A stretch of DNA of 64,000 nt from an uncultured virus (IMG/VR IMGVR_UViG_3300025769_000004) (lineage: Duplodnaviria; Heunggongvirae; Uroviricota; Caudoviricetes; Crassvirales). The notes under the pieces are model-generated. The model saw nothing but the letters and a program-made list of their open reading frames with translations. It searched no databases and had not been told where the DNA came from. Made by a program: the position numbers and the translations under genes. Shown here one piece after another: positions 1 through 64,000 of this stretch (position 1 is its first letter; each line of letters begins with the position of its first letter). The stretch is from the IMG/VR virus record IMGVR_UViG_3300025769_000004. The stretch is one strand, 5' to 3'.

Positions 1-12
1 GATGCTAAAAAA

Positions 13-1581
13 ATGTTCACAGATAAAGTTGTCCCGATATCCGTTAACTATCCGTTTTTCTTCAAGCCGATCCAGGATGGTATGGATCGTCCTAAGACCG
101 AACTGGCATATAGAGTCCCAGCTTCAAAACTTACTAGACGTAAACTAGATGACAATGTCAAACTAGCAGAACTAGAAGGATTAGACACAACAATAGATTG
201 GAAAAACACAGGAGATAACTCTTATGATGGTGAGAAGCTAAAGATACTAGCTCATGATGAGAGTGGTAAATGGGAAAGACCTGATAATATATTAAATAAC
301 TGGAGGGTTACGAAAACAACACTAAGACTAGGACGTAGAATCGTAGGTAAGTGTATGATGGGATCGACCTCAAACGCATTAGACAAAGGTGGAAACAACT
401 TCAAAAAATTATACTACAATTCAGACGCTACAAAAAGAAATAGAAATGGACAGACAAGTTCTGGACTCTACTCTCTTTTCATCCCTATGGAGTGGAACTA
501 CGAAGGATTCATGGATACTTTTGGACTACCTGTATTCACTACGCCAAAAGATAAAACAATCGGAGTTGATGGTATCAAAATTGAAACAGGAGTAATTGAG
601 CACTGGGAAAATGAAGTAGATGGTTTAAAGTCAGATCAAGATAGTTTAAATGAATACTATAGACAATTTCCAAGAACTGAACAACATGCTTTTAGAGATG
701 AAGCAAAACAATCTTTATTTAATCTAGTTAAAATATATGAACAGATAGATTACAATGAAGAAGTAAATAACTTAGCTAATGTAACACGAGGAAGTTTCCA
801 ATGGAGAAACGGTGTTAAAGATACTGAGGTTATTTTTTATCCAAATAATAACGGTAGATTTCTAATATCGTGGGTTCCTCCTAAAAATCTCCAAAATAGA
901 GTGATTATAAAGAATGGGGTAAAATACCCTGGTAATGAACACGTTGGTGCTTTCGGCTGTGATAGTTATGATATATCAGGAACAGTAGACGGTAAAGGTT
1001 CTAATGGAGCTTTACATGGTTTGACTAAATTCAGTATGGAAGACGTACCGCCTAATCATTTCTTTTTAGAATACATATCAAGACCCCAAACAGCAGAAAC
1101 TTTTTTTGAAGACGTTTTAATGTCATTAGTGTTTTATGGAATGCCTATTCTTGCTGAAAACAATAAGCCAAGATTATTGTACTATTTAAAACGAAGAGGT
1201 TATAGAGGTTTTTCAATGAATAGACCTGACAAAGTTTGGAACAAACTTTCAACAACAGAAAGAGAAGTTGGTGGAATACCAAATTCAAGTGAGGATATAA
1301 AACAAGCTCATGCAGCAGCTATTGAAAGTTATATAGAAGAGCATGTAGGTTTATTACAACATGGATATGGGGATATGTATCTACAAAAGACATTAGAAGA
1401 TTGGGCTATATTTAATATAAACAATAGAACAAAGCATGATGCTTCAATAAGTTCAGGGTTAGCTATAATGGCTTGTAACAAGAATAAATACAAACCCACA
1501 GCAGATAGAATTATACCTAAACTTGGTTTAAAGTTTAAAAAATACGACAATGAAGGATTTCTTTCAAAAATTAAAAAATAA
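13..1581 (+). CDS. Terminase large subunit (N-terminus probably truncated by the window edge)
   Basis: Walker-B-like ILAHDESGKW, coupling-motif-like MMGSTSN, C-terminal RNase-H-like nuclease motifs (FGCDSYD, LAENN, KHD). Directly upstream of the portal. The frame is open back to base 1. Confidence 0.85.
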   Translation: MFTDKVVPISVNYPFFFKPIQDGMDRPKTELAYRVPASKLTRRKLDDNVKLAELEGLDTTIDWKNTGDNSYDGEKLKILAHDESGKWERPDNILNNWRVTKTTLRLGRRIVGKCMMGSTSNALDKGGNNFKKLYYNSDATKRNRNGQTSSGLYSLFIPMEWNYEGFMDTFGLPVFTTPKDKTIGVDGIKIETGVIEHWENEVDGLKSDQDSLNEYYRQFPRTEQHAFRDEAKQSLFNLVKIYEQIDYNEEVNNLANVTRGSFQWRNGVKDTEVIFYPNNNGRFLISWVPPKNLQNRVIIKNGVKYPGNEHVGAFGCDSYDISGTVDGKGSNGALHGLTKFSMEDVPPNHFFLEYISRPQTAETFFEDVLMSLVFYGMPILAENNKPRLLYYLKRRGYRGFSMNRPDKVWNKLSTTEREVGGIPNSSEDIKQAHAAAIESYIEEHVGLLQHGYGDMYLQKTLEDWAIFNINNRTKHDASISSGLAIMACNKNKYKPTADRIIPKLGLKFKKYDNEGFLSKIKK

Positions 1582-3984
1582 ATGATTTATAGCAGTACTA
1601 ATAGTTCATTTCCAGATCAAGTAGTTTCGACTGAGGAAAAATTAACAAATGATTATGGTCTTAGAGTAGCTAGAGCTATCGAAGGGGAATGGTTTAGAAA
1701 CAATAGAGGTGGAGAGCGTTTTATAATGAATTATAATAATTTTCACAGACTAAGACTTTATGCTAGGGGAGAACAACCTATACAGAAATATAAAGATGAA
1801 TTGTCTATAAACGGTGACTTATCATATTTAAATTTAGATTGGCAAAACGTCCCTGTAATACCTAAGTTTGTTGATATCGTTGTAAATGGTATATCAAGCC
1901 GTAGTTATGCTATTAATGCTTACGCTCAAGATCCTACTTCTAATACTAAAAGAACTTCATACGCGAATAAACTATTAAAAGACGTAAGGCAAAGGGAATT
2001 ATTAGCTGCCATAAAACAATCTACTGGAGTTGATATAAGTAGTGGTGAAGCGTCTAGATTAGGTTTAGAAAATGAAGAAGATATTAAATTACATTTGCAA
2101 TTAAATTATAAGCAGTCTATAGAAATAGCTGAAGAAGAATTAATATCAAATGTACTAGCTAATAACAAATACGAATTAACTAATAGGCGATTAAATTATG
2201 ATTTAGCTGTTCTTGGTATAGGATGTGTTAAAACTAGTTTTAATAAATCTAACGGTGTTACTGTTGAGTACGTAGATCCTGCAAATATTGTTTATTCATA
2301 TACGGAAGATCCTAATTTTGAAGACATATACTACGTAGGGGAAGTTAAATCTATTCCTTTAGTAGAAATAAAAAAAGAATTTCCATGGTTAAGTGAGGAA
2401 GAATTAAAAAAGATACAACAGTATCAAGGTAATACTGAATATACTAGAAACTGGAACGGTAGAAGCGATAATCAAACTGTTCAAGTATTATATTTCGAGT
2501 GGAAATCCTATATGGATCAGGTTTTTAAAATAAAATATACTGATAATGGATTAGAAAAAGCTTTAGAAAAGCCAGATACTTTTTCTCCTGAACCAAATGA
2601 TAATTTTGATAGAGTATCTAGAAGTATAGAAGTGTTATACAGCGGCGCTAAAATACTAGGTATGGAGATGATGCTTGATTGGAGGTTAGCTGAAAATATG
2701 ACTAGACCATTTGCTAATAGTGTAAAAGTAAATATGAACTATAGCATATGCGCTCCTAGAATGTATAAGGGACGTATAGAATCACTAGTTTCTAGAATTA
2801 CTAGTTTTGCTGATATGATTCAGTTAACCCACCTTAAGCTGCAGCAAGTGATGTCTAGGGTAACTCCTGATGGAGTTTATTTAGATGTAGATGGTTTAGC
2901 TGAAGTTGACTTAGGAAATGGAACTAATTATAATCCTCAAGAAGCGTTGAATATGTACTTCCAGACTGGTAGTATAGTAGGTAGATCTTTAACGCAAGAT
3001 GGAGACTTAAACCATGGTAAAGTTCCAATACAGGAACTACAATCTTCTAGTGGTCAAGCTAAAATAGCTTCACTCATACAGACTTATCAGTATTATTTAC
3101 AAATGATTAGGGATGTAACCGGATTAAACGAAGCTAGAGATGGTAGCTCTCCTGATCCTAATTCTTTAGTAGGTTTACAGAAATTAGCAGCAGCAAACTC
3201 TAATACTGCAACAAGACATATATTACAGTCTAGTTTATACTTAACATTAAGATCTTGTGAAAATATAGCATTAAGAGCTGCAGATGCCATAAAGTTTCCA
3301 TTAACAAAAGAGGTTTTAACTAAAAGTATATCTAAGTTTAATACAGAGACTTTACATGAGTTAATACATTTAAACTTACATGACTTTGGCATATTCTTAG
3401 AACTAGAACCAGACGAGGATGAAAAGCAAATGCTAGAGCAAAATATACAAGTAGCATTGCAGTCTGGTCAAATATTTCTAGAAGATGCTATAGATTTAAG
3501 AGAGATAAAAAACCTAAAGCTAGCTAATCAAGTATTAAAACAAAGAAGACTAAAGAAACAAGCTCAAGATCAACAACAACAACAAGCTAATATACAAGCT
3601 CAATCACAAGCTAATGCTCAAGCAGCAGAAAGAGCTGCAGCAGCAGAAATGCAAAAAGCACAAGCTCTAAACCAAACTAATGTACAATTTGAACAAGCTA
3701 AGTCTCAATTCGAGATACAGAGATTAGAAAAAGAAGGTCAAATAAAACAACAGTTAATGGAAAAAGAATTTGAGTTTAACATGCAGTTAGCTCAAGCAAA
3801 AGTTGGTGTAGACAAGGAGAGAGAAAAATTTATAGAAGATCGTAAAGACAAAAGAACACAAATACAAGCCACTCAACAAAGCCAAATGATAGAACAACGA
3901 CAAACAGACGGAGTTCCTACAAATTTTGAATCAAATGGAAATGACGACATAGGTGGTTTTGGGTTAGACAATTTAAGCCCATAA
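1582..3984 (+). CDS. Portal protein
   Basis: 800 aa between terminase and scaffold/capsid; helical, with IRDVTGLNEARDG and a long Q/A-rich C-terminal coiled coil like podoviral portal barrels. Confidence 0.8.
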   Translation: MIYSSTNSSFPDQVVSTEEKLTNDYGLRVARAIEGEWFRNNRGGERFIMNYNNFHRLRLYARGEQPIQKYKDELSINGDLSYLNLDWQNVPVIPKFVDIVVNGISSRSYAINAYAQDPTSNTKRTSYANKLLKDVRQRELLAAIKQSTGVDISSGEASRLGLENEEDIKLHLQLNYKQSIEIAEEELISNVLANNKYELTNRRLNYDLAVLGIGCVKTSFNKSNGVTVEYVDPANIVYSYTEDPNFEDIYYVGEVKSIPLVEIKKEFPWLSEEELKKIQQYQGNTEYTRNWNGRSDNQTVQVLYFEWKSYMDQVFKIKYTDNGLEKALEKPDTFSPEPNDNFDRVSRSIEVLYSGAKILGMEMMLDWRLAENMTRPFANSVKVNMNYSICAPRMYKGRIESLVSRITSFADMIQLTHLKLQQVMSRVTPDGVYLDVDGLAEVDLGNGTNYNPQEALNMYFQTGSIVGRSLTQDGDLNHGKVPIQELQSSSGQAKIASLIQTYQYYLQMIRDVTGLNEARDGSSPDPNSLVGLQKLAAANSNTATRHILQSSLYLTLRSCENIALRAADAIKFPLTKEVLTKSISKFNTETLHELIHLNLHDFGIFLELEPDEDEKQMLEQNIQVALQSGQIFLEDAIDLREIKNLKLANQVLKQRRLKKQAQDQQQQQANIQAQSQANAQAAERAAAAEMQKAQALNQTNVQFEQAKSQFEIQRLEKEGQIKQQLMEKEFEFNMQLAQAKVGVDKEREKFIEDRKDKRTQIQATQQSQMIEQRQTDGVPTNFESNGNDDIGGFGLDNLSP

Positions 3985-4010
3985 TTTTTTAAATTATATA
4001 ATATTATATT

Positions 4011-5072
4011 ATGTCACAAAGTAAATCAGGTAAATTAACTATTAAAAAGAAACCTACAAAAAAAGAAAACGATGCCACTACAGAGTCAAGCACAGTGCGT
4101 TTGGATGAGAATAAACAAACCGAAAATGTTCAAGAAGTGGAAGAACAGTTATCCAAACCAGAAGTGCAAGAATCTCCCGTACAAGAAGAGGCGGTTCAAG
4201 AAATAATTGAGATATCAGCTACTGAAGAATCACCTGCAGAGCCAGTCAAAAGTGTAGAAGTTCCAGAAAACTTAGAAAAGCTAATAAGTTTTATGAATGA
4301 AACAGGGGGAGATATACAAGACTACGCTAGGTTAAATGCAGATTATTCAAATGTTAACGATCAAACATTACTCAATGAATACTACAAAAATACTAAACCT
4401 CATTTAAATTCTGAAGAAATAACATTTACATTAAATGATAAGTTTTCATATAATGAAGATGAGGAAGACGAGCGAGAAGTTAAAAAGAAAAAACTTGCTC
4501 TAAAAGAAGAAATTGCAAAAGCTAAGAACTATTTAGTTGAAATGAAGGATAAATACTATGAAGATCTTAAGTTAAGGTCTACTGGTTCTACAGATCAACA
4601 AGAGGCTATTAACTTTTTCAATAGATACAAGCAGACCCAAGAGCTAAATAAAAAGCAACACAGTGAATTTGTTAAAAGTACTAATGATTATTTCCAGAAT
4701 AAATTCGAAGGTTTCGATTTTGATATAGGTGATAAAAAATTTAGATACAAAATTTCAAATTCAGAAAGTGTTTCTAAAAACCAGGTTGACGTGCAAAATT
4801 TTCTAAAGACGTTCTTAGATGAAAAAGGAGCAGTTATTGATACGCCAGGTTACCACAAAGCTATATACTCTGCGAAAAACATAGACAAAATAGCAAGTCA
4901 TTTTTATGAACAAGGAAAAGCAGATGGAATAAAAGATATTACAGCTAACGCTAATAATATAACAACTGAAGCTAGAAAGGTTCCTAATGATACAATGTAT
5001 CTAAATGGTTTGCGTGTTAAGGCTATTAACGGTGTTGATACATCAAAATTAAAAATTAAAAAACGAAAATAA
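4011..5072 (+). CDS. Putative capsid scaffolding protein
   Basis: Acidic low-complexity N-terminus, coiled coil, position between portal and capsid. Confidence 0.6.
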   Translation: MSQSKSGKLTIKKKPTKKENDATTESSTVRLDENKQTENVQEVEEQLSKPEVQESPVQEEAVQEIIEISATEESPAEPVKSVEVPENLEKLISFMNETGGDIQDYARLNADYSNVNDQTLLNEYYKNTKPHLNSEEITFTLNDKFSYNEDEEDEREVKKKKLALKEEIAKAKNYLVEMKDKYYEDLKLRSTGSTDQQEAINFFNRYKQTQELNKKQHSEFVKSTNDYFQNKFEGFDFDIGDKKFRYKISNSESVSKNQVDVQNFLKTFLDEKGAVIDTPGYHKAIYSAKNIDKIASHFYEQGKADGIKDITANANNITTEARKVPNDTMYLNGLRVKAINGVDTSKLKIKKRK

Positions 5073-5084
5073 ATTTAAACTAAA

Positions 5085-6548
5085 ATGGGAGAATTTGTAA
5101 GCAATGGCGCACCCGGAGGAATTGGAGCTTTTCCAGCATCTCTTGCACCATCACAAAACAAAGTTGTTCTTGAGAGCAACTATTTGAAATTTGACGGTGA
5201 GGACGGCGTCAACTTTTCACAACAATATCTACCTGAGCTTTACGAAGCTGAAGTAGAAAGATACGGGAACAGAACATTATCTGCTTTCTTGAGAATGGTA
5301 GGAGCAGAAATGCCTATGACTTCTGATCAAGTAATTTGGTCTGAGCAAAATAGATTACACGTGTCTTACGATTCTGTTGTAATTGCTGGTGCTAACTCTA
5401 TCACTGTTACTGTTCCAGCTGAAAACACAGGTAACTGTGCTATTAGAAAAGGACAAACAGTTGCTATATCTAATGGTTATACTACTATAAAAGCTTATGT
5501 TACTGCTGCTCCAACAGGCGCAAACGTAACATGGACTGTTACTGTAGAGTGCTATCAGTTTGCTGATCTAACTACTGCTGGTTTAGCTAATGGAGACAAT
5601 GTAACTGTATTTGTTTACGGTTCTGAGTTTGCTAAAGGTACAGAAGGAATGGACACAGCTATTGAGCCAGTATTGACTCAGTTTAGTAACAAACCAATTA
5701 TCATTAAAGACTTTTTCGAAGTATCAGGTTCTGATGCTGCACAAATCGGTTGGGTAGAAATAGCTACTGAAGAAGGTGCATCTGGATACTTATGGTATTT
5801 AAAGTCTGAGTCTGAAACAAGATTAAGATTTGAAGATTATCTTGAAATGGCGATGGTTGAAGGTGAACTAAGAGGAGCAACTAGTGGTATTCCTGCTGGT
5901 GACAAGATCGGTGGTACACAAGGTATGTTTGCTGCTATTGAGGAAAGAGGATTAGTATACGAAGATTTCGCTGCTGCTCCAGTTCCTGCTAATGGTTCTT
6001 TAGGAGATTTTGATAATATCCTACAACAACTAGATAAGCAAGGTGCAATTGAAGAAAACATGTTATTCTTAAACAGAGCTACTGCTTTGGATTTTGATGA
6101 TATGTTAGGCGCGATTGGTGCTGGATATGACGGTGGAACTTCATACGGTCTTTTTGACAATGAAGCTGATATGGCTTTAAATTTAGGTTTCTCTGGTTTC
6201 AGAAGAGGTTCTTATGACTTCTACAAGACAGATTGGAAATATCTAAATGATGCTTCTACTAGAGGGTTAACTAAAGACATCGATGGTGTTTTAGTTCCAG
6301 CTGGTACAACTACTGTTTATGATCAAATGATGGGATCAAATATTCGTAGACCATTCTTACACGTACGTTACAGAGCTTCTGAAGCGGATGATAGAAGAAT
6401 GAAGTCTTGGGTGACTGGTTCTGTAGGTGGAGCTTATACTTCATCTCTTGATGCTATGCAGATTCACTTTTTATCTGAAAGATGTTTAGTGACTCAAGCT
6501 GCTAATAACTTCGTGTTATTTACAGCTACTGCTAACCCAGCAGCATAA
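5085..6548 (+). CDS. Major capsid protein
   Basis: 487 aa with strongly biased codon usage (GCT, GGT, ACT), follows the scaffold and is followed by a strong terminator. Confidence 0.8.
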   Translation: MGEFVSNGAPGGIGAFPASLAPSQNKVVLESNYLKFDGEDGVNFSQQYLPELYEAEVERYGNRTLSAFLRMVGAEMPMTSDQVIWSEQNRLHVSYDSVVIAGANSITVTVPAENTGNCAIRKGQTVAISNGYTTIKAYVTAAPTGANVTWTVTVECYQFADLTTAGLANGDNVTVFVYGSEFAKGTEGMDTAIEPVLTQFSNKPIIIKDFFEVSGSDAAQIGWVEIATEEGASGYLWYLKSESETRLRFEDYLEMAMVEGELRGATSGIPAGDKIGGTQGMFAAIEERGLVYEDFAAAPVPANGSLGDFDNILQQLDKQGAIEENMLFLNRATALDFDDMLGAIGAGYDGGTSYGLFDNEADMALNLGFSGFRRGSYDFYKTDWKYLNDASTRGLTKDIDGVLVPAGTTTVYDQMMGSNIRRPFLHVRYRASEADDRRMKSWVTGSVGGAYTSSLDAMQIHFLSERCLVTQAANNFVLFTATANPAA

Positions 6549-6559
6549 AAACAACTACT

Positions 6560-6589
6560 AAGACCCTCAGTAAAATGAGGGTCTTTTTT
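6560..6589 (+). terminator. Intrinsic terminator after capsid gene
   Basis: AAGACCCTCA-gtaaaa-TGAGGGTCTT stem followed by a T run. Confidence 0.85.
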
Positions 6590-6609
6590 AACTTATATTA
6601 TATTATATC

Positions 6610-7386
6610 ATGGAAACAAAAGAAAAGAAAAAACCTACAGTAAAAAAAGATACTTGGGAGATTAAAGATAGATATTATCATTTAAATCAAAATAGAACAC
6701 CATTAAATTACACAATAAATTCTAGACATTCAGCTAGAAAACCACTCCTTTATTTTGATGAAAGTACAAACACTCAGAGAGAATTAAGATATGCTACAAA
6801 TCAAAACTCTCCGTTTGTTGATGAGCAAAAAGGTCAAGTTACCTTAGGTCATATTACATTTGAAGATGGAGTGTTAAGAGTTCCTAAAAGAAATCAAGCA
6901 TTACAAAAAATGTTATCTTTATACCATCCTAACAGAAACAAAACTTTCAGTGAAAAAGATGCTGTTATAGAAGCTAGCAATGACTTAGCTTATTTAGAAT
7001 ATGAAGCTAAAGCTATGATGACTGCTTTTGAAATAGACATTGATCAAGCAGAAGCAATACTAAGAGTTGAGATAGGATCTAGTGTTAATAAAATGAGTTC
7101 TAAGGAAATAAAAAGAGATTTAATAATGCTTGCAAAAAGCAATCCAGTTTTATTTTTAGAACTAGCTAATGACGAAAATGTTATGCTTAGAAATTTTGCT
7201 ATAAAAGCAAAAGAAGCTGGCATAGTTAAATTATCTCAAGACAACAGAGTTTTCACTTGGGGAAGTAATGGTAAAAAACTAATGACCATACCTTTTGAAG
7301 AAAATCCATATTCAGCAATGGCTGCTTGGTTCCAAACAGACGAAGGTTTAGAAGTTTATAAATCTATAGAGAAAAAGTTCTCATAA
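6610..7386 (+). CDS. Phage protein, head module, function unknown
   Basis: 258-aa ORF in the structural operon. Confidence 0.6.
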   Translation: METKEKKKPTVKKDTWEIKDRYYHLNQNRTPLNYTINSRHSARKPLLYFDESTNTQRELRYATNQNSPFVDEQKGQVTLGHITFEDGVLRVPKRNQALQKMLSLYHPNRNKTFSEKDAVIEASNDLAYLEYEAKAMMTAFEIDIDQAEAILRVEIGSSVNKMSSKEIKRDLIMLAKSNPVLFLELANDENVMLRNFAIKAKEAGIVKLSQDNRVFTWGSNGKKLMTIPFEENPYSAMAAWFQTDEGLEVYKSIEKKFS

Positions 7387-7401
7387 CATGTAACTATATA
7401 T

Positions 7402-7430
7402 AAGGGCGGCAAAACGCCGCTCTTTTTTTT
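7402..7430 (+). terminator. Intrinsic terminator
   Basis: AAGGGCGGC-aaaac-GCCGCTCTT stem followed by a long T run. Confidence 0.8.
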
Positions 7431-7443
7431 TAAAATATTAATA

Positions 7444-8148
7444 ATGGCAATAAACGCAAATACAGTATATCAAACCGTTTTACTTATATTGAATAAAGAG
7501 CAGAGAGGATATATGACTCCATTAGAATTTAATAAAACATCTACACAGGTTCAGTTGGAGATATTTGAAAGTTATTTCGAAGATTTAAACCAACAACTTA
7601 GAATGCCTGAAAACGATACTGCATATGCGAATAGGGTTAAGCACATTGAAGAAAAAATAAGTATATTTGAAACCTCTGACAATGTAAGCACCTTACTGCC
7701 TAAAGATTGTCATAGAGTTGGAACGCTGGTATATTACAAGCCAAACTCTAATACAATTATTGAGTGTCAAGAAGTCTCAGTACACGAATATAACTTAATG
7801 ACTAGATCCCCTCTTACAGCACCGTCGACTGAATTTCCAATATATTATTTATCGTCACAAGGTACAATAAATGTTTACCCAACAGGTTTAAATCTTTTAG
7901 GAAATACTAGATTGAATTATATTAGAAAACCTAAAGATATAGAATGGGCATACTCTGTTGATTCTAGTAATGGAGCTTATATATGGGCAGGACAAGGCTC
8001 TGGACAAGACTTTGAAATCGATGACAGTGAGCAAACAGAACTTATATTAAAAATACTAGCTTATGCTGGTATAATAATAAAAGATCCTCAAATAATACAA
8101 ACAGCATCCGCAATGGCTCAACAACAGGATCAAAACGAAAAATCATAA
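7444..8148 (+). CDS. Putative head-tail adaptor/ring protein
   Basis: 234 aa; helical termini around a beta-rich core (LNYIRKP); synteny after capsid. Confidence 0.55.
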   Translation: MAINANTVYQTVLLILNKEQRGYMTPLEFNKTSTQVQLEIFESYFEDLNQQLRMPENDTAYANRVKHIEEKISIFETSDNVSTLLPKDCHRVGTLVYYKPNSNTIIECQEVSVHEYNLMTRSPLTAPSTEFPIYYLSSQGTINVYPTGLNLLGNTRLNYIRKPKDIEWAYSVDSSNGAYIWAGQGSGQDFEIDDSEQTELILKILAYAGIIIKDPQIIQTASAMAQQQDQNEKS

Positions 8149-8151
8149 ATT

Positions 8152-9357
8152 ATGGCTAACTCACCTAACGGAGGTTTAATAACAGAAACAAATTACCAGT
8201 ATTATGAGGGACAAGAGATCATAAACATAACTAGTCCTACTACATTTTTTAATTTCAACTCTTTTAACACTGAGTTAGTAGATGAAAGTACAGATGGAAA
8301 TGCTAATTATGTAATAGAGTATTCTCCTTTAAATTCGTCTCAACCTGTTTTTACACCTTTACTTTTAGAGCAGTATAGTTCTGAAAATAATGGTGTAACT
8401 ATTTACTTTGAAGATCCACTTAACCCAGGTGTTTATGACCAGCCTGTACCAGCTAATAGTATGATAAGATGCAGGTTAGTTATACCTTCTAAATGGGAAA
8501 ACTATGGAGGTTATGAATATGTTAGTTTAACAGATGTGGTGAACAACTTTATGGTTGGCTACGTAGGTACTGATAAAATAATTCAACACGTTAAAAGATC
8601 TGATGTAATTTTTCATGCTAAAAGAGGTTTACAAGAATTTAGTTATGATACATTAAAAAGTGTTAAGTCTCAAGAGTTAACTATACCACCAAGCTTGTCT
8701 TTGATAATACCACAAGACTATGTTAATTATGTTCAAATGTCTTGGGTTGACTCTATCGGCGTTAAACATATTATTTATCCTACTACTTTAACTAGCAATC
8801 CTTATAATGTTCCTGCTCAAGACCAACTTGGAGTACCTACACAAGATAATTTTGGAGAAAACGTTGAAACAACTTCATTGACAAATGAAAGATGGAAACA
8901 AGCGAACGATTTAAATATAACAGGTCAAGCGGCTCAATGGATGTTTGGTAATGCTAATGTATATAATTGGCAATGGTGGAAAGCTGCTTATGGAGAAAGA
9001 TATGGTTTAGACCCATTATACACAAACGAAAACGGTTGGTTTACTATAGATAGAAGAGAAGGTAAATTTTCTTTTAGTAGTAATTTAAGAGGTAAATTAA
9101 TAATTCTTAGCTATGTGTCTGATGGTTTAGCTTATGATGAGGATATGAAGTTTCCTAAAATGGCTGAAGAAGCTATTTACTCTCATATAGCTTACTCTAT
9201 TTTAGCAAATAAGAGAAACATACCTGAGTATATAGTTCAAAGATTTAAAAAAGAAAAAAGAGCTAAGCTAAGAAACACTAAGATAAGATTAAGTGATATT
9301 AAACTAGAGGCGTTTACTCAAGTTATGAGAGGTAAGTCGAAGTGGATTAAACACTAA
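8152..9357 (+). CDS. Putative structural (adaptor/ring-like) protein
   Basis: 401 aa; LIIPQDYVNYVQM motif; synteny. Confidence 0.5.
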   Translation: MANSPNGGLITETNYQYYEGQEIINITSPTTFFNFNSFNTELVDESTDGNANYVIEYSPLNSSQPVFTPLLLEQYSSENNGVTIYFEDPLNPGVYDQPVPANSMIRCRLVIPSKWENYGGYEYVSLTDVVNNFMVGYVGTDKIIQHVKRSDVIFHAKRGLQEFSYDTLKSVKSQELTIPPSLSLIIPQDYVNYVQMSWVDSIGVKHIIYPTTLTSNPYNVPAQDQLGVPTQDNFGENVETTSLTNERWKQANDLNITGQAAQWMFGNANVYNWQWWKAAYGERYGLDPLYTNENGWFTIDRREGKFSFSSNLRGKLIILSYVSDGLAYDEDMKFPKMAEEAIYSHIAYSILANKRNIPEYIVQRFKKEKRAKLRNTKIRLSDIKLEAFTQVMRGKSKWIKH

Positions 9358-9363
9358 AATATA

Positions 9364-12300
9364 ATGGCAGAAGTAAAAAATACGTTCATCAAATCAAAGA
9401 TGAACAAGGATTTAGATGATAGATTAATTCCAAATGGAGAATATAGAAATGCTGTAAACATAAATGTTTCAAAATCTGAAGGACCAGATGTTGGCGCAAT
9501 GGAAAATGTTTTAGGAAATATTTCTATTGAAGACTTTGGCTTGACGTCAGGCGAGAATATATCTATAATAGGCAAATATATGGATATATCTAATGATTTT
9601 ATTTTTGTATTTATGACGGATTATACTGACTCTTCTCCTGATCAGTTAAGCAATTTTGCTCCATCTTCATCTAAGCATTATGTTTGGAGATACAATTTAA
9701 GAAGTGATCAACCAACTTTAATATTAGGTCCAGAAACTAACACTGACACAAGATTTGACTTTTTGAATTTTTCAAAAACACATCCTATAGATAACGTTAA
9801 TTTAATAGAGGATTTACTGTTTTGGACAGACAATAGAAATCAACCAAGAAAGATAAATATAAATAGAGAAGTAGGTTACTATACTAATGAAGATCAAATA
9901 TCAGTAGCTAAGTATTATCCTTACCAGCCAATTCAACTATTTGATGAAGTTGTTACTGGTCTAACAATAATAAACTCTGGATCAGGTTATCAAACATGTA
10001 GTAATAATCCTAACTCTTGTGGTGTTTCTATGTTTTCTAATGTAGGTCAAGGAGGTAGTGGTCTTACTGTAAACATAACAGGGGTGACTAATCCTAGTGG
10101 TAATTTCCCTCCAACAGGTGGGGTTACTGATTTGACTATAAATACAGTAGGAAACGGATATGTTGATGGGCAACAACTCGCTTTAAACCAAAAATCTAGC
10201 AGTGGTCCTCCTGGTTCAGGGTGTGTTGTGGAAGTATCAACAGAGCTACAATGTACAATGACAAATAAGTCTGAAGAATTTTTTGCGCTACCTGAGATTG
10301 TTGAAAACTCAAATCCTAACTACGACTCAGAATGGGAGGGAGATATAGATTTCTTACAAGATAAGTTTGTTAGATTTAGTTACAGGTTTCAATTTGAAGA
10401 TGGCGAATATTCTTTGATGGCGCCGTTTACTCAACCTTGCTTTATACCAAAGCAGTATGGTTACTTCAACTCTGTCCCTTCTGCTGAACCTAATGTTGAT
10501 TGGGAGATTAATGATCAAGAAGCAGCCTATGAGTCTACAATAGTTAAGTTCATGGAAAACCTTGTTCAAGAAGTAACTTTTGTAATACCTAGCCCAGTTG
10601 TTAATCCTTTTGTAAATTTAAGAATAAAAGGCATAGAGATATTATATAAAGATAGCAATCAAGGATCAATTAGAGTAGTGGACACTATAAAAGGTAGATC
10701 TTTAGAAGATAATGTTTTCGCTGACGCTTTCTATGCTTATAAGTCAGAAAAGCCATACAAAGCTTTACCTGAAAGAGAGACAACAAGAGTTTATGATCAA
10801 GTTCCAGTTAGAGCTCTTACTCAGGAAGTTGCTGGCAATAGAATTATATATGGAAACTATCTTGACAGACAAGCATATCCTAAAAATATAGAGTATAGAG
10901 TTGGTTTTTCAGACAAATGGCAACCTTCTAATGTAGTATACAATAGACCGTTTGTGACAAACGCATCTGTAGAATATCCTAACCATAGCGTAAAACAGAA
11001 TAGAAGCTATCAGGTTGGTATAGTTCTATCTGATAGATATGGAAGGCAATCTCCAGTTATATTATCAAGCAGTGACATACCTTTTAATCCTACTACAGGT
11101 TTTGGAGGAGATACTATATATGTTCCTTATAGAAATGATTTAAATGTTACTGGCCCTAGCTATGATGAAGCTGTTTGGAAATGGCCTGGATATTCTTTAA
11201 AAGTATTATTTAACAATGTAATCGCTACTGGTAAAGTTGGCGAATGGAGCGAAAAAAATCCTTTGGGTTGGTATTCTTACAAGGTTGTAGTAAAACAGCA
11301 AGAACAAGACTACTACAATGTATATCTACCTGGGCTACTAAACGGTTATCCATCTAGAAGGCTTGGTGAAGGCAATGATAAGAATATGGTAGCATTTACA
11401 CCTCTTATTAATGATAATATAAATAAAATACCTAGAAGACTAAATGAGGTTGGACCTAATGAAAAATTATATGGTAGTGGTGTTTTACTATATGGTAGAG
11501 TAACTAACTGGTGGGAAGGGTTCGCATCTCCAGAAGAGGAAGTATATCCTGGTGTTAATTATACTAGACAATTTAATATAGCTCCTGGAAAATACGACGT
11601 AGCAGTGACAATAGGACCTAAGTCAGATTTATCACTAAATGATGTTATACCTGATGCTTTAATGCCTCCATATGTTGAAGTTCCAGATAGTAGTACATCT
11701 GGAGAATTTCCTTTTTATAATGGAAGTAACAACCCTTTATTCGCGTCTATAGAGCCATCTATTGAGCTTATAAATCCCAACACTATTCCTACACCAGCCC
11801 CTAACACTATAGGTGTAGTTGGTTATAACAATGGTTTCTTTAAAGATCCTTTAGAAGAAGATAAACAATGGACAGCTTTTCAGCCACAGTTATCAATATA
11901 TGAAACAGCGCCTACTGAATCAAATATAGATATATACTGGGAAACAACATCAGCTGGGTTAATAAGTGAGTTAAATGAGGAAATAAGAAATGGCGATCCT
12001 ACACTACCTTTTGAAGTAGAAGATTGGAACTTTTTTTTACCAGAAGATCAAACGCTTTTACCAACGAATTCATATGTTACTGATAATTTTTATTTTAAAA
12101 ACTTATTAGGAAATCAAATAACCGATATAGTTTCAGTGTCTAATCTACTTGTAACTGACATATCTTTTCCTACACCTACTGTGTTAAACAATATATTTAT
12201 CTTGGAATACCAAGGTGGTAATACAGCTAGAATTAAGCTAGTGCCTAACACACCATTAGTATTTTTAGAAAATGTTAATGAAAGAATTTTTGAGTTTACT

Positions 12301-14541
12301 TTTGATGTAACCACTAGTTCAGGAGTTGTAACAACGTTAACTATAGGAGGAAACTTGTTAAATATAGCTCCTTCATTTACTAACTTTAATGGCAACTTAA
12401 ATCCTACTTCACCTCAAACAATAACTTTTAAAGAAGATTATATTGGTCCTTGGATTATTGAAGCGAATAATGGTACAAGTATTTCATCAAGAGATCAAGA
12501 AGAGTTACTATTTGAAATAGTTAATCAAGCAGAGGTTGGTGGTAGTACTATAAACAATTTCATAATAGACATTAATAATACAGGGAATGTTACTACTGCT
12601 GAATTATCGGTAAATCCTAATAGCTTATTATCAACTGGTGACTACTTCGTTGAGATAAAAGTTACAGACGCTAATGGAGTTGGGTTATCTTCTTTTTTAA
12701 CTGTAAACGCTTTTGTATCCGCTCAAAGCGTTAATGACGGGTTTTTCGGGCCGACAGACAATTATTACAATTTTTCGTTTGAAAATGATTTCAATTTTGG
12801 AACTGTTCCAGAAACCTTACCTTATCTAAATGGAGCAGTTGTACATCTTGGAGATAAAAATACTCCTGATTACTTTAACCCTGATCCACAAAATGTATTT
12901 ACACCTAATCCTTTGACGGTAACTGGAGGGCAGCAATCTCAAGCTTTAGGTATTCCTTGGTTTGGAATGGGTTGGGCAATGAATCCTGTTCCTTCCGAGT
13001 TGATATATCTTTCAAAAAAATGGGACTGGGTCAATGGAAATGCTATGGATTTGGATGGTGGATTAGTTGATGACAATAAAAGAGTTAAATGGGTTTATCC
13101 TTACTATGGGGATCAGCAAGGCACATTAGAGTTAGGTTATCAATCGTTAGATATATGGAGTCAGAACAACCCAACTTACAGAACTAAGAATTGGAAAATA
13201 GGTAGATACAGTCAGCACCCTTGGCCTGTTAATGATCCTGGAGTTGATCTACATCAAGGAACTGTAAACATTTGCGTTGAGTTTGAATTAAAAGTTAGAG
13301 ACTGGAGAAGAACATTAGATGATGTTGGTGAAGTAATACCTGAATGGTTGGCTTTCCTTCAGATTGTTAATATATTTACTAAATACAAGCAATTTCCAGA
13401 ATTATACTGGATATTGAGATCAGCCGTTGACATACAGACTAGAGCTTTAAATCCATCTAGTGGTAATTATTCTGGATGGTCATCAGCTTCTGACATAAAT
13501 TCAAGACCTTGTAAAGAAATATTTAATGGTAATTATCAATCTGCACCTATAGATGCTAACTCTTTGTCAGAGGCTTTTGATAAATCATACCAACAATCTG
13601 TAAAAGCAACAGAAACATCAGAAGCTGACTCAGGTGTGCAGTTGTTTTTCAACGCGCCTAGTCCTCCAGATTTAACTAACAATCAAAGCATATTTACAAA
13701 TCAAGATGTAAGTGGAGGTACTGTTAAAGCTTCGTTTAACTTTGCGTTTGATAACCCTGGGCAGTATAAGGTTTTTATAGCTAATATGGGTTCATTTAAC
13801 AGTTATAGTCCAAATGGACAATTAAATGCTGGGCAAGGAGATGCATCTGCTAACTTAGCTGCAGGTGGTGCTGGTGAAATAAATGGTCAACCTTGGGTCT
13901 TTAGAGGTTCTACTAGAAGCGATAAGCCATTGTACGGTATACCAGGAAGATGGAAAAGCCTTAGAGGAGGGGACATCAGAGCTAGGAAAACTGGATGCAC
14001 TGTTATAGCTAGAGAAAACGGTTCCAATACACAGAACATAAACGCTATCGAAAAGGCTAAATGCAATGTATATGTAGAAGACATAAACTATAGAGATGGT
14101 AATACATTTGTTTTTTATCCATTACTTTTATGTACTGACTACTACGCAACAAGAGAAGCTGCTGAAGGAAACGCGATAGCTAATACATCTGGAGGTGATC
14201 CACAAGGTGCTAATGGTATACAAGTTTTTGCTAAGTATGGACCATTGAGGTATATAGATGGTTTTTATGAAAGAACAGGTACTCCAGGCAACTATTCTTA
14301 TACAAAGTGGCTTCCACCTAGCTTACCAGTACAGGAAGAGGTTTACGTTGCGTATGGCACTAATCCAACCCCACCTGCAGATTGTAATACAGTACTAGAG
14401 AGAGATCATGAATATTCTTGCACATATGACTTTTCAGTACCAGATGATGCCACTAAAAGTAGGGTTTGGACATGTAAGCTAAATGCATTTGGCGAAGCAT
14501 CTCTAAATGAACCTAAAACATTGTACTATTCAAAACAATAA
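9364..14541 (+). CDS. Large tail/DNA-stabilisation (nozzle-like) protein with inserted beta-rich domains
   Basis: 1725 aa; N-terminal MNKDLDDRLIPNGEYRNAVNI and LLFWTDNRNQPRKINI, typical of podoviral stabilisation proteins; cadherin/Ig-like segment near residues 1000-1120. Confidence 0.6.
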   Translation: MAEVKNTFIKSKMNKDLDDRLIPNGEYRNAVNINVSKSEGPDVGAMENVLGNISIEDFGLTSGENISIIGKYMDISNDFIFVFMTDYTDSSPDQLSNFAPSSSKHYVWRYNLRSDQPTLILGPETNTDTRFDFLNFSKTHPIDNVNLIEDLLFWTDNRNQPRKININREVGYYTNEDQISVAKYYPYQPIQLFDEVVTGLTIINSGSGYQTCSNNPNSCGVSMFSNVGQGGSGLTVNITGVTNPSGNFPPTGGVTDLTINTVGNGYVDGQQLALNQKSSSGPPGSGCVVEVSTELQCTMTNKSEEFFALPEIVENSNPNYDSEWEGDIDFLQDKFVRFSYRFQFEDGEYSLMAPFTQPCFIPKQYGYFNSVPSAEPNVDWEINDQEAAYESTIVKFMENLVQEVTFVIPSPVVNPFVNLRIKGIEILYKDSNQGSIRVVDTIKGRSLEDNVFADAFYAYKSEKPYKALPERETTRVYDQVPVRALTQEVAGNRIIYGNYLDRQAYPKNIEYRVGFSDKWQPSNVVYNRPFVTNASVEYPNHSVKQNRSYQVGIVLSDRYGRQSPVILSSSDIPFNPTTGFGGDTIYVPYRNDLNVTGPSYDEAVWKWPGYSLKVLFNNVIATGKVGEWSEKNPLGWYSYKVVVKQQEQDYYNVYLPGLLNGYPSRRLGEGNDKNMVAFTPLINDNINKIPRRLNEVGPNEKLYGSGVLLYGRVTNWWEGFASPEEEVYPGVNYTRQFNIAPGKYDVAVTIGPKSDLSLNDVIPDALMPPYVEVPDSSTSGEFPFYNGSNNPLFASIEPSIELINPNTIPTPAPNTIGVVGYNNGFFKDPLEEDKQWTAFQPQLSIYETAPTESNIDIYWETTSAGLISELNEEIRNGDPTLPFEVEDWNFFLPEDQTLLPTNSYVTDNFYFKNLLGNQITDIVSVSNLLVTDISFPTPTVLNNIFILEYQGGNTARIKLVPNTPLVFLENVNERIFEFTFDVTTSSGVVTTLTIGGNLLNIAPSFTNFNGNLNPTSPQTITFKEDYIGPWIIEANNGTSISSRDQEELLFEIVNQAEVGGSTINNFIIDINNTGNVTTAELSVNPNSLLSTGDYFVEIKVTDANGVGLSSFLTVNAFVSAQSVNDGFFGPTDNYYNFSFENDFNFGTVPETLPYLNGAVVHLGDKNTPDYFNPDPQNVFTPNPLTVTGGQQSQALGIPWFGMGWAMNPVPSELIYLSKKWDWVNGNAMDLDGGLVDDNKRVKWVYPYYGDQQGTLELGYQSLDIWSQNNPTYRTKNWKIGRYSQHPWPVNDPGVDLHQGTVNICVEFELKVRDWRRTLDDVGEVIPEWLAFLQIVNIFTKYKQFPELYWILRSAVDIQTRALNPSSGNYSGWSSASDINSRPCKEIFNGNYQSAPIDANSLSEAFDKSYQQSVKATETSEADSGVQLFFNAPSPPDLTNNQSIFTNQDVSGGTVKASFNFAFDNPGQYKVFIANMGSFNSYSPNGQLNAGQGDASANLAAGGAGEINGQPWVFRGSTRSDKPLYGIPGRWKSLRGGDIRARKTGCTVIARENGSNTQNINAIEKAKCNVYVEDINYRDGNTFVFYPLLLCTDYYATREAAEGNAIANTSGGDPQGANGIQVFAKYGPLRYIDGFYERTGTPGNYSYTKWLPPSLPVQEEVYVAYGTNPTPPADCNTVLERDHEYSCTYDFSVPDDATKSRVWTCKLNAFGEASLNEPKTLYYSKQ

Positions 14542-14544
14542 ATA

Positions 14545-16317
14545 ATGCCAGCAGTAATTGAAGTTAAGTTTTTTAATACATTTCTTTTAAAGAAAATACC
14601 AAGAGCCAATATAGGTGGATCTGTGCCAGAAGGAGAGGTTATTAACGACGGTAGATATCCTGTTTATCCAGGTATACCAGAGTGGGGTGTTGATGGATAT
14701 ATTTGGCCTAATAGCTTGATCTCACCTGTAGACGATATAACTTTAAAATCTTCTTGGTTTATAGAAGAGTCTAGAATTAGAGGTGGTTACAATAATACTA
14801 TAGTTGACTTAGGCGTGAGAGCTTATGCTACACAAAATCAAGAGATAAACGAAAAAAGATTTAACTCATTAATATATTCTGGAGTGTACAATTCTAGAAC
14901 AGGCGTTAATGACACTAACGTTTTTAGTATAGGAGATTCTATAACAAAAAGTTTGGATCCTACTAATGGTTCTATACAGAAAATATATGCAGAAGACACT
15001 AACTTAATAATATTCCAAGAGAATAAAGTTAGTAGAGCATTAATAGATAAAGACGCTATATACTCTGCAGAAGGTGGAGGAGCTGTTACATCTAGCAACT
15101 TAGTTATTGGTCAAATTATTCCTTATGCAGGTCAATATGGAATAAGTAAAAACCCTGAGTCTTTTGCTAAATTTGGGTATAGAAAATATTTCACAGACAG
15201 GAACAGAGGGGTGGTAATGAGACTATCTAAAGATGGCATGACTGAAATATCAAGATATGGTATGACTGATTATTTTAGAGATAATCTAGCTACTATATCT
15301 GAGGATTGGAAACTTAAAAAGCAGTTTTTTGAACTAGATGTAAACAACATCGTTCCTTCCGGTCAATCCGATGTAACTGTGTTTTTACAAGACGATGGCT
15401 GGCCTGTGCTAGGTTCTCAATTGACTATACTCAACACTAATAGTGAGTTAAACTTTACAACGTATGTAGAAAATATAAATCACTTAGGAGGCAATAAGTT
15501 TAATTTAGAGTTAAGTAGAGCTATTATTATATCAACGCCAGGTGATTACACAGGTTCATATTTAAGTTATTATATAAGATCAAAAGTTGTTGGCGGTTAT
15601 GATATACATAATCAGAATTATGTTTTATCATTACAGCCTAATTCTAATTACACGGGTGATGAGAACTATAAAGATATAAACAGCTACGCTACTATAGCTT
15701 TTGACGAAGACATAAATGGTTGGACTAGTTTTTATACTTATAAACCTACATTTATAGATAGTTTAAAAGGTAACTATTATAGCTTTATAGGTAATAGTAT
15801 TTATAAGCATTATAATTTACAAACTAATACAAGGAATTATTTCTACGAAATATATAACGATTCTTTAGTAGACTTTGTTTTTAATCCAAATCCATCTATA
15901 GTTAAAAACTTCCAAACTATATCTTATGAAGGTAATAGTGGTTGGGAAGTTGATGAATTTGCGTCTGGTTTTGAAGGAGTATCTTTGAACATCGATATTA
16001 CTTCATTAACACCTTGGGTGCAACATAGAGATACTACAGCTCAAATACTATCGTATGAATCTGGAAAATATACTAATAAAAATATACAATATAATGCTGG
16101 ATTTGCTAGGAAAGAAAACTTGTATGTAGCTAACTTAGTTAACAATAGTGAACCTAGATATGGTGAAGTTGTATTTGGACCGGACAACTACGGAGGATAT
16201 CCTACCACGGGTATTAAAGGATTTTTTGCAACTGTCAGAATGTCCACAGATCAAACTACAGAAGTTGGTGGTTTGAAAGAATTATTTGCAGCTTCATCTA
16301 AATTCGTTAAATCATGA
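14545..16317 (+). CDS. Tail stabilisation protein, second part (beta-propeller-like)
   Basis: 590 aa; YGISKNPESFA, YFTDRNRGVVMRLS and GWTSFYTY motifs. Confidence 0.55.
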   Translation: MPAVIEVKFFNTFLLKKIPRANIGGSVPEGEVINDGRYPVYPGIPEWGVDGYIWPNSLISPVDDITLKSSWFIEESRIRGGYNNTIVDLGVRAYATQNQEINEKRFNSLIYSGVYNSRTGVNDTNVFSIGDSITKSLDPTNGSIQKIYAEDTNLIIFQENKVSRALIDKDAIYSAEGGGAVTSSNLVIGQIIPYAGQYGISKNPESFAKFGYRKYFTDRNRGVVMRLSKDGMTEISRYGMTDYFRDNLATISEDWKLKKQFFELDVNNIVPSGQSDVTVFLQDDGWPVLGSQLTILNTNSELNFTTYVENINHLGGNKFNLELSRAIIISTPGDYTGSYLSYYIRSKVVGGYDIHNQNYVLSLQPNSNYTGDENYKDINSYATIAFDEDINGWTSFYTYKPTFIDSLKGNYYSFIGNSIYKHYNLQTNTRNYFYEIYNDSLVDFVFNPNPSIVKNFQTISYEGNSGWEVDEFASGFEGVSLNIDITSLTPWVQHRDTTAQILSYESGKYTNKNIQYNAGFARKENLYVANLVNNSEPRYGEVVFGPDNYGGYPTTGIKGFFATVRMSTDQTTEVGGLKELFAASSKFVKS

Positions 16318-17084
16318 ATCTAAACACTATAACAGCTTTAAAAGCAACACTTAGCCAATCTACTCCAGGAAATCTTCAAGTTCCTGGTCAAAACACACCA
16401 GAACAGCAAGCTATAAATAAAGCTATGGGCATCGGAGCTATTGGAGCGGCAGGGCAAATTGGAGTAGGGATAATGGCTATGGGCAAAGCTAACGCTTTGA
16501 ATGGTGAAATATTAAACTATCAAGGCCAAATAAGAGAACTAGAAAATAACAGAGCAGCTATTACAAATGTGTACGACGCTATTAAAGATACTTCTGATAT
16601 GCTTAGCAATCCTTTTGGAAACCTAAGTGTCGCTACGCAAGCAGCTCAAATTCAAATGGATGAAACAGATGTAGCATTGGCAAATACTCTAGATACTTTA
16701 AGATCTAGTGGAACAGGTGCTGGAGGTGCTACTGCTTTAGCTAACGCAGCTGCTGCAAGTAAAAGAAGCGTTGCTGCGAGTATTGAACAGCAAGAAGTTA
16801 ACAATGAGAAACTTAGAGCTCAAGGTGAACAACAATTACAATCCGCCAAACAAGCTGAAGCTCAAAGATTACAACAAGCTAAGGTAGCTGGAGAACAATG
16901 GGTTTTCCAACAAGAAGAAGCTAGGACAATGCAAGCTCTAAATAGAAATCAAGCATTGTTAGATAATACTAAAGCACAGCAAGCTCAATACCAAGCCGAT
17001 GGAATGACTTCAATGGGAAATGCTTTTGGAGGTCTTATGGATATAACTGGAACAGCATTAGGAGCTTCGATGCAAGGTGGTTAA
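16314..17084 (+). CDS. Putative internal virion/ejection protein
   Basis: A/Q/G-rich helical protein with hydrophobic Gly-rich ends. Confidence 0.5.
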   Translation: MNLNTITALKATLSQSTPGNLQVPGQNTPEQQAINKAMGIGAIGAAGQIGVGIMAMGKANALNGEILNYQGQIRELENNRAAITNVYDAIKDTSDMLSNPFGNLSVATQAAQIQMDETDVALANTLDTLRSSGTGAGGATALANAAAASKRSVAASIEQQEVNNEKLRAQGEQQLQSAKQAEAQRLQQAKVAGEQWVFQQEEARTMQALNRNQALLDNTKAQQAQYQADGMTSMGNAFGGLMDITGTALGASMQGG

Positions 17085-17102
17085 TTAATAAATAGTATAT
17101 AA

Positions 17103-18980
17103 ATGGGAACTTACGAAGCGCCAGGCGCTGTTATTGATAAGAGATTTGGGTTAGCATCTGCTGCTATCAGCAAAGGCACAGAGAAATTAAGTGCTAATAT
17201 TAAAGCTAGTTTAACTGAGAAAGCTAAGCGAGATGCTTTAATTGCTAAGCAAGAAGCAGCCGCTTTGGCTAAGTCTGAAGCTAGGTTAGCTAGAGAAAAT
17301 GCTAAAAAGCAAAAAGACTTATTTGATTTAAAGAAAAAAGTTGGTACAACAATTATACCACCAAAAACCTATGGTAATTTTGAGATATATACTGATGCAG
17401 CATCTGGTGCTAAAAAAGTAAGAACTACAAATTTAGATGCTGATAATGATGGGAAACAAGATACAAAAGAAGATCTACAAGGCGGTATGGGTCAAATATG
17501 GGTTGAGCATTTGGAAAACCAAACTAATCTTCTAGCTTCTTTACCTTTTGGAACGGCAGAATATAATCAAGAACTAGCAAACATACAAACAATATTAGAA
17601 TTAGGAAATAACGGTAATGGTATAGTTAATAAAACCGTACAAAACTGGGAAGATTCTTTCGTATATGATAGCGGTGAAAGCAGAATGATACCTAAAACTT
17701 ATGCAACAACAGGAGCTTCTTTAGAAGGTCAGTCAGAAATGCAAAGAGGTTTTAACATAGCATATAGTAATGGTGGTGTTATTAATGGACGAAGAGTAAT
17801 GGAGTATGTTTCTAATGGGTCTAAAGTGGGTTTAGTCTATAAAAACCCTTACTATGATGCGAGTAATGATCCTCCTGAAATGGAAGAGCTTTTTATTAAC
17901 TATAATGAATTATTAGCAAATGGAGCCAATAAAGGATATACTTTATGGGATACTGTGGATGTAGATACTTTTGATAAAAAAATAGATCAGCAATGGGATA
18001 AGTTCTCTGTAGATTACAATGCTACCACACAGAAGATTGTAAATGAATCTGCAACTGTTAAGTCCACTCAAACATTAAAAAGTTATGATGATGCAAATCA
18101 AGCTCTTAGAGAAAAAGTTACATCACCTCAAAATGTTAAGTTAATGCCTATTGACCAAAACTTTTGGCAATTATTAAGAACAAGCTCTGATGAAGCTGTA
18201 TTTGATGGTAGTGATGATATGCGCAATAGAGCAGCTGATTTGTTAGCTACAAGATTAATAGAAACTAAAGGTAAACAAAATAGCGAACTAGTAGCTATAG
18301 TTAATAAAGCTAACAATACTTCAAGTAGTGCTCAAGCTATCAGTCAAAGAGCTACTGTAGAAGGTATCGCAGGTTTTGCCCCGCTTCAAGGTGGTGCTAA
18401 AAATATAACAACAAATGGTAATGCTATGGCTGCTAGTAAAGATGGTGTTGGTTGGGGCGAGCCAGACAGAAAGTATACTGTAGACGAGTTAGATAAATTA
18501 GCAAGATATTACGCTAATTTACAAGGAGCTACTGGAGCTACAGAACTTGGTAAGTTTTTAACAGCAAGCTCTAAGAGTGGTACCGGAAGTTATGTTTCTG
18601 GAGCTGAATTCAAAAGATTAAAAGCAGAGTCAATATTAGACTCGTACAACTCAAAGAACAGTACAAACATAACTAATCCAAGCGCTGCACAAGTAGATGC
18701 TATAGTAGATTGGGGAGTTAACACTGGTAATGCCGCTACTGGCGATACATATTTACCAGAAGCAGTTGGTAATGTTACAAATGAATCTTTATACAATGCT
18801 AAGAAGAATGGTAAAGAACAAATAAACATGAACAAGGATGCTATTTTAAAAGCTATGTTAGATCAAGTGGAAACACCTGCTAACGCTGCTAAAATACTGC
18901 AACTTAAATCTGCCTTAGGCGGTCCTAATTATATAGCACAAGAAACTGATTACGAAACCGAAGCTCAAAACTTCGCTTAA
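17103..18980 (+). CDS. Putative internal virion/ejection protein
   Basis: 625 aa with an N-terminal coiled coil, just upstream of the giant gene. Confidence 0.45.
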   Translation: MGTYEAPGAVIDKRFGLASAAISKGTEKLSANIKASLTEKAKRDALIAKQEAAALAKSEARLARENAKKQKDLFDLKKKVGTTIIPPKTYGNFEIYTDAASGAKKVRTTNLDADNDGKQDTKEDLQGGMGQIWVEHLENQTNLLASLPFGTAEYNQELANIQTILELGNNGNGIVNKTVQNWEDSFVYDSGESRMIPKTYATTGASLEGQSEMQRGFNIAYSNGGVINGRRVMEYVSNGSKVGLVYKNPYYDASNDPPEMEELFINYNELLANGANKGYTLWDTVDVDTFDKKIDQQWDKFSVDYNATTQKIVNESATVKSTQTLKSYDDANQALREKVTSPQNVKLMPIDQNFWQLLRTSSDEAVFDGSDDMRNRAADLLATRLIETKGKQNSELVAIVNKANNTSSSAQAISQRATVEGIAGFAPLQGGAKNITTNGNAMAASKDGVGWGEPDRKYTVDELDKLARYYANLQGATGATELGKFLTASSKSGTGSYVSGAEFKRLKAESILDSYNSKNSTNITNPSAAQVDAIVDWGVNTGNAATGDTYLPEAVGNVTNESLYNAKKNGKEQINMNKDAILKAMLDQVETPANAAKILQLKSALGGPNYIAQETDYETEAQNFA

Positions 18981-18992
18981 TTATATAATATA

Positions 18993-21900
18993 ATGTACAA
19001 ATTTAACGACAAAACTTATACGACTGAAGCATTAAGTAATATTGCTAGCGTAAAAGGATATTCATTAGACGAATTACTTGCTAAAAACCCAAGTATAGTA
19101 TTAGAAGAAAATGCAGTTGATGATGAAAACACTGATGAGTCGGGAAAGCCAACAGGTGTTCAGGAAAAATCCAATGTTCCTGCAGCACCAGTCAATACGG
19201 TTTCCGATTCGGAAAACACTTCATTGGATACTCCTACGCAAGACAAGCCAGTACCTGTAAAGGAATTACTAAAGCTTCCTAAGAACGATTGGAAACAAGA
19301 GAATTGGGATGAGTGGATAGTAATGCTGGAGAATGAAGGTAGTAAAGAAGCGAAAGAAAAAATAAAAGAATATAAATTTGCTAAGGAAAATTATTTAATA
19401 TATAACCCACAAGGCAAAAAAAGATTTGAATTAGTAGAAGATGTAAAACCTAGTGATCCAACACAAAGAGATTTAGATATAGCTAGCGGTGGGACAAGTA
19501 GTGTTATTACAATGGCTAATGCTTTAGTAGCAGGAGAAAACGGAGAGTTTTTTGAAGAACAAAACTATAGATTAACAAGAACTCCTTCTTTCGATTTTGG
19601 AAGACAACGTTACCAAGAGCTATATGAGAAGAACTATAACTTAGAAGAAGTAGACCCTATAGATGACGAGTGGATGCGTTCATATAGAGATAAGAGAAAA
19701 GCTATAGCGGATGAAGATGCTGATTTAGAAAGTGTGTATTTAACGAATCAAAAGGAACTACTACAACAAGCGTCTTTTGAAAGTTTCTTAAGACCTACAT
19801 TAACAAACACATTAAATGGGCAAGAGTCAGATGAATTAACAACTTCAGGTAGCTTCCAAGACGATGAAGAAACTGTATTTAATAGATCAAATTCTATAAA
19901 CACGAATAGCTTAGCATCGTTAAATTATTTATCTAGACCTGATGATGGATCTTTACTAACAAGTGAAGGTGATAGTTTCTGGCAAGAGGTAGAAATGCCT
20001 TCTGGTTTTGGAGAACTCATAGAGGGATTAAGATCTGGAGAGATAAAAGAAGTATCTCAAGTGGGTCAAGAAGATGGATTTTTTGATGATGAGGTTAACG
20101 TAGTAATGAAAGATGGAACTACTAAATCTATGCCTGTGGGAGACATAGGAGAATTTAACGATGCTATTCTTAAAGCTTATAACGCACCACAAAATCAATG
20201 GATATTAGATGGTGACGCAAACCTAGGTGGTCAGAAGACTAGATTCAACGTATTGAAGAGTAACTACGACTTATTGAATGAATACACCGTAGACATAGAT
20301 GATAAGAAGAAATTAAATAATCTAGTAAAAGCTGAAAACATAATATTAGATGAAGAAGATATTATAGCAGAAACATATCTAAAAGGTGAGTATAAAAAGC
20401 TTCATGAAGAATTAAAGCCTATACAGGATCAAATAAGAGCTATTGGATTAAAAGCTAAATCAAATGAAGATTTTAGAAATGCAGATGCTAACAGGAACAA
20501 TATACAAGATTGGGTAGAGCAAAAGCAGAAATTAGTTGAAAGTTATAATCAGAAAAGAAGTGAACTTGATTTTAACAGCTCTGAAAACTGGGATCAAAAC
20601 AGGTTAAAAAGTACACCTAAATTATATGATCTAACTACTGGTCAATTTATAGATAAAAACAAAGCTTCAAAGGAATCTATTGAGATAAACAACGGTATTA
20701 ATTTCGCTGCTCAAACATTATCTTTTAATAGCGAACCTGCAGATTTAGAAAGAGCTAGGCATGATGCTATGAGTGAAGTTGTATATTTAGGTGGTCAACT
20801 GTTAAAAGTTATTGACAGGTACTCTGAAGATATGAGTATGGGAGATCAAATTGCAGGAGCGTTTGTTGGAGGATACGATCCAGAATCAGACATAGATCAA
20901 ATTGTTGATAGAAAGTATTTGTTTGAAAAGTTAAGGGAGATGTACAATACTGGTATTATACCAGAAGGTTTAGTTTTAGCTGAAGGAAAAAATAATCTAG
21001 CAGCACAGCGGTATAACAAGGCATTGCAAGACTTTATGGTTATCAATAAAGCTCTAGAGTTAAATATTGATGAAAGAAAACTAAAAACATCGCACTGGAC
21101 TGATTATTTAGCGGCTGGTACTAGAGATGTTATGGGTACATCTAATATATCAGAGCCAAATGAAATAATAAAAGCTGCTATGGAAGGTTATCAAAGGTTT
21201 GGTATAATGCCAGACTACGATGATATATATACTATGGCAGACATAGACAACCCTGGTTATGGTGAAAGATTTCTTAGAGCAGCTCCAGGTATAATAGAAA
21301 TGGCTGGAAAATTTTATCTAGCTGGTGGAGCAGTTAGCAGACTATCTAGTTCTGCTGGTATGACTGAAGGTTTAGGTTCTTTTATTACAACTGGATTAAA
21401 CCAAACTAAGATGGGTAGATCTATGTTTGGTAGAAGATGGACGCAAATGATGGGAATGGGCGTGCAAGAGGCTGCTACTATAGGTGGTTATAACATGATG
21501 TCTTCAGATGAGCAAGATATAAACTACGCTTTTGTACTAGGTTCTGCACCAATAAACTCATTATATAAAGATTTTTTAAAGTATTCTCATGGCTTAAGTT
21601 TAGTAAAGCCGGACAAAATATCAAACATGTTAGCTAAAGGGTTTCAAAGAAATCCTTTAACAGCAACCGGTGTAAGACAATTAGTAGCTCCTGCAGTATC
21701 AACAGTGGCAATTGCTGGAGGTGGACAAGTAGAAAGCTTAGTGCTAGGTGAAGGAGTTAATCTAAATGCTCTGTCTTTTGAAAGTTTGTCTGATACATAT
21801 CTTCAAATGTTTTTCTTAAAAAATATTAATCCACAAGCCACGATAGGTGAATGGAAAACGGCTTTGATGAAGAACTTAGCTAAGAAAAGTAAAACATCTA

Positions 21901-24900
21901 CTGAAGTAATAAAAAGTCTAAAACAAACTGATTTAGTTCCAGAAGGTAAGAAAACATTAACAGCGGAAGATATAGACGCTTTAGATCCACTAGAAATAGA
22001 AAAGAGCAAAGAGCGTGGGGTTAACGAAATACTAGGAAAGGGAGAAGAAACAGTTCCATCAGTATTAAATCAAAATAGTATTGAAAGACCTATCTTTAAT
22101 GATGCAAGAAATATTAAGAGTGAAAAAACTATGGACTATAGTGGTCCTTTAAATGATGGTTTTAAAACTCAGCATCCTGTTACTGGAAAAACTATCATAG
22201 TAAATGAAGCACAGTTAAAAAAATTAGAAAAACTAAATAAAGCTTATAATAACATAACTGGTTTTAAAACGTATCAGACCATATTAAACATGGAAGATGC
22301 ACTAAATGGTCTAAACACTTATATAAACGACGAGAGCGTTCCTATGCTTATGAGAATGGAGTCTGGTAATTTAACCGCTACAGACATAGATGTTCTTGGA
22401 TCTGCTAATTCTTTGAATGAAGCTTTTTCTGCTAAATTTAAAGAATTAAACCCTAGCCCTAATGTACAGGGTCAAGTAGATAGAGTACTACAAACTCTTA
22501 AAGCACAGCAACCTGTTTTTGAAGCAATAGTACAAAACGCTAGATTATTTCCTAAAGGAGAAAAATTAGGTGAAGGTGGTAAAAGAAACACTTTCATTAA
22601 CCTATCGTATGGCAATGCACAACTTAGAGGTAAAATAGCTAGTATAGAGGCTAAAGTTAAAGCTCAAGACAAGCTTAACGGTGGTGCTTCAGCAGCTGAT
22701 AAACTTGAGATTCAACAACTTAAAGAAACTTTAGTAGAATTAGAAGCTAAGGAAATGAAAATGTTAACCGTTCAAAAAGCTATAAATAATCTAAAAGTAG
22801 AAAGAGCAAAGAAACTAAGTAAAGAATATACTGAAGATATAGGTGGGGAAGAAATGGAAGTAGAAGTTCTTGGACCAAAAGAATTTTCTGAAAGAGGAGA
22901 TGAGTATAAACCTAAGTTTATAACTGACAAAGGAGAAATGATTATTGAAGACGTCGTAGATGTTGATAAGGTCAAAGGTTCTAAAGGTCTAGTCATGAGT
23001 AGTGAAGGTGAAGTTTACATGGACGGTAAGAAAGTTGATGGAAAAGTTTCATGGAAAGAAGGTGTTTCTGTAGATGGCGGAGGTATGATTATAAATGAAA
23101 TGTGGGCTAAGAAAATAAATGCTCCTACAGTATTTACTCATGAAATAACACATAAGATTACTGATAAAGCTTGGAACAATATATCTAAGGAATCTCAAGA
23201 TAAAATTGTAGAGGGATTTGTGGAAAACATAAAAGGTGATATTGATCCTTTAACTTTTATTAAATTAAAAAACACTGTTGAAAAACATAATGGTGGAAAA
23301 ACATTTAATGAAAATCCTAACACTGTTGAATGGATAAACATATTCCATGACATGGTTGGGAAAAATGAAATAACTTTTGAGAAAAATAAAGGTTTGTTTA
23401 AATCTTTAGGTTCAACTATAGAAAGAGTATTAGGTACTGGTAAAAGTGAATTTGAAAACATGGATTGGAGTAATCCTAAGCATGTGTATGATTTTATAAA
23501 AGATTTTAGTATCACTACTGAAAAAGGTAAAAAGAGTGATAACTTTATTCAAGAGTTTAAAAGACTTAAAGCTTTAGAAAATGACCAATATTTATCAGAA
23601 GACGTAGAGCTAGAAACTTCCTCAGGTAATTATTCTGCCACAACAAATCCTCAAAAGCTTGCTTTAAGTTTAATACCTAAAAGTAAAGCTAAAGCTGAAC
23701 CACAAGAAGTTGCTAAAGTTCAAACTATGTTAGTTGAAGGAGTACCATCTATTGGTATTAATAAAGGTTTTAAGGATATGTCTACCAAAGAATTAATGGA
23801 AGCTAGAGATAAATTAAAAAACTTTAACATAAATAACAAGGAAGCTGATATATCTGTTAAAAAAGATAATAGCTTAGGTATTCAAAGTATTAATAAGTTA
23901 TTGTCTGATCCTCAAAATGCAGTCAACGTTTTATCTATTGAAGGTAAACAAAGAGTAGCAGATGGAGATAGTCCATTAACAGTGGCTTTTGAAATGGTTG
24001 GTTCTTATAATCCAAATAACCTTAGCGCGTTAGGGCCAATGGGTAGAAGATACGTAGATTTAATAAAATCTAGAGCAGATGATATAGACAGAAGATATAA
24101 CTTGCCTGGAGCTAAAAAGTTGTTTAACACTGAAGAATACATGCAATACATGTTTGGAGAAAAGCAGGGTTTAACTAGTATTGTTAAAACATATCTTCAA
24201 GGTAATGTTGAAAACACAAATCCTAACGGTTATATAAATGCTCAGTTAAAGAAAAGAAGTTATAAAGCTTTTGAAGATCATTTTGAAGGTGAAATCAGCC
24301 AATTTAAGTCTACTGATGATACTAAAAGTATGGCTAACGAATCTAACATTGTAGAATCAAGTCAACCAGAAATAGTAATAGAAACTCAAAAACCGGGTGA
24401 GCAAGGTAGAACAATTTACACTAAGTCAGGCGTAATAGATACAGAGAAACTTGGTGAAGTTCAAGATGCAGTTGTTAGATTAGGTATGGGTAATACTACT
24501 CTTGATACAAAAATAACTGGTGGATCAATAGGTAAAGGAGAAGGAAAACAAAATGACATAAACAATATAGATAAAACTGTAGTTGATAAATTTACAGCTG
24601 ACATAAAGAAAAAAATGGGTGGCGGTAATAAGTATATTGATTTTATTAAAAATAATCAAGACTTACTAAACAATATAGATTTAGATGTTTTGACTAAGTT
24701 TAATATGTTTCCTTTTTATGAAGCTAAATTAGGCGCTGATGGTAAACAAATTAGAATAGAAACAGTTAAAGGTAAATCGCAACCGTTACAGTTTAAAAAG
24801 AAGATACCTACTATTGAAGAAATACTATCATGGGTAAACGCTGAAGGCAAAGCTCCATCTACTAAAGGTACTAGAAAAGATGCTTTAGCTAGAGCTATAG

Positions 24901-27900
24901 CAATACGCATGGGTAGAGATATAGCTATGGACGCTCAAAGCAGCGCAGCTAATACTGGTGGATTTGTTCCTAAGATTAACTCTAAAGGAGAATACACTTA
25001 CACTAAGTATCCAGTTGAAAAAGAAGTATTATCAGATAGAAAGATTAAATCAGGAGATATACCAAAGAGTGGTGTATATTTTTCAGCAGATGGTAAAAGT
25101 GTTTTTGTTAATGGATTAGAAAGACCTATTGATGGAACTGTTGTAAAAGTTAACACTAATAAGAATGGTGTTCCAGAATCTATAGACATTGCGGAGTCTT
25201 ATGACATATATAGAGACTTAAATCCAGCAGAGAAAGCTGATGCTATGCTAGAAGGTTCTTTGAACTCGATTGGCTTTAGATTAAAAAGAGATCCAAATCT
25301 TAAATTTGCTTCAACAACTAATGATGCTACTGGTTTACTAACAATATCAGAAGCTACGGAACAAGTAGGTAATTTAGCTAGAGATATTTTAAACTTAGAT
25401 CCATCAAAGAAAAATAAAGTAGATATACTAGAGTATGTAGACATAAATTATTCTAAGCTAAATAAAACTCTTAAAGATAACGATATAGAGTTGCTTAATA
25501 TAATAGATGATGCCATAAATAGAAGTATATACTCTGATAATAAAGTAGAAAAACTAGAAGGTGATTTGGTAGAAGGTGGCAATTACCCTAGATTAGCTCA
25601 AGATTTAAATGAAAGATACGAAAAATATGGAAGTGGTCATATAATATTGAATGCTAGAACACAAAGTGGTAAGGGTAGTTGGGCTGATAATCCTATAGAA
25701 AAAGCTCAATTTGGTAACACTCTTTATGGAGCTTTAACAGATGTAAATATGGCTGGTCTTATTGAAACTCAAGCTCTGTATCAGAGTATGGGTTTTGGTA
25801 ATTTTAAAATAATAGGTCCAGACGGTACAAGTAAAAGACTAGGTACTTGGATTCCAGGTGAAAATAAATCAGAAAAAATAGCTAATGCTTGGAATATGCC
25901 TGGAGAAATTGGAGTCACAGGCGAGGGTAAACTACCTAAAGATGTTGACGCGTTTTTTATAGCTAGTCCTGGTAAGATACAAGCTGATCCAGTTTTAGTT
26001 AAAGGAGAAAAAGTAGTTGTAGAAATAGATGGAGTTAAACAATACAAGTATAAGCCAACAAGTATCCAAGGTTTCTTTCAGAAACTAGCTTTAGAAGGAA
26101 AACTAGAAAACGGTAGAATTACAGATCCTGCTGATATAAAGGAATATACTACTATGTTGAAGACTAGGCTAACTAAACAAGGGATTAATCCTTATACGGA
26201 TAAGCCTTACACTTTTGAAGAGACAATAGCTGCAAACAAAGCATTGTCAAATAGAATGTATACATCGTTATATAATCAATTAAGTAATGTAACTTTAACT
26301 CCTGCTGAAAAGAAAGCTGGAGTAACAGTAGAGCAAAAAGAGAGTAGAATAGCTAATGATATTTTCTCTTGGATGCGTATGCAGACTAATATAGGTGAAG
26401 GTATTGCTAAAGGAAGTTTCACGATTACGACTGCTCCTTTAGAGTTAGGTGCTTATGTTCCAACTAAAAACCTAGAGAGCAAAGGCTATGATCCATATGC
26501 TTTCAAAAGAACACACTCTGAGCATCATATACCAATGGGTGTTGTCAACGGCAATGTTATGGATCTAATGGTTAGATATAAAAATAATCCTAAAAAATTC
26601 AAACAAGAGTTAACTAAGTTACTTGACAGAGCAGAACAAGGTATTATAACTGTTGATGCACAAAGATGGGCTGATAACCCGCTTAATAGAGGAGCGATGA
26701 AAATTGGTCCTTATGACACTGATCTCAATCAATTCGCAACAATGCCATGGAGTATCGAAAGATTATCAGGTACTAATTATTTACAACCATTAGACATTCA
26801 AATTGATTTAAGAAATGGATCTCCTTTAAAAAGCACATTGGTTGAAGAAGGAGTAGGTAATATTATAAAACCATATGTTGAAGAAATAAATAAAAATTCC
26901 AATGAAATAAATGAAGGATCTTTGGAAAATCTGAAGCGTATAGAAGATGTAAATACAATCTCTCAGAATATAGTTCAAAACGAATATATCCCTGAAAACA
27001 AGCTAGAAGTTCCTGAAAATCCTACTGAAGTTGCGGAAACAGAATTAACTACAGTAAATAAAATAGCAGGAAATCCAGAGATAAATAAAGTTCACAAAGA
27101 TAGTGAATTAAATTTACAAAAGCTAGCTGAAGAAAATGGTATAAACTATTCAGCTGTTCCACTAGAAATACAACCTTCTTCTGCGGTTTACAATCAAATA
27201 AAAGTTAGAGAAAAAGCTATTGAAATGGCTAATAGAACTAATGCGCCAAAAAAGAAAGTATATTTGTCAGATATAGATGATTCACTTTTATATACTGATA
27301 GTAGGATAGATGTAACAATGCCTGATGGTAAAACATTTAAAATAAACCCTAAAGAATTTAATGAGGATGCTGGTAAGTATTTATTAGAAGCTCAGCAAGA
27401 AAATCCTAGTTACACTGCGGCTGATTTATTTAGCTTTGGAGAGTTTGGTGATTTTAAAAATGCTAAAAAAGCAAAAGCTTATAAAGTAGTAGAAAGAATA
27501 TATGATAAAAATATTAAACAAGGAAAAGATGGATGGGATGGCTTATATTTCTTAACATCTAGAAAGGGAGATATGGCTACAGCTCTAGCTTTTCAATATA
27601 GGTTAGAACAATTAAGTGGTGGAAAATTTAAAGTACCTTTAGACCATTACATTGGAGTAGAAAGTTCTGATCCAGCAGCTAAAGCTAATTACGTAGATGT
27701 GTTTGCTTCTCTTGGTTATAATGACTTTGTATTTTTAGAGGATGCAGCTCCTAACACAGCAGCATTTTCTAAAAGAGTAAAAGAGTTAGGTTTAACAGAT
27801 AGAGCTAGACCTATTAAAGCAAGTTCTACTTCTATAGAGCAGAATCAATTCGATAACATGATACAGCATAGCTCTGGTGTAAAGGCTGATGCAAGGTATT

Positions 27901-30005
27901 CGGATGCTAATGTTAAAAAAATATCTCCATCAGGGAGAAAACTATTACCATACAACACTTACAATTACCAACAGTTAATTCAAACTATGGCTGGTAAAGG
28001 TAAGCAAGGACTGATGGACTATGAGTATGTTAAACAGAAATCTTACGATACTTATAAAAGATCTGTTTCTGATCAAAACACTTTTGAAAGAAACTATAAC
28101 GCTGGTCTTAATACTGTTTTTAAAACATATAAAGATTTTAACAAAACACTGAATAACGAAGCTTTTAACGGCTGGACAGTTCAAGACGCCGTTAGAATAC
28201 AAGCTTGGAAACAACAAGGTATGGAAGATGTACCTGGTTTAAGTAAAAGAGATCTTGATGGAATAAATAAATTTATATCAGTTAATCCTGATGTAAGATC
28301 AATGGCTAATGAACTAGTAAGAGTTGGTGGCGTTGCAGGATATCACATGCCAAACTCAGCTGATTGGGTTATGGGTAACATACAAAGTGATGCTATGATG
28401 ACTGTTAATAAAAGCGCTAGAAAGTATTATCAAGATCTTAACGGATATACTAGCTTTGTTGATTCTTATTATACTCCGGAAAATTTAAACAAGTTAGAAG
28501 TAGCATACGGAACTAAATATAGAGTTGCTTTAGAAGATATGTTAAGGAGAATGAAGTCTGGAAGTAATAGACCTATAGGTGATAACTTTGGACTACAAGG
28601 GTTGAATAATATAGTTAATCAAACGACTACAGCTCAATTAGCTTTAAACGTTGGGAGTGCTGTTAGACAAGGACAGTCTAATTTAAATTACATGTTTGAG
28701 CCTGGAAACACTCCATGGAAAGCTGGTAAAGCTTTTGCTCATCAAGGTAGATACTGGAGAGAGACTATTGACTTATATAATTCTGATTATCTTAAATCGA
28801 GAAGATTAGGTAATAAAATCAATATAAGTGATGCTGAAATAACAGATGCTTTAAATGGATCTACTAATAAAGCTGGAGCGATCTTGAACCTGTTACTACA
28901 AAAAGGTTTAGTATTAAATAAGGGTATGGATTCATGGGCTCAAGCAAATGGGTTTGGAACTACTTATATGATGAACAAGACTAATGAACTTTTAGGATTA
29001 GACTATAGAGTCAATGGTCAATTATACGATATCAAAACTGGAGAAAACATCAAGGACTATAAGAAAGTAGAAGGTTATGAAAAAGCTCACGGCGAAGCAT
29101 ATTTAATGTGGCAAGAGCTAAGTAGTAGAACTCAGCAATCTAGTGATCCTGTAGAAACAGGAAGTATACAAACAAAAGTAGGTGGTAAAGCTTTTCTAAG
29201 TTATGGAACTACTTCTATGCAGAACTTGAGGCAAGCAAATATAGAGTTAAACAAGTATTTAAAAGGTTGGAATATTGAAAGCTTAGAAGACATAGAGAAC
29301 ATAGAAAATCCTCAAACCAGAAAAGAAATACTAGGTAAAGTATTTAATTACGGTATGCTACAGAACAGTGTTTATGGAGCATTAACAAGTGGGTTTACTA
29401 GTTGGTTGATTAGCGACGACACTGAAGAAGGAGAGATTGAGGATATAGCTTGGAGAATGTTTAATGCGGAGGTAGATGGCTTGCTAACAGGTTTTGGTGT
29501 TGGTGGAAAGATATTACTTGGTGGTAAAGAAGCTGGAGTTAAATTCTATAATCAATATGTATCTAATAAAAATGGGATGTTTAAAGATTATGAGGGAGCA
29601 GGTGATGAACTTTTAGGGTCAATGCCTTTCATAGGTCAAAAACTTGATCTATTCGACAACGCAGCATATGACTTGAAGCAGGCAGAGATGAAGAAAAATA
29701 GATTTAAAAGTGCATTAGACGATCCATTAAATGCGCCATCTGTATCAGCTGCTGCTAATATAATTCAAGGAACTACAGGTTTTCCAGCGAAGCGAGCTCT
29801 ATATGATAACTTTAAAATACTAGAATACATGTACGCGAAAGAAGGACCAGTGTTAGAAAAAATAGGAGTTGGTCTAGGCTTGATTCCTCTTTGGGAAACT
29901 GATCAAGCTAAAAATGAAAAAGCAAAGAAAAAATCACCAAATAAAAACGTGTTTAATGCAGGTTTTTCAAACGCAAAAGGTGGTGGAATGAACACCGGCT
30001 GGTAA
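18993..30005 (+). CDS. Giant (3670 aa) multidomain, probably virion-delivered polyvalent protein
   Basis: HEITH zincin motif at 23139-23153; HAD-like motifs DIDDSL (27270), FLTSR and FLED; located at the end of the ejection-protein cluster. Confidence 0.6.
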   Translation: MYKFNDKTYTTEALSNIASVKGYSLDELLAKNPSIVLEENAVDDENTDESGKPTGVQEKSNVPAAPVNTVSDSENTSLDTPTQDKPVPVKELLKLPKNDWKQENWDEWIVMLENEGSKEAKEKIKEYKFAKENYLIYNPQGKKRFELVEDVKPSDPTQRDLDIASGGTSSVITMANALVAGENGEFFEEQNYRLTRTPSFDFGRQRYQELYEKNYNLEEVDPIDDEWMRSYRDKRKAIADEDADLESVYLTNQKELLQQASFESFLRPTLTNTLNGQESDELTTSGSFQDDEETVFNRSNSINTNSLASLNYLSRPDDGSLLTSEGDSFWQEVEMPSGFGELIEGLRSGEIKEVSQVGQEDGFFDDEVNVVMKDGTTKSMPVGDIGEFNDAILKAYNAPQNQWILDGDANLGGQKTRFNVLKSNYDLLNEYTVDIDDKKKLNNLVKAENIILDEEDIIAETYLKGEYKKLHEELKPIQDQIRAIGLKAKSNEDFRNADANRNNIQDWVEQKQKLVESYNQKRSELDFNSSENWDQNRLKSTPKLYDLTTGQFIDKNKASKESIEINNGINFAAQTLSFNSEPADLERARHDAMSEVVYLGGQLLKVIDRYSEDMSMGDQIAGAFVGGYDPESDIDQIVDRKYLFEKLREMYNTGIIPEGLVLAEGKNNLAAQRYNKALQDFMVINKALELNIDERKLKTSHWTDYLAAGTRDVMGTSNISEPNEIIKAAMEGYQRFGIMPDYDDIYTMADIDNPGYGERFLRAAPGIIEMAGKFYLAGGAVSRLSSSAGMTEGLGSFITTGLNQTKMGRSMFGRRWTQMMGMGVQEAATIGGYNMMSSDEQDINYAFVLGSAPINSLYKDFLKYSHGLSLVKPDKISNMLAKGFQRNPLTATGVRQLVAPAVSTVAIAGGGQVESLVLGEGVNLNALSFESLSDTYLQMFFLKNINPQATIGEWKTALMKNLAKKSKTSTEVIKSLKQTDLVPEGKKTLTAEDIDALDPLEIEKSKERGVNEILGKGEETVPSVLNQNSIERPIFNDARNIKSEKTMDYSGPLNDGFKTQHPVTGKTIIVNEAQLKKLEKLNKAYNNITGFKTYQTILNMEDALNGLNTYINDESVPMLMRMESGNLTATDIDVLGSANSLNEAFSAKFKELNPSPNVQGQVDRVLQTLKAQQPVFEAIVQNARLFPKGEKLGEGGKRNTFINLSYGNAQLRGKIASIEAKVKAQDKLNGGASAADKLEIQQLKETLVELEAKEMKMLTVQKAINNLKVERAKKLSKEYTEDIGGEEMEVEVLGPKEFSERGDEYKPKFITDKGEMIIEDVVDVDKVKGSKGLVMSSEGEVYMDGKKVDGKVSWKEGVSVDGGGMIINEMWAKKINAPTVFTHEITHKITDKAWNNISKESQDKIVEGFVENIKGDIDPLTFIKLKNTVEKHNGGKTFNENPNTVEWINIFHDMVGKNEITFEKNKGLFKSLGSTIERVLGTGKSEFENMDWSNPKHVYDFIKDFSITTEKGKKSDNFIQEFKRLKALENDQYLSEDVELETSSGNYSATTNPQKLALSLIPKSKAKAEPQEVAKVQTMLVEGVPSIGINKGFKDMSTKELMEARDKLKNFNINNKEADISVKKDNSLGIQSINKLLSDPQNAVNVLSIEGKQRVADGDSPLTVAFEMVGSYNPNNLSALGPMGRRYVDLIKSRADDIDRRYNLPGAKKLFNTEEYMQYMFGEKQGLTSIVKTYLQGNVENTNPNGYINAQLKKRSYKAFEDHFEGEISQFKSTDDTKSMANESNIVESSQPEIVIETQKPGEQGRTIYTKSGVIDTEKLGEVQDAVVRLGMGNTTLDTKITGGSIGKGEGKQNDINNIDKTVVDKFTADIKKKMGGGNKYIDFIKNNQDLLNNIDLDVLTKFNMFPFYEAKLGADGKQIRIETVKGKSQPLQFKKKIPTIEEILSWVNAEGKAPSTKGTRKDALARAIAIRMGRDIAMDAQSSAANTGGFVPKINSKGEYTYTKYPVEKEVLSDRKIKSGDIPKSGVYFSADGKSVFVNGLERPIDGTVVKVNTNKNGVPESIDIAESYDIYRDLNPAEKADAMLEGSLNSIGFRLKRDPNLKFASTTNDATGLLTISEATEQVGNLARDILNLDPSKKNKVDILEYVDINYSKLNKTLKDNDIELLNIIDDAINRSIYSDNKVEKLEGDLVEGGNYPRLAQDLNERYEKYGSGHIILNARTQSGKGSWADNPIEKAQFGNTLYGALTDVNMAGLIETQALYQSMGFGNFKIIGPDGTSKRLGTWIPGENKSEKIANAWNMPGEIGVTGEGKLPKDVDAFFIASPGKIQADPVLVKGEKVVVEIDGVKQYKYKPTSIQGFFQKLALEGKLENGRITDPADIKEYTTMLKTRLTKQGINPYTDKPYTFEETIAANKALSNRMYTSLYNQLSNVTLTPAEKKAGVTVEQKESRIANDIFSWMRMQTNIGEGIAKGSFTITTAPLELGAYVPTKNLESKGYDPYAFKRTHSEHHIPMGVVNGNVMDLMVRYKNNPKKFKQELTKLLDRAEQGIITVDAQRWADNPLNRGAMKIGPYDTDLNQFATMPWSIERLSGTNYLQPLDIQIDLRNGSPLKSTLVEEGVGNIIKPYVEEINKNSNEINEGSLENLKRIEDVNTISQNIVQNEYIPENKLEVPENPTEVAETELTTVNKIAGNPEINKVHKDSELNLQKLAEENGINYSAVPLEIQPSSAVYNQIKVREKAIEMANRTNAPKKKVYLSDIDDSLLYTDSRIDVTMPDGKTFKINPKEFNEDAGKYLLEAQQENPSYTAADLFSFGEFGDFKNAKKAKAYKVVERIYDKNIKQGKDGWDGLYFLTSRKGDMATALAFQYRLEQLSGGKFKVPLDHYIGVESSDPAAKANYVDVFASLGYNDFVFLEDAAPNTAAFSKRVKELGLTDRARPIKASSTSIEQNQFDNMIQHSSGVKADARYSDANVKKISPSGRKLLPYNTYNYQQLIQTMAGKGKQGLMDYEYVKQKSYDTYKRSVSDQNTFERNYNAGLNTVFKTYKDFNKTLNNEAFNGWTVQDAVRIQAWKQQGMEDVPGLSKRDLDGINKFISVNPDVRSMANELVRVGGVAGYHMPNSADWVMGNIQSDAMMTVNKSARKYYQDLNGYTSFVDSYYTPENLNKLEVAYGTKYRVALEDMLRRMKSGSNRPIGDNFGLQGLNNIVNQTTTAQLALNVGSAVRQGQSNLNYMFEPGNTPWKAGKAFAHQGRYWRETIDLYNSDYLKSRRLGNKINISDAEITDALNGSTNKAGAILNLLLQKGLVLNKGMDSWAQANGFGTTYMMNKTNELLGLDYRVNGQLYDIKTGENIKDYKKVEGYEKAHGEAYLMWQELSSRTQQSSDPVETGSIQTKVGGKAFLSYGTTSMQNLRQANIELNKYLKGWNIESLEDIENIENPQTRKEILGKVFNYGMLQNSVYGALTSGFTSWLISDDTEEGEIEDIAWRMFNAEVDGLLTGFGVGGKILLGGKEAGVKFYNQYVSNKNGMFKDYEGAGDELLGSMPFIGQKLDLFDNAAYDLKQAEMKKNRFKSALDDPLNAPSVSAAANIIQGTTGFPAKRALYDNFKILEYMYAKEGPVLEKIGVGLGLIPLWETDQAKNEKAKKKSPNKNVFNAGFSNAKGGGMNTGW

Positions 30006-30015
30006 AATAAAAAAA

Positions 30016-30303
30016 ATGGGAAGAATAAGAAAATTTAAGAAAGATCCTAACGAAGAGATAGGATCAAAGTACAATGTTAACGCTTGGAAAAAATACGGTA
30101 GAACTAAGAAATTAAAAGGTGGTTTGAGTTTTGATGACGCGCCTGACGTACAAGGAACTTTAATTAAAAAGAAAGACGGTATTATATTTAAACCTAGTAA
30201 AAAAGACGAACATAATGTTCATGCGAGAAAAACTGAAGGCAGTAAATTTTTACAAAAAATAAGACAAAAATTAAAAATAAATTATAACAAACCTGGAACG
30301 TAA
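30016..30303 (+). CDS. Small basic hypothetical protein
   Basis: 95-aa K/R-rich ORF after an A-rich leader. Confidence 0.55.
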   Translation: MGRIRKFKKDPNEEIGSKYNVNAWKKYGRTKKLKGGLSFDDAPDVQGTLIKKKDGIIFKPSKKDEHNVHARKTEGSKFLQKIRQKLKINYNKPGT

Positions 30304-30335
30304 AAATGGGCACCATACCCAAAGTTCCTGTAACC

Positions 30336-30364
30336 AAAAAGGGAGGCCGTAAGACCTCCCTTTT
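30336..30364. terminator. Bidirectional intrinsic terminator between convergent gene blocks
   Basis: AAAAA-GGGAGG-ccgtaaga-CCTCCC-TTTT. Confidence 0.85.
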
Positions 30365-30366
30365 AT

Positions 30367-30606
30367 TTATTTAACTCTTTTGTAGATTTGATAGGGTTGA
30401 TATATTATACCTATCAAACCTCCATATATTGCTACAAAGCAACCTAACACTGGCCAAATAGGTATCCAACCGCCGTAGTATTCTTCTAGCACTGGGCCAG
30501 GCACATAAACTCCAAAACAAACAAACATTATAGTTCCTAAAAACTTTATAACACCTTGCTTATTATTAAAGTAATGATCTGTAAAAAGCCATTTAATAAA
30601 TCCCAT
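30367..30606 (-). CDS. Small membrane protein (2 TM)
   Basis: Two hydrophobic segments in 79 aa. Confidence 0.6.
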   Translation of the reverse strand: MGFIKWLFTDHYFNNKQGVIKFLGTIMFVCFGVYVPGPVLEEYYGGWIPIWPVLGCFVAIYGGLIGIIYQPYQIYKRVK

Positions 30607-31181
30607 TAATTCTTAATTTTAATTGTTATATCGTGAGGAGCTGTTTCATTTCCTCCAAAATAAGGATATAGCATATACTTTCTTTTTTTTTGTACACAAT
30701 TTCTAGGTACGTGAACATAAGTACCATCTACTCCCATTTTGTAATCCCAAGTTGATATAGTTAGCTCATAGTAATGTTCTTTACATATGCTAACTCTTTT
30801 TATAAGGTCAAAACTAAACTCTCCATACTCATGTTTAAACCAGTGTATTTCTAAACTATCGTTTAACCATCTCCAGCCAAATCTTATAGAGTTATCCATA
30901 TGGCTAGTACCACAGTCACTCCAACCTATTAATTTATTTATATCATATTGATTAAGGCTATCCACAGTTTTGTAGATAGCGCTTGAATCAAATTCAATGT
31001 TCCAACCGAACACCGTGTCCTTACTATAGTTCAAGGCATTTGTCGACCTATGTTTACCCTCTCGTATAGTAAATGTTTTATAATTATCTGTTATTTTCTT
31101 ACAGCTATGTAATCTCGCAAGAACCACCAGCGCAGGCAAGCTCACCACTAAGATCAGTGTTGTCTTCAGTCTCGATAACAT
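30606..31181 (-). CDS. Putative lipoprotein, beta-rich
   Basis: Basic then hydrophobic N-terminus ending in LHSC; overlaps the 3' end of the RNR gene. Confidence 0.5.
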   Translation of the reverse strand: MLSRLKTTLILVVSLPALVVLARLHSCKKITDNYKTFTIREGKHRSTNALNYSKDTVFGWNIEFDSSAIYKTVDSLNQYDINKLIGWSDCGTSHMDNSIRFGWRWLNDSLEIHWFKHEYGEFSFDLIKRVSICKEHYYELTISTWDYKMGVDGTYVHVPRNCVQKKRKYMLYPYFGGNETAPHDITIKIKN

Positions 31182-32967
31182 TTTCTAAGTTTATATCAGT
31201 TAAGTGTTGTAACATGTTAAGATATTCGCCTTCGGTTATATCTTCAAATGGAGCTTGTGTATAAGTTCCACCGTCATAAGGTAACACAGACAAACCATTA
31301 TAGTGTTTTCTGTTATCCCACATCCATTCTCCTGCGTCTTCCCATTCGTTCTCTTTTAAACTAACAGTAGCTGAAACATTGTGAGTGTTGCTACCTTTTC
31401 TATGACCAGGCGTAACCCATTCTTGAGCAACCTTTTTTATTCGTTCAAGTAATTGAAATGGTGATTCACTTCTCATAATAGAACCTTCAGGAGCTTTTTG
31501 TGGTATGCTAATAACAGCAGTGTCATGAGGTCTAAAGTATTCGTCTTCAACTAAAGCAGGGTGGTTTTCAGCTAGGTATTTGTATATACTTTCGTTTTTA
31601 CCAACCCTAACTCTACGGATATAATAATCGTTATGCCAAGCGTGAATACCAGATGATGTTCCTAATGCCAGAGACGTCGTCCCAGCAGGCTTCACTGTTG
31701 TACATCGCGCTGCAGAATTAATTCCAATCACTTTCGCGACTCTTGCGTTTTCTCGTTTTACTAATTGAGCGGCTTTCTTCATGTCGTATCCTAACACCGT
31801 GCCAGATCCTATCCCCGTCATCGACACTCCTATTAAGGCGTCTTTTTCTGTTGTTTCTTTCCATACGTCTCTTAAATAGTGAAAGTCCGTATATCCAGCT
31901 TGTAGTGTTCCTATAAACGCAGCTGCTTTCACTCTGTTATTTAAATCTTCTTGTGATTCAATATCACTAGCATTTACTTCACATAAATTACAAAACTGGT
32001 ATGGTCGTAAAGCTATTTCGCAACAAGGGTTTGTACCCCAGTCTTTGTCATTATTCAAGTATATACCAGGTTCACCTGCTCCTGATAGTTCTACACGTTT
32101 CCATAAATCCATAAAAAACTCTTTAGTTATTTTATGTCTCATAAGAACGGCAGAGTTGTTAGCTCTACCTCTTTGTGGGTTTGTTTCCCACCAGTTTCCA
32201 GACTTGCAGGAGATCATCTCCTCGTCGTCCGCTGAGAACAGACTTATCAAAGCTGCTCGACGTATTCCACCAGCTAAGACGGCGTCTGCAATATGGCAAA
32301 CTATATCGTGTACTTCTATAGTGGAGAGCGTATCGCCATCCTCTTTTGAGTCTAAAACTCCTGTTATTTTTACTATACATTCTTTAAGTGGTTGAGGTCC
32401 GGGTGCTTTACCACCAGACGTTACTAACATTGCACCCTTAGGGCGTATATCAGAGTAGTCAAACTCTACACGTGAACTTCTTTTGTCACCAAGATATGAT
32501 TTCATTAGTACTTTAATAGCGTCAGCCCAACCCTCGATTGAATCACCTATTAAAAATCTTCTAGTTCTTTTACTATAAGGCTTGTTAACTGGTTCTAGCT
32601 TTTTAACATGGTGATCTTGAACAGAGTATCCAACTCCGGTTCCACCAAGTAATAAAAACATAACCTCATTAAACGATTCAATATGATCGATAGGTAGATA
32701 AGCGCAATTATACACACGATTAGGTGATATTTCAATCGGCTTACCTCCGAACTGAAGCGATCGCATAGATGGTAAAATCTTTTTTTCATAAACCAATTTA
32801 TATGTTGTTTTAATGTCGTCTGTGAGCTCAGGATATTTTTTGATATGCATATTCATATTACGTGTTACTAATTCGTCCCACGTCTCCCTACGGTTTAATT
32901 CAGGGATGTATTTTGCATATTTCATATATACTGTAACATCAGATAATATTTTATTTGATAATTCCAT
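31105..32967 (-). CDS. nrdJ: Class II (B12-dependent) ribonucleotide reductase
   Basis: NCAY, TNPCCEI active-site loop, TTVKPAGT, C-terminal CAGGSC redox pair; no small-subunit gene nearby. Confidence 0.9.
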   Translation of the reverse strand: MELSNKILSDVTVYMKYAKYIPELNRRETWDELVTRNMNMHIKKYPELTDDIKTTYKLVYEKKILPSMRSLQFGGKPIEISPNRVYNCAYLPIDHIESFNEVMFLLLGGTGVGYSVQDHHVKKLEPVNKPYSKRTRRFLIGDSIEGWADAIKVLMKSYLGDKRSSRVEFDYSDIRPKGAMLVTSGGKAPGPQPLKECIVKITGVLDSKEDGDTLSTIEVHDIVCHIADAVLAGGIRRAALISLFSADDEEMISCKSGNWWETNPQRGRANNSAVLMRHKITKEFFMDLWKRVELSGAGEPGIYLNNDKDWGTNPCCEIALRPYQFCNLCEVNASDIESQEDLNNRVKAAAFIGTLQAGYTDFHYLRDVWKETTEKDALIGVSMTGIGSGTVLGYDMKKAAQLVKRENARVAKVIGINSAARCTTVKPAGTTSLALGTSSGIHAWHNDYYIRRVRVGKNESIYKYLAENHPALVEDEYFRPHDTAVISIPQKAPEGSIMRSESPFQLLERIKKVAQEWVTPGHRKGSNTHNVSATVSLKENEWEDAGEWMWDNRKHYNGLSVLPYDGGTYTQAPFEDITEGEYLNMLQHLTDINLENVIETEDNTDLSGELACAGGSCEIT

Positions 32968-32976
32968 GTATAATTT

Positions 32977-33195
32977 TTAATCGTTAACTTCTAATTTATT
33001 ATTTTCTTCTTTCTTTTCAATTATACTAGATTTAAGTTTTTCTATAGCATCGTCATAACCAGGTAGAAGCTTAACTGTTTCTAATGTTCCTATAGATAAT
33101 TCTTTTAAATGATTTATTTCATTTATCATATGTTGTAAAACCCTTCCCATGGATTCTATTTTATTTTTCATTTCTAATAAAGTATTTTCTTTCAT
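32977..33195 (-). CDS. Hypothetical coiled-coil protein
   Basis: 72-aa ORF in the operon. Confidence 0.55.
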   Translation of the reverse strand: MKENTLLEMKNKIESMGRVLQHMINEINHLKELSIGTLETVKLLPGYDDAIEKLKSSIIEKKEENNKLEVND

Positions 33196-33334
33196 ATTCT
33201 TCTAATTCTTTATATTTTAAATATCCTTTTGTTTCTATACTCCAGTTTATAAACTTCTGCAGCTTTCTTTCTGCGTATTTACGTCTGGCTAGGTCTTTCT
33301 TTTCCCAAGTATTAGGCTCACGGTTTCGTCGCAT
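33161..33334 (-). CDS. Small hypothetical protein (not in ORF track)
   Basis: 57-aa ORF MRRNREPNTWEKKDLARRKYAERKLQKF... bridging the gap between its neighbours. Confidence 0.4.
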   Translation of the reverse strand: MRRNREPNTWEKKDLARRKYAERKLQKFINWSIETKGYLKYKELEEYERKYFIRNEK

Positions 33335-33741
33335 TCTTTTTGATTTTGTGGTTTATATAGAGTAACGCCACGAAGTCGTTCGCTGACATATTTCTTAAAT
33401 AGTTTCCAGCGTATAGGAAAAGATTCGTTTGCCCTTCCTTTACACTCAATGATAAATCCCCTTCCTGTAAAATCAGGTGTATAAGAGATCTTAAGTATTT
33501 TTTTGCCTCCGCGATTTTTATACTCGCCTTTTCCATTTCCTTGTCGCTCATAACATTCATTGTTAAAGTCAAATGAAGGGGTTAGTTCATACTTAACCCC
33601 TTCGTACTGTGCTTTTATTTTAGCATCCTTCAAAGCATTATACATATATGCTTCAAGACCTGACTTAAATTCTATACCATCTACAACTTTTTTCTTAGCT
33701 CTAACCGGACCACGCTTTTTACGACGCAATATCCGAGACAT
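33289..33741 (-). CDS. PD-(D/E)xK endonuclease, T7 endonuclease I/DUF1064-like
   Basis: DGIEFKSGLE, YTPDF and IIECKG motifs; start reassigned to MSRILRRKK to reduce overlap. Confidence 0.75.
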   Translation of the reverse strand: MSRILRRKKRGPVRAKKKVVDGIEFKSGLEAYMYNALKDAKIKAQYEGVKYELTPSFDFNNECYERQGNGKGEYKNRGGKKILKISYTPDFTGRGFIIECKGRANESFPIRWKLFKKYVSERLRGVTLYKPQNQKECDETVSLILGKRKT

Positions 33742-34006
33742 AATATGGTAAACCGTTAACACTATCGCCATAGACTTGGTCTTTAGCTTCAGATAACTCT
33801 TCACGAGCTGCCTGAATATATAATATTGCATCCATTAACTCTTCCTGTACATCATTAAGATATCCAGCTAAGTCTTTAACACCAGTCTTACGTTCGGTGT
33901 CTAATGTTTGTTTATACTTTTCAAAACCTACGTCTGAACGTTCTACGAATTTATCTACTACACGTTCAACTACTGGATCTCTAAATTTAATCTCTTTTTT
34001 TGTCAT
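33719..34006 (-). CDS. Small MazG-like all-alpha NTP pyrophosphatase-like protein
   Basis: GFEKY..TL and QEELMDAILY (EExxD) motifs. Confidence 0.5.
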   Translation of the reverse strand: MTKKEIKFRDPVVERVVDKFVERSDVGFEKYKQTLDTERKTGVKDLAGYLNDVQEELMDAILYIQAAREELSEAKDQVYGDSVNGLPYYVSDIAS

Positions 34007-34044
34007 AATAATATAATATTAAAATATAAGTTATTGCTACTAAA

Positions 34045-34893
34045 TTAGCTATTAGTATTCCCAGAGTTGTCATCTTTAACAAATGTTCCGTTAACCATTT
34101 TACCAGTTCTCTTTCTAATAACGTCGTACGCTGAGTCAATACAGTCTTCAATGTTTGTACCACCTAAATAAGCTAGGTTTGTAAGAACTACAACCATGTC
34201 TCCGATAGCATCTACAAATTCTGGCTTATCATCTTTTAATATAGCTCTAGCTAATTCTCCAGATTCTTCCATAAGCTTAGCGAACTGTGTTTTAGTATCA
34301 CCTTTGTCGTATAGATTTCTATCTTTCGCCCATTGTCTTATCAATTCAAACCTGTTATCTGTCTGAATATATGGTGAGCCATTAGTAGAGTTTGATCTAT
34401 TTGTAAGCTGTTCGTAAAATAACTTAGCTTCTGACTTAGCTTCGTTAAGAAATTCTTCATAAAAAGCTTTGTTATATATATATGATCTATCTTTATTAAA
34501 CATAGATGTCTTAGCATGTTTCATTATCCATTCCACAGTGTCTTTTGTAACTTCAAATTTACCGTGCATGGTTTCCCATGTTAAGCCTAATGAATCCATT
34601 AATCTGCCTTTTAGTTTGTTTAATGGTACTGGAAATGTACTGGTTTGTTCGGTTGCGTTTACTCTCATTTTAAATAATTGTTTATAAGGTTTAAGGTCGA
34701 CTCGATAGCCGTAAGACTTTTGAAGTTCTAACTCGCGGCTTGATATGTAATCGATATCTGTGCTTTGATCTAGAACTTCTATTTCGTCTAAGGTATATCC
34801 CTGTTGTGTTGTAACTCTATCTATAAGATTACGTGTAACACCAATCTTTTTACCCGGGATGTGGTATAAAAAGTATGTTATTTCTTTATCCAT
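34045..34893 (-). CDS. GIY-YIG-like domain fused to a MazG-like NTP pyrophosphatase
   Basis: N-terminal YFLY...KIGVTRNLIDR...E; C-terminal KLMEESGELA...DAIGDMVVVL. Confidence 0.65.
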   Translation of the reverse strand: MDKEITYFLYHIPGKKIGVTRNLIDRVTTQQGYTLDEIEVLDQSTDIDYISSRELELQKSYGYRVDLKPYKQLFKMRVNATEQTSTFPVPLNKLKGRLMDSLGLTWETMHGKFEVTKDTVEWIMKHAKTSMFNKDRSYIYNKAFYEEFLNEAKSEAKLFYEQLTNRSNSTNGSPYIQTDNRFELIRQWAKDRNLYDKGDTKTQFAKLMEESGELARAILKDDKPEFVDAIGDMVVVLTNLAYLGGTNIEDCIDSAYDVIRKRTGKMVNGTFVKDDNSGNTNS

Positions 34894-35599
34894 AAATGTC
34901 GTGTTTTCTTTGTAACAGATTATCAGGCTTTTGCGATAAAAACTTTCCTAAATCTTTTTCATACAAATGTAGGTTGTGTGCAAAATGGAAGTAAGATCCT
35001 AATTCATAATCTGTCTCCTCTGAGACCATTTGCTGTAGTCTTGCGAAACAATACTGATCATTGCAGAAACCGTACCAGAGATCATTAGATCGCATCGTCA
35101 CGCACATATTCAGTTTATCGTTTACAACTGTAAACTGTATTGCATAAGTACAAGGTGTATCATATTTATATTGATCCATTTCTTTGCCATCATATATAGA
35201 TATAGTAGCTTGCCTAGTGTCTGGGTTACGTCTTAGCATTTTAATAACTTTGTCTAATTGACCACGTCTTTCCCATTGAGCTCCATAGTTAGAATTAACC
35301 TGACCAAGCTCATTAGCCATCTTAGTCCATATCTTAGGCACTTTACCGTATATATCTCCTAGCTTACTAACGTTAGGATCACCTGTTAAATACCATTGAA
35401 ACTCTGCTGACGCATAGTCTTTTTTCCAGTTACGCCATGACTCTTTAATATCAACTTCATCTGGTTTTTCCATTTCAAAGCCTATATTAAACAAAGCTTT
35501 TGTACCTGCAAAGTCTTGGCCGTAATGCTCTATACACTGATACCAATATTGAAAAGCTTCATTAGCGTTTCTAAATTTATTTGCGAATGTTTTTATCAT
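34886..35599 (-). CDS. Thymidylate-synthase-fold enzyme, dCMP hydroxymethylase (T4 gp42)-like
   Basis: PKIW, VNSNYG, NPDTRQ, catalytic PCT, MRSNDLWYGFCND, LHLY; start taken at MIKTF. Confidence 0.8.
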   Translation of the reverse strand: MIKTFANKFRNANEAFQYWYQCIEHYGQDFAGTKALFNIGFEMEKPDEVDIKESWRNWKKDYASAEFQWYLTGDPNVSKLGDIYGKVPKIWTKMANELGQVNSNYGAQWERRGQLDKVIKMLRRNPDTRQATISIYDGKEMDQYKYDTPCTYAIQFTVVNDKLNMCVTMRSNDLWYGFCNDQYCFARLQQMVSEETDYELGSYFHFAHNLHLYEKDLGKFLSQKPDNLLQRKHDIYG

Positions 35600-35834
35600 A
35601 ATAAAATTTATATAATTCCATAACTTTAGGCCATAATTCTGTTGGACCATAAGTATTTGGACTTAATTGTTTTCTTCCGTTTACATTTACCTCTATCCAA
35701 CAGGTCTTGTTCCCAAAACCTTTACCGCAAGGCACGGAGTATATTTTCACACCATGTTTTATACACCATTGGTATGCTTCAGTGTTTGCTTTATCCCATA
35801 AAGGTGGTTTCCAATCAACCTTTTTAGGTACCAT
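35577..35834 (-). CDS. Hypothetical protein
   Basis: 85-aa ORF coupled to its neighbours. Confidence 0.55.
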   Translation of the reverse strand: MVPKKVDWKPPLWDKANTEAYQWCIKHGVKIYSVPCGKGFGNKTCWIEVNVNGRKQLSPNTYGPTELWPKVMELYKFYYDKNIRK

Positions 35835-36136
35835 TAATACTTAAGTTCAACCTCTATATCCCAGTCTTTCATTTTAGGATGCATTCTAGCTATTTTAATA
35901 ACATTGATGGCATAAGGGTTGTATTTGCTGTTCATTAATTCAAACGTGGCTTCATATACTAATTTACCTCCGTCGTATGATAATTCAATAGCTTTTAATT
36001 TAGCTACAACTTCATCTTCATATGTTACTGTTCTACCTACATAACTAAAGTTATCATTGTTATATTTTTCTAATACTTTAGAACTTACATTACAACTGGT
36101 AAACAATAACGCTGCTATTATATATTTTATTCCCAT
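35834..36136 (-). CDS. Putative lipoprotein
   Basis: MGIKYIIAALLFTSC signal peptide with lipobox; start reassigned. Confidence 0.55.
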   Translation of the reverse strand: MGIKYIIAALLFTSCNVSSKVLEKYNNDNFSYVGRTVTYEDEVVAKLKAIELSYDGGKLVYEATFELMNSKYNPYAINVIKIARMHPKMKDWDIEVELKY

Positions 36137-37839
36137 GGCATTTTTTCTTCTAGTTCTGGTTTTATTTCCGGTATGAAGCATCCTGAGCGTGGTTCCCACG
36201 TGAAATGTGCCTCAGCACCGTTTTCGCCAAGGTTCTGAAATTTACATTTAAGAACTTTAACTTTAGTTGTCTTAAGCTCATAATCACGATGTACAAGGAG
36301 ACCATGATAGCTAGCGTCGTACCATTCGCCGCCGCCTTTAATATTATACATAGTCGGTTCTTCAATTTTACCATCTTGTGTTTTATACATTTTAGTTGGA
36401 TGAGCTACTATAAATACTAGCACATCATATTTTTTAGCAAAGGTTTCAATCTTAGTTAAATATTCCATTGTATAACGGTTAACGTCCTCTGTTGTACAAT
36501 CAACGTCTCTAACCTTATTAAATGGATCAATAACAAGACATTTAATTCCTTTACGTTTAACAAGCTCAGCTCCTTTACGTAATACAGACTCGAGAGTGTA
36601 ACGTTCCATATCAATAAAGAAAAAGTTATCATTAACATGTTCAGCTACTTGATTCCATTTGTCTCCACCAATATCACCTTTGTTAGGCATATCACCCCAT
36701 ACTTTACGCATCAACTTGTGTGCGTGTAAATATGTAGGAGCATTTTCAGGTGAAGCAAACGCTGTCTTCCATTCGTATTCTTTGTTGTAACCTACAACCA
36801 TTTGATCTACAAAATCTGATTTACCTGAACTAGGTATACCTGTTACAGTAATAAATTGCTTAGTATATGTACTAAAAATTGAATCGAAATTATCAAGGCC
36901 AATAGTATGCCCACGTTTAAAACCGTTTCTAACAAAGTCTGTAATTTCATCTTCTATATCTCTAAATGTTGTAACGTTTTCTAACGGTACAGGTTTTGCA
37001 TTTGTAATACGTGACAATAGCTCCTTACTAGAGTGCTTAACTAAATACTCATTAGCATCTTTGCAATCATCAAACGTAGTTATATAACAAGTTTCAGCTC
37101 CAAGCCTACGTATTAATTCAGTCTGTAGGGCTTGTCCCGGCGCGTCTGAATCAACTGCAATAATTATCTTAGACATATCATCAAAATAATCAATACAGTT
37201 GTCTAGATAGTCTAGATTGTTTGTATTCAGCGTAGCTCCATTTGGAACTGATATTGCATTTGGTACACCTGCTTCGTGTAAAGCTAAAACATCCATTTCA
37301 CCTTCAACGATCACGCAGGTATCATGACCTACAATATTGTCTATATTATAAAATACTTTTTCAGCCCCTTTATAAAGCTTAAAGTTTTTTCTACCATCTC
37401 TGTATTTAACATTAGTAAGTTGTCCACCTACATAATAATTAAACTGTATAGTATTCTCGGCTTTGCCGGTTTGAGGCATATATTCTTTACCAACACTAAC
37501 TTTTAACTCATCTAGTGTATCCTTAGATATTCCTCTAGTCTTAAACCATTCTAACGTTTTGTCAACTACAAGATCAACCTTTTTAATTTCAGGCATAACA
37601 TAGTCACGTTCAGCTTTACCCTTACGTTTGTATGTGTGTAGTTGAAAACTGCTATCACAGTTATGGCAAGTACCGAGACCACGCTCCCAATCATAAGAAG
37701 CACATTTAGCTTTCTTATTCTCAGGTTTCCTAGAAGACGAACACAGGGGACAAGTCCCCTGCGCTTTACCTGCTTCTAAGCCGTGCTGATTAAAGTTTTC
37801 AATTTGAAAACCATTGATCTCTGTTTGTTCGACTTGCAT
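36127..37839 (-). CDS. Primase-helicase (T7 gp4/Twinkle-like)
   Basis: N-terminal CPLC...CHNC zinc finger, TOPRIM IVEGEMD and DSD, Walker A GIPSSGKS, LVIDP, IVAHP. Confidence 0.9.
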   Translation of the reverse strand: MQVEQTEINGFQIENFNQHGLEAGKAQGTCPLCSSSRKPENKKAKCASYDWERGLGTCHNCDSSFQLHTYKRKGKAERDYVMPEIKKVDLVVDKTLEWFKTRGISKDTLDELKVSVGKEYMPQTGKAENTIQFNYYVGGQLTNVKYRDGRKNFKLYKGAEKVFYNIDNIVGHDTCVIVEGEMDVLALHEAGVPNAISVPNGATLNTNNLDYLDNCIDYFDDMSKIIIAVDSDAPGQALQTELIRRLGAETCYITTFDDCKDANEYLVKHSSKELLSRITNAKPVPLENVTTFRDIEDEITDFVRNGFKRGHTIGLDNFDSIFSTYTKQFITVTGIPSSGKSDFVDQMVVGYNKEYEWKTAFASPENAPTYLHAHKLMRKVWGDMPNKGDIGGDKWNQVAEHVNDNFFFIDMERYTLESVLRKGAELVKRKGIKCLVIDPFNKVRDVDCTTEDVNRYTMEYLTKIETFAKKYDVLVFIVAHPTKMYKTQDGKIEEPTMYNIKGGGEWYDASYHGLLVHRDYELKTTKVKVLKCKFQNLGENGAEAHFTWEPRSGCFIPEIKPELEEKMPWE

Positions 37840-37848
37840 TTGATTTAA

Positions 37849-38166
37849 TTAAAATGGTAGATCGTCTTCTACTTTTGCTGGTTGTTTATTTTGTTGTGGA
37901 GCTTGACCGTTTGCTTCATATGGTATTTTATCAGGGAAAGTTCCGTTAGTCCAAACAACCTTAACATTACCTAGATATTGTTTAGGTGTTTTAGCTTCTC
38001 TTTCCTCTTTGGTTTGATCCATTGTTACTGGACCTTGATTACCGAATTGGTCAGGTTCGTCATTTACCGTAATTGTAATGGGCAAATACTTTCCTTTCTT
38101 ACCTTCGATTATTTTTGATTTGTCTATTGCATTTAAGTTAATGCTTGCTTTAATTATTCCTGCCAT
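37849..38166 (-). CDS. Putative single-stranded DNA-binding protein
   Basis: Beta-rich core, Q/P linker and acidic DDLPF tail; start at MAGIIK. Confidence 0.65.
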   Translation of the reverse strand: MAGIIKASINLNAIDKSKIIEGKKGKYLPITITVNDEPDQFGNQGPVTMDQTKEEREAKTPKQYLGNVKVVWTNGTFPDKIPYEANGQAPQQNKQPAKVEDDLPF

Positions 38167-38167
38167 A

Positions 38168-38899
38168 TTATAGGGTTTTATTGATAAAATATTGCGAAGA
38201 GTCAAACTCTTCTGTGTTATAAAATAAATCGTATACTTCTGATGCTTTCTCAACCTTCTCTTCACCAGTTTTATAAAAACTAGATGAACAATCGAATAAG
38301 CCTATTTGACTTGTATTTTTATCTATTGCTATAAATATAAACTCATAGCCAAATAACTTACTGTAAATGTATGCTTGAGAATCGTAATTGTATTTCTTAG
38401 CATTCCATTTAAAGTTGTCAAGATCAGACGTTGTTTTGAGATCTATTATTAATTTTTCGTTATGATTAACTATATCGGCTTTACCTTTCCACATTTGACC
38501 GTAGAGCTCGGTGATAGCAGGTACTTCATATTCGCCTTTTTCTTCTGCGATGAGGTCTCTGCAAACCTTGTTATTCATAAGTGTATTGACTAAAGCTTCT
38601 GTTCTGTCAACTTCGTGTTGTAACAAACACATTTCACCACCAGACATTTCTTTATATACCTTAGTGTTTCTGCTACTTGAATCAACAACTTTAAAATTCT
38701 TAATTTTGTTTGGTTCTAATATAGCAGTGTGAAAATAGCCTCCTACTAAGAAGTGGGCATTTGTCTTACTTGGTTCTTTTAGCGCCAATGGATTTTTAAG
38801 TAATGTAGATATATCTGAGTTACTTAAGTATTGTTTGCCAAAGTCTCCGTAATAATGCTCATCGATTCTAAGCTTGTCTATTATCTCGTCTTTTTTCAT
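38168..38899 (-). CDS. RecE/ExoVIII-like PD-(D/E)xK exonuclease (DUF3799-like)
   Basis: LSNS, G..FHTAILEP, KGKAD, IIDLKTT, YDSQAYIY. Confidence 0.8.
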   Translation of the reverse strand: MKKDEIIDKLRIDEHYYGDFGKQYLSNSDISTLLKNPLALKEPSKTNAHFLVGGYFHTAILEPNKIKNFKVVDSSSRNTKVYKEMSGGEMCLLQHEVDRTEALVNTLMNNKVCRDLIAEEKGEYEVPAITELYGQMWKGKADIVNHNEKLIIDLKTTSDLDNFKWNAKKYNYDSQAYIYSKLFGYEFIFIAIDKNTSQIGLFDCSSSFYKTGEEKVEKASEVYDLFYNTEEFDSSQYFINKTL

Positions 38900-39423
38900 A
38901 GTGTTAGCATTTCTTCATGCTTTTTTGTAACAACGTATTTAGCTTTGATAGCGTCTAGACTACCGCCTTTGTTAATGTATTCCTTGGCTTTAGCTAAAGA
39001 CTCATTGGTTAGTTTTTGTTTTGCGGCAGTTGCTTTGCCGTGTTGGTTGGTTGCATCTGAATCTTGAGTGTCATCAATCAAGAACAGATTACCAAGTGCA
39101 TACTTTTTACCATATGAACTTGCAGCGCCATATCTCTGTGGCATTTGCATACCCTTTTGATCAAGGTCAACGCCTACTACAGCTTTAGAGTTTATTGAAT
39201 CTTTACCATCAGATATTTTAGCAGTAACCTGCATAACTGGTGGGTCAAATGATACTAGCTCTTCATCTACTGTCACTGTAACGTTTAGCTCCTTTAAAAA
39301 GGGTTTTGTTGCTTCGAGAATGTCTTCGGCAGAACGGAAGTTGTACTTGCCGAAAGAGTTAAATCTTGATTTCTTTGATTTGAACTCAACTTGGATTTTT
39401 GATAATTTTTCGTTAATTGTCAT
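38896..39423 (-). CDS. ERF-family ssDNA annealing protein
   Basis: KYNFRSAEDI and GAASSYGKKYALGNLFLIDD.QDSD. Confidence 0.85.
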   Translation of the reverse strand: MTINEKLSKIQVEFKSKKSRFNSFGKYNFRSAEDILEATKPFLKELNVTVTVDEELVSFDPPVMQVTAKISDGKDSINSKAVVGVDLDQKGMQMPQRYGAASSYGKKYALGNLFLIDDTQDSDATNQHGKATAAKQKLTNESLAKAKEYINKGGSLDAIKAKYVVTKKHEEMLTL

Positions 39424-39466
39424 AGTTATATAATTACATATTATTTAATTGTTTTACATAGGTAAC

Positions 39467-40225
39467 CTACAGATAGTCAAGCACTTGCGAGTGATCTACA
39501 TTCTCTATAAGCTTATCGACTGCTTGTCTTTTTAGCTCTGAAACACGCACGTAAGCTGACACACCTTTTATGTTTAACTCTGCGGCTATTTGTTGAGCAG
39601 ATAGTTTCTCTTTTGTCAAACCATAGCTTCTATTTAAAACTAATAGTTCAACTGGATTAAGATGTTTCTCTAATAAACTCATAACGTAAGTGTTTAATAG
39701 TGTCTCATTGTAAGGGTCAGAGTTATCAGGTATTTGATATACCATATCTTCATCGTCGTAAGGTTTGTTGTCAATGCTTAAAAACATTGAGTTAAAAAAC
39801 ATAGCAACCATTTTTTTATCTTTACCGCCATCTTTTCTTATTTCATTTAGTTTATGCTCCGGTATACGCATTTGAGCTCTATTTTTATCTATTTCTCTAC
39901 GTATTCCACCTCTTATTCTTTTAGCGAAAAAAGATTTTAAAGATTTCAACACGTCTTCAGATTCTTTAAGCTTTTCTTTATCTATTTTATCAACAGCTTT
40001 AGTTAATTGTATACTACCTTCTTGTATTAAGTCCATTATAGACATAACACCTGAAGCTTCTTGCGCTGTTGAGAACTTTCTAGCTATATTTTCTACTAAT
40101 GGCAAAAATATTATTTTATATTCTTCACTAGTATAATCTATATAGTCTCTAATAGGTATTCTACCTACAGCAAGCTTAACGTCTTCTTTGTATCGTATAT
40201 AGTTTTTAATGTTATATTTTTTCAT
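39467..40225 (-). CDS. Sigma70-family RNA polymerase sigma factor
   Basis: Region 2 (LPLVENIARKF, DLIQEGSIQL.KAVDK) and region 4 HTH (SYGL...LSAQQIAAELNI...RVSELKRQAVDKL). Confidence 0.8.
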   Translation of the reverse strand: MKKYNIKNYIRYKEDVKLAVGRIPIRDYIDYTSEEYKIIFLPLVENIARKFSTAQEASGVMSIMDLIQEGSIQLTKAVDKIDKEKLKESEDVLKSLKSFFAKRIRGGIRREIDKNRAQMRIPEHKLNEIRKDGGKDKKMVAMFFNSMFLSIDNKPYDDEDMVYQIPDNSDPYNETLLNTYVMSLLEKHLNPVELLVLNRSYGLTKEKLSAQQIAAELNIKGVSAYVRVSELKRQAVDKLIENVDHSQVLDYL

Positions 40226-40832
40226 TTTCTATATTTAAAAGATCTTTTTCATGTTTTAGCTCTTTGCTCATATTTCTATGTATTGTTCTACTTGAACAGT
40301 TTAATAGTAAGGCTAACCTCGCTATTGTAATTTTATTACCGTCATCGTTTAATGCTATCATGCATTGATAAATTGATTCTTCATTTATTACACTTTTTCT
40401 TCCTATTAATCTACCTACAATTTTAAGTTTTTCAACTTTAGATAATCCTGTACCATCTTTAAATACTACTTTACGTAGCTTATTTTTAGGTGGACGTTCT
40501 AGATCTTGCATGTATATGCTATTTATAACACTATTAAGTATTAAATTAGATACACTAAATGTAGTAAAACCGTTAGGTTTATGTGTTATTACTGTAGCTA
40601 GTTCATCGAATTTAGTTTTATCCATACTAGGATTAAGCCACCATAGTGTTAATAAATGCCATTTTAAAGATCTTATTGTAGTTATCTTTGCAGGCGAATT
40701 AAACAAACTATAATACCCATGTGTACCGTCAGCATAGTACCAACCCCACTTATATTCTTGTGTTGGTTGATCTTCTGAATACTTACGATATATGATGCGA
40801 TTATCATTTAGGTATTTCATATTACGTGACAT
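40212..40832 (-). CDS. DNA-binding protein with C-terminal HTH (possible replication initiator/regulator)
   Basis: C-terminal KITIARLALLLNCSSRTIHRNM; likely start MSRNM at 40832 (track start 40880). Confidence 0.6.
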   Translation of the reverse strand: MSRNMKYLNDNRIIYRKYSEDQPTQEYKWGWYYADGTHGYYSLFNSPAKITTIRSLKWHLLTLWWLNPSMDKTKFDELATVITHKPNGFTTFSVSNLILNSVINSIYMQDLERPPKNKLRKVVFKDGTGLSKVEKLKIVGRLIGRKSVINEESIYQCMIALNDDGNKITIARLALLLNCSSRTIHRNMSKELKHEKDLLNIENEKI

Positions 40833-40867
40833 TAGCCTATTACTATTTATTTTTAGGGCATATGTCA
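40827..40867. promoter_or_regulatory. Palindromic site, copy 1
   Basis: TGACATTAGCCTATTACTATT...GGGCATATGTCA overlapping the HTH gene start. Confidence 0.55.
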
Positions 40868-40939
40868 TACAATGTTTCATATATCATGTCCCATGTTTCT
40901 TCTGAATAATGATTTTGTATGATTTCTTGGAAATCTCTT

Positions 40940-41137
40940 TTACTTTGTCCCATTTCTTATTATTTTTAAATAGTTATTATATTTTTTATATAATTGTCTA
41001 GTAACGTTATCAACGTCACCGTATAATACTGCTTGTTTACATATCTTATTTCTTAAATGCATACACCTAGTTTCAACATATTGTATATGCTTTTTATATT
41101 TAAGATATTTAACTAATTCGTCTCTGTATCGTCTCAT
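40940..41137 (-). CDS. Small basic hypothetical protein
   Basis: 65-aa ORF. Confidence 0.5.
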   Translation of the reverse strand: MRRYRDELVKYLKYKKHIQYVETRCMHLRNKICKQAVLYGDVDNVTRQLYKKYNNYLKIIRNGTK

Positions 41138-41206
41138 ACCTACGAAAGCCCATACCGTTTCCAGTATGAGCTATCCTTATTTTAAATTGTAAGGCATCAT
41201 TCGTAG
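41133..41206 (-). ncRNA. Candidate structured RNA leader (three-way junction)
   Basis: Stems CTACGAA/TTCGTAG, CCTTA/TAAGG and GCTCATAC/GTATGGGC on the - strand. Confidence 0.4.
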
Positions 41207-41233
41207 TGTTTATCTAATAGCATGTTAGCTACT

Positions 41234-41734
41234 TCAATAGATATCATATTTTCGTCGTATAGTTTCCATATCAGCTTTCTCATAAATCTTTTCGTTTTTG
41301 TTAGCTACTGTATATTTTTCACCGATGTAGTAGTTCCAGTAAGCTTCAACACTACATTCGTCTTTAAATTCGTCAGGCATACATTGAGGTGGTTGTGTAA
41401 AACCATTACTCGGTATACCTACAGGTATTCTGTATAATGGTAAGAAACATTTAGTAATTGATAAATGTGTTTTACCGTATCGTTTAGTATATTCTTTGCC
41501 TAGAGCAACCATATGGTCAAATAACCACATATAGTGCTCATCACTTTCACGTGTCCATATTGTAGATGGATGGTTGTAATGAGCTTTTTTATATGGTACG
41601 TCTGTATCTTCATCGTAATGATGATGTGCCGTACAAAGCATCTGGGCTGATTCTAAGATCATCTTAACAACATGCTTGTTGTATTGTACCTTAGCGGCAA
41701 TAACTGGGTCTTTATGTAAATAAAATATATTCAT
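41234..41734 (-). CDS. Pyrimidine-dimer DNA glycosylase/endonuclease V-like protein
   Basis: MNIFYL..DP..AA, KHVVKMILESAQML, NHPS..W, EY..RYGK.H, PQCMPD. Confidence 0.75.
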   Translation of the reverse strand: MNIFYLHKDPVIAAKVQYNKHVVKMILESAQMLCTAHHHYDEDTDVPYKKAHYNHPSTIWTRESDEHYMWLFDHMVALGKEYTKRYGKTHLSITKCFLPLYRIPVGIPSNGFTQPPQCMPDEFKDECSVEAYWNYYIGEKYTVANKNEKIYEKADMETIRRKYDIY

Positions 41735-42585
41735 TCGTAGTTACGTAGACATTTAAATAGTGGGTGTCTGTAAGAACCTGCTGGAGTTCGTTGAAAGTAA
41801 GTAAATGTAGCTATTTGACCTATGTAGTCGTGTATATTTTCTAGTAAATCTGCCATACCTTCGTAGTTATAACCTTTACCTGGTGGACAACCGAATACAT
41901 TTCCGTCTTCATCTTCCATAATAAACTTACCTAGTGTACCTTCACGCTTGCCTTTGCCTACTTCATAGTTAATAATTGTAGCTTCTGCATCATGAAAGTC
42001 TTTAAACTTCATAAGATCCCATGATCTTGTACCTTTGTAATAACCGTCTAGTGTTCTGTATATACTGCCTTCGTAACCTAGTTTTAGGTTTTTTTGGTGT
42101 AGTAATGCAGCATCATCAAAGTCTAGTGCAACTTTTGTTTCAGTAATTACTAAACAATTGCTAGTTCTTACCATACTAGAGTCAGTTAATCTGTTAATGA
42201 ATCCCCATCGCCATGTATAAGTTGCATTTGGAAAGCTAGCTACGTCATACATATGGTATTGTACTTGCTGTGCTGCTTCAATTCTGTCATCTTTAGTTGG
42301 TTTTTTCTTTTTAACTAATGATATAATCTTGTTGAAGTCATCTTTTAAACCGTGGTTGTATAGTTCGCCGTCTAGTATTAGGTTAGGGTATCTGTTAAAC
42401 ACTGGTTTTAAGTCATATTCTATATGCTCTACATTCATAAATTGATTGCCTGCACGTGAAAAAGCACCGTCTTTTGTAAATAAACAACGCACGCCGTCAA
42501 GCTTTGGTTGAATATAAGCGGGATAGTCTGCTTTGTCAGGGTTATATTTATGAGCGAGCATAGCTTTAATCTTCGTCTCCGTCAT
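41731..42585 (-). CDS. ATP-dependent DNA ligase
   Basis: QPKLDGVR adenylation motif, LDGELY, YEGSIYR, LMKFK. Confidence 0.9.
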   Translation of the reverse strand: MTETKIKAMLAHKYNPDKADYPAYIQPKLDGVRCLFTKDGAFSRAGNQFMNVEHIEYDLKPVFNRYPNLILDGELYNHGLKDDFNKIISLVKKKKPTKDDRIEAAQQVQYHMYDVASFPNATYTWRWGFINRLTDSSMVRTSNCLVITETKVALDFDDAALLHQKNLKLGYEGSIYRTLDGYYKGTRSWDLMKFKDFHDAEATIINYEVGKGKREGTLGKFIMEDEDGNVFGCPPGKGYNYEGMADLLENIHDYIGQIATFTYFQRTPAGSYRHPLFKCLRNYE

Positions 42586-42868
42586 AATCTCCTTTTCTTA
42601 GTTTAGTTTTAATTGCATTTAATTTGCTTAATAGTATCGCTGCTTTTTCGTATTCTTCTTTGTTTTCGAAGATCATAAGCAGAGTTTGTAGTCTTGCAAG
42701 CTCACCTATCAGTGCTTCCTCTTCAGTCATAACAAAAGCTTCTTTGCTAGATTCTTGACCGTATAGATCTTGAACTGAGCTGTGGAATTCTTCGTCCCAT
42801 TGAGCTTGTTTTACTTCGAGTTTAGTGATGATAATGTCAGCTAATTCGTTCATTTGTTTTTTATCCAT
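42566..42868 (-). CDS. Hypothetical protein with UVR-like C-terminal helix pair
   Basis: EEYEKAAILLSKL motif. Confidence 0.5.
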   Translation of the reverse strand: MDKKQMNELADIIITKLEVKQAQWDEEFHSSVQDLYGQESSKEAFVMTEEEALIGELARLQTLLMIFENKEEYEKAAILLSKLNAIKTKLRKGDYDGDED

Positions 42869-42902
42869 ATTATATTATCTTTACTTATTTGTATTTAGTT
42901 TG

Positions 42903-43424
42903 TTATTTTTGAATTATCCAAACTTTTGCTTTCATTTTATTTATAGTAGTATCACAGTTTGTAATTTTCTTCAAAGGTAGTTTAGAATTTTTAATTAAAA
43001 CTATAGGTGTAGTAGCTTTTAAGCAAATAAAAATTGTGTTTTTAGATGAATTATCAAAACAAAACTTTACTAAATCATTATCAAAGCAAATATCATTTAA
43101 ATAAACAATGGTTGCTTCTTTTAATATTTCTAAGTAATCTACAATATTTCCATGTATTAAGTTACAAGTTGGAAATTTTAAAACTGCTTGATCATGTCTA
43201 ACTTTTACTTTTTCAATACCAAACGCTTTTATTTTAGCTATTTTTTGAAAGTCATTGACTACTTCACCTGTTCCACTTCCTATATCTAAAAAAACGTCTG
43301 ATTTATTTATTTGTTTTATTTCTTTATTTATAACTTTTATTATTTCTTCAACTGCTTCAGTAGGTGTTCTACCATAAGTTTCATTTTTTAAATTTCTTAA
43401 TTTATTTAAATCAAATTTTTCCAT
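42903..43424 (-). CDS. Class I SAM-dependent methyltransferase, DOT1-like
   Basis: TYG, DVFLDIGSGTGEVV, AFGIE, IHGN, ATIVYLNDICF. Confidence 0.7.
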   Translation of the reverse strand: MEKFDLNKLRNLKNETYGRTPTEAVEEIIKVINKEIKQINKSDVFLDIGSGTGEVVNDFQKIAKIKAFGIEKVKVRHDQAVLKFPTCNLIHGNIVDYLEILKEATIVYLNDICFDNDLVKFCFDNSSKNTIFICLKATTPIVLIKNSKLPLKKITNCDTTINKMKAKVWIIQK

Positions 43425-43445
43425 ATTTTTTTTTTATTATTTTTA

Positions 43446-43485
43446 CCACGAAAAGCCCGTACCTTTTGAGTACGAGCGAACGTGG
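43446..43485 (-). terminator. Hairpin, probable terminator
   Basis: GCTCGTAC-tcaaaag-GTACGGGC-TTTT enclosed by CCACG/CGTGG. Confidence 0.55.
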
Positions 43486-43500
43486 ATAACTAAACTACTA

Positions 43501-43770
43501 CTAATCTAACAACACGTAGTAAGCTTCAGGGTTATTCACCCTAAACCAGTTTAATGCTTTTTGAAATTCACTTATTCTTTTATTTGTCATAGTGCTAGGT
43601 GATGAGTCAAATACCATTTGACAACCTATAATAAAGTCGTAAATGCTTAGTTCTAAGCCAGTTAGCTCATAACTATCACCTGAGAAAGGATTAGTTACTG
43701 TCTCACCCTTTGTATATATCATGCCTTTAAACCACTTCGGTGCTGTCGGCTTCTTCGTTTTCGATTTCAT
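43501..43770 (-). CDS. Hypothetical early protein
   Basis: 89-aa ORF. Confidence 0.6.
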   Translation of the reverse strand: MKSKTKKPTAPKWFKGMIYTKGETVTNPFSGDSYELTGLELSIYDFIIGCQMVFDSSPSTMTNKRISEFQKALNWFRVNNPEAYYVLLD

Positions 43771-44182
43771 ATTCTTCTTTTAAGTATGCAATTTCTTCTA
43801 ATGTGATGTCTAGTTCTTCATCTTCTATAATATCTTCTACATTTTCTGCAAATAATTCTAATAGTTTATCTTCAATATAGCAGTCTTCATAAATACCATC
43901 GTCAATATAGAATGTTCTATCACCGTATCTTATTTGCTCTGAAAACTGATCTGCTATGTCGTGGTCATAATAAAACACGTTTTCACATACATGTACATTT
44001 CTAGTGTCATTAGTTACTACAAATACATCATAGCCATCTGCTGTTGATTCATTGTATATAGTACAATCATTGTTTTCAAAGTCACTGATATCAGTTGATA
44101 TTGATATTTCTAAATGATTTTTGACTAGCTCGATCATTCTTGATTCAAGCATTCCGCCTTCTCTTGGTATCTTATAGCTCAT
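43727..44182 (-). CDS. Acidic hypothetical early protein
   Basis: 151 aa, very D/E-rich. Confidence 0.6.
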   Translation of the reverse strand: MSYKIPREGGMLESRMIELVKNHLEISISTDISDFENNDCTIYNESTADGYDVFVVTNDTRNVHVCENVFYYDHDIADQFSEQIRYGDRTFYIDDGIYEDCYIEDKLLELFAENVEDIIEDEELDITLEEIAYLKEEYEIENEEADSTEVV

Positions 44183-44522
44183 AATTTAATTTTTTAATTG
44201 TGTATAAAAATAATGCTTTTAGCCTTGCTTGTCTAGACCATATTCTCATTCTAGCTTTAACAGTTGCTTCGTATTTTTGACCGTTTTGGCCTATAGCTTT
44301 GTGAGGTATTTTATAAGTAGGGTTTAACTGATAGCATTTACCTACACCTGTTGGTTTAGCTTCTGCATACATGTTTCTTCTGATGTAACCTGTTGTATGC
44401 TCTGACACTACTTGACCTGTAGGTAGCTTGAAAGCTGTAGTACCATTGTTTCTTTGTCTTTCTGTCGTTACATTCTTAGCACCTAGTGCTTGTAATGCTT
44501 TTTCGTATTCGTTTTCTGTCAT
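44172..44522 (-). CDS. Hypothetical early protein
   Basis: 116-aa ORF coupled to its neighbours. Confidence 0.55.
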   Translation of the reverse strand: MTENEYEKALQALGAKNVTTERQRNNGTTAFKLPTGQVVSEHTTGYIRRNMYAEAKPTGVGKCYQLNPTYKIPHKAIGQNGQKYEATVKARMRIWSRQARLKALFLYTIKKLNYEL

Positions 44523-44755
44523 TAGATTTTAGTATTAAATAGATGATCGCCGTACATTAAGTCCATTTGAGTAGTTTGGTACAATTCGCTGTTGCTAAAT
44601 GTATTCAAAGTTCTAACTTCATCAATAGTTAGTTCACTATATCTATTTTTGGTTTGTAATTGTTCAAAGATTGAGCTGATGCTTACTCTATATTCTGCAT
44701 AGTTTGCTTCAAGCTTAGCTTTGATTTCTGGTTTAAGTTGGTCGTATAGTGTCAT
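44522..44755 (-). CDS. Hypothetical early protein
   Basis: 77-aa ORF. Confidence 0.55.
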   Translation of the reverse strand: MTLYDQLKPEIKAKLEANYAEYRVSISSIFEQLQTKNRYSELTIDEVRTLNTFSNSELYQTTQMDLMYGDHLFNTKI

Positions 44756-44928
44756 ATAGTTATATTTAGTTTAGATTTAATACCTTTAGCTACATCAGGG
44801 TAATAGCCTACAGTAAATATAGGTCTTTTACCTTCAGCTTCTAAAGCTTCAATTTCTTTGTTAATTTCTGTTACATATAGTTTCAGTGCTTCACTGACTA
44901 TATATTGTTCGTGTCCGTTTAATTTCAT
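44752..44928 (-). CDS. Small early protein (not in ORF track)
   Basis: 58 aa MKLNGHEQYIVSEALK...; ATG 3 nt after a promoter repeat; ATGA overlap with the next gene. Confidence 0.6.
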   Translation of the reverse strand: MKLNGHEQYIVSEALKLYVTEINKEIEALEAEGKRPIFTVGYYPDVAKGIKSKLNITI

Positions 44929-44935
44929 ATTTATA

Positions 44936-45379
44936 TTATCTATTAGTAATCGTATTTAGTTTGTAACATAATTGCTTAATCTTGTTATACTGCAACTCTG
45001 ATATTTCAAAGTTGTTAAGCGAGCGAGTTAAATAACGCTCTGCAATATCTTTGTCAACATCTAAGTAGTCGATGTAAGTTTTACCTATGTGCTCGAACAA
45101 ATTGTCATTACCTACATAAGAGGTTGAGCATCCATCGTACTGATATTTAGTTTTACGTTGACTTGAGCCTTTAGTAATAGCTCTGAGTGTACCGAAACCG
45201 GCACGTTTTGTTAGTTTTGATGCTTGATCTGCATCACTACGTGACATTACTTGAATAGTATTGCCAGTTTTGTGGTTTATAGTATCGATACAGCCGAGTT
45301 TTTCTTCTGTAGAGCACTCGATGCAAGTCGTGTAGCCGAGTGCTAGTCTTTGTTTTGGTATATTGTGCGTACATTTCAT
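44936..45379 (-). CDS. Protein with TraR/DksA-like zinc-finger N-terminus
   Basis: MKC..NIPKQRLALGYTTCIEC. Confidence 0.5.
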   Translation of the reverse strand: MKCTHNIPKQRLALGYTTCIECSTEEKLGCIDTINHKTGNTIQVMSRSDADQASKLTKRAGFGTLRAITKGSSQRKTKYQYDGCSTSYVGNDNLFEHIGKTYIDYLDVDKDIAERYLTRSLNNFEISELQYNKIKQLCYKLNTITNR

Positions 45380-45410
45380 ATATATATATATTATCTTATA
45401 GTAATCGTAT

Positions 45411-45767
45411 TTAGTTTGTAATATTTTTCATTACTTCATATAGTATATCTCCATGGTGTTCATGATAGAATTCAAACCATTCATCTTCAAACTGCTCATA
45501 ACCTGCTTCAGTTAAGTAGTTTTGTGATTGGAATACGTAGTGATTACCCATCTCGGTGCATACTTTTTCAAATATTACATCAGACAAATGTCTGGTTATC
45601 TTATCTACTATTAGTATTTTAGCTTCTTCGACAGGATCTAGTGGACATCTATTTTCTTTCATTTCTTCTGAATTATTCGCTTTGTCAGCCCATTGTTCAT
45701 AATCATTATTACCTGTGTAATACTCTTTAGTTTGCCTTATTTCATTCATTGTTCTTTCCTTCGCCAT
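45411..45767 (-). CDS. Hypothetical early protein
   Basis: 118 aa; stop codon lies inside a promoter repeat. Confidence 0.55.
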   Translation of the reverse strand: MAKERTMNEIRQTKEYYTGNNDYEQWADKANNSEEMKENRCPLDPVEEAKILIVDKITRHLSDVIFEKVCTEMGNHYVFQSQNYLTEAGYEQFEDEWFEFYHEHHGDILYEVMKNITN

Positions 45768-45870
45768 AATTCTTGTGTTTAGTTTTACGTGTATATTTCT
45801 TTTTATTCTTTTCTACTGAAGGCTTCATAGCATCGTATATCTCCTTCATTGTTACTTTTATTATTTTCAT
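45742..45870 (-). CDS. 42-aa basic ArfA-like peptide (not in ORF track)
   Basis: MKIIKVTMKEIYDAMKPSVEKNKKKYTRKTKHKNYGEGKNNE. Confidence 0.55.
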   Translation of the reverse strand: MKIIKVTMKEIYDAMKPSVEKNKKKYTRKTKHKNYGEGKNNE

Positions 45871-45872
45871 AG

Positions 45873-45986
45873 AGCGAGAGAGAGGATTCGAACCTCTCAT
45901 GTCTAGAACAGTTCAACTAACCACATAAGATTGCTGATGTGTTAAAGGTATCATCTTAATACCAATTAGTTCTACCTGACCTCGCT
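45873..45986 (-). ncRNA. tRNA-like structured RNA (acceptor-like stem plus T arm, non-canonical interior)
   Basis: AGCGAGG/TCTCGCT terminal stem, GAGAGG-TTCGAAT-CCTCTC T arm, TAGAAC/GTTCTA stem enclosing two further hairpins. Confidence 0.65.
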
Positions 45987-46134
45987 GTCCAAGTTGAGCC
46001 GTCACTCAACCCCACTGTTTTTCTCCGGTGTAAAGTGTTTGGAGTCGTGGTTTAATTAAAGAAGTGTAAGAGTAGTTTCGCCGTCCAGACTCTATTAGTG
46101 GTTTGCATTTAAGCCGGTCACTTCTTAATTTGTT

Positions 46135-46278
46135 TTAATTTACTACAAAAGTTAAACCTTTGTAATTGAACCATGAGTTACACTCTTCAGGTATGCTGTC
46201 TATAGTGTAACCTTTTACTTTCTTGCCGTCTAGCTTGATCACTGATCTGTTGCTAGGATAAAATTTAATTGTTTTCAT
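46135..46278 (-). CDS. Small early protein (not in ORF track)
   Basis: 47 aa MKTIKFYPSNRSVIKLDGKKV...; ATG 3 nt after a promoter repeat. Confidence 0.6.
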   Translation of the reverse strand: MKTIKFYPSNRSVIKLDGKKVKGYTIDSIPEECNSWFNYKGLTFVVN

Positions 46279-46317
46279 ATATATATTATCTATTAGTATT
46301 TGTATTTAGTTTGTTAT

Positions 46318-46428
46318 TTACGAAAAACATTGTTCGATGTGATCTAACACCCATTCTTGTTCGTTATTACCTAATTGAGTAAAGTCCATGCCAAACTCTG
46401 CATTAGCTACTACATTTTCAAAATCCAT
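46318..46428 (-). CDS. Small early protein (not in ORF track)
   Basis: 36 aa MDFENVVANAEFGMDFTQL...; ends next to a promoter repeat. Confidence 0.45.
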   Translation of the reverse strand: MDFENVVANAEFGMDFTQLGNNEQEWVLDHIEQCFS

Positions 46429-46431
46429 AAT

Positions 46432-46560
46432 TCATTTTTTAGTTAATTTTCTTACTTCTGCACCAAGTTCTTGGTCGTTAGAGTATTTTGTTTCTAATTC
46501 TTTTACTTGTAACCATCTTAGTTTAGTAATGGTATCGTATTCTTTTCTTAATTCAAACAT
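46432..46560 (-). CDS. Small early protein (not in ORF track)
   Basis: 42 aa ending KYSNDQELGAEVRKLTKK. Confidence 0.5.
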   Translation of the reverse strand: MFELRKEYDTITKLRWLQVKELETKYSNDQELGAEVRKLTKK

Positions 46561-46726
46561 GTGTAGTATATAAAGGATCTATTATTAATTCACCATCAAA
46601 GATTTTCCTTGCTTGGTTGTGAGCGTATTGCCACTTTTGAGTTTCTGTACCACATTTCTGTGTAGTACCGTAGTATCCGGCTAAGATATCTTTTGTTATA
46701 GCCTCTATTTTTTGTATTTCAGTCAT
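46553..46726 (-). CDS. Small early protein (not in ORF track)
   Basis: 57 aa MTEIQKIEAITKDILAGYYG... Confidence 0.5.
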   Translation of the reverse strand: MTEIQKIEAITKDILAGYYGTTQKCGTETQKWQYAHNQARKIFDGELIIDPLYTTHV

Positions 46727-46828
46727 AATCGTATATTAATTCTTGTATTTCCATAAATAGCATGTCATCTATTTCATCTTTCGTGTACCTATCTTTGTGT
46801 AGTTGGTAAGCTACTTCCCATGGACATT

Positions 46829-47113
46829 TCATATTAATTCTAGTTTGTTTAATAATTCTTGTGACTTTTTCTTTAACATAGCATCTTCATGAGCTGAATG
46901 TAGCATTCTACATAGTAGAGTTTCCATTTCGTGCCATTGTATAGCAAACGATCTTTCATCACTATTTGTTCTAGAAATATCGTAGAAACTACTATTATTG
47001 TATGGATCTCTAAACTTTTTTTCTATATTACTTACAAATGCTTTTACTTCTGTTCTTATTTCTTCAGCTATTTTTTGTTGTAAAGCTTTTTCTATTGCAT
47101 TAGTACTAGTCAT
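46829..47113 (-). CDS. Hypothetical early protein
   Basis: 94-aa ORF. Confidence 0.55.
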   Translation of the reverse strand: MTSTNAIEKALQQKIAEEIRTEVKAFVSNIEKKFRDPYNNSSFYDISRTNSDERSFAIQWHEMETLLCRMLHSAHEDAMLKKKSQELLNKLELI

Positions 47114-47251
47114 TTCTTTTTATTCTTTAGTTCGTTAATCACATTTTTAAGCGTGTGAATATCACTTTGACACTTCTTCATTGCTATTTTATTACCCGTG
47201 CCTTGGTAAAACTCATTCCATGAGTATAGGTTTTGTAGTTGTTTTATTTTT

Positions 47252-47455
47252 TTACTTATCATTTTGTTTTTTATTTAAGTCGTATATTACTGTTTCAATT
47301 ATTAAATAGTATGTTTTTGCATTAGAATGAGGTATTTCACCGTATTCATAGTCTTCTTTGATCCACCTTTTCAATGTTTCTAGATTTTTGACTGTTTTGT
47401 CATGCTTTTGCACATTACAACTTGTTAATGCTATTATTAGTATTAGTTTCTTCAT
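47252..47455 (-). CDS. Small putative lipoprotein
   Basis: MKKLILIIALTSC lipobox. Confidence 0.6.
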   Translation of the reverse strand: MKKLILIIALTSCNVQKHDKTVKNLETLKRWIKEDYEYGEIPHSNAKTYYLIIETVIYDLNKKQNDK

Positions 47456-47599
47456 TAAAAGAAAGTTTGTATTATTTCAACAACTACCATTACCATTGCC
47501 GGTATCCATATTGACAAGAATATACCTGTCATACAGTAAGCATATATTTTTAGCATCTTTTCTTCGACTGCTTTATAACAAAACTTTATTATTGCTTGT

Positions 47600-47860
47600 T
47601 TAACCATTATTATATTGTTTTACTTTGGTTATTAACTCGTGTATTTCTTCGTTTGGAAAGGTAGAATACACCTCGTCTACCTTATTACTTACAAAATCGT
47701 AAGTGAATGCTTTTGTTTTTACACCGAATGGTGACAATATCATATCTCGTTTAGTCCAACCGTAAGGAGATTTTTGTACTCGGTTGATCACTAACTTGAT
47801 GTAGTCGTCATCGAGAATGATGGCGTCGAGATATTTAGTTGATATGTATTTGTTATTCAT
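47600..47860 (-). CDS. Hypothetical early protein
   Basis: 86 aa; ATG 2 nt after a promoter repeat. Confidence 0.6.
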   Translation of the reverse strand: MNNKYISTKYLDAIILDDDYIKLVINRVQKSPYGWTKRDMILSPFGVKTKAFTYDFVSNKVDEVYSTFPNEEIHELITKVKQYNNG

Positions 47861-48061
47861 ATTATATTATCTTTTACTTATTGTATTTAGTTTGTGATAT
47901 ATGCCCATAGTATTGTTACTACTGCGCATAGTATGAAGTATAACATTACTTCGCCACCTGTTGTTGAAAAATCAGTTTTCTTTTTCATTTTATTATTTCT
48001 CTTATTATATCGATTAGTATTATAGTAGTAATTGTTAATGGTGCTATTGATATTAGTAAAA

Positions 48062-48256
48062 TCATAGTATTTGAGTTAATATTTCATAGTGATCTTCTTG
48101 TTGAGATTTACTTAGTTCAAGGAATTTACCTTCTACTTTATACCCATGAAGATGGTTTATAATTTGCTGTTCGAGTTCAGCTCTGTTTACTGTCTTTTCC
48201 ATTTCTTTGAATGCTTTCGACCATGACCAATTACTTGGTGAGTTAGGATTATACAT
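48062..48256 (-). CDS. Hypothetical early protein
   Basis: 64 aa with ATAACTATG start context. Confidence 0.55.
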   Translation of the reverse strand: MYNPNSPSNWSWSKAFKEMEKTVNRAELEQQIINHLHGYKVEGKFLELSKSQQEDHYEILTQIL

Positions 48257-48454
48257 AGTTATTTTTTGTTTTTAGTTATATACTTAGCAACTTGTAGTTC
48301 AATTGCCATATTTAGTTCATCAAAGAGTTTAGAGTATTTACTTTCATATACATTGTCAAGTGAATATCTTTCTTCACCATTTATAATCATCTCATAAATG
48401 TCATTATCTTCATCTATTTTTATAGTTATAGTTTTCATAGTTATTAGTTTAAGT

Positions 48455-48691
48455 TTAAACTATTTCTGCTAAGTTTCTAGCGAAAGCTGGAACAGTATTA
48501 GAGTTAGTATAACTTTTGTATTCTTGAAAACACTTCATTGATTCAAACTTTTCTTGAAATGTTGAGTAAATCTCATCATGGTCATAAGTAAAAGTTACAT
48601 CTTTATTATTAGTGAAAGTTATTATTGCATTCTCGCCGATTAGTGACTTTCTTATTACAAATCTTTTTGTTGTTAAATTATTAGTTTTCAT
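48455..48691 (-). CDS. Early protein, paralogue A
   Basis: 78 aa; aligns by eye with 49339..49551. Confidence 0.65.
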   Translation of the reverse strand: MKTNNLTTKRFVIRKSLIGENAIITFTNNKDVTFTYDHDEIYSTFQEKFESMKCFQEYKSYTNSNTVPAFARNLAEIV

Positions 48692-48979
48692 AGTTATTAT
48701 ATTTATTTATTTATTAATTAGTTTGTTATATTTATATTATCTTTACTTGTTTGTATTTACATTGTAATATAGTCTATTACTATTATTACACAAAATACTA
48801 CTACCATTGCTATTAATACTTCATTTGCAGTTTTTTCTTCTTTTTTATTATTATATTTATTCATTTGAATTTAGTTTAAAGGTGTATATTTGTTTATTAG
48901 TTTAAAAGTTAGTTATAGTTCTACACTTGTTATCTCAATATCTTACATAGATATTAAAATAAATTAGTTATTTTAAGTG

Positions 48980-49022
48980 TGACATTAGCTAGTTAATATA
49001 TAATAGTAACAGGCTATTGTCA
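48980..49022. promoter_or_regulatory. Palindromic site, copy 2
   Basis: TGACATTAGC-N23-GCTATTGTCA. Confidence 0.6.
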
Positions 49023-49026
49023 TAGT

Positions 49027-49272
49027 TTACTCTTGATTAGTATTAATTAGTAAATAAGACTCGTCAGACAAGTGACATGAGTGATGAGTGAATTCTATAT
49101 TATACTTTATTAATTCTTTAGCTACTTTCATTATATTATGAATAAACGAGTAGACGATGAGATAATCTTCAGTATTATAGTTTAGTCGCTCGAATAGTTC
49201 AGAGTAATCTGGATTATCGATGAGGTATTCGTGGTTTTCATTTAGTATTGGTAATTTAGTTAAATTTATCAT
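49027..49272 (-). CDS. Hypothetical early protein
   Basis: 81 aa downstream of a promoter repeat. Confidence 0.5.
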   Translation of the reverse strand: MINLTKLPILNENHEYLIDNPDYSELFERLNYNTEDYLIVYSFIHNIMKVAKELIKYNIEFTHHSCHLSDESYLLINTNQE

Positions 49273-49338
49273 TGTTATTAGTTTTTATTAGTTATATTAT
49301 ATTATCTATTGATAGTCGTATTTACATTGTAATTATTA

Positions 49339-49551
49339 TTAAACCCAGTTTGGTAGTTTATTTGAATTCGTATAGTTACCATACTTAATAAAGCAATTCA
49401 TGCTTAGTAATCTTGTTTCATTGTTAGCAAACACTTCATCATGATTGTATGTGAATGATTCGCCTTTTTTGTTAGTGAATGATATGATTAATGATTTTCC
49501 GAGTAATGAGTTTGAGATGATGAATCTTGATTTAGTTATTTGATTTTCCAT
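49339..49551 (-). CDS. Early protein, paralogue B
   Basis: 70 aa; shares RF.I..SL.G, FTN.K..FTY.HDE, SM.CF..Y..YTNSN with 48455..48691. Confidence 0.65.
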   Translation of the reverse strand: MENQITKSRFIISNSLLGKSLIISFTNKKGESFTYNHDEVFANNETRLLSMNCFIKYGNYTNSNKLPNWV

Positions 49552-49980
49552 GATTTAGTTATTTAGTTTGTTATATTATATTATCTTATTATGTATGTAT
49601 TTACTTTGTATTTATTTATAATGCGATTGATAATAAGAATGTTAAGTAAGATATGAATATGATATTCATTGAGATAGAAATTGAATTTAATTTGATAGTT
49701 GTTATTAGATTTTTCATAGTTATTAGATTTTATTTATTTTGTTATTAATTTTTGTTACATTATATTATCTTTTATACTCTGTATTTACATTGTTGTTTTT
49801 CGAAACATGAATCATAAATGTCAACACAATATTATACTGAAAACGTAAAAGATATTTCATAAAAATTTTAAATGTGGACCGGGCTGGGCAATTTAATATC
49901 GTTTTCTCTAGACATTTTACAATTATATTTTGGGGTGTAGTAAAAAATATCTATATATCTAATTATATTCGCAAAAAGTA

Positions 49981-50023
49981 GGACATTAGGTTGTTAAATT
50001 AGTAGAATAACAGGCTAGTGTCA
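49981..50023. promoter_or_regulatory. Palindromic site, copy 3
   Basis: GGACATTAGG-N23-GCTAGTGTCA. Confidence 0.55.
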
Positions 50024-50132
50024 CACTTTAAAGTAATTAAAAGCTAATTTAGCATGTAAAAAGCGAGTATATCGTGTAAATAACTAATAATATACGTATA
50101 AACAAAAAACAATTACAAAAAAAAGAGCAATT

Positions 50133-50354
50133 ATGCCAAAAATGACAAGTTATCAAGACAAAGAATCTGCGAAAGATGACTATTCGCACGAAAAAAAACT
50201 AGCCCATGATGGCAGATATGAATTAGTACATGGAAACGAGGCTGCAGCTAAGAATGATTTTGATCATGCACATGCTTTAAAGAAAGATGCGCACTATGAT
50301 CACATGAATAGAATGTCACCTCATCCAATATTAAAACATTCACACAAATATTAA
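50133..50354 (+). CDS. Small His/Asp-rich protein
   Basis: 73 aa with an internal repeat (AKDDYSH..KL.HD / AKNDFDH..ALKKD). Confidence 0.6.
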   Translation: MPKMTSYQDKESAKDDYSHEKKLAHDGRYELVHGNEAAAKNDFDHAHALKKDAHYDHMNRMSPHPILKHSHKY

Positions 50355-50430
50355 AAATCAATATGTTTATATTAGTTAAATCTAACTACTTCTAAAAATA
50401 TAAACTTATTAATTCCAAAAAAAATAAAAA

Positions 50431-52599
50431 ATGGATTGTATAGAAAAAAAAATAGATGATGTAATAACCTTAGAACAGGTACAAGAAGCTAAAGCGGAGT
50501 TGGATAATAAATTGGAAGAATTAAACAGCGGTGGTTTACAGCGCCAAGTAAGAGATTCTCAAGATAGATGGGCTAATTCAGTTAGAACGTTAGGAGTTTG
50601 GAAAACAGCTCTAGCTGAAAATCAAAATATTAAAGAAGGTCTTCTGGCTCAAATAGAGGCATTGCAAGCAACTAAAGCTCAATACGAAGCTGAACTTAAG
50701 TCTTTAGAGGCTATACCACCTTCTGAAAGAACAGAAGCTCAAGAAGAGAGAATAACTGAATTACAGGCATTAATAACGGCAACAGAGAAGGATATACTTT
50801 CATTAGAAGTTGATGTTGCTAATATAGATGCTTATTTAGCAGAGATTAATGTTAACATAATTAATACTCAAGCTGAGGTTGATAATGATTATAAAATTTA
50901 TCTAGATAACAAATCACAACTAGACGAGCTTACACTGGAAGTAGAAGCTCTTGAAACAGCTTACTTTGGTCTTAATGCTGGATATCAGTTATCACAACAA
51001 GGGATACAAAACAGAATAGATGGAAATGAAGAAATAAACTTTCCAAATGTATGGGAGACTATATGTGCTTATGGTAGATCAGTAGAAACTTTTAATGAGC
51101 TTAAAGGTAAGGCTGAAAAAGATTCTATAGTAGCTATTGACGACTTAGCATATTACAGTGTGTTAACAGCAAGACAACCTATACTATTTAGATATAGTGA
51201 AATGATAGTAAGTAGATTTGCTGATATAGACTTAGACAGTCCTCCAGAATTTGAAAATTTCTTTAATAATGTACTAACGAGCGAGGAAAGAGAAATATTT
51301 GGTAATGACGTAAGTGAATTTATAGACGCTTTTGATGGATCAGATCCTGCTGCGCAAGATTTAGCAATTAGTCTCGGTATTAACGAAAATCTTATACAAT
51401 ATTGTGGTGGCGATCAATATACTACTCAAAGAGCTACGAAAGATGCTTACTTAAAAGCTAGTAATGAATATGCAGGTGGTGGTTATCTTTTTGATTTTCT
51501 AGTGATTGGGCAGATAACATCAGAAGCTGGATGGAATTCTAGCTACATAGATCCAAGTGATGCAGCTACGTATCCTATAAGCGCTAATGATGCAGAAAGA
51601 GTAAGAACATATATTGAAAACTGGTGTAATACATATTACATACCTACTTTTTTTGGTACTTTAGCACCATACTCACCTGTTGAGGTTAGTACGTTAACTT
51701 TTCAAAACATAATTAATGGAACATCAGGTTTACCGCCTGGTTTAGAATCTGACCTTCAAAACTATTTAAACCCGATTGTTGGTGATGCTGGTGTACAGAT
51801 GGGTCTTTCTAGTTTTATGATTATGTGGTATGAGCAAATCGCAGAACTAACCCCATACTACAATGATGTTGATAGAGCAGATTGGGATACTACTATTAGA
51901 GCAAAAGGAGATGCAAGAGCTAAGCAAACTAACGAAAGAGTATTGGCTACAGCTCCAGTTACAGGAGGACCTATATTACCTAATGGAGATGTTGGTGTTT
52001 TAGGATCGTTTAATTACGGTGCTGGAGGTGATCCAGAAGATCCTAATGTAGCTAAAGTGTTAGCTTATTTACCAACTTTACAAAAAAGTCTAGATGAGTC
52101 TGCTGTCACTGCCGCTAATGAAGTTGTAGTTTATACTGATGTAATAAGTAGTATCGCAAACTTAACAAAACACACAGAGGAAATTGCTGTTTACTTGAAG
52201 GCTTATGTTAACATGAATCCAGACAATGAAAATGAAGAAACTGTATTTAACAACGCGGTTGCAGATTCTTCTACTAGTATAGCGAATCCTTTTAAATGCA
52301 TAAGCCCAGGTCAGGAAGGTTATTCTGAATGCCAATTGCCATCTCAGACAGCTGAGCCGATAGATATGCTAAATGCTAGTAGAGCTCATAAATTTTCTTT
52401 AGCAGAAATTAAAGATGAATTAATGGCTGCTGTTTTAAAAGGAGAATGTTGTGCTACTTTTTCACAACCACTTAAATGGGAAACAGTAACTGTGTTACTA
52501 AATAAAGGTTATAAAATACTTATAAACTTTACACCTAGTGGAATTGGAAACATGATAACTGTTACATGGAACCTTGCAACATCACCAGCGGAAGCATAA
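50431..52599 (+). CDS. Large acidic protein with N-terminal coiled coil
   Basis: 722 aa with about 190 aa of heptad pattern. Confidence 0.6.
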   Translation: MDCIEKKIDDVITLEQVQEAKAELDNKLEELNSGGLQRQVRDSQDRWANSVRTLGVWKTALAENQNIKEGLLAQIEALQATKAQYEAELKSLEAIPPSERTEAQEERITELQALITATEKDILSLEVDVANIDAYLAEINVNIINTQAEVDNDYKIYLDNKSQLDELTLEVEALETAYFGLNAGYQLSQQGIQNRIDGNEEINFPNVWETICAYGRSVETFNELKGKAEKDSIVAIDDLAYYSVLTARQPILFRYSEMIVSRFADIDLDSPPEFENFFNNVLTSEEREIFGNDVSEFIDAFDGSDPAAQDLAISLGINENLIQYCGGDQYTTQRATKDAYLKASNEYAGGGYLFDFLVIGQITSEAGWNSSYIDPSDAATYPISANDAERVRTYIENWCNTYYIPTFFGTLAPYSPVEVSTLTFQNIINGTSGLPPGLESDLQNYLNPIVGDAGVQMGLSSFMIMWYEQIAELTPYYNDVDRADWDTTIRAKGDARAKQTNERVLATAPVTGGPILPNGDVGVLGSFNYGAGGDPEDPNVAKVLAYLPTLQKSLDESAVTAANEVVVYTDVISSIANLTKHTEEIAVYLKAYVNMNPDNENEETVFNNAVADSSTSIANPFKCISPGQEGYSECQLPSQTAEPIDMLNASRAHKFSLAEIKDELMAAVLKGECCATFSQPLKWETVTVLLNKGYKILINFTPSGIGNMITVTWNLATSPAEA

Positions 52600-52622
52600 A
52601 ACAATAATTAAAAAAATAAACT

Positions 52623-53948
52623 ATGGCAATAATATACACATATCCATTAAAGTCTAGTCCACTTAGTGGCAGTGACTTAATGTTGATATCAGATATGACA
52701 GCCAGTGATAAGCCAACTAGAAGTGTTACACTACAACAGGTCGCGGATTTTTCTGCGGCCAGTGGTGCTTCTGGTGTTGGGCAGATAGTTGCTGGAAATA
52801 ATATAACCTTAACTTCAACAGGGCCTAGTGGAACTGGTATAGTAACTATAAATTCAGAATCAGATTCAGTAACATATACGTTTAATAACACATCGACAAT
52901 TGATGACATCGCGACACTGTCGTTAAATGGAAGTGATGCAACGGTTAATGCTGTAAATATAAACGCTGGTGCTAATGTATCTATAACAAATAACGCAGAA
53001 GGAAGTTTTACAATAAATTCTGACAGCCCTCCGTGTTACTCAATAGAAAGTGTTAATTACGAAGAAAATCCAGCTATAAGGTTAAGTCCTGACAGCGGGG
53101 CTTGTCCTGACTCAATAGTTTCTTTTGAAGAAGGTGACAATATAACAATAACTCAATCAAGCAATATTATCACTATTTCAGCTGCAGGTGGTTCAGGAAC
53201 TGGAATGACTAGCTGGGATTTAAGAGCTGACAATAGTACAGTATTTGCTGTTGGTGACCAAGGATTAGTTGACATATCTGGAGGAGTAGATTTAACAACT
53301 TCAGTAGGTACTAGTGGTACTGATAGAATATTAACAATTAACCATGATTCTTTTGGAACTGCAGGAACTTATAACAATATAAATTCTATTACTACAAATT
53401 CCACTGGACATGTTATAGGTGTTAGTGTTTCTAGTGGTACAAATGGTTTTACACCATTAGACATAGCTCAAGGAAACGCTAGTCTAAATGCTGTATCAGA
53501 AGGTACTATAATAAATACTTATTGGTTCCAGACAATATCAGATGCAACGTTCGCACTGAACAAAGCTAAAATATATTTACTAGATGGATTATCAAACGGA
53601 TTTGCTTTCGCTATATATGAAGGTGATTTTGCAAACGCGTCTTTAATAAGTGGTAAACAATTTTCTCAAGCAATGATTCCTGGAATTCATGAATTTTCAA
53701 TAATAGGCGAAATACAGGCAAATCTTACTTTAGGCGAAAATTATGTAATAGCTTTATCATTGCCTTTTGCGGAAGAAGGAAATGAAGGAATACTAGGGAT
53801 AAACGATGCTATCGCAAATATTAACTTAGCCGCAACTACTGGCACTAACTACGTAGGTAATCCTTGGCCTAGTGACATTAATTCAGCATTTTTTGAAGGT
53901 GCAGGAGCTCAGTTAACAGACAAAAGACCTTGTGTACATATTTATTAA
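52623..53948 (+). CDS. Fibre/spike-like structural protein
   Basis: Repeated AGxNITLT-like G/S/T-rich segments and a C-terminal beta domain. Confidence 0.55.
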   Translation: MAIIYTYPLKSSPLSGSDLMLISDMTASDKPTRSVTLQQVADFSAASGASGVGQIVAGNNITLTSTGPSGTGIVTINSESDSVTYTFNNTSTIDDIATLSLNGSDATVNAVNINAGANVSITNNAEGSFTINSDSPPCYSIESVNYEENPAIRLSPDSGACPDSIVSFEEGDNITITQSSNIITISAAGGSGTGMTSWDLRADNSTVFAVGDQGLVDISGGVDLTTSVGTSGTDRILTINHDSFGTAGTYNNINSITTNSTGHVIGVSVSSGTNGFTPLDIAQGNASLNAVSEGTIINTYWFQTISDATFALNKAKIYLLDGLSNGFAFAIYEGDFANASLISGKQFSQAMIPGIHEFSIIGEIQANLTLGENYVIALSLPFAEEGNEGILGINDAIANINLAATTGTNYVGNPWPSDINSAFFEGAGAQLTDKRPCVHIY

Positions 53949-54008
53949 ATAACCGAACTATCATGTGATAGTATAAATAACCAACGTTAAACATAAAACC
54001 AAAACAAA

Positions 54009-54296
54009 ATGACGTTTTTATACACCAGTAGAGATTTTACTTCTACTACACGACCAGATCAAAGAATGATCAACCTTTGGAAACACATAACCACGAAGAG
54101 CAATTGGAGAATTGTTCAGTTACCAAATGGATTTTTTCAAACAGAGTATTTGCATCCAGAAGAAGAAGACTGGATCGATGTAACTAGAAGAGAAACAATG
54201 GACGGCGCTGAAGCTGCAATTGATGGATCTATAGAACACTACTCTAAAAAACTTGAATTTTTAAAAGGACCTAAAGTAGTCAAAACATTCGAGTAA
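54009..54296 (+). CDS. Hypothetical protein upstream of groEL
   Basis: 95-aa ORF with an A-rich leader. Confidence 0.6.
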   Translation: MTFLYTSRDFTSTTRPDQRMINLWKHITTKSNWRIVQLPNGFFQTEYLHPEEEDWIDVTRRETMDGAEAAIDGSIEHYSKKLEFLKGPKVVKTFE

Positions 54297-54324
54297 AAAA
54301 CCAAATCTAATTTAATTAAATCAA

Positions 54325-55866
54325 ATGAACGAAACAATAGTAAAGCATCTAAACTTCGGTGAAGATGCAAAATCCGCTATATTTAGTGGTATAGAAAAAC
54401 TCACAAAAGCCGTTAGCTCTACACTAGGAGCTAGCGGTAGATGTGTTATATTAGAAGACTCAGCAGGTAATCCTCAGATTACAAAAGATGGTGTAACAGT
54501 TGCAGACTCAGTTATATTATTAGACCCAGTTGAAAACATGGGTGCTAAACTTTTAAAAGAAGCAGCCAGAAAAACAGTAAGAGAAGCTGGTGATGGTACA
54601 ACTACAGCCACAGTATTGGCCCATTCAATATTAGTTGAATCGTATAAGTCTCTTAAAAATCATAGTCCTAGAGATATAAAAGAAGGTATAAACTCAGCTG
54701 TAGAAAAAGTAATAAAATATTTAGAAAAAACATCTTCTGAAGTTAAAGGTGATAAAATAGTAGATGTAGCTACTATATCAGCTAATAATGATAAGAAACT
54801 AGGTGTTACAATTGCTGAGGCATTTAAAAGTGTTAATGATACAGGTATAGTCATAATGGAAACACATGACGATCCTGACACCGTTATAGAAAAGGTAGAT
54901 GGAATACAATATGAAGGTGTATTAAAAAATCCTCATTTTATAACAGACAAGGAAAAAGGTGTTGCCGAACTTCAAAACCCGTTAGTTTTAATAGTTGAAA
55001 GTAAAATAGAAAACATTAGAAAAATACAATCTATTTTAGAGTACATTATTAAAAACAAAAAGTCACTATTAATAATTGGCGATGCAGATAACCAGGTAAT
55101 GACAGCTTTAGCAATGAACAAGGTTAAAGGTAATATAAATGTTAATATAATAGATGCTCCAATGTATGGTATTAACAAGAAAGACACTTTAGAAGATTTA
55201 GCATTACTTACAGGAGCGACTGTTATAAATGAACACTTAGGCGATGACTTAGACCTAATAAGTCCTGAACATTTAGGTAACTGCATCAAATCTACAACAA
55301 CAGACAAAGAAACAATTATACAAGTAGACTCAAGTCCTGATGAAGTAGAAGAATTAGTTAGTTCAATAAAAGTGCAAATAAAAGAAACTAATAATCCTAA
55401 TTTAAAGGTTAGGCACGAAAAAAGACTAGCTAGATTATTAGCTAAAGTAGCAATAGTTAAAGTAGGAGCAAACTCTAGTGTAGAGTTAAAAGAAAAAAAG
55501 GATAGAGTAGAAGACGCTATTTGCGCTACAAAAGCCGCTATTAAAGAAGGCATAGTGCCAGGAGGTGGGATAGCATTACTTAATGCATCTCAAAATATTG
55601 TTGCAAAAACAGATACAGAACAAATATTATTAGATGCTATTAAAGCTCCTTTTAATGTTATATTGCACAATGCTGGTATATTAGATTATGAAGAGTCTAA
55701 TATAAAAGGTAAAGGATTAAATGTGGTTACAGGGAAAACGGTAAATATGGTAAAGTCCGGAATAATAGATCCTTTATTGGTCACTAAATGTGCTTTGCGG
55801 AATGCGGCTTCTGTAGCTACAACTATAATATCTACTGATTGTGTAATTAATAATTTAAGAGCATGA
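54325..55866 (+). CDS. groEL: Chaperonin GroEL
   Basis: ITKDGVTVA, AGDGTTTATVLA, VATISAN, KDRVEDA..ATKAA..EGIVPGGG, GIIDP. Confidence 0.95.
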   Translation: MNETIVKHLNFGEDAKSAIFSGIEKLTKAVSSTLGASGRCVILEDSAGNPQITKDGVTVADSVILLDPVENMGAKLLKEAARKTVREAGDGTTTATVLAHSILVESYKSLKNHSPRDIKEGINSAVEKVIKYLEKTSSEVKGDKIVDVATISANNDKKLGVTIAEAFKSVNDTGIVIMETHDDPDTVIEKVDGIQYEGVLKNPHFITDKEKGVAELQNPLVLIVESKIENIRKIQSILEYIIKNKKSLLIIGDADNQVMTALAMNKVKGNINVNIIDAPMYGINKKDTLEDLALLTGATVINEHLGDDLDLISPEHLGNCIKSTTTDKETIIQVDSSPDEVEELVSSIKVQIKETNNPNLKVRHEKRLARLLAKVAIVKVGANSSVELKEKKDRVEDAICATKAAIKEGIVPGGGIALLNASQNIVAKTDTEQILLDAIKAPFNVILHNAGILDYEESNIKGKGLNVVTGKTVNMVKSGIIDPLLVTKCALRNAASVATTIISTDCVINNLRA

Positions 55867-56123
55867 AAGCAGTAGGAAGAAATATACTTATATTACCAGT
55901 AAAAAGAGAAGATAATAAAACAAAAGGTGGGTTAATATTAACAGATGCTCACCGAGAAGACTTAAGATATAACTTAGCTAAAGTTGTAACAGTAGGAGAT
56001 GATGTAAAAGGTTTAAAAGATTCTGACACTATCTATTACGACAGCAACTCTGGCTTTGGTATTGAAATTAATAAAGAAAAGTTCAAAATAATAAAAGACC
56101 ATGACGTGGTTATAATACTTTAA
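55863..56123 (+). CDS. groES: Co-chaperonin GroES
   Basis: KTKGGLIL mobile loop, KVVTVG; ATGA overlap with groEL. Confidence 0.85.
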   Translation: MKAVGRNILILPVKREDNKTKGGLILTDAHREDLRYNLAKVVTVGDDVKGLKDSDTIYYDSNSGFGIEINKEKFKIIKDHDVVIIL

Positions 56124-56125
56124 AA

Positions 56126-56764
56126 ATGGATCCAAATAAAAAATACGACGCAGGAGCAGAAGCTCAAAAACGCTTAATGAGCATGGCTACTGCAGCACAA
56201 CAATCAGCAAAGCCCTGGACGCCTTCAGCTTCTCAAGCTAAAGGATCAAATAACCCAGAAAGTGGAAGATTTAAAACGGCAGTTAAAAACTTTTTAGACC
56301 CTTCAGTTAATATAAAAGGTCATAATAAAGCACAAATGAAAGCTGTTAAAAAAGATATTAAATCTGGAACATATGCAGAAACCGCAGCTGTAAAAGCTAA
56401 TATGTCTTTGGATAATTCAGAAGGTTCTGCTTATAACAAAGTGCTAAGTAGTAGAGCTAGAAAGAAAAACGAAGCTGATCAAAGAGGTATATCAGTTAGA
56501 AAAATGAAAAAAGGCTACAAGCACAAAGATGCTGCACTTAATGCTCAAAACAGTGGTAAAGTAAGTAGCAATGATGCACACGAACTTACATACAAGCAAA
56601 CAGCTAAAGCTGCAAAAATGGTTGATAAAGGTAAAGACAAAAAAGCTAAGAAGTTTATAAGTAACAAGAAGAATAAAAATGAACGTAAGATTATTAGAAA
56701 AACTGGAAATGATCTTTCTACAGTTTCTACTACGGATCATCAACGTGTTCTTAATAAACTATAA
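56126..56764 (+). CDS. Basic K/A-rich hypothetical protein
   Basis: 212-aa ORF. Confidence 0.55.
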   Translation: MDPNKKYDAGAEAQKRLMSMATAAQQSAKPWTPSASQAKGSNNPESGRFKTAVKNFLDPSVNIKGHNKAQMKAVKKDIKSGTYAETAAVKANMSLDNSEGSAYNKVLSSRARKKNEADQRGISVRKMKKGYKHKDAALNAQNSGKVSSNDAHELTYKQTAKAAKMVDKGKDKKAKKFISNKKNKNERKIIRKTGNDLSTVSTTDHQRVLNKL

Positions 56765-57211
56765 TTGAGAAAACCCACAGCTTCTGAACTAAAAGATCTG
56801 CATTTATTAAAACATTACAGGATTGTACGTAAATGGGCGTGCAAAACCTGTGATATTAAAGATGCAGACCTTGAGTTATTAATATACTTAGACGCTATAG
56901 AGCACTTTACAAAACAAGATTTTAAGACAGGTACTTATTCATATAGCTGGGATAACAGGCGTTGGAATAGGTTGTTAAAAGAAGGTTGGATTATAGTTTG
57001 GAGAGAAAGAAATAGAACTACTCAAAAGTACAATATATACAAAGTTTCATTTAAGTGCAAGCAGTTGATAAGCCGAATGTACAGAATAATGCTAGGTGAA
57101 GAAGATATACCAACAACAGAGCGCAGTAACATAATAATGAAGAAAAAAACATATATAGATAAAGTTCTTTCTCACTCTATATTAAATTTAAACAACGATA
57201 AAAATAGATGA
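56765..57211 (+). CDS. Hypothetical protein, possibly winged-helix
   Basis: DLELLIYL...RLLKEGWI...YKVSFK pattern resembles MarR-type wHTH; TTG start. Confidence 0.5.
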   Translation: MRKPTASELKDLHLLKHYRIVRKWACKTCDIKDADLELLIYLDAIEHFTKQDFKTGTYSYSWDNRRWNRLLKEGWIIVWRERNRTTQKYNIYKVSFKCKQLISRMYRIMLGEEDIPTTERSNIIMKKKTYIDKVLSHSILNLNNDKNR

Positions 57212-57212
57212 T

Positions 57213-57566
57213 ATGGATCCAATGACAGCCATGATGGCAATTCAAGGAGGAATAGCAGCGGGAAAAGCTGTAGAAGAAGGAGTAAATAAGCAAATACTTG
57301 GTTCAGAGACTGGTGGTAGTAATGTAAACAAGCCAAAGGAAGAAATGAAAAAATCTCAAACCGTTTCATTTTCTGATCCTAACAAAGAGTTTAGCCCAAA
57401 TAATTATAGTAGACCAATGACAAGTGGTACATCTTCAATAGAGCCAAGTGTTGATTCTAATTATAATCAAAAATTTAATGACTTAAGTATGGGTACAATG
57501 GATAATACGTCTGTTCCAGAAAACGATACTATAAATGACGGTAGTATCTTCACTAAAAATGTTTAA
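57213..57566 (+). CDS. Hypothetical low-complexity protein
   Basis: 117-aa ORF. Confidence 0.5.
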   Translation: MDPMTAMMAIQGGIAAGKAVEEGVNKQILGSETGGSNVNKPKEEMKKSQTVSFSDPNKEFSPNNYSRPMTSGTSSIEPSVDSNYNQKFNDLSMGTMDNTSVPENDTINDGSIFTKNV

Positions 57567-57583
57567 TAATAAAACTAAATAAA

Positions 57584-57757
57584 ATGCCAAGTTACGGAGA
57601 AAATCAAAAGCCAGCAGGATATGCTAAAAAATGTGGATGTGGACCAGTAGGTACAAGAACAATGATGAGCAATAAGTCCAACGTTACACCAACGTTAAAA
57701 TCAATTGACAACATACCTTACAAAGGTAACGCTGTATTAAACGCAAATAGATCTTAA
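57584..57757 (+). CDS. Small protein (not in ORF track)
   Basis: 57 aa MPSYGENQKPAGYAKKCGCG... with an A-rich leader. Confidence 0.55.
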   Translation: MPSYGENQKPAGYAKKCGCGPVGTRTMMSNKSNVTPTLKSIDNIPYKGNAVLNANRS

Positions 57758-57758
57758 A

Positions 57759-57929
57759 GTGGGCGTTGATGATTTAAAGTTATATTGTTTTAATATAACT
57801 TCTTTCACAATTGCAAGTTTAGATTGGTTAGAACCTGTGTTAAAAATAACTTTATTGTTAGTTACTATTGGCTACACTGTTAATAAATGGTGGGCTATGA
57901 AAAAAAATAACGATGAGAGCGATAAATAA
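57759..57929 (+). CDS. Putative small holin (GTG start, not in ORF track)
   Basis: 56 aa with hydrophobic segments and a charged tail, overlapping the endolysin start. Confidence 0.55.
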   Translation: MGVDDLKLYCFNITSFTIASLDWLEPVLKITLLLVTIGYTVNKWWAMKKNNDESDK

Positions 57930-58326
57930 GATTATAGTTCACTGCTCTGCTACTCGCGAAGGTCAAGACGTTTCTGTAGAAACAATCAGGAAATGGCATG
58001 TAGAGGGCAGAGGTTGGACTGACATAGGCTATCATTTCTACATTGACATACATGGTGATATATATAAAGGTAGAGATATAGCTAAAATTGGAGCTCACAC
58101 TAAGGGGTATAATAGAAATTCTATAGGAATATGCTATGCTGGAGGCGTTGAGAGTGATGGTAAGACTCCAAAAGATACTAGATATGATTGTCAAAAAGAA
58201 AGTCTCTTAGCGGTGCTAAGAACACTAAAGGCGATGTATCCAAATGCTGAGATACATTCTCATAATGATTTTGCTAATAAAGCATGTCCTAGTTTTAACG
58301 CTACAGAAGAATATAAACATTTATGA
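57913..58326 (+). CDS. Endolysin, N-acetylmuramoyl-L-alanine amidase (T7 lysozyme-like)
   Basis: IIVHCSAT, GWTDIGYHF, GAHTKGYN, HNDF..KACP. Confidence 0.9.
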   Translation: MRAINKIIVHCSATREGQDVSVETIRKWHVEGRGWTDIGYHFYIDIHGDIYKGRDIAKIGAHTKGYNRNSIGICYAGGVESDGKTPKDTRYDCQKESLLAVLRTLKAMYPNAEIHSHNDFANKACPSFNATEEYKHL

Positions 58327-58598
58327 AAATAGGCGAAGGTACTGAATTTAAGATAGATCTTAAAACAGTTATAGCTATTATAATGATAACATCAACTTTT
58401 GTAGGTATGTATTACACTTTACAATCAGATATTGACGATGCTAAGAAGCTACCACCTGCGGAAGTTAAACGCATGGAATACGATTTGAAGCAAGAGTGGC
58501 AGACAAACCATATTGAAAAGTTAGAAGGAAAAGTAGATGAAATACTAGATTGGTGTAGGCAGATAGATTCTGAACTACACAATAAAAGAAATAAGTAA
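58323..58598 (+). CDS. Membrane-anchored coiled-coil protein (lysis-associated?)
   Basis: N-terminal TM helix plus coiled coil, right after the endolysin. Confidence 0.5.
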   Translation: MKIGEGTEFKIDLKTVIAIIMITSTFVGMYYTLQSDIDDAKKLPPAEVKRMEYDLKQEWQTNHIEKLEGKVDEILDWCRQIDSELHNKRNK

Positions 58599-58753
58599 TG
58601 GCAAGAAAGGCAACTCGCAGAAAGAAAACTTCATGTTGGCCTGGTTACAAGGCTGAAGGTAAAAAGAAATCTCCTAGTGGAAAAAAAGTTAACGGTAAGA
58701 TAAAAATGGTTAACAATTGTGTTAAAATAGGAAAAAAGAAAAAGAAGAAGTAA
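58598..58753 (+). CDS. Basic CWPGY-motif peptide (not in ORF track)
   Basis: 51 aa MARKATRRKKTSCWPGY...KMVNNCVKIGKKKKKK; TAATG coupling at both ends. Confidence 0.65.
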   Translation: MARKATRRKKTSCWPGYKAEGKKKSPSGKKVNGKIKMVNNCVKIGKKKKKK

Positions 58754-59013
58754 TGGACGATGCTAGTTATGAAAAATCAAATCGCGAGATGCGAGCTAAG
58801 TACACTAAAGAAACTAAAAGAGTTTTAGGTAAAAGACAAACTAAAGGCAAAGGTAAACGTAGAGTCTCTTTTGCTTGTAGATTTGCAGGCATGAAAGGGC
58901 CTATGAAAAAACCTAATGGTAAGCCAACTAGAAAAGCTAGAGCTTTAAAAAAGTGGGGATTTGGAAGTGTTGAAGCGGCTAGAAAATTTTGTAATGCTAA
59001 TAAAGAAAAATAG
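58753..59013 (+). CDS. Small basic phage protein
   Basis: RRVSFACRFAGMKGPM...ALKKWG. Confidence 0.6.
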   Translation: MDDASYEKSNREMRAKYTKETKRVLGKRQTKGKGKRRVSFACRFAGMKGPMKKPNGKPTRKARALKKWGFGSVEAARKFCNANKEK

Positions 59014-59015
59014 TT

Positions 59016-59102
59016 ATGGGTAAAATAAAAAAAACATATTCAAAGCCAAAGCCAAAGTGTAAAACTTGTGGCAAGTCACATTCTGGTAAATGTAAAAAAT
59101 GA
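59016..59102 (+). CDS. 28-aa basic zinc-knuckle-like peptide (not in ORF track)
   Basis: MGKIKKTYSKPKPKCKTCGKSHSGKCKK; ATGA coupling to the next ORF. Confidence 0.5.
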   Translation: MGKIKKTYSKPKPKCKTCGKSHSGKCKK

Positions 59103-59254
59103 AGTCAAAAGGACTAGGAGACACTATACATAAATTCACCACAGCCACAGGGATTAAAAAGTTAGCAGACAAAATACCTGGAGGTTGTGGTTGTAATAAG
59201 CGTAAAGACTGGTTAAACAACAACTTCCCGTATAGCAAAAATATAAAAAGATAA
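59099..59254 (+). CDS. Small phage protein (not in ORF track)
   Basis: 51 aa MKSKGLGDTI...GCGCNKRKDWLN. Confidence 0.65.
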   Translation: MKSKGLGDTIHKFTTATGIKKLADKIPGGCGCNKRKDWLNNNFPYSKNIKR

Positions 59255-59256
59255 TT

Positions 59257-59457
59257 ATGAGTAAACTATCAACTGAAGCTAGGAAAAAACTAAGAGACGA
59301 TCAATTCTGTGGACCAGATAGATCTTTTCCAGTAAATGATTGTGACCATGTTACAGCGGCTAAAAGAATGATTAGTAGATATAAAGGTCCAGGAGATAAA
59401 AATTCAATAATGACTTGTGTTAAAAATAAAGAAAAAACACTAAGTTGTAAAAAATAA
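59257..59457 (+). CDS. Small basic phage protein
   Basis: LS...RKKL.DDQF...RSFPVND..HV.AA. Confidence 0.6.
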   Translation: MSKLSTEARKKLRDDQFCGPDRSFPVNDCDHVTAAKRMISRYKGPGDKNSIMTCVKNKEKTLSCKK

Positions 59458-59460
59458 GTT

Positions 59461-59619
59461 ATGGAAAAAGCAAAAGCAATTATAAATCACCCATTATCTA
59501 AAGCTGTTTTAGCTGGAGCATGTGGTGCTATGTTACTATTAGAATCTCACCCAATGTACGCTGGTGTAGCATTTGGATATTCATTAAGAGAAGTTTTATT
59601 AGCGTTTAAAGCAGATTAA
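59461..59619 (+). CDS. Small membrane protein (not in ORF track)
   Basis: 52 aa with two hydrophobic stretches. Confidence 0.55.
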   Translation: MEKAKAIINHPLSKAVLAGACGAMLLLESHPMYAGVAFGYSLREVLLAFKAD

Positions 59620-59621
59620 TC

Positions 59622-60002
59622 ATGGATGTTAATTCAATTGACCAGAGCGGTCCTATTAAAAGTTGGTTTAAAAATACTTTTAGTAAATTAGGCAAAAGAA
59701 CTAGACTCAACGATGGTGGACATCTTAAAGCAAAATCAAGAAAAAGCTCTATTAGTTTTAGCCAAGCTGCTAAAATGTACGAAGATAGACCTACTAATCC
59801 TCCTGTTCCTAAAGAAATGAAATCATGGAAAGAAAAAGGAATAAGCGTAGATGATGCTAAAGCAATATCTAACTATAAAAATCAAATTGGAAATACTTCT
59901 TTTGGTGAACAAACATACAATAAAGAAAAAGGAATAAAACCAAAACCATCTACCACAAAACCTCTTGTAGATCCAATAGCTAAAGAAGACGATAATAACT
60001 AA
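59622..60002 (+). CDS. Hypothetical basic protein
   Basis: 126-aa ORF. Confidence 0.5.
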   Translation: MDVNSIDQSGPIKSWFKNTFSKLGKRTRLNDGGHLKAKSRKSSISFSQAAKMYEDRPTNPPVPKEMKSWKEKGISVDDAKAISNYKNQIGNTSFGEQTYNKEKGIKPKPSTTKPLVDPIAKEDDNN

Positions 60003-60013
60003 TAAAATTAATT

Positions 60014-60937
60014 ATGCCAGATCTAAATATACTATCTAAAGATGCATTTGACGAGCATGAGGGAAAGCAGGTTGGTAATAAAAAATATATTTCAGCTAAC
60101 ACCCCTGAAAAAAATTATGAGTCAAAAGGTAAAGCAAAAAACCAATCTACATTATCAGAGGATGAATACATGCAGAAATATAATAAGAGACATCCTGGTA
60201 TGTCTGCTCAAGAGATAAATAACCATTATGAAAGTAATGTTATTGGAGAAAATAGTTTTAAAAAGTTTAATGATTTAGCTGGATTAAACCAAGTAGTTAC
60301 ATATGAGGAAAATGGTATAGTAAATAGAGAAACTCAAACAAACGTTACTAATGATGGAGGGAGCAGTACGGATATTATACCCAAAAAAGAATATACATAT
60401 TCAGTGACTGGGGGAAAAAGCAAAACTGGTGAAGGAAATAAAAAGTCAAGTGGCTCTGGGAAAAAAAGATTATTTAAAAGAATAAAGGAAAAGTTTAACA
60501 ACGAAAAGGTAGAATCTAAAACAGGTAAATACTGCACTAACAGCAATGAGCATGGATGTGATATGGATGTTAGTAAGTTACAAGGAGCAAGTGACAAAGC
60601 AGACGACAAAGCATATAACAAAGCTCAAAAAGATAGAAGTTATAGAGTAAAAAAAGATGGCACTCAAGTTTTGAAAAAAGAATTTGCACCAGGCCAATGG
60701 TTTAGCGAAAAGATGGAAACTCATAGAATCAACAAATCTAAAAGTCAAGCTCAAAGTAGTAGAAAAAAACAACAAAGGCAAATAAATAGAGAAAGAAATA
60801 AAAGAAATAGAGTTAATTCTAGAGAGCATCAACACAATAATCCTCAAAATTATAACAAGGTTAGTAATTTCTTTAACGAACTGTCTTATAAAAAAGACAA
60901 GCCAAAAGGGTCAAGAACAATTGAAGCTTCATTTTGA
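60014..60937 (+). CDS. Hypothetical K/N/S-rich protein
   Basis: 307 aa, likely disordered. Confidence 0.5.
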   Translation: MPDLNILSKDAFDEHEGKQVGNKKYISANTPEKNYESKGKAKNQSTLSEDEYMQKYNKRHPGMSAQEINNHYESNVIGENSFKKFNDLAGLNQVVTYEENGIVNRETQTNVTNDGGSSTDIIPKKEYTYSVTGGKSKTGEGNKKSSGSGKKRLFKRIKEKFNNEKVESKTGKYCTNSNEHGCDMDVSKLQGASDKADDKAYNKAQKDRSYRVKKDGTQVLKKEFAPGQWFSEKMETHRINKSKSQAQSSRKKQQRQINRERNKRNRVNSREHQHNNPQNYNKVSNFFNELSYKKDKPKGSRTIEASF

Positions 60938-61389
60938 TGAGTAAGAAAAAGAAAAAATTTAAAGAAACTAAAGTTGGAGTATTTTTAAAAGAAAAAGCTC
61001 CTAACATATTAAATACAGTAGGTGAGTTTCTTCCTGATCAAGGAGGACTTGGTATTGTAAAAAATCTTATATCAGGTGATTCTAGTATAGAGCCGCGTGA
61101 TAAAGAAACTGCTTTAAAACTTTTAGATCAAGACATAGCAGAAATGAATAACATCTCAGAAAGATGGGCTAGCGATATGAAAAGTGACTCCTGGTTAAGT
61201 AAAAATACAAGACCTATGACACTTATATTTCTAACATTAGCTATGACAATATTTATAATACTAGATTCTACAGTGTTATTAGAAATTAAGACAGGTTGGG
61301 TTTCACTATTAGAAGCTTTACTTATTACAGTATATGTAGCGTACTTTGGGTCTAGAGGCGCTGAGAAAATAACAAAAATAAAAAAATAA
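60934..61389 (+). CDS. Putative holin (3TM/GTA-holin-like)
   Basis: RWASDMKSDSWLSKNTRP, two TM helices, AYFGSRG.EK. Confidence 0.65.
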   Translation: MMSKKKKKFKETKVGVFLKEKAPNILNTVGEFLPDQGGLGIVKNLISGDSSIEPRDKETALKLLDQDIAEMNNISERWASDMKSDSWLSKNTRPMTLIFLTLAMTIFIILDSTVLLEIKTGWVSLLEALLITVYVAYFGSRGAEKITKIKK

Positions 61390-61391
61390 CA

Positions 61392-61646
61392 ATGGGATAC
61401 GCTAAAGGAGATTTCTCAAGTCAAGCAAGAGTATTTGCTCACGACGCACAAGCTATAGTTGTAGGTGAAGATCTAGACGATGTTTGTGTATATGTTGGTA
61501 CAGGTGGTGATATAACTGTCACTATGCAAAGTGGTAGAACTGGTGTGGTTTTTAAAAATGTTCCAGCTGGAGCGTTTTTACCAGTGCTAGTTAAAAAAGT
61601 TGAAGCTGTAGGTAATGGAGCAGCTGATCTATTAGCACTATACTAG
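61392..61646 (+). CDS. Small beta-rich structural protein
   Basis: VYVGTGGDITV...FKNVPAGAFLPV.V..V...ALY. Confidence 0.55.
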   Translation: MGYAKGDFSSQARVFAHDAQAIVVGEDLDDVCVYVGTGGDITVTMQSGRTGVVFKNVPAGAFLPVLVKKVEAVGNGAADLLALY

Positions 61647-61647
61647 C

Positions 61648-61797
61648 ATGTGGTTAGGTATTGGCTACACTATCCCCATGGTTGGAGACAGGAATTTAAA
61701 GATTCCAGTAGATGGTGGATTTATAGAATTAGAACCTAACTCTTTTTTAATAGAGCTAGAGGGCACTGGAGTTACTGATAAAATCACATTAGAATAA
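61648..61797 (+). CDS. Small protein (not in ORF track)
   Basis: 49 aa MWLGIGYTIP... filling the gap before the fibre gene. Confidence 0.5.
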   Translation: MWLGIGYTIPMVGDRNLKIPVDGGFIELEPNSFLIELEGTGVTDKITLE

Positions 61798-61807
61798 AAC
61801 AAACAAA

Positions 61808-63274
61808 ATGGCAAATGAAAAAATAAGTGCATTTAGCACTATATCAACTATACCAGGCGGACCTATACAAATAAAAGAGGTAGAAGGTATTGCAGCGTAC
61901 TGTGATGATCCTAATAATCCGGGTACTAAAGTAAATGTTTCTTTCTCAGGTTCTGATATCGAAGACCTGTATTTACAAGATTTAAACTCAGTACTAAATC
62001 AAGGAAATGAAAGTCCTAATGGTGGCGAAATAAAAATGTTAGACGCTGGCGGATTTAATCCTTTAACTTTCAGCCAAACAGGTTTAGCAGCTTCTCCTTC
62101 TTCAAACATAGCTTTTACAGGTAGTGGCTTTATAACTATGGTCGCTAGTGGTAATGCGGGAGGTATTAGTTTAAGCACAGGTTTTAACACTGGATCAGCT
62201 AATGTTATTGTTACAGCTGGTGCAACAGGTGGAAGATTAGAATTAAGATCTGAAGGACTTTTAAGATTTAATTTTGAATCACCTACAGCTAATCAAGTGT
62301 TACAAACTATTAACACTTCTGGTGATATGGAGTGGGTTGATCTTCCTTCAGGAGCAGCATCAGGCCTTGGAGATGTTTTAACTACTGACAACGAAAGCGA
62401 TGATGGTCAAATATTAGCAATGATAGATGGCGCTGAACGATTAGAAGTTTCAAAAGATATAATAAGACACACAGGCGTTTCAGGTGATTTTGATATTATA
62501 AATGCAAACGGAACGTTAAGACTTTCTGCTAATGGTGGTTTGGGCTTAATACTAAATTCATCTAATACTATAAAAGTACTTGACGATGTTGAATTTGATG
62601 TTAACGGAATTATAGATAGATTAGGAAATTTAGGTACTGGAGGACAAGCATTACTTAGTACCGGAAGTGCTCTAGAGTGGACAACTTACGGTCTTGAACA
62701 AGTGTTACAAACTAGTAGCGCTGCTGGAACTGGTCAATCAATAACATTTACAGATGGAACTAATATAAATGTATTAAGTGTAACAGGTTTTGACTCAGCT
62801 TCAACGGCTACTTTAGAAGTGAAAAGCAGTGGAGCAAACGTTGAGGTAAATTCTGTAAACAATGACGTAATACTAAAAGGTGGTGGTGATCTTGTTTTAG
62901 AAAATACAGGACTAGGCACTCCAGTCTCTGGTGATTACTTAGTAGCTGACGGAGTAACTGGAAAAGCTAAATGGCAAACAGATCCAAAAGCTTTTGTTAC
63001 ATTAACTGGATCTCCAACTTGGGTTATAAGAAATGGGTACAACGCAACTTGGAATATAGCCGCTGGATCAGAAACACTCAGCATAACTGCTGATGATGGA
63101 GACTCTGGAACATTAATTGTGATAAACAATGGTGGTGAAATTACTTGGCCGGCAAACTCTAATTGGCCTGACGCTACAGAACCTACATTAACAGCCACAG
63201 GTACAGATGTATTTAGCTTTATTTATGATGGAACTAATTATTACTGGAGCTTTGGTCAAAACTTTGGCGCGTAA
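61808..63274 (+). CDS. Tail fibre-like protein
   Basis: Repeated L..VL..GN and W junction motifs, G/S/T-rich; C-terminal WP...PTLT...DVFSFIYDGTNYY domain. Confidence 0.65.
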   Translation: MANEKISAFSTISTIPGGPIQIKEVEGIAAYCDDPNNPGTKVNVSFSGSDIEDLYLQDLNSVLNQGNESPNGGEIKMLDAGGFNPLTFSQTGLAASPSSNIAFTGSGFITMVASGNAGGISLSTGFNTGSANVIVTAGATGGRLELRSEGLLRFNFESPTANQVLQTINTSGDMEWVDLPSGAASGLGDVLTTDNESDDGQILAMIDGAERLEVSKDIIRHTGVSGDFDIINANGTLRLSANGGLGLILNSSNTIKVLDDVEFDVNGIIDRLGNLGTGGQALLSTGSALEWTTYGLEQVLQTSSAAGTGQSITFTDGTNINVLSVTGFDSASTATLEVKSSGANVEVNSVNNDVILKGGGDLVLENTGLGTPVSGDYLVADGVTGKAKWQTDPKAFVTLTGSPTWVIRNGYNATWNIAAGSETLSITADDGDSGTLIVINNGGEITWPANSNWPDATEPTLTATGTDVFSFIYDGTNYYWSFGQNFGA

Positions 63275-63954
63275 TGAGTAGTCGTAAACAAACAATGTTT
63301 AGAGCTATGCTACCTAACGGTGGTGGAGCTGGTCCATTACCACCTCAAGGTCTTTCACTAGATATATTTACTTCAGGGACGAACTCTACAGACACATCAT
63401 CCACTACTGTTAGTAATTATAATCAATACTTTAGATATAGCTGTATGCACATGTTTATAAGTGATACAGAACTAAATGCTGCTAACTCAGGTTCAAAAAC
63501 TTTAACAGGAATACAAGTTGAGGGAGCCTCAAGCACAAATACTGACTCTTGTCCCGATATGAGAATATATGTAGCTCATACTAATGAAGTTTTTTTAAGC
63601 ACATTAATGGAAACTGATATATCTCAATCCTCTAGCTTTAGTTACTTTGATAGAGCACAAGTGTATGACGGTTCAGAGTTTTTAGATTCAGGATGGAACA
63701 CTATAGATTTTGATACCAACTTCGTGTATGATGGGACAAGTAATGTTGTTATAACAATGGAGAAAAGATATGGATTTTACGATGTGGGCTCTAGCAGATG
63801 GAAGGCATTGTATGGGTCAAGATTTAATTCTTTTAGATCAGCGGTCTATAATTCAGATTCTACAGCTAGTTCAAACTTTCCACAAAGCTCTTCAGCAATG
63901 ACAACTTTAGGTGGGAATACACAAAATACTATAAATTTAAAAATCAACTATTAA
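63274..63954 (+). CDS. Putative receptor-binding/beta-sandwich protein
   Basis: GWNTIDFDTNFVYDGTSNVVI motif; coupled to the fibre gene. Confidence 0.5.
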   Translation: MSSRKQTMFRAMLPNGGGAGPLPPQGLSLDIFTSGTNSTDTSSTTVSNYNQYFRYSCMHMFISDTELNAANSGSKTLTGIQVEGASSTNTDSCPDMRIYVAHTNEVFLSTLMETDISQSSSFSYFDRAQVYDGSEFLDSGWNTIDFDTNFVYDGTSNVVITMEKRYGFYDVGSSRWKALYGSRFNSFRSAVYNSDSTASSNFPQSSSAMTTLGGNTQNTINLKINY

Positions 63955-64000
63955 TGACTTTAACAGAAGAAATAGAAGGAACTGGAGCTACTGTTGTATA

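Follow-up and report, generated by a model that had tools for sequence, protein, structure and literature searches.

The window analysed here, by which we mean the whole stretch of 64,000 nucleotides from an uncultured virus, has a G+C content of about 33%. Its structural proteins are closest to those of podophages of Flavobacterium, Cellulophaga and Maribacter and, because the nearest cultured relatives infect these genera, the host is probably a marine member of Flavobacteriia. An N4-like label, taken from an ORF of 3,670 aa, was dropped, since this ORF has no Pfam match. From about 41 to 50 kb, the window carries a run of ~35 small leftward ORFs, in which family matches were obtained only for two genes further down, a DNA ligase and a DNA-binding protein. 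Within this run lies a small gene preceded directly by a structured RNA. The features of the locus are collected in Table 1.

Table 1. Features of the small-gene locus; positions are those of the window, or residues of the peptide where so stated.
Feature	Position	Strand	Description
Downstream gene	45411..45749	-	112 aa; relatives in 11 viral contigs
Small gene	45742..45870	-	42 codons plus TGA; basic mini-protein
N-terminal half of peptide	residues 1-15		Family-specific; predicted strand-like 1-7, helix 8-15
ArfA/DUF7230-like half of peptide	residues 16-33		KPSVEKNKKKYTRKTKHK
Structured tRNA-like non-coding RNA	45870..46010	-	11 copies aligned; directly upstream of the small gene
Acceptor-like closing stem, 3' strand	45874-45879	-	Partner 45980-45985; invariant in 11/11 copies
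T-arm-like hairpin	45881-45897	-	AGAGG TTCGAAT CCTCT; invariant in 11/11 copies
Variable-arm insertion	45918..45973	-	56 bases absent from the closest relative, L001 (blastn)
Hairpin P1	45993..46010	-	6-bp stem, conserved loop TGACGG; two-sided changes in 5/6 pairs (11 copies)
Gene upstream of the RNA	46135..46278	-	47 aa; function not known

The coding part of the small gene spans 45745-45870 on the minus strand, with its ATG at 45870 and a TGA stop at 45742-45744, and its product of 42 aa reads MKIIKVTMKEIYDAMKPSVEKNKKKYTRKTKHKNYGEGKNNE. An earlier note on this DNA had placed the ORF in the same way and had remarked that the product lacks a long C-terminal tail, and both statements hold. The initial methionine is a conserved start in the family. 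A listed ORF of 52 aa (45742..45900) shares this frame and differs only in starting further upstream, at an ATG inside the tRNA-like RNA. On the downstream side, the stop codon overlaps the likely ATG of the next gene at 45749 (ATGAATGA), which would fit translational coupling of the two genes; a second in-frame ATG of the next gene stands at 45767. The 112-aa product of this next gene gave no Pfam or PHROG match.

The RNA in front of the small gene is real, and its copies can be aligned around a core that does not vary. In the alignment of 11 copies, the proposed structure is paired in 99.1% of cells, and the minimum-free-energy folds agree with it. Covariation is confined to the first hairpin, at whose start the stop codon of the 47-aa upstream gene is located in some relatives. 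Pairing in the T-arm and the closing stem is possible, their invariance making covariation uninformative there. The variable arm differs in length among all copies, the shortest having a few bases and the longest about 70. The likeness to tRNA is limited to the T-arm and closing stem, and no cloverleaf with D and anticodon arms was recognised. ARAGORN reported no tRNA or tmRNA in the window or in 22 related loci, and Rfam gave no match at gathering level for the RNA, only a weak one to the T-arm of tmRNA (6.4 bits, E 2.4), which lies over the T-arm-like hairpin and the 3' strand of the closing stem. The peptide ATG abuts the invariant 3' end of the RNA (CTCGCTCTA), the last conserved base of which (A, 45870) is already the A of this ATG.

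An ORF this short, with a stop overlapping the next start and with no Shine-Dalgarno sequence before its ATG, could have arisen by chance, or it could be a leader that merely regulates the gene behind it. We give this explanation a practically negligible chance. The same ORF is present in related viral contigs, its amino acids are conserved across many phage types, and the peptide gene has differing downstream genes in different relatives. In 10 DNA-level homologues, the differences at the first, second and third codon positions amount to 130, 100 and 412 (first 33 codons), with 316 synonymous changes against 187 non-synonymous ones, all counts being pooled over 45 pairs that are not independent of each other. 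Because the amino-acid sequence is kept while the DNA changes mostly at third positions and synonymously, the pattern of conservation marks the 42-codon ORF as a real, conserved phage gene. The missing Shine-Dalgarno sequence is no objection, since Bacteroidia ribosomes, according to two reports (PMC7797042, PMC6847099), do not use such sequences.

The family to which the peptide belongs is large. A word-indexed search gave 115 candidates, of which 114 proteins reached E<=1; these are all metagenomic, and none bears a functional name. A profile search of 1.84 billion cluster representatives gave 210 representatives at E<=0.001. Among the matches listed, the viral contigs that carry the family range in size from about 4 to 290 kb. 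Aligned with each other, 62 diverse members give the consensus MKxIxxTxQEIxxAxRPxVxKNKKKYTRKxKHK; Y26, R28, K29, K31 and H32 are invariant in 25 close homologues, and the motif Y-x-R-K-x-K-H stays nearly invariant across the 62 diverse members. Five longer fused forms were found as well; they look like read-through of neighbouring ORFs and are uninformative on function. Neither DNA nor protein BLAST, with the region, the downstream gene or the peptide as query, produced a match in 50,697 phage records; in the case of the peptide, the low-complexity filter may be the cause. NCBIfam gave no match. Three related contigs that are near-complete (G403, G404, G409) lack the gene, as do three phage records of more distant kinship, in a search whose positive control recovered it in 4/4 contigs known to carry it; the gene is therefore accessory and dispensable.

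By the Pfam test, the peptide is not a member of the ArfA family. The ArfA model PF03889 (cut-off 25.5 bits) matched none of six sequences (the peptide and five close homologues) and none of 62 diverse relatives at E<=10, nor any of 147 representatives at E<=1, and no Pfam family of SmpB, ArfB or BrfA was matched by the six or the 62 sequences either. The most conserved motif of ArfA in an alignment of 30 ArfAs, GKGS, is missing: the K-G-K-G-S-Y that is invariant or nearly so in these 30 proteins is faced by K-K-K-Y with a gap of three residues. The peptide does carry the C-terminal basic stretch Y-x-R-K-x-K-H with the KH motif, aligned to ArfA residues 39-45. As an observation aside, a protein atlas offered as a lead a cluster of 46 aa in which 23% of members bear Pfam ArfA (score 0.89, rank 12).

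The family model DUF7230 (PF23876) scores 26.4 bits on the peptide, against a cut-off of 27, over model positions 14-37 of 42. Two of six close homologues pass this cut-off (27.4 and 27.6 bits), 50 of the 62 diverse relatives match the model at E<=10, and most of the 147 representatives match it below threshold. In PHROGs v4, phrog_6310, whose function is not known, matches the peptide with E 1.5e-5 and 25.6 bits at positions 16-35/42. Core DUF7230 proteins, for example L248, have a different N-terminal half (MAKKNPVFKFLN...) from that of the window peptide, and by sequence the group of the window (MKxIxVTxxEIYDAM...) is a sister group. A literature search found no paper mentioning DUF7230.

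Profile comparisons point to ArfA. When a profile of 25 close homologues was run against 177,635 distinct PDB sequences, ArfA chains were the top matches (E 0.039), and with the profile of 62 diverse members the match improved to E 0.0034 and 20.4 bits. The matches at E<=10 (8 with the first profile, 7 with the second) consist of ArfA chains and designed coiled coils only, with no chain of BrfA, SmpB or ArfB among them. Family positions 22-51 align to residues 26-58 of E. coli ArfA, with a gap of three residues at G-K-G of ArfA. Comparison of the family with 30 diverse ArfAs, which were taken from 37 ArfA-positive genomes among 401 Pseudomonadota, gave P 2.3e-4 and a probability of 44% over 27 columns (hhalign); with 15 enterobacterial ArfAs the values were P 3e-4 and 40%. 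A separate scan of genome contigs for ArfA yielded Enterobacteriaceae only.

Several controls bear on the meaning of these scores. Firstly, the columns of the family alignment were shuffled, so that composition and conservation were kept and order was destroyed; the shuffled alignments scored 8.5 on average (sd 1.8, maximum 14.4) against 21.6 for the real core, and none of 300 reached the real score. Secondly, the family profile had a single match at E<=10 in a whole E. coli genome translated in six frames, and this match was arfA. Thirdly, in the 401 Pseudomonadota genomes the profile found 13 matches at E<=0.05, of which the top five are all arfA, while the remaining eight (E 0.009-0.028) do not exceed the number that chance alone would give, roughly 20. 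The alignment given in the earlier note, with Y-x-R-K-x-K-H kept and GKGS reduced to K, was reproduced by the profile search, and lysine bias alone, which the same note had named as the explanation that could undo the similarity, is ruled out by the shuffles and by the sole match in E. coli. As far as sequence comparison goes, the likeness to ArfA is specific to the order of residues and is more than a product of chance or of lysine composition.

This likeness has its limits in extent and in range. Both the hhalign and the HMMER alignments to ArfA cover the C-terminal half only, and neither program detected any likeness between the N-terminal 15 residues and ArfA residues 1-24. The related region comprises residues 13-38 of the peptide. 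In the reverse direction, our own profile of 30 ArfA sequences gives the peptide 7.0 bits and E 0.4, which is still the best match in the window. The family profile scores 20-24 bits on ArfAs of the enterobacterial type and about 0.6-4 bits on the most distant ArfAs; because of these latter scores, the link to ArfA rests on one ArfA subtype together with the intermediates described below. We nevertheless think that the C-terminal halves of the peptide and of ArfA very probably share ancestry.

A tblastn search of phage records with E. coli ArfA returned 12 records, four of which bear Salmonella names, and two of these four are contigs of bacteria. Phages of Pseudomonas (3 records), Ralstonia, Erythrobacter, Pseudoalteromonas, Roseobacter and Citromicrobium make up the remaining eight, and the genes of the Pseudoalteromonas and Citromicrobium phages are annotated as "alternative ribosome-rescue factor A". 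The ArfA of Pseudoalteromonas phage J2-1 (ATN93434.1, 51 aa) has a full ArfA-type N-terminal half and ends in ...RVERDKTKYRRKKKHKNREEG, without GKGS. It passes the Pfam ArfA cut-off with 41.3 bits (cut-off 25.5, residues 7-46) and also that of DUF7230 with 28.6 bits (cut-off 27, residues 26-50). Aligned without gaps to the window peptide, it is identical in 14/26 residues (54%; E 1e-7, BLASTP, single comparison). On the other side of the chain, L248 (MAKKNPVFKFLNTVNRPSVERDKTKYRRKPKHK...) is a core DUF7230 protein, matching the model over its whole length (63.4 bits, positions 1-40). It shares 12/18 residues with the window peptide (E 3e-7) and matches, at E 8e-4, the mini-ArfA of Roseobacter phage CRP-212, a protein of 41 residues in which GKGS is present and which, with 33.3 bits, is above the cut-off of Pfam ArfA.

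Natural intermediates of this kind link the window family, DUF7230 and ArfA at the level of sequence. The C-terminal module R/K-P-x-V-x-K/R-N/D-K-x-K-Y-x-R-K-x-K-H-K is, in these alignments, common to at least three different N-terminal halves, and that of the window family (MKxIxVTxxEIYDAM) is unlike the others. Phage ArfAs such as those of J2-1, of Citromicrobium phage RXM (USM11455.1) and of pelagiphage HTVC027P (gp30) resemble the window peptide in being phage-borne, in their length of 41-60 residues and in the C-terminal motif. In contrast to it, the annotated phage ArfAs pass Pfam ArfA (29.6-41.3 bits; for HTVC027P, according to PMC12753301) and keep the ArfA-type N-terminal half. The gp30 gene, which has an ArfA domain, is reported in PMC12753301 to be transcribed both early and late in infection; a literature search brought up no study in which the function of a phage ArfA-like protein was tested. 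As phage genes annotated as ArfA exist in GenBank, the word "undescribed" used in the earlier note was too strong. What we consider new is that phages of a phylum lacking ArfA carry a sister group whose N-terminal half is its own, together with the explicit chain of intermediates.

The anatomy of ArfA, as described in PMC8012679, allows the two halves to be considered separately. At the decoding centre, ArfA residues 15-24 are folded into a short helix, and the strand 27-30 docks on RF2 as an added beta-strand. A18 and residues 1-14 are needed for opening of RF2, and the N-terminal region, which is required to activate hydrolysis, becomes ordered when RF2 opens. The mRNA entry channel is filled by a C-terminal loop whose basic contacts are redundant, with the KH motif sitting in a channel pocket; this motif is the sole similarity with BrfA. 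BrfA of Bacillus and the basic tails of SmpB and ArfB also bind the empty mRNA entry channel by means of basic residues, and the tails of ArfA, SmpB and ArfB occupy overlapping positions there (PMC8012679).

Like the peptide, ArfA (YhdL; PF03889; PDB 5MDV, 5H5U, 5U4I, 5MGP), which is found in gamma- and some beta-proteobacteria, is small and basic. With ArfA residues 29-45 the peptide shares V-E-K-N-K-K ... Y-x-R-K-x-K-H, including the KH motif and the RF2-docking strand. It differs in being ~10 residues shorter at the N-terminus, in lacking the A18 region and in lacking GKGS. Residue by residue, M15 of the peptide falls on F25 of ArfA, P17-E20 on Q27-E30 and K31-H32 on K44-H45. AlphaFold2, run with the alignment of 62 sequences, predicts a helix at residues 8-15 followed by an extended stretch at 16-29 (mean pLDDT 79.7, pTM 0.32), and in this model the order of elements, helix and then extended stretch, is that of ArfA. 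A Foldseek search of the model against the PDB gave one match at E 8.6 and none usable; a structural match is not expected, since the peptide would fold only on its target. Expression is another point of difference: bacterial arfA yields a non-stop mRNA owing to a hairpin or terminator within the ORF, whereas the peptide gene has an ordinary stop codon. The in-frame TGA is present in the window gene and in all 9 DNA homologues, no terminator-like site was found on the minus strand, and internal folding of the ORF is no better than that of shuffles (z -0.18). The control by trans-translation that is the hallmark of arfA in bacteria therefore does not apply to this gene, which has a normal stop and neither a hairpin nor a terminator inside it.

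We hypothesize that the ArfA-related peptide binds to host ribosomes that have no mRNA in the channel and helps to free them by way of a host release factor, and we put the probability of this reading at about 0.45. A role in ribosome rescue or in binding of the mRNA channel seems the best interpretation, because the relationship with ArfA covers the C-terminal 26 residues and, in ArfA, the segment docking on RF2 and filling the channel. The two steps deserve different degrees of trust. That the peptide binds ribosomes of this kind is probable. Recruitment and activation of a release factor is a more tentative suggestion, rather doubtful than not, because the activating half of ArfA has been replaced; the N-terminal half of the peptide is unlike ArfA residues 1-24, where A18 and the ordering segment are found. 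Two further points speak against rescue. ArfA and RF2 function together only within their own species group (PMC8012679), and the phylum of the presumed host has no ArfA. In Table 1 of PMC11633108, arfA is counted in none of 1,956 genomes of the Fibrobacterota-Chlorobiota-Bacteroidota group, in which smpB, ssrA and arfB are common. RF2 exists in F. johnsoniae (PMC10798248).

If the release factor does not take part, the peptide could act as a plug. It would then occupy the mRNA entry channel of free 30S subunits or vacant 70S ribosomes and either block loading of host mRNAs or compete with tmRNA-SmpB and ArfB, that is, serve host shut-off or counteract quality control. The restriction of the ArfA-like part to the ribosome-binding half fits such a role, as does the replacement of the RF2-activating N-terminal half by an unrelated and strongly conserved sequence; the overlap of the ArfA, SmpB and ArfB tails in the channel would make competition conceivable. 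Yet the stretch aligned to the RF2-docking strand is kept, as P-S-V-E, and phage proteins with a full ArfA N-terminus share the GKGS-less C-terminus, which suggests one common activity. A general plug of the channel would, moreover, stop the translation of the phage itself. On this evidence, a plug that recruits no release factor is an unlikely solution.

Gene context raises another option. In 32 of 80 family loci (the best 80 of at least 183 confirmed matches), the peptide ORF lies between portal-like and capsid-like ORFs and overlaps the 5' part of an ORF that is scaffold-like and read in a different frame. Such a place in a block of structural genes contains no pointer to translation and in this respect argues against rescue. 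It would suit a general nucleic-acid-binding basic peptide, either DNA- or RNA-condensing or associated with the virion, whose motif reflects a taste for the RNA backbone and not for the ribosome, and the very lysine-rich composition of the protein agrees with this. We rate this explanation as rather improbable. The match depends on the order of residues and not on composition, as follows from the shuffles; the whole-genome matches in E. coli and the top five in the 401 genomes are arfA and not other basic proteins; and the motif Y-x-R-K-x-K-H is nearly invariant across the 62 diverse members.

The earlier note had proposed that the tRNA-like RNA and the peptide form a module that jointly counters host defences cutting tRNA or mRNA. 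The two elements abut in 4 of 12 RNA-bearing loci (the window, L001, L022 and L023), and in four more (L028, L004, L002, L150) the gene lies about 90 to 1,050 bases downstream of the RNA; two loci of the family (L178, L213) are even situated inside arrays of tRNA genes. Against this, the RNA occurs within 1.5 kb upstream in only 3/80 family loci (best 80 of at least 183). The peptide gene was not seen in the examined flank of the other four RNA loci (L003, L006, L027, L029), this flank being only 600 bases in two of them. In 4 of the 11 RNA copies, a different gene follows the RNA directly, zinc-finger-like in L003, L027 and L029 and a hydrophobic mini-ORF in L028, and in L018 the peptide gene is present without the RNA. 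Further, no RNA-repair or defence-related gene was found near the small gene. The proposal of a module was thus not borne out, and we regard it as very improbable. Because few family loci have the RNA and 32 of the 80 lie in the structural block, the pairing is the gene order of one phage lineage and not a general module. A close link of the peptide with ordinary tRNA genes, which had also been expected, was rejected, such genes being present within 1.5 kb in 4/80 loci (best 80 of at least 183).

The position of the RNA admits a different use. In 8 of the 11 aligned copies, the invariant end runs directly into an ATG, and these ATGs belong to three unrelated genes. The RNA might be a processing signal at which host enzymes that mature tRNA ends set free a nearly leaderless mRNA, and a mini-ArfA with a new N-terminal half, made from it in our case, would work with the host release factor. 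Such an mRNA would have just one or two bases ahead of its AUG, no matter which gene comes next. We offer this combination as a long shot. If it were true, ArfA-type rescue would have entered Bacteroidota, a phylum without it, by way of a new N-terminal half.

Returning to ribosome rescue as the preferred reading, the following course of events can be imagined. The gene belongs to the early region and encodes a basic protein of 42 residues from a large uncharacterised family (phrog_6310). This protein would bind those host ribosomes in which the channel beyond the P site holds no mRNA, as happens when they reach the ends of cut or decaying messages. It would help to free the stalled ribosomes, probably by recruiting the host release factor, and the freed ribosomes would stay available for synthesis of phage proteins. 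In this manner, the phage would bring an ArfA-type activity into a host group where arfA was not found.

Taken together, the importance of the locus is lower than was hoped in the earlier note, since the link with the RNA is not general and phage genes named ArfA are already annotated. Its value would lie elsewhere. The series of variants that leads from an ArfA N-terminus with a GKGS-less tail, through the N-terminus of core DUF7230, to the N-terminus proper to the window family may represent a natural dissection of ArfA into its ribosome-binding and release-factor-contacting parts. If our assumption of channel binding is true, then a widespread phage family of "unknown function", with 210 representatives, would consist of minimal ribosome-rescue or ribosome-targeting factors, and phages would carry ArfA-type chemistry into hosts without ArfA, such as Bacteroidota.

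Copies of the structured RNA that sits directly upstream of the mini-ArfA-like gene are present in the window and at loci L001, L002, L003, L004, L006, L022, L023, L027, L028, L029 and L150 in related viral contigs. Across phages, the core of this RNA is 100% identical, whereas the flanking proteins there are only 45-80% identical. The length of its variable arm differs widely between copies, and covariation is present in its upstream hairpin. The RNA was not recognised by any tRNA, tmRNA or Rfam model.

In 8 of the 11 aligned copies, an ATG directly follows the invariant RNA end CTCGCTCTA. The gene that this ATG opens is the mini-ArfA-like one in 4 copies, a zinc-finger-like one in 3 and a hydrophobic mini-ORF in 1, and the three are unrelated. 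Such a junction would fit processing at the 3´ end of the RNA, resulting in nearly leaderless mRNAs. The window itself encodes a Cys-rich zinc-finger-like protein that had no match in Pfam or PHROG, and a shorter, paralogue-like version of its gene is found right after the RNA in L003, L027, L029, L002 and L006. Further, a Pfam search with the giant ORF of the window (E<=0.01) gave zero matches.

Coordinates of the features discussed
Feature	Record	Position	Strand	Description
Giant ORF	window	18993-30005	plus	3,670 residues
Cys-rich zinc-finger-like protein	window	44936-45379	minus	147 aa, CxC...CxxC
Structured RNA	window	45870-46010	minus	tRNA-like T-arm and closing stem
RNA end/ATG junction	window	45870		equivalent point in L001, L003, L022, L023, L027, L028, L029
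Peptide-family member (example)	L207	1492-1629		inside ORF 1131-2423
Second lysine-rich small ORF	L207	1312-1476		

The peptide family also occurs in the structural-gene block of related podophage contigs. Among the 80 loci L148-L227, the best 80 of 183 confirmed hits, 32 have a member between portal-like and capsid-like ORFs; there the member overlaps a scaffold-like ORF in its acidic 5´ part, in a different reading frame. A second lysine-rich small ORF, seen at 8 loci and exemplified by L207, overlaps the same region.

In Roseobacter phage CRP-212 (L240, record 38885-39380), a 41-residue mini-ArfA ORF lies unannotated within the annotated 3.6-kb gene gp38; either the two genes overlap or the annotation of gp38 is over-extended. 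Gp99c of Salmonella phage Arash (L246), scoring 68 bits against the ArfA profile, is annotated as 'ribosomal protein L2', which is probably a mis-annotation.

On the bacterial side, several proteobacterial ArfA reading frames in the ArfA alignment (L133, L134, L139, L142, L144) end in ...AA (LMAA, LLAA, SKAA), and these termini look reminiscent of ssrA-tag ends. In the Pseudomonadota sample, two short ORFs, L239 (genome G026) and L232 (genome G386), with tails ...RPSVKPSARAYSRKPKHK... and ...KDKTKYNRKDKYK..., match the family profile weakly (E of 0.028 and 0.009 per genome, respectively). The two may belong, as bacterial representatives, to the superfamily that includes the phage peptide family.

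Follow-up and report, generated by a model that had tools for sequence, protein, structure and literature searches.

A conserved tRNA mimic of phages with a slot for exchangeable inserts

Phages T4 and T5 encode small RNAs (T4 RnaC and RnaD, T5 RNA1-3) that PMC3014915, where it treats them, lists as stable RNAs with unknown roles. T4 RnaC (species 1) and T5 RNA1 and RNA2 resemble the element described here in being small stable RNAs in tRNA clusters, with a T arm beside a terminal stem and non-canonical inner arms; unlike it, they have no exchangeable slot or abutting AUG annotated. The position in a tRNA array holds for some members of one branch of our family (type B, below), and R1, a model trained on family members, gives no match to the T4 and T5 stable RNAs (L307, L308) at E 0.1 or better. 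The T4 rnaD sequence extracted by its annotation (NC_000866; L307:1554-1672) begins with a T-arm-like hairpin, and the coordinates of that record may be offset.

Three other systems are close in form. Plant mitochondrial t-elements, which lie inside polycistronic transcripts, are tRNA-like but non-canonical in structure and have a conserved T arm; they guide RNase Z and RNase P to the cuts that create mRNA ends, and they acquire CCA (PMC1920247). The phage element likewise combines a T arm and an acceptor stem within a polycistronic unit and ends at an mRNA start, but t-elements are organellar, degenerate and carry no cargo, whereas the phage family is under purifying selection and its processing is a prediction. 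YrlA, which occurs in phages too, is a tRNA mimic of ~100 nt that has a T arm, a D arm, a Ro60-binding module and an internal acceptor-like stem, and it is encoded beside Ro60 (PMC4201824). Finally, mycobacteriophage DS6A encodes a tmRNA consisting of the tRNA-like domain only (TLD-only tmRNA; described in PMC4131195 and PMC11915505).

The stretch that we analysed, hereafter the window, comprises the first 64 kb (64,000 nucleotides) of a virus record that is complete, at 66,589 nt, and bears terminal repeats. The phage encodes a terminase, portal, primase/helicase, ribonucleotide reductase, sigma factor and GroEL. Its terminase matches 87 annotated phage records, one of them an unclassified phage at 67% identity and the rest phages of Flavobacterium, Maribacter, Cellulophaga and Tenacibaculum at 33-48%. 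Because these terminase relatives, our one source of host information, are mostly flavobacterial phages, the host is probably a flavobacterium. The element sits in the early small-gene region, ~300 nt downstream of a promoter-like repeat and a 47-aa ORF (Table 1). This repeat (family D3) has five copies, each preceding a small ORF (44934-44962, 45389-45417, 46284-46312, 47865-47893 and 49300-49328, all on the - strand); the next copy downstream of the RNA is 45389-45417, and the 42-aa and then 118-aa ORFs directly downstream of the element both lack a promoter-like repeat of their own. The element is the sole T-loop hairpin or tRNA-shaped sequence in the 66.6-kb genome.

Table 1. Features of the element and its surroundings (positions in the window) and of related RNAs at other loci
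Feature	Position	Strand	Remarks
Promoter-like repeat, early region (putative promoter)	46284..46312	-	family D3; nearest copy upstream of the RNA
47-aa ORF with WFNYKG motif, constant upstream neighbour	46135..46278	-	marker for finding relatives without RNA bias
Optional leader module closed by AAGAAGUG/CACUUCUU	46059..46126	-	two inner pairs co-change; five loci (L013, L322, L330, L345, L396)
Optional leader module CCAC...GUGG, inner stem CUCC/GGAG	46012..46050	-	CUUC/GAAG and CUGC/GCAG in relatives
Leader hairpin with GACG tetraloop	45993..46010	-	at least 6 bp in 116/119 contexts; several pair types per position
Acceptor-like stem, 5' strand AGCGAG(G)	45980..45986	-	6/6 pairs with double changes; RNase P cut predicted before 45986 or 45985
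Unpaired linker UCAGGU, conserved GG 45976-45975	45974..45979	-	register of tmRNA D-loop GG; T-loop docking predicted
Exchangeable insert ('cargo')	45913..45973	-	slot edges from contig joints 45912>45974
Conserved AC and mini-hairpin UGUU-CUA-GACA, at anticodon-arm position	45900..45912	-	conserved among relatives
T arm GAGAGG-UUCGAAU-CCUCUC	45880..45898	-	sequence and covariation
Acceptor 3' strand U-CUCGCU and tail C-U	45871..45879	-	12-bp register: U73 = 45873, C74 = 45872; RNase Z cut predicted
42-aa basic peptide, DUF7230-like, phrog_6310	45742..45870	-	AUG 2 nt past the stem
TLD-only tmRNAs (G3·U70, A73)	L182:4477-4557, L185:4691-4773, L186:4377-4458, L189:1537-1618		above RF00023 cut-off
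TLD-only tmRNAs, continued	L237:969-1049, L253:1627-1707, L301:203-285 (-); L175:3792-3867		L175 weaker
Minimal 39-44-nt RNAs	L147:1244-1287, L156, L163, L165, L149, L175:1234-1273, L180, L181, L183, L184

Fold and conserved plan of the element

The first-pass annotation described a 114-nt tRNA mimic with a canonical T loop but no normal D or anticodon arm. All of the letters it quoted are present at 45986-45873 on the - strand, and the description holds: there is a 7-bp acceptor-like stem and a 6-bp T stem with the loop UUCGAAU, and, as was also stated, CCA is not encoded, the tail reading C-U-AUG. Set against tRNA (RF00005), the element has the acceptor stem and a T arm with a UUCRA loop; the D stem-loop is missing, with an unpaired linker and a variable insert there, and a 3-5-bp hairpin with a 3-4-nt loop stands in for the canonical 5-bp anticodon stem and 7-nt loop. 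ARAGORN makes no call in the window, so that the element is not scored as an ordinary tRNA, nor does it make one at the element in relatives L001-L014. Rfam returns nothing at the gathering score, the best match by E-value being 17 nt of T arm to tmRNA (E 3.9, 6.4 bits). The 114-nt strand folds with an energy of -33.9 kcal/mol (z -2.8), and 4/200 shuffles do equally well.

Relatives were found by several routes. An exact T-arm pattern matched 14 IMG/VR loci whose flanks are identical in kind and whose middles differ. Searching with the upstream 47-aa protein, which is blind to the RNA, gave 50 loci; 24 of these score at least 51.7 bits with R1, the next match being a tRNA-Met at 28.6, and many of the 24 belonged to the R1 training set, with two pairs identical. 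The protein-based search also exposed the divergent type B, in which a GACG-loop hairpin lies inside the RNA at the anticodon position; in type A this hairpin is relocated to the leader. A type B pattern matched 120 loci, and parsing all loci gave 74 rows, ~7 of them tRNAs or mis-parsed. The type A pattern has 119 listed matches in metagenomes, every one a member; they represent 108 distinct contexts, and the whole collection is estimated to contain ~280. Every count out of 119 in this paper is among these listed matches. A loose 5' pattern was discarded as a family finder, with mostly chance matches and members in only 5/121 loci.

The family appears confined to phages. Among 185,579 prokaryote genomes in GTDB there are no type A matches and a single type B match, on a 716-nt MAG contig, which is likely viral carry-over. 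With blastn, the window region and a type B member give short chance matches or none against 50,697 annotated phages, and R1 finds a member in none of five annotated relatives (MW202828, elemoE, Panino, phi13:2 and phi38:1), where its three weak matches (23-28 bits) are ordinary tRNAs; no cultured carrier emerged from these annotated-phage and relative searches. Our literature search, which had most subscription journals outside its reach, found no description of this RNA family. Five short family motifs are absent from six supplements of PMC10690425 (Fremin 2023), and the family may be among the 10,006 candidates of that study.

Comparison of relatives reveals extensive covariation. In 44 hand-picked members, all six acceptor pairs and three of the five T-stem pairs show double changes; pairing holds in 99.1% of cells compared to 38-54% in slid registers, and 0/500 shuffles reach 99.1%. 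Given that these 44 rows were selected partly by pairing, we repeated the test with the 5' strand placed by the linker motif alone, starting from 106 distinct matches and removing 42 ordinary tRNAs, 3 truncated sequences and 7 without an anchor. Among the remaining 54, 34 pair at 6/6 positions versus 2.5% at random positions, many of the 20 non-pairing cases being wrong anchors or non-members. Covariation across types A and B is also seen in the mini-hairpin. These compensatory changes bear out the claim that the element is a tRNA mimic and neither an ordinary nor a decayed tRNA.

The conserved order of parts is acceptor, 3-4 nt, GG, slot, (G)AC, mini-hairpin, T arm, acceptor and N-C-(U/A). 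The stack of acceptor and T stems is 11, 12 or 13 bp long, and position -1 pairs with 73 in several lineages. U73 and C74 are present in 119/119 contexts, and the element shares a tail N73-C-(U/A)-A with genuine tRNA genes and TLD-only tmRNA genes carried by these phages. Type A is almost invariant, at 97.1% identity over 53 nt compared to 89.9% for the adjacent ORF (27 contexts), a figure inflated by pattern selection, though loci found through the protein look alike nonetheless.

One part of the original description was not borne out. The 'long stem' UAGAAC/GUUCUA has its 5' strand in the exchangeable insert, and at least 5/6 of its pairs are possible in just 26/119 contexts. What is conserved instead is the mini-hairpin UGUU-CUA-GACA (111/119; UGUC-CUA-GGCA in the other 8/119), together with an insert that AACUAA/UUAGUU closes. 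For the element in the window, the energies of the two folds (-32.2 and -31.2) differ by no more than 1 kcal/mol. We rejected two further readings of the fold: in an alternative pairing GGACAG/CUGUUC the 5' strand varies (GGAC, GGAA, GGAU, GGUC) while its partner is unchanged, and CUGACGAG, read as a hammerhead, covaries as a hairpin with CCGACGGG.

The short loop of the mini-hairpin bears on the suggestion, made in the first-pass annotation, that the RNA is a decoy for anticodon nucleases. The overall tRNA shape and early location would suit such a role, but the arm that takes the anticodon position ends in a loop of 3-4 nt (CUA, GACG or UGCA) and nucleases of the PrrC type read the anticodon stem-loop (PMC3014915), so we regard this as highly improbable.

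An exchangeable insert slot

The most unusual feature of the element, absent from the first-pass annotation, is an exchangeable insert slot between GGU (45974) and AC (45912). The 119 contexts hold 68 distinct inserts of 3-73 nt, falling into ~30 classes by rough 7-mer clustering, and in 20 contexts the insert is 8 nt or shorter. The same slot edges flank other inserts in contigs from three RNA-library runs. A closing stem of at least 4 bp can be drawn for 43/61 inserts compared to 21% of shuffled sequences. Engineered tRNA-scaffold expression systems carry a foreign folded RNA in a tRNA frame, inserted in the anticodon stem; in contrast, the phage cassette is natural and its insert lies in the D-loop. 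Together with the covariation, these data indicate that the element is real, conserved and under selection, a tRNA mimic specific to phages that has an exchangeable insert slot.

The insert in the window has a closing stem, AACUAA/UUAGUU, and two hairpins with complementary loops, UAAGAU (45958-45953) and AUCUUA (45931-45926). Variants read UAAGAU/AUCUUG and UAUGAU/AUCAUA, so that complementarity is kept through one double change and one G·U, thin evidence which suggests that the two loops may form a kissing loop. This insert recurs in the slot of L003, L337, L382 and L394, and it is also found free, ahead of other tRNA-like elements, in L453, L455 and L461; the other distinct matches in that 35-locus scan are due to chance. 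A second module occurs both in the slot and free, and one module is common to type A, type B, TLD-only tmRNA and free leaders. Searched by E-value, Rfam offers no family for the window insert or for those at 20 loci chosen by hand, whose cargos differ; at these loci the sole match (sucC, E 0.5-3.9) lies outside the element. An assignment of the insert to an Rfam CRISPR repeat or riboswitch is therefore unsupported.

Inserts, leaders and downstream genes reassort freely, and 7/20 insert classes are paired with at least two downstream ORF families. This reassortment, like the near invariance of the type A sequence, is what we would expect of a recombination cassette, or a decayed tRNA, whose conserved sequence mainly provides homology for shuffling early genes. 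Such a cassette would not, however, account for compensatory changes in all of the acceptor pairs, in the mini-hairpin and in the T stem, and there is one copy per genome here. We consider this reading very improbable, and as a sole explanation it is strongly disfavoured.

Several related arrangements were seen at other loci. L257 has two type B copies with different inserts 80 nt apart (1488-1590 and 1671-1766, - strand), and in L247 the insert is duplicated in tandem. A scaffold with alanine identity, GGGCGUG/CACGUCC-A, carries variable inserts in L243, L251, L255, L265, L433, L475 and L216:1243-1369 (-); the L475 insert is also present in 'clamp' stems of L155, L160 and L161. Of the modules that precede the element (Table 1), the outermost has no Rfam match and possibly forms a CCGG/CUGG pseudoknot.

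Relation to tmRNA and other tRNA-like RNAs

The layout of the element was initially likened to the tRNA-like domain of tmRNA or to bacterial Y RNAs. The first likeness stands in part: most insert-free members share the register of the D-loop, but G3·U70, the GAC/GGA junction and the tag frame are missing. G3·U70 is completely conserved in tmRNA (PMC3985003), yet it occurs in 1/119 contexts; in the 12-bp register the window has G3-C70 and U73, as against the alanine identity set G3·U70 and A73. Without G3·U70 or a tag frame, the proposal that this is a rescue RNA fails, and the statement that it is too short for a tmRNA is correct: at 114 nt it has no tag frame or pseudoknots, and it fails the Rfam score. 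The Y RNA reading is contradicted by topology, since in YrlA the acceptor-like stem is internal (PMC4201824) whereas here the RNA's own 5' and 3' ends form the acceptor beside the T arm; there is no Rfam match to Y RNA, and the phage genome (0/1) has no TROVE/Ro60 gene. Thus the element is neither a tmRNA, a Y RNA nor a tRNA.

Sister phages carry 81-83-nt tmRNA genes without a message domain, seven of which pass the Rfam RF00023 cut-off (Table 1). These genes, a marine counterpart of the DS6A form, were missed by ARAGORN where tested. The element shares with them the acceptor and T arm, the lack of a D stem and a short helix at the anticodon position; it differs in its 6-bp T stem and the insert slot in the D-loop, and Rfam matches its 17-nt T arm only. 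Insert-free linkers are 13 nt long and read N4-GG-N4-GAC in 20/25 cases, and the window linker is interrupted by a 61-nt insert. Because most insert-free linkers share the register of the sister-phage TLD-only tmRNAs, the scaffold likely descends from the tRNA-like domain of tmRNA.

This kinship raises the possibility of a decoy derived from tmRNA, one that would bind SmpB and dampen trans-translation in the manner of the DS6A TLD-only tmRNA, with the ArfA-like peptide encoded downstream (see below) acting on stalled ribosomes. Consistent with such a decoy, besides the linker register, TLD-only tmRNAs that pass the Rfam cut-off are found close to type B members, tmRNA is inhibited by a TLD-like RNA 'whether or not chargeable' (PMC4131195), and ArfA is the best natural match in the PDB to the profile of the peptide family (E 0.035-0.057). 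However, the insert occupies the loop that SmpB contacts (PMC3985003), the GAC/GGA pairing and connector of RF00023 are missing in types A and B, and the peptide lacks the GKGS of ArfA and is one of five neighbour families. We consider this SmpB-decoy reading unlikely.

Alternatively, the RNA, perhaps charged with glycine, could act as a decoy that draws off enzymes recognising the acceptor end or elbow of tRNA and so shields host or phage tRNAs from tRNA-targeting defence. In the 12-bp register, 92/119 contexts have G1-C72, C2-G71, G3-C70 and U73, the bacterial glycine acceptor set (PMC9976931), and the location in the early small-gene region would also fit. Against this, the anticodon determinants C35/C36 are absent, U72 is found in 26/119 contexts, the acceptors of type B and of L170 differ, and the pairing of -1 with 73 in several lineages favours the 13-bp register, in which the glycine set vanishes. 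This kind of decoy likewise seems unlikely to us.

Other loci contain minimal RNAs of 39-44 nt in which a 10-11-nt loop containing GG links the acceptor stem to a T arm, followed by an AC tail (Table 1). Some lie directly after an early repeat, and they are among the smallest natural mimics of the tRNA elbow.

The abutting AUG and predicted processing

In 62/119 contexts an AUG lies 2 nt past the acceptor stem and opens an ORF from one of five unrelated families, whose labels were assigned in this analysis: 28 zinc-finger-like, 27 DUF7230-like plus 2 truncated, 2 membrane-peptide, 2 DKExL and 1 NLYSW. These AUGs are real starts, since the same N-termini follow ordinary leaders elsewhere. In the predicted precursor, all but one of the 13 positions between -15 and -3 have a pairing probability of at least 0.91, so the start codon would be buried unless the RNA is cut. 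In F. johnsoniae, structure near the start codon lowers initiation and most transcripts are leadered, 87% of them by more than 10 nt (PMC6847099).

The other 57/119 contexts have no abutting AUG, and because the element is equally conserved there, making leaderless mRNA is not its sole job. A promoter-like repeat lies within 70 nt in 29/54 non-abutting contexts, and type B members lie 5-6 nt ahead of a tRNA or tmRNA gene in 4/10 loci measured, which argues that the RNA is also kept for itself. The first-pass annotation had proposed a processing signal that releases a leaderless mRNA for an ArfA-like ORF. The abutting AUG favours the first part of this proposal; the link to ArfA is not specific, since ArfA-like ORFs make up 27/62 of the abutting ORFs, plus 2 truncated ones with like starts, and four other families abut too.

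The likeness of the ORF to ArfA is modest but probably real and is limited to the basic segment of ArfA, which lies in the mRNA channel. Against E. coli ArfA, 14/30 residues are identical, and 3/5000 full shuffles and 32/5000 block shuffles score as well; the C-terminal half of the ORF resembles ArfA residues 28-50, with the GKGS of the KKGKGSYxRK segment absent. When ArfA is matched to the profile of the peptide family, the hhalign probability is 39%. The ArfA family model has no match in Pfam at E <=1 (with 40- and 52-aa frames holding the match region) or in NCBIfam, and the ORF scores 26.6 bits against DUF7230, for which the Pfam cut-off is 27. We conclude that the ORF is ArfA-like in one segment and is not tied to the tRNA-like RNA; the DUF7230 peptide family may be a phage ribosome-binding peptide.

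Starting from the observed structure, slot, context and abutting AUG, we propose that host tRNA enzymes excise the cassette, so that a stable RNA bearing the insert is released and an mRNA gains a new start; we put the chances of this proposal at about even. The early transcript would start at the upstream D3 repeat, and the T loop would dock on the GG of the linker to build a tRNA elbow. Host RNase P would then cut 5' of 45986/45985 and host RNase Z 3' of 45873/45872, CCA would be added to the released RNA, and cleavage past the discriminator would leave the AUG, now accessible, with a leader of 1-2 nt for leaderless translation of the next gene. The features read by RNase P, RNase Z and CCA-adding enzymes are all conserved: the 11-13-bp stack of acceptor and T stems, the T loop and the GG. 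The predicted cut is blurred, because the length of the helix varies (11, 12 or 13 bp) and -1 often pairs with 73.

We also looked at eight RNA-library runs as assembled contigs. Contigs of X9 (45820-46024) and X13 (45769-45904) bridge the element and the ORF, indicating that uncut RNA (or DNA) is present. The first base of one X2 contig is the A of the AUG (45870), and X2 cover is absent over 45871-46004; as this comes from one study and from contigs only, we do not count it as evidence.

The same place in sister phages is taken by a different stem that ends at an AUG (13 of 30 loci listed), by a promoter (L163) or by nothing. Because a stem unrelated to tRNA also abuts the AUG there, tRNA enzymes may not be required. 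Indeed, the element might never be excised, serving instead as a folded leader that acts in cis, either by blocking or through recruitment of a tRNA-binding factor, to set the translation or stability of the gene downstream. The AUG at +2, the unrelated stem in its place and the contigs that run from element into ORF would all be expected of such a leader. But 57/119 type A contexts have no abutting AUG, type B members stand in tRNA arrays without an adjoining gene, and the tRNA-type tail and T loop are retained throughout; purely cis action is therefore rather unlikely in our judgement. A different structured RNA with an insert slot of its own follows the 47-aa ORF in L142, L143, L145, L148, L150, L151, L155, L158, L160, L161, L165, L167 and L176; it ends 0-2 nt before an AUG in 11/13 of these loci, and farther away in L145 and L176.

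If excision does take place, the likeliest use of the released RNA would be to present short RNA modules, in protected form, to the host or phage proteins that they bind. In its fullest form, which is speculative and which we consider rather unlikely, this would be a natural tRNA-scaffold display: a tRNA-like domain taken over from tmRNA would be matured by host tRNA enzymes into a stable RNA, and dozens of folded modules would be swapped in its D-loop as a fast-evolving library of decoys or aptamers against host proteins, while the same cut would make the next early gene leaderless.

For decades, tRNA-like stable RNAs of phages such as T4 RnaC and T5 RNA1/2 have had no known role. The present family is abundant in marine metagenomes by the estimate from one pattern, and its natural variants (insert-free forms, ~30 insert classes, members with and without an abutting AUG, and sisters with alanine identity) make the scaffold, the cargo and the processing separately testable. 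Should excision prove true, tRNA punctuation would extend to the formation of bacteriophage mRNA starts in normally leadered hosts, and phages would be shuffling RNA modules in the way that small anti-host proteins are shuffled.
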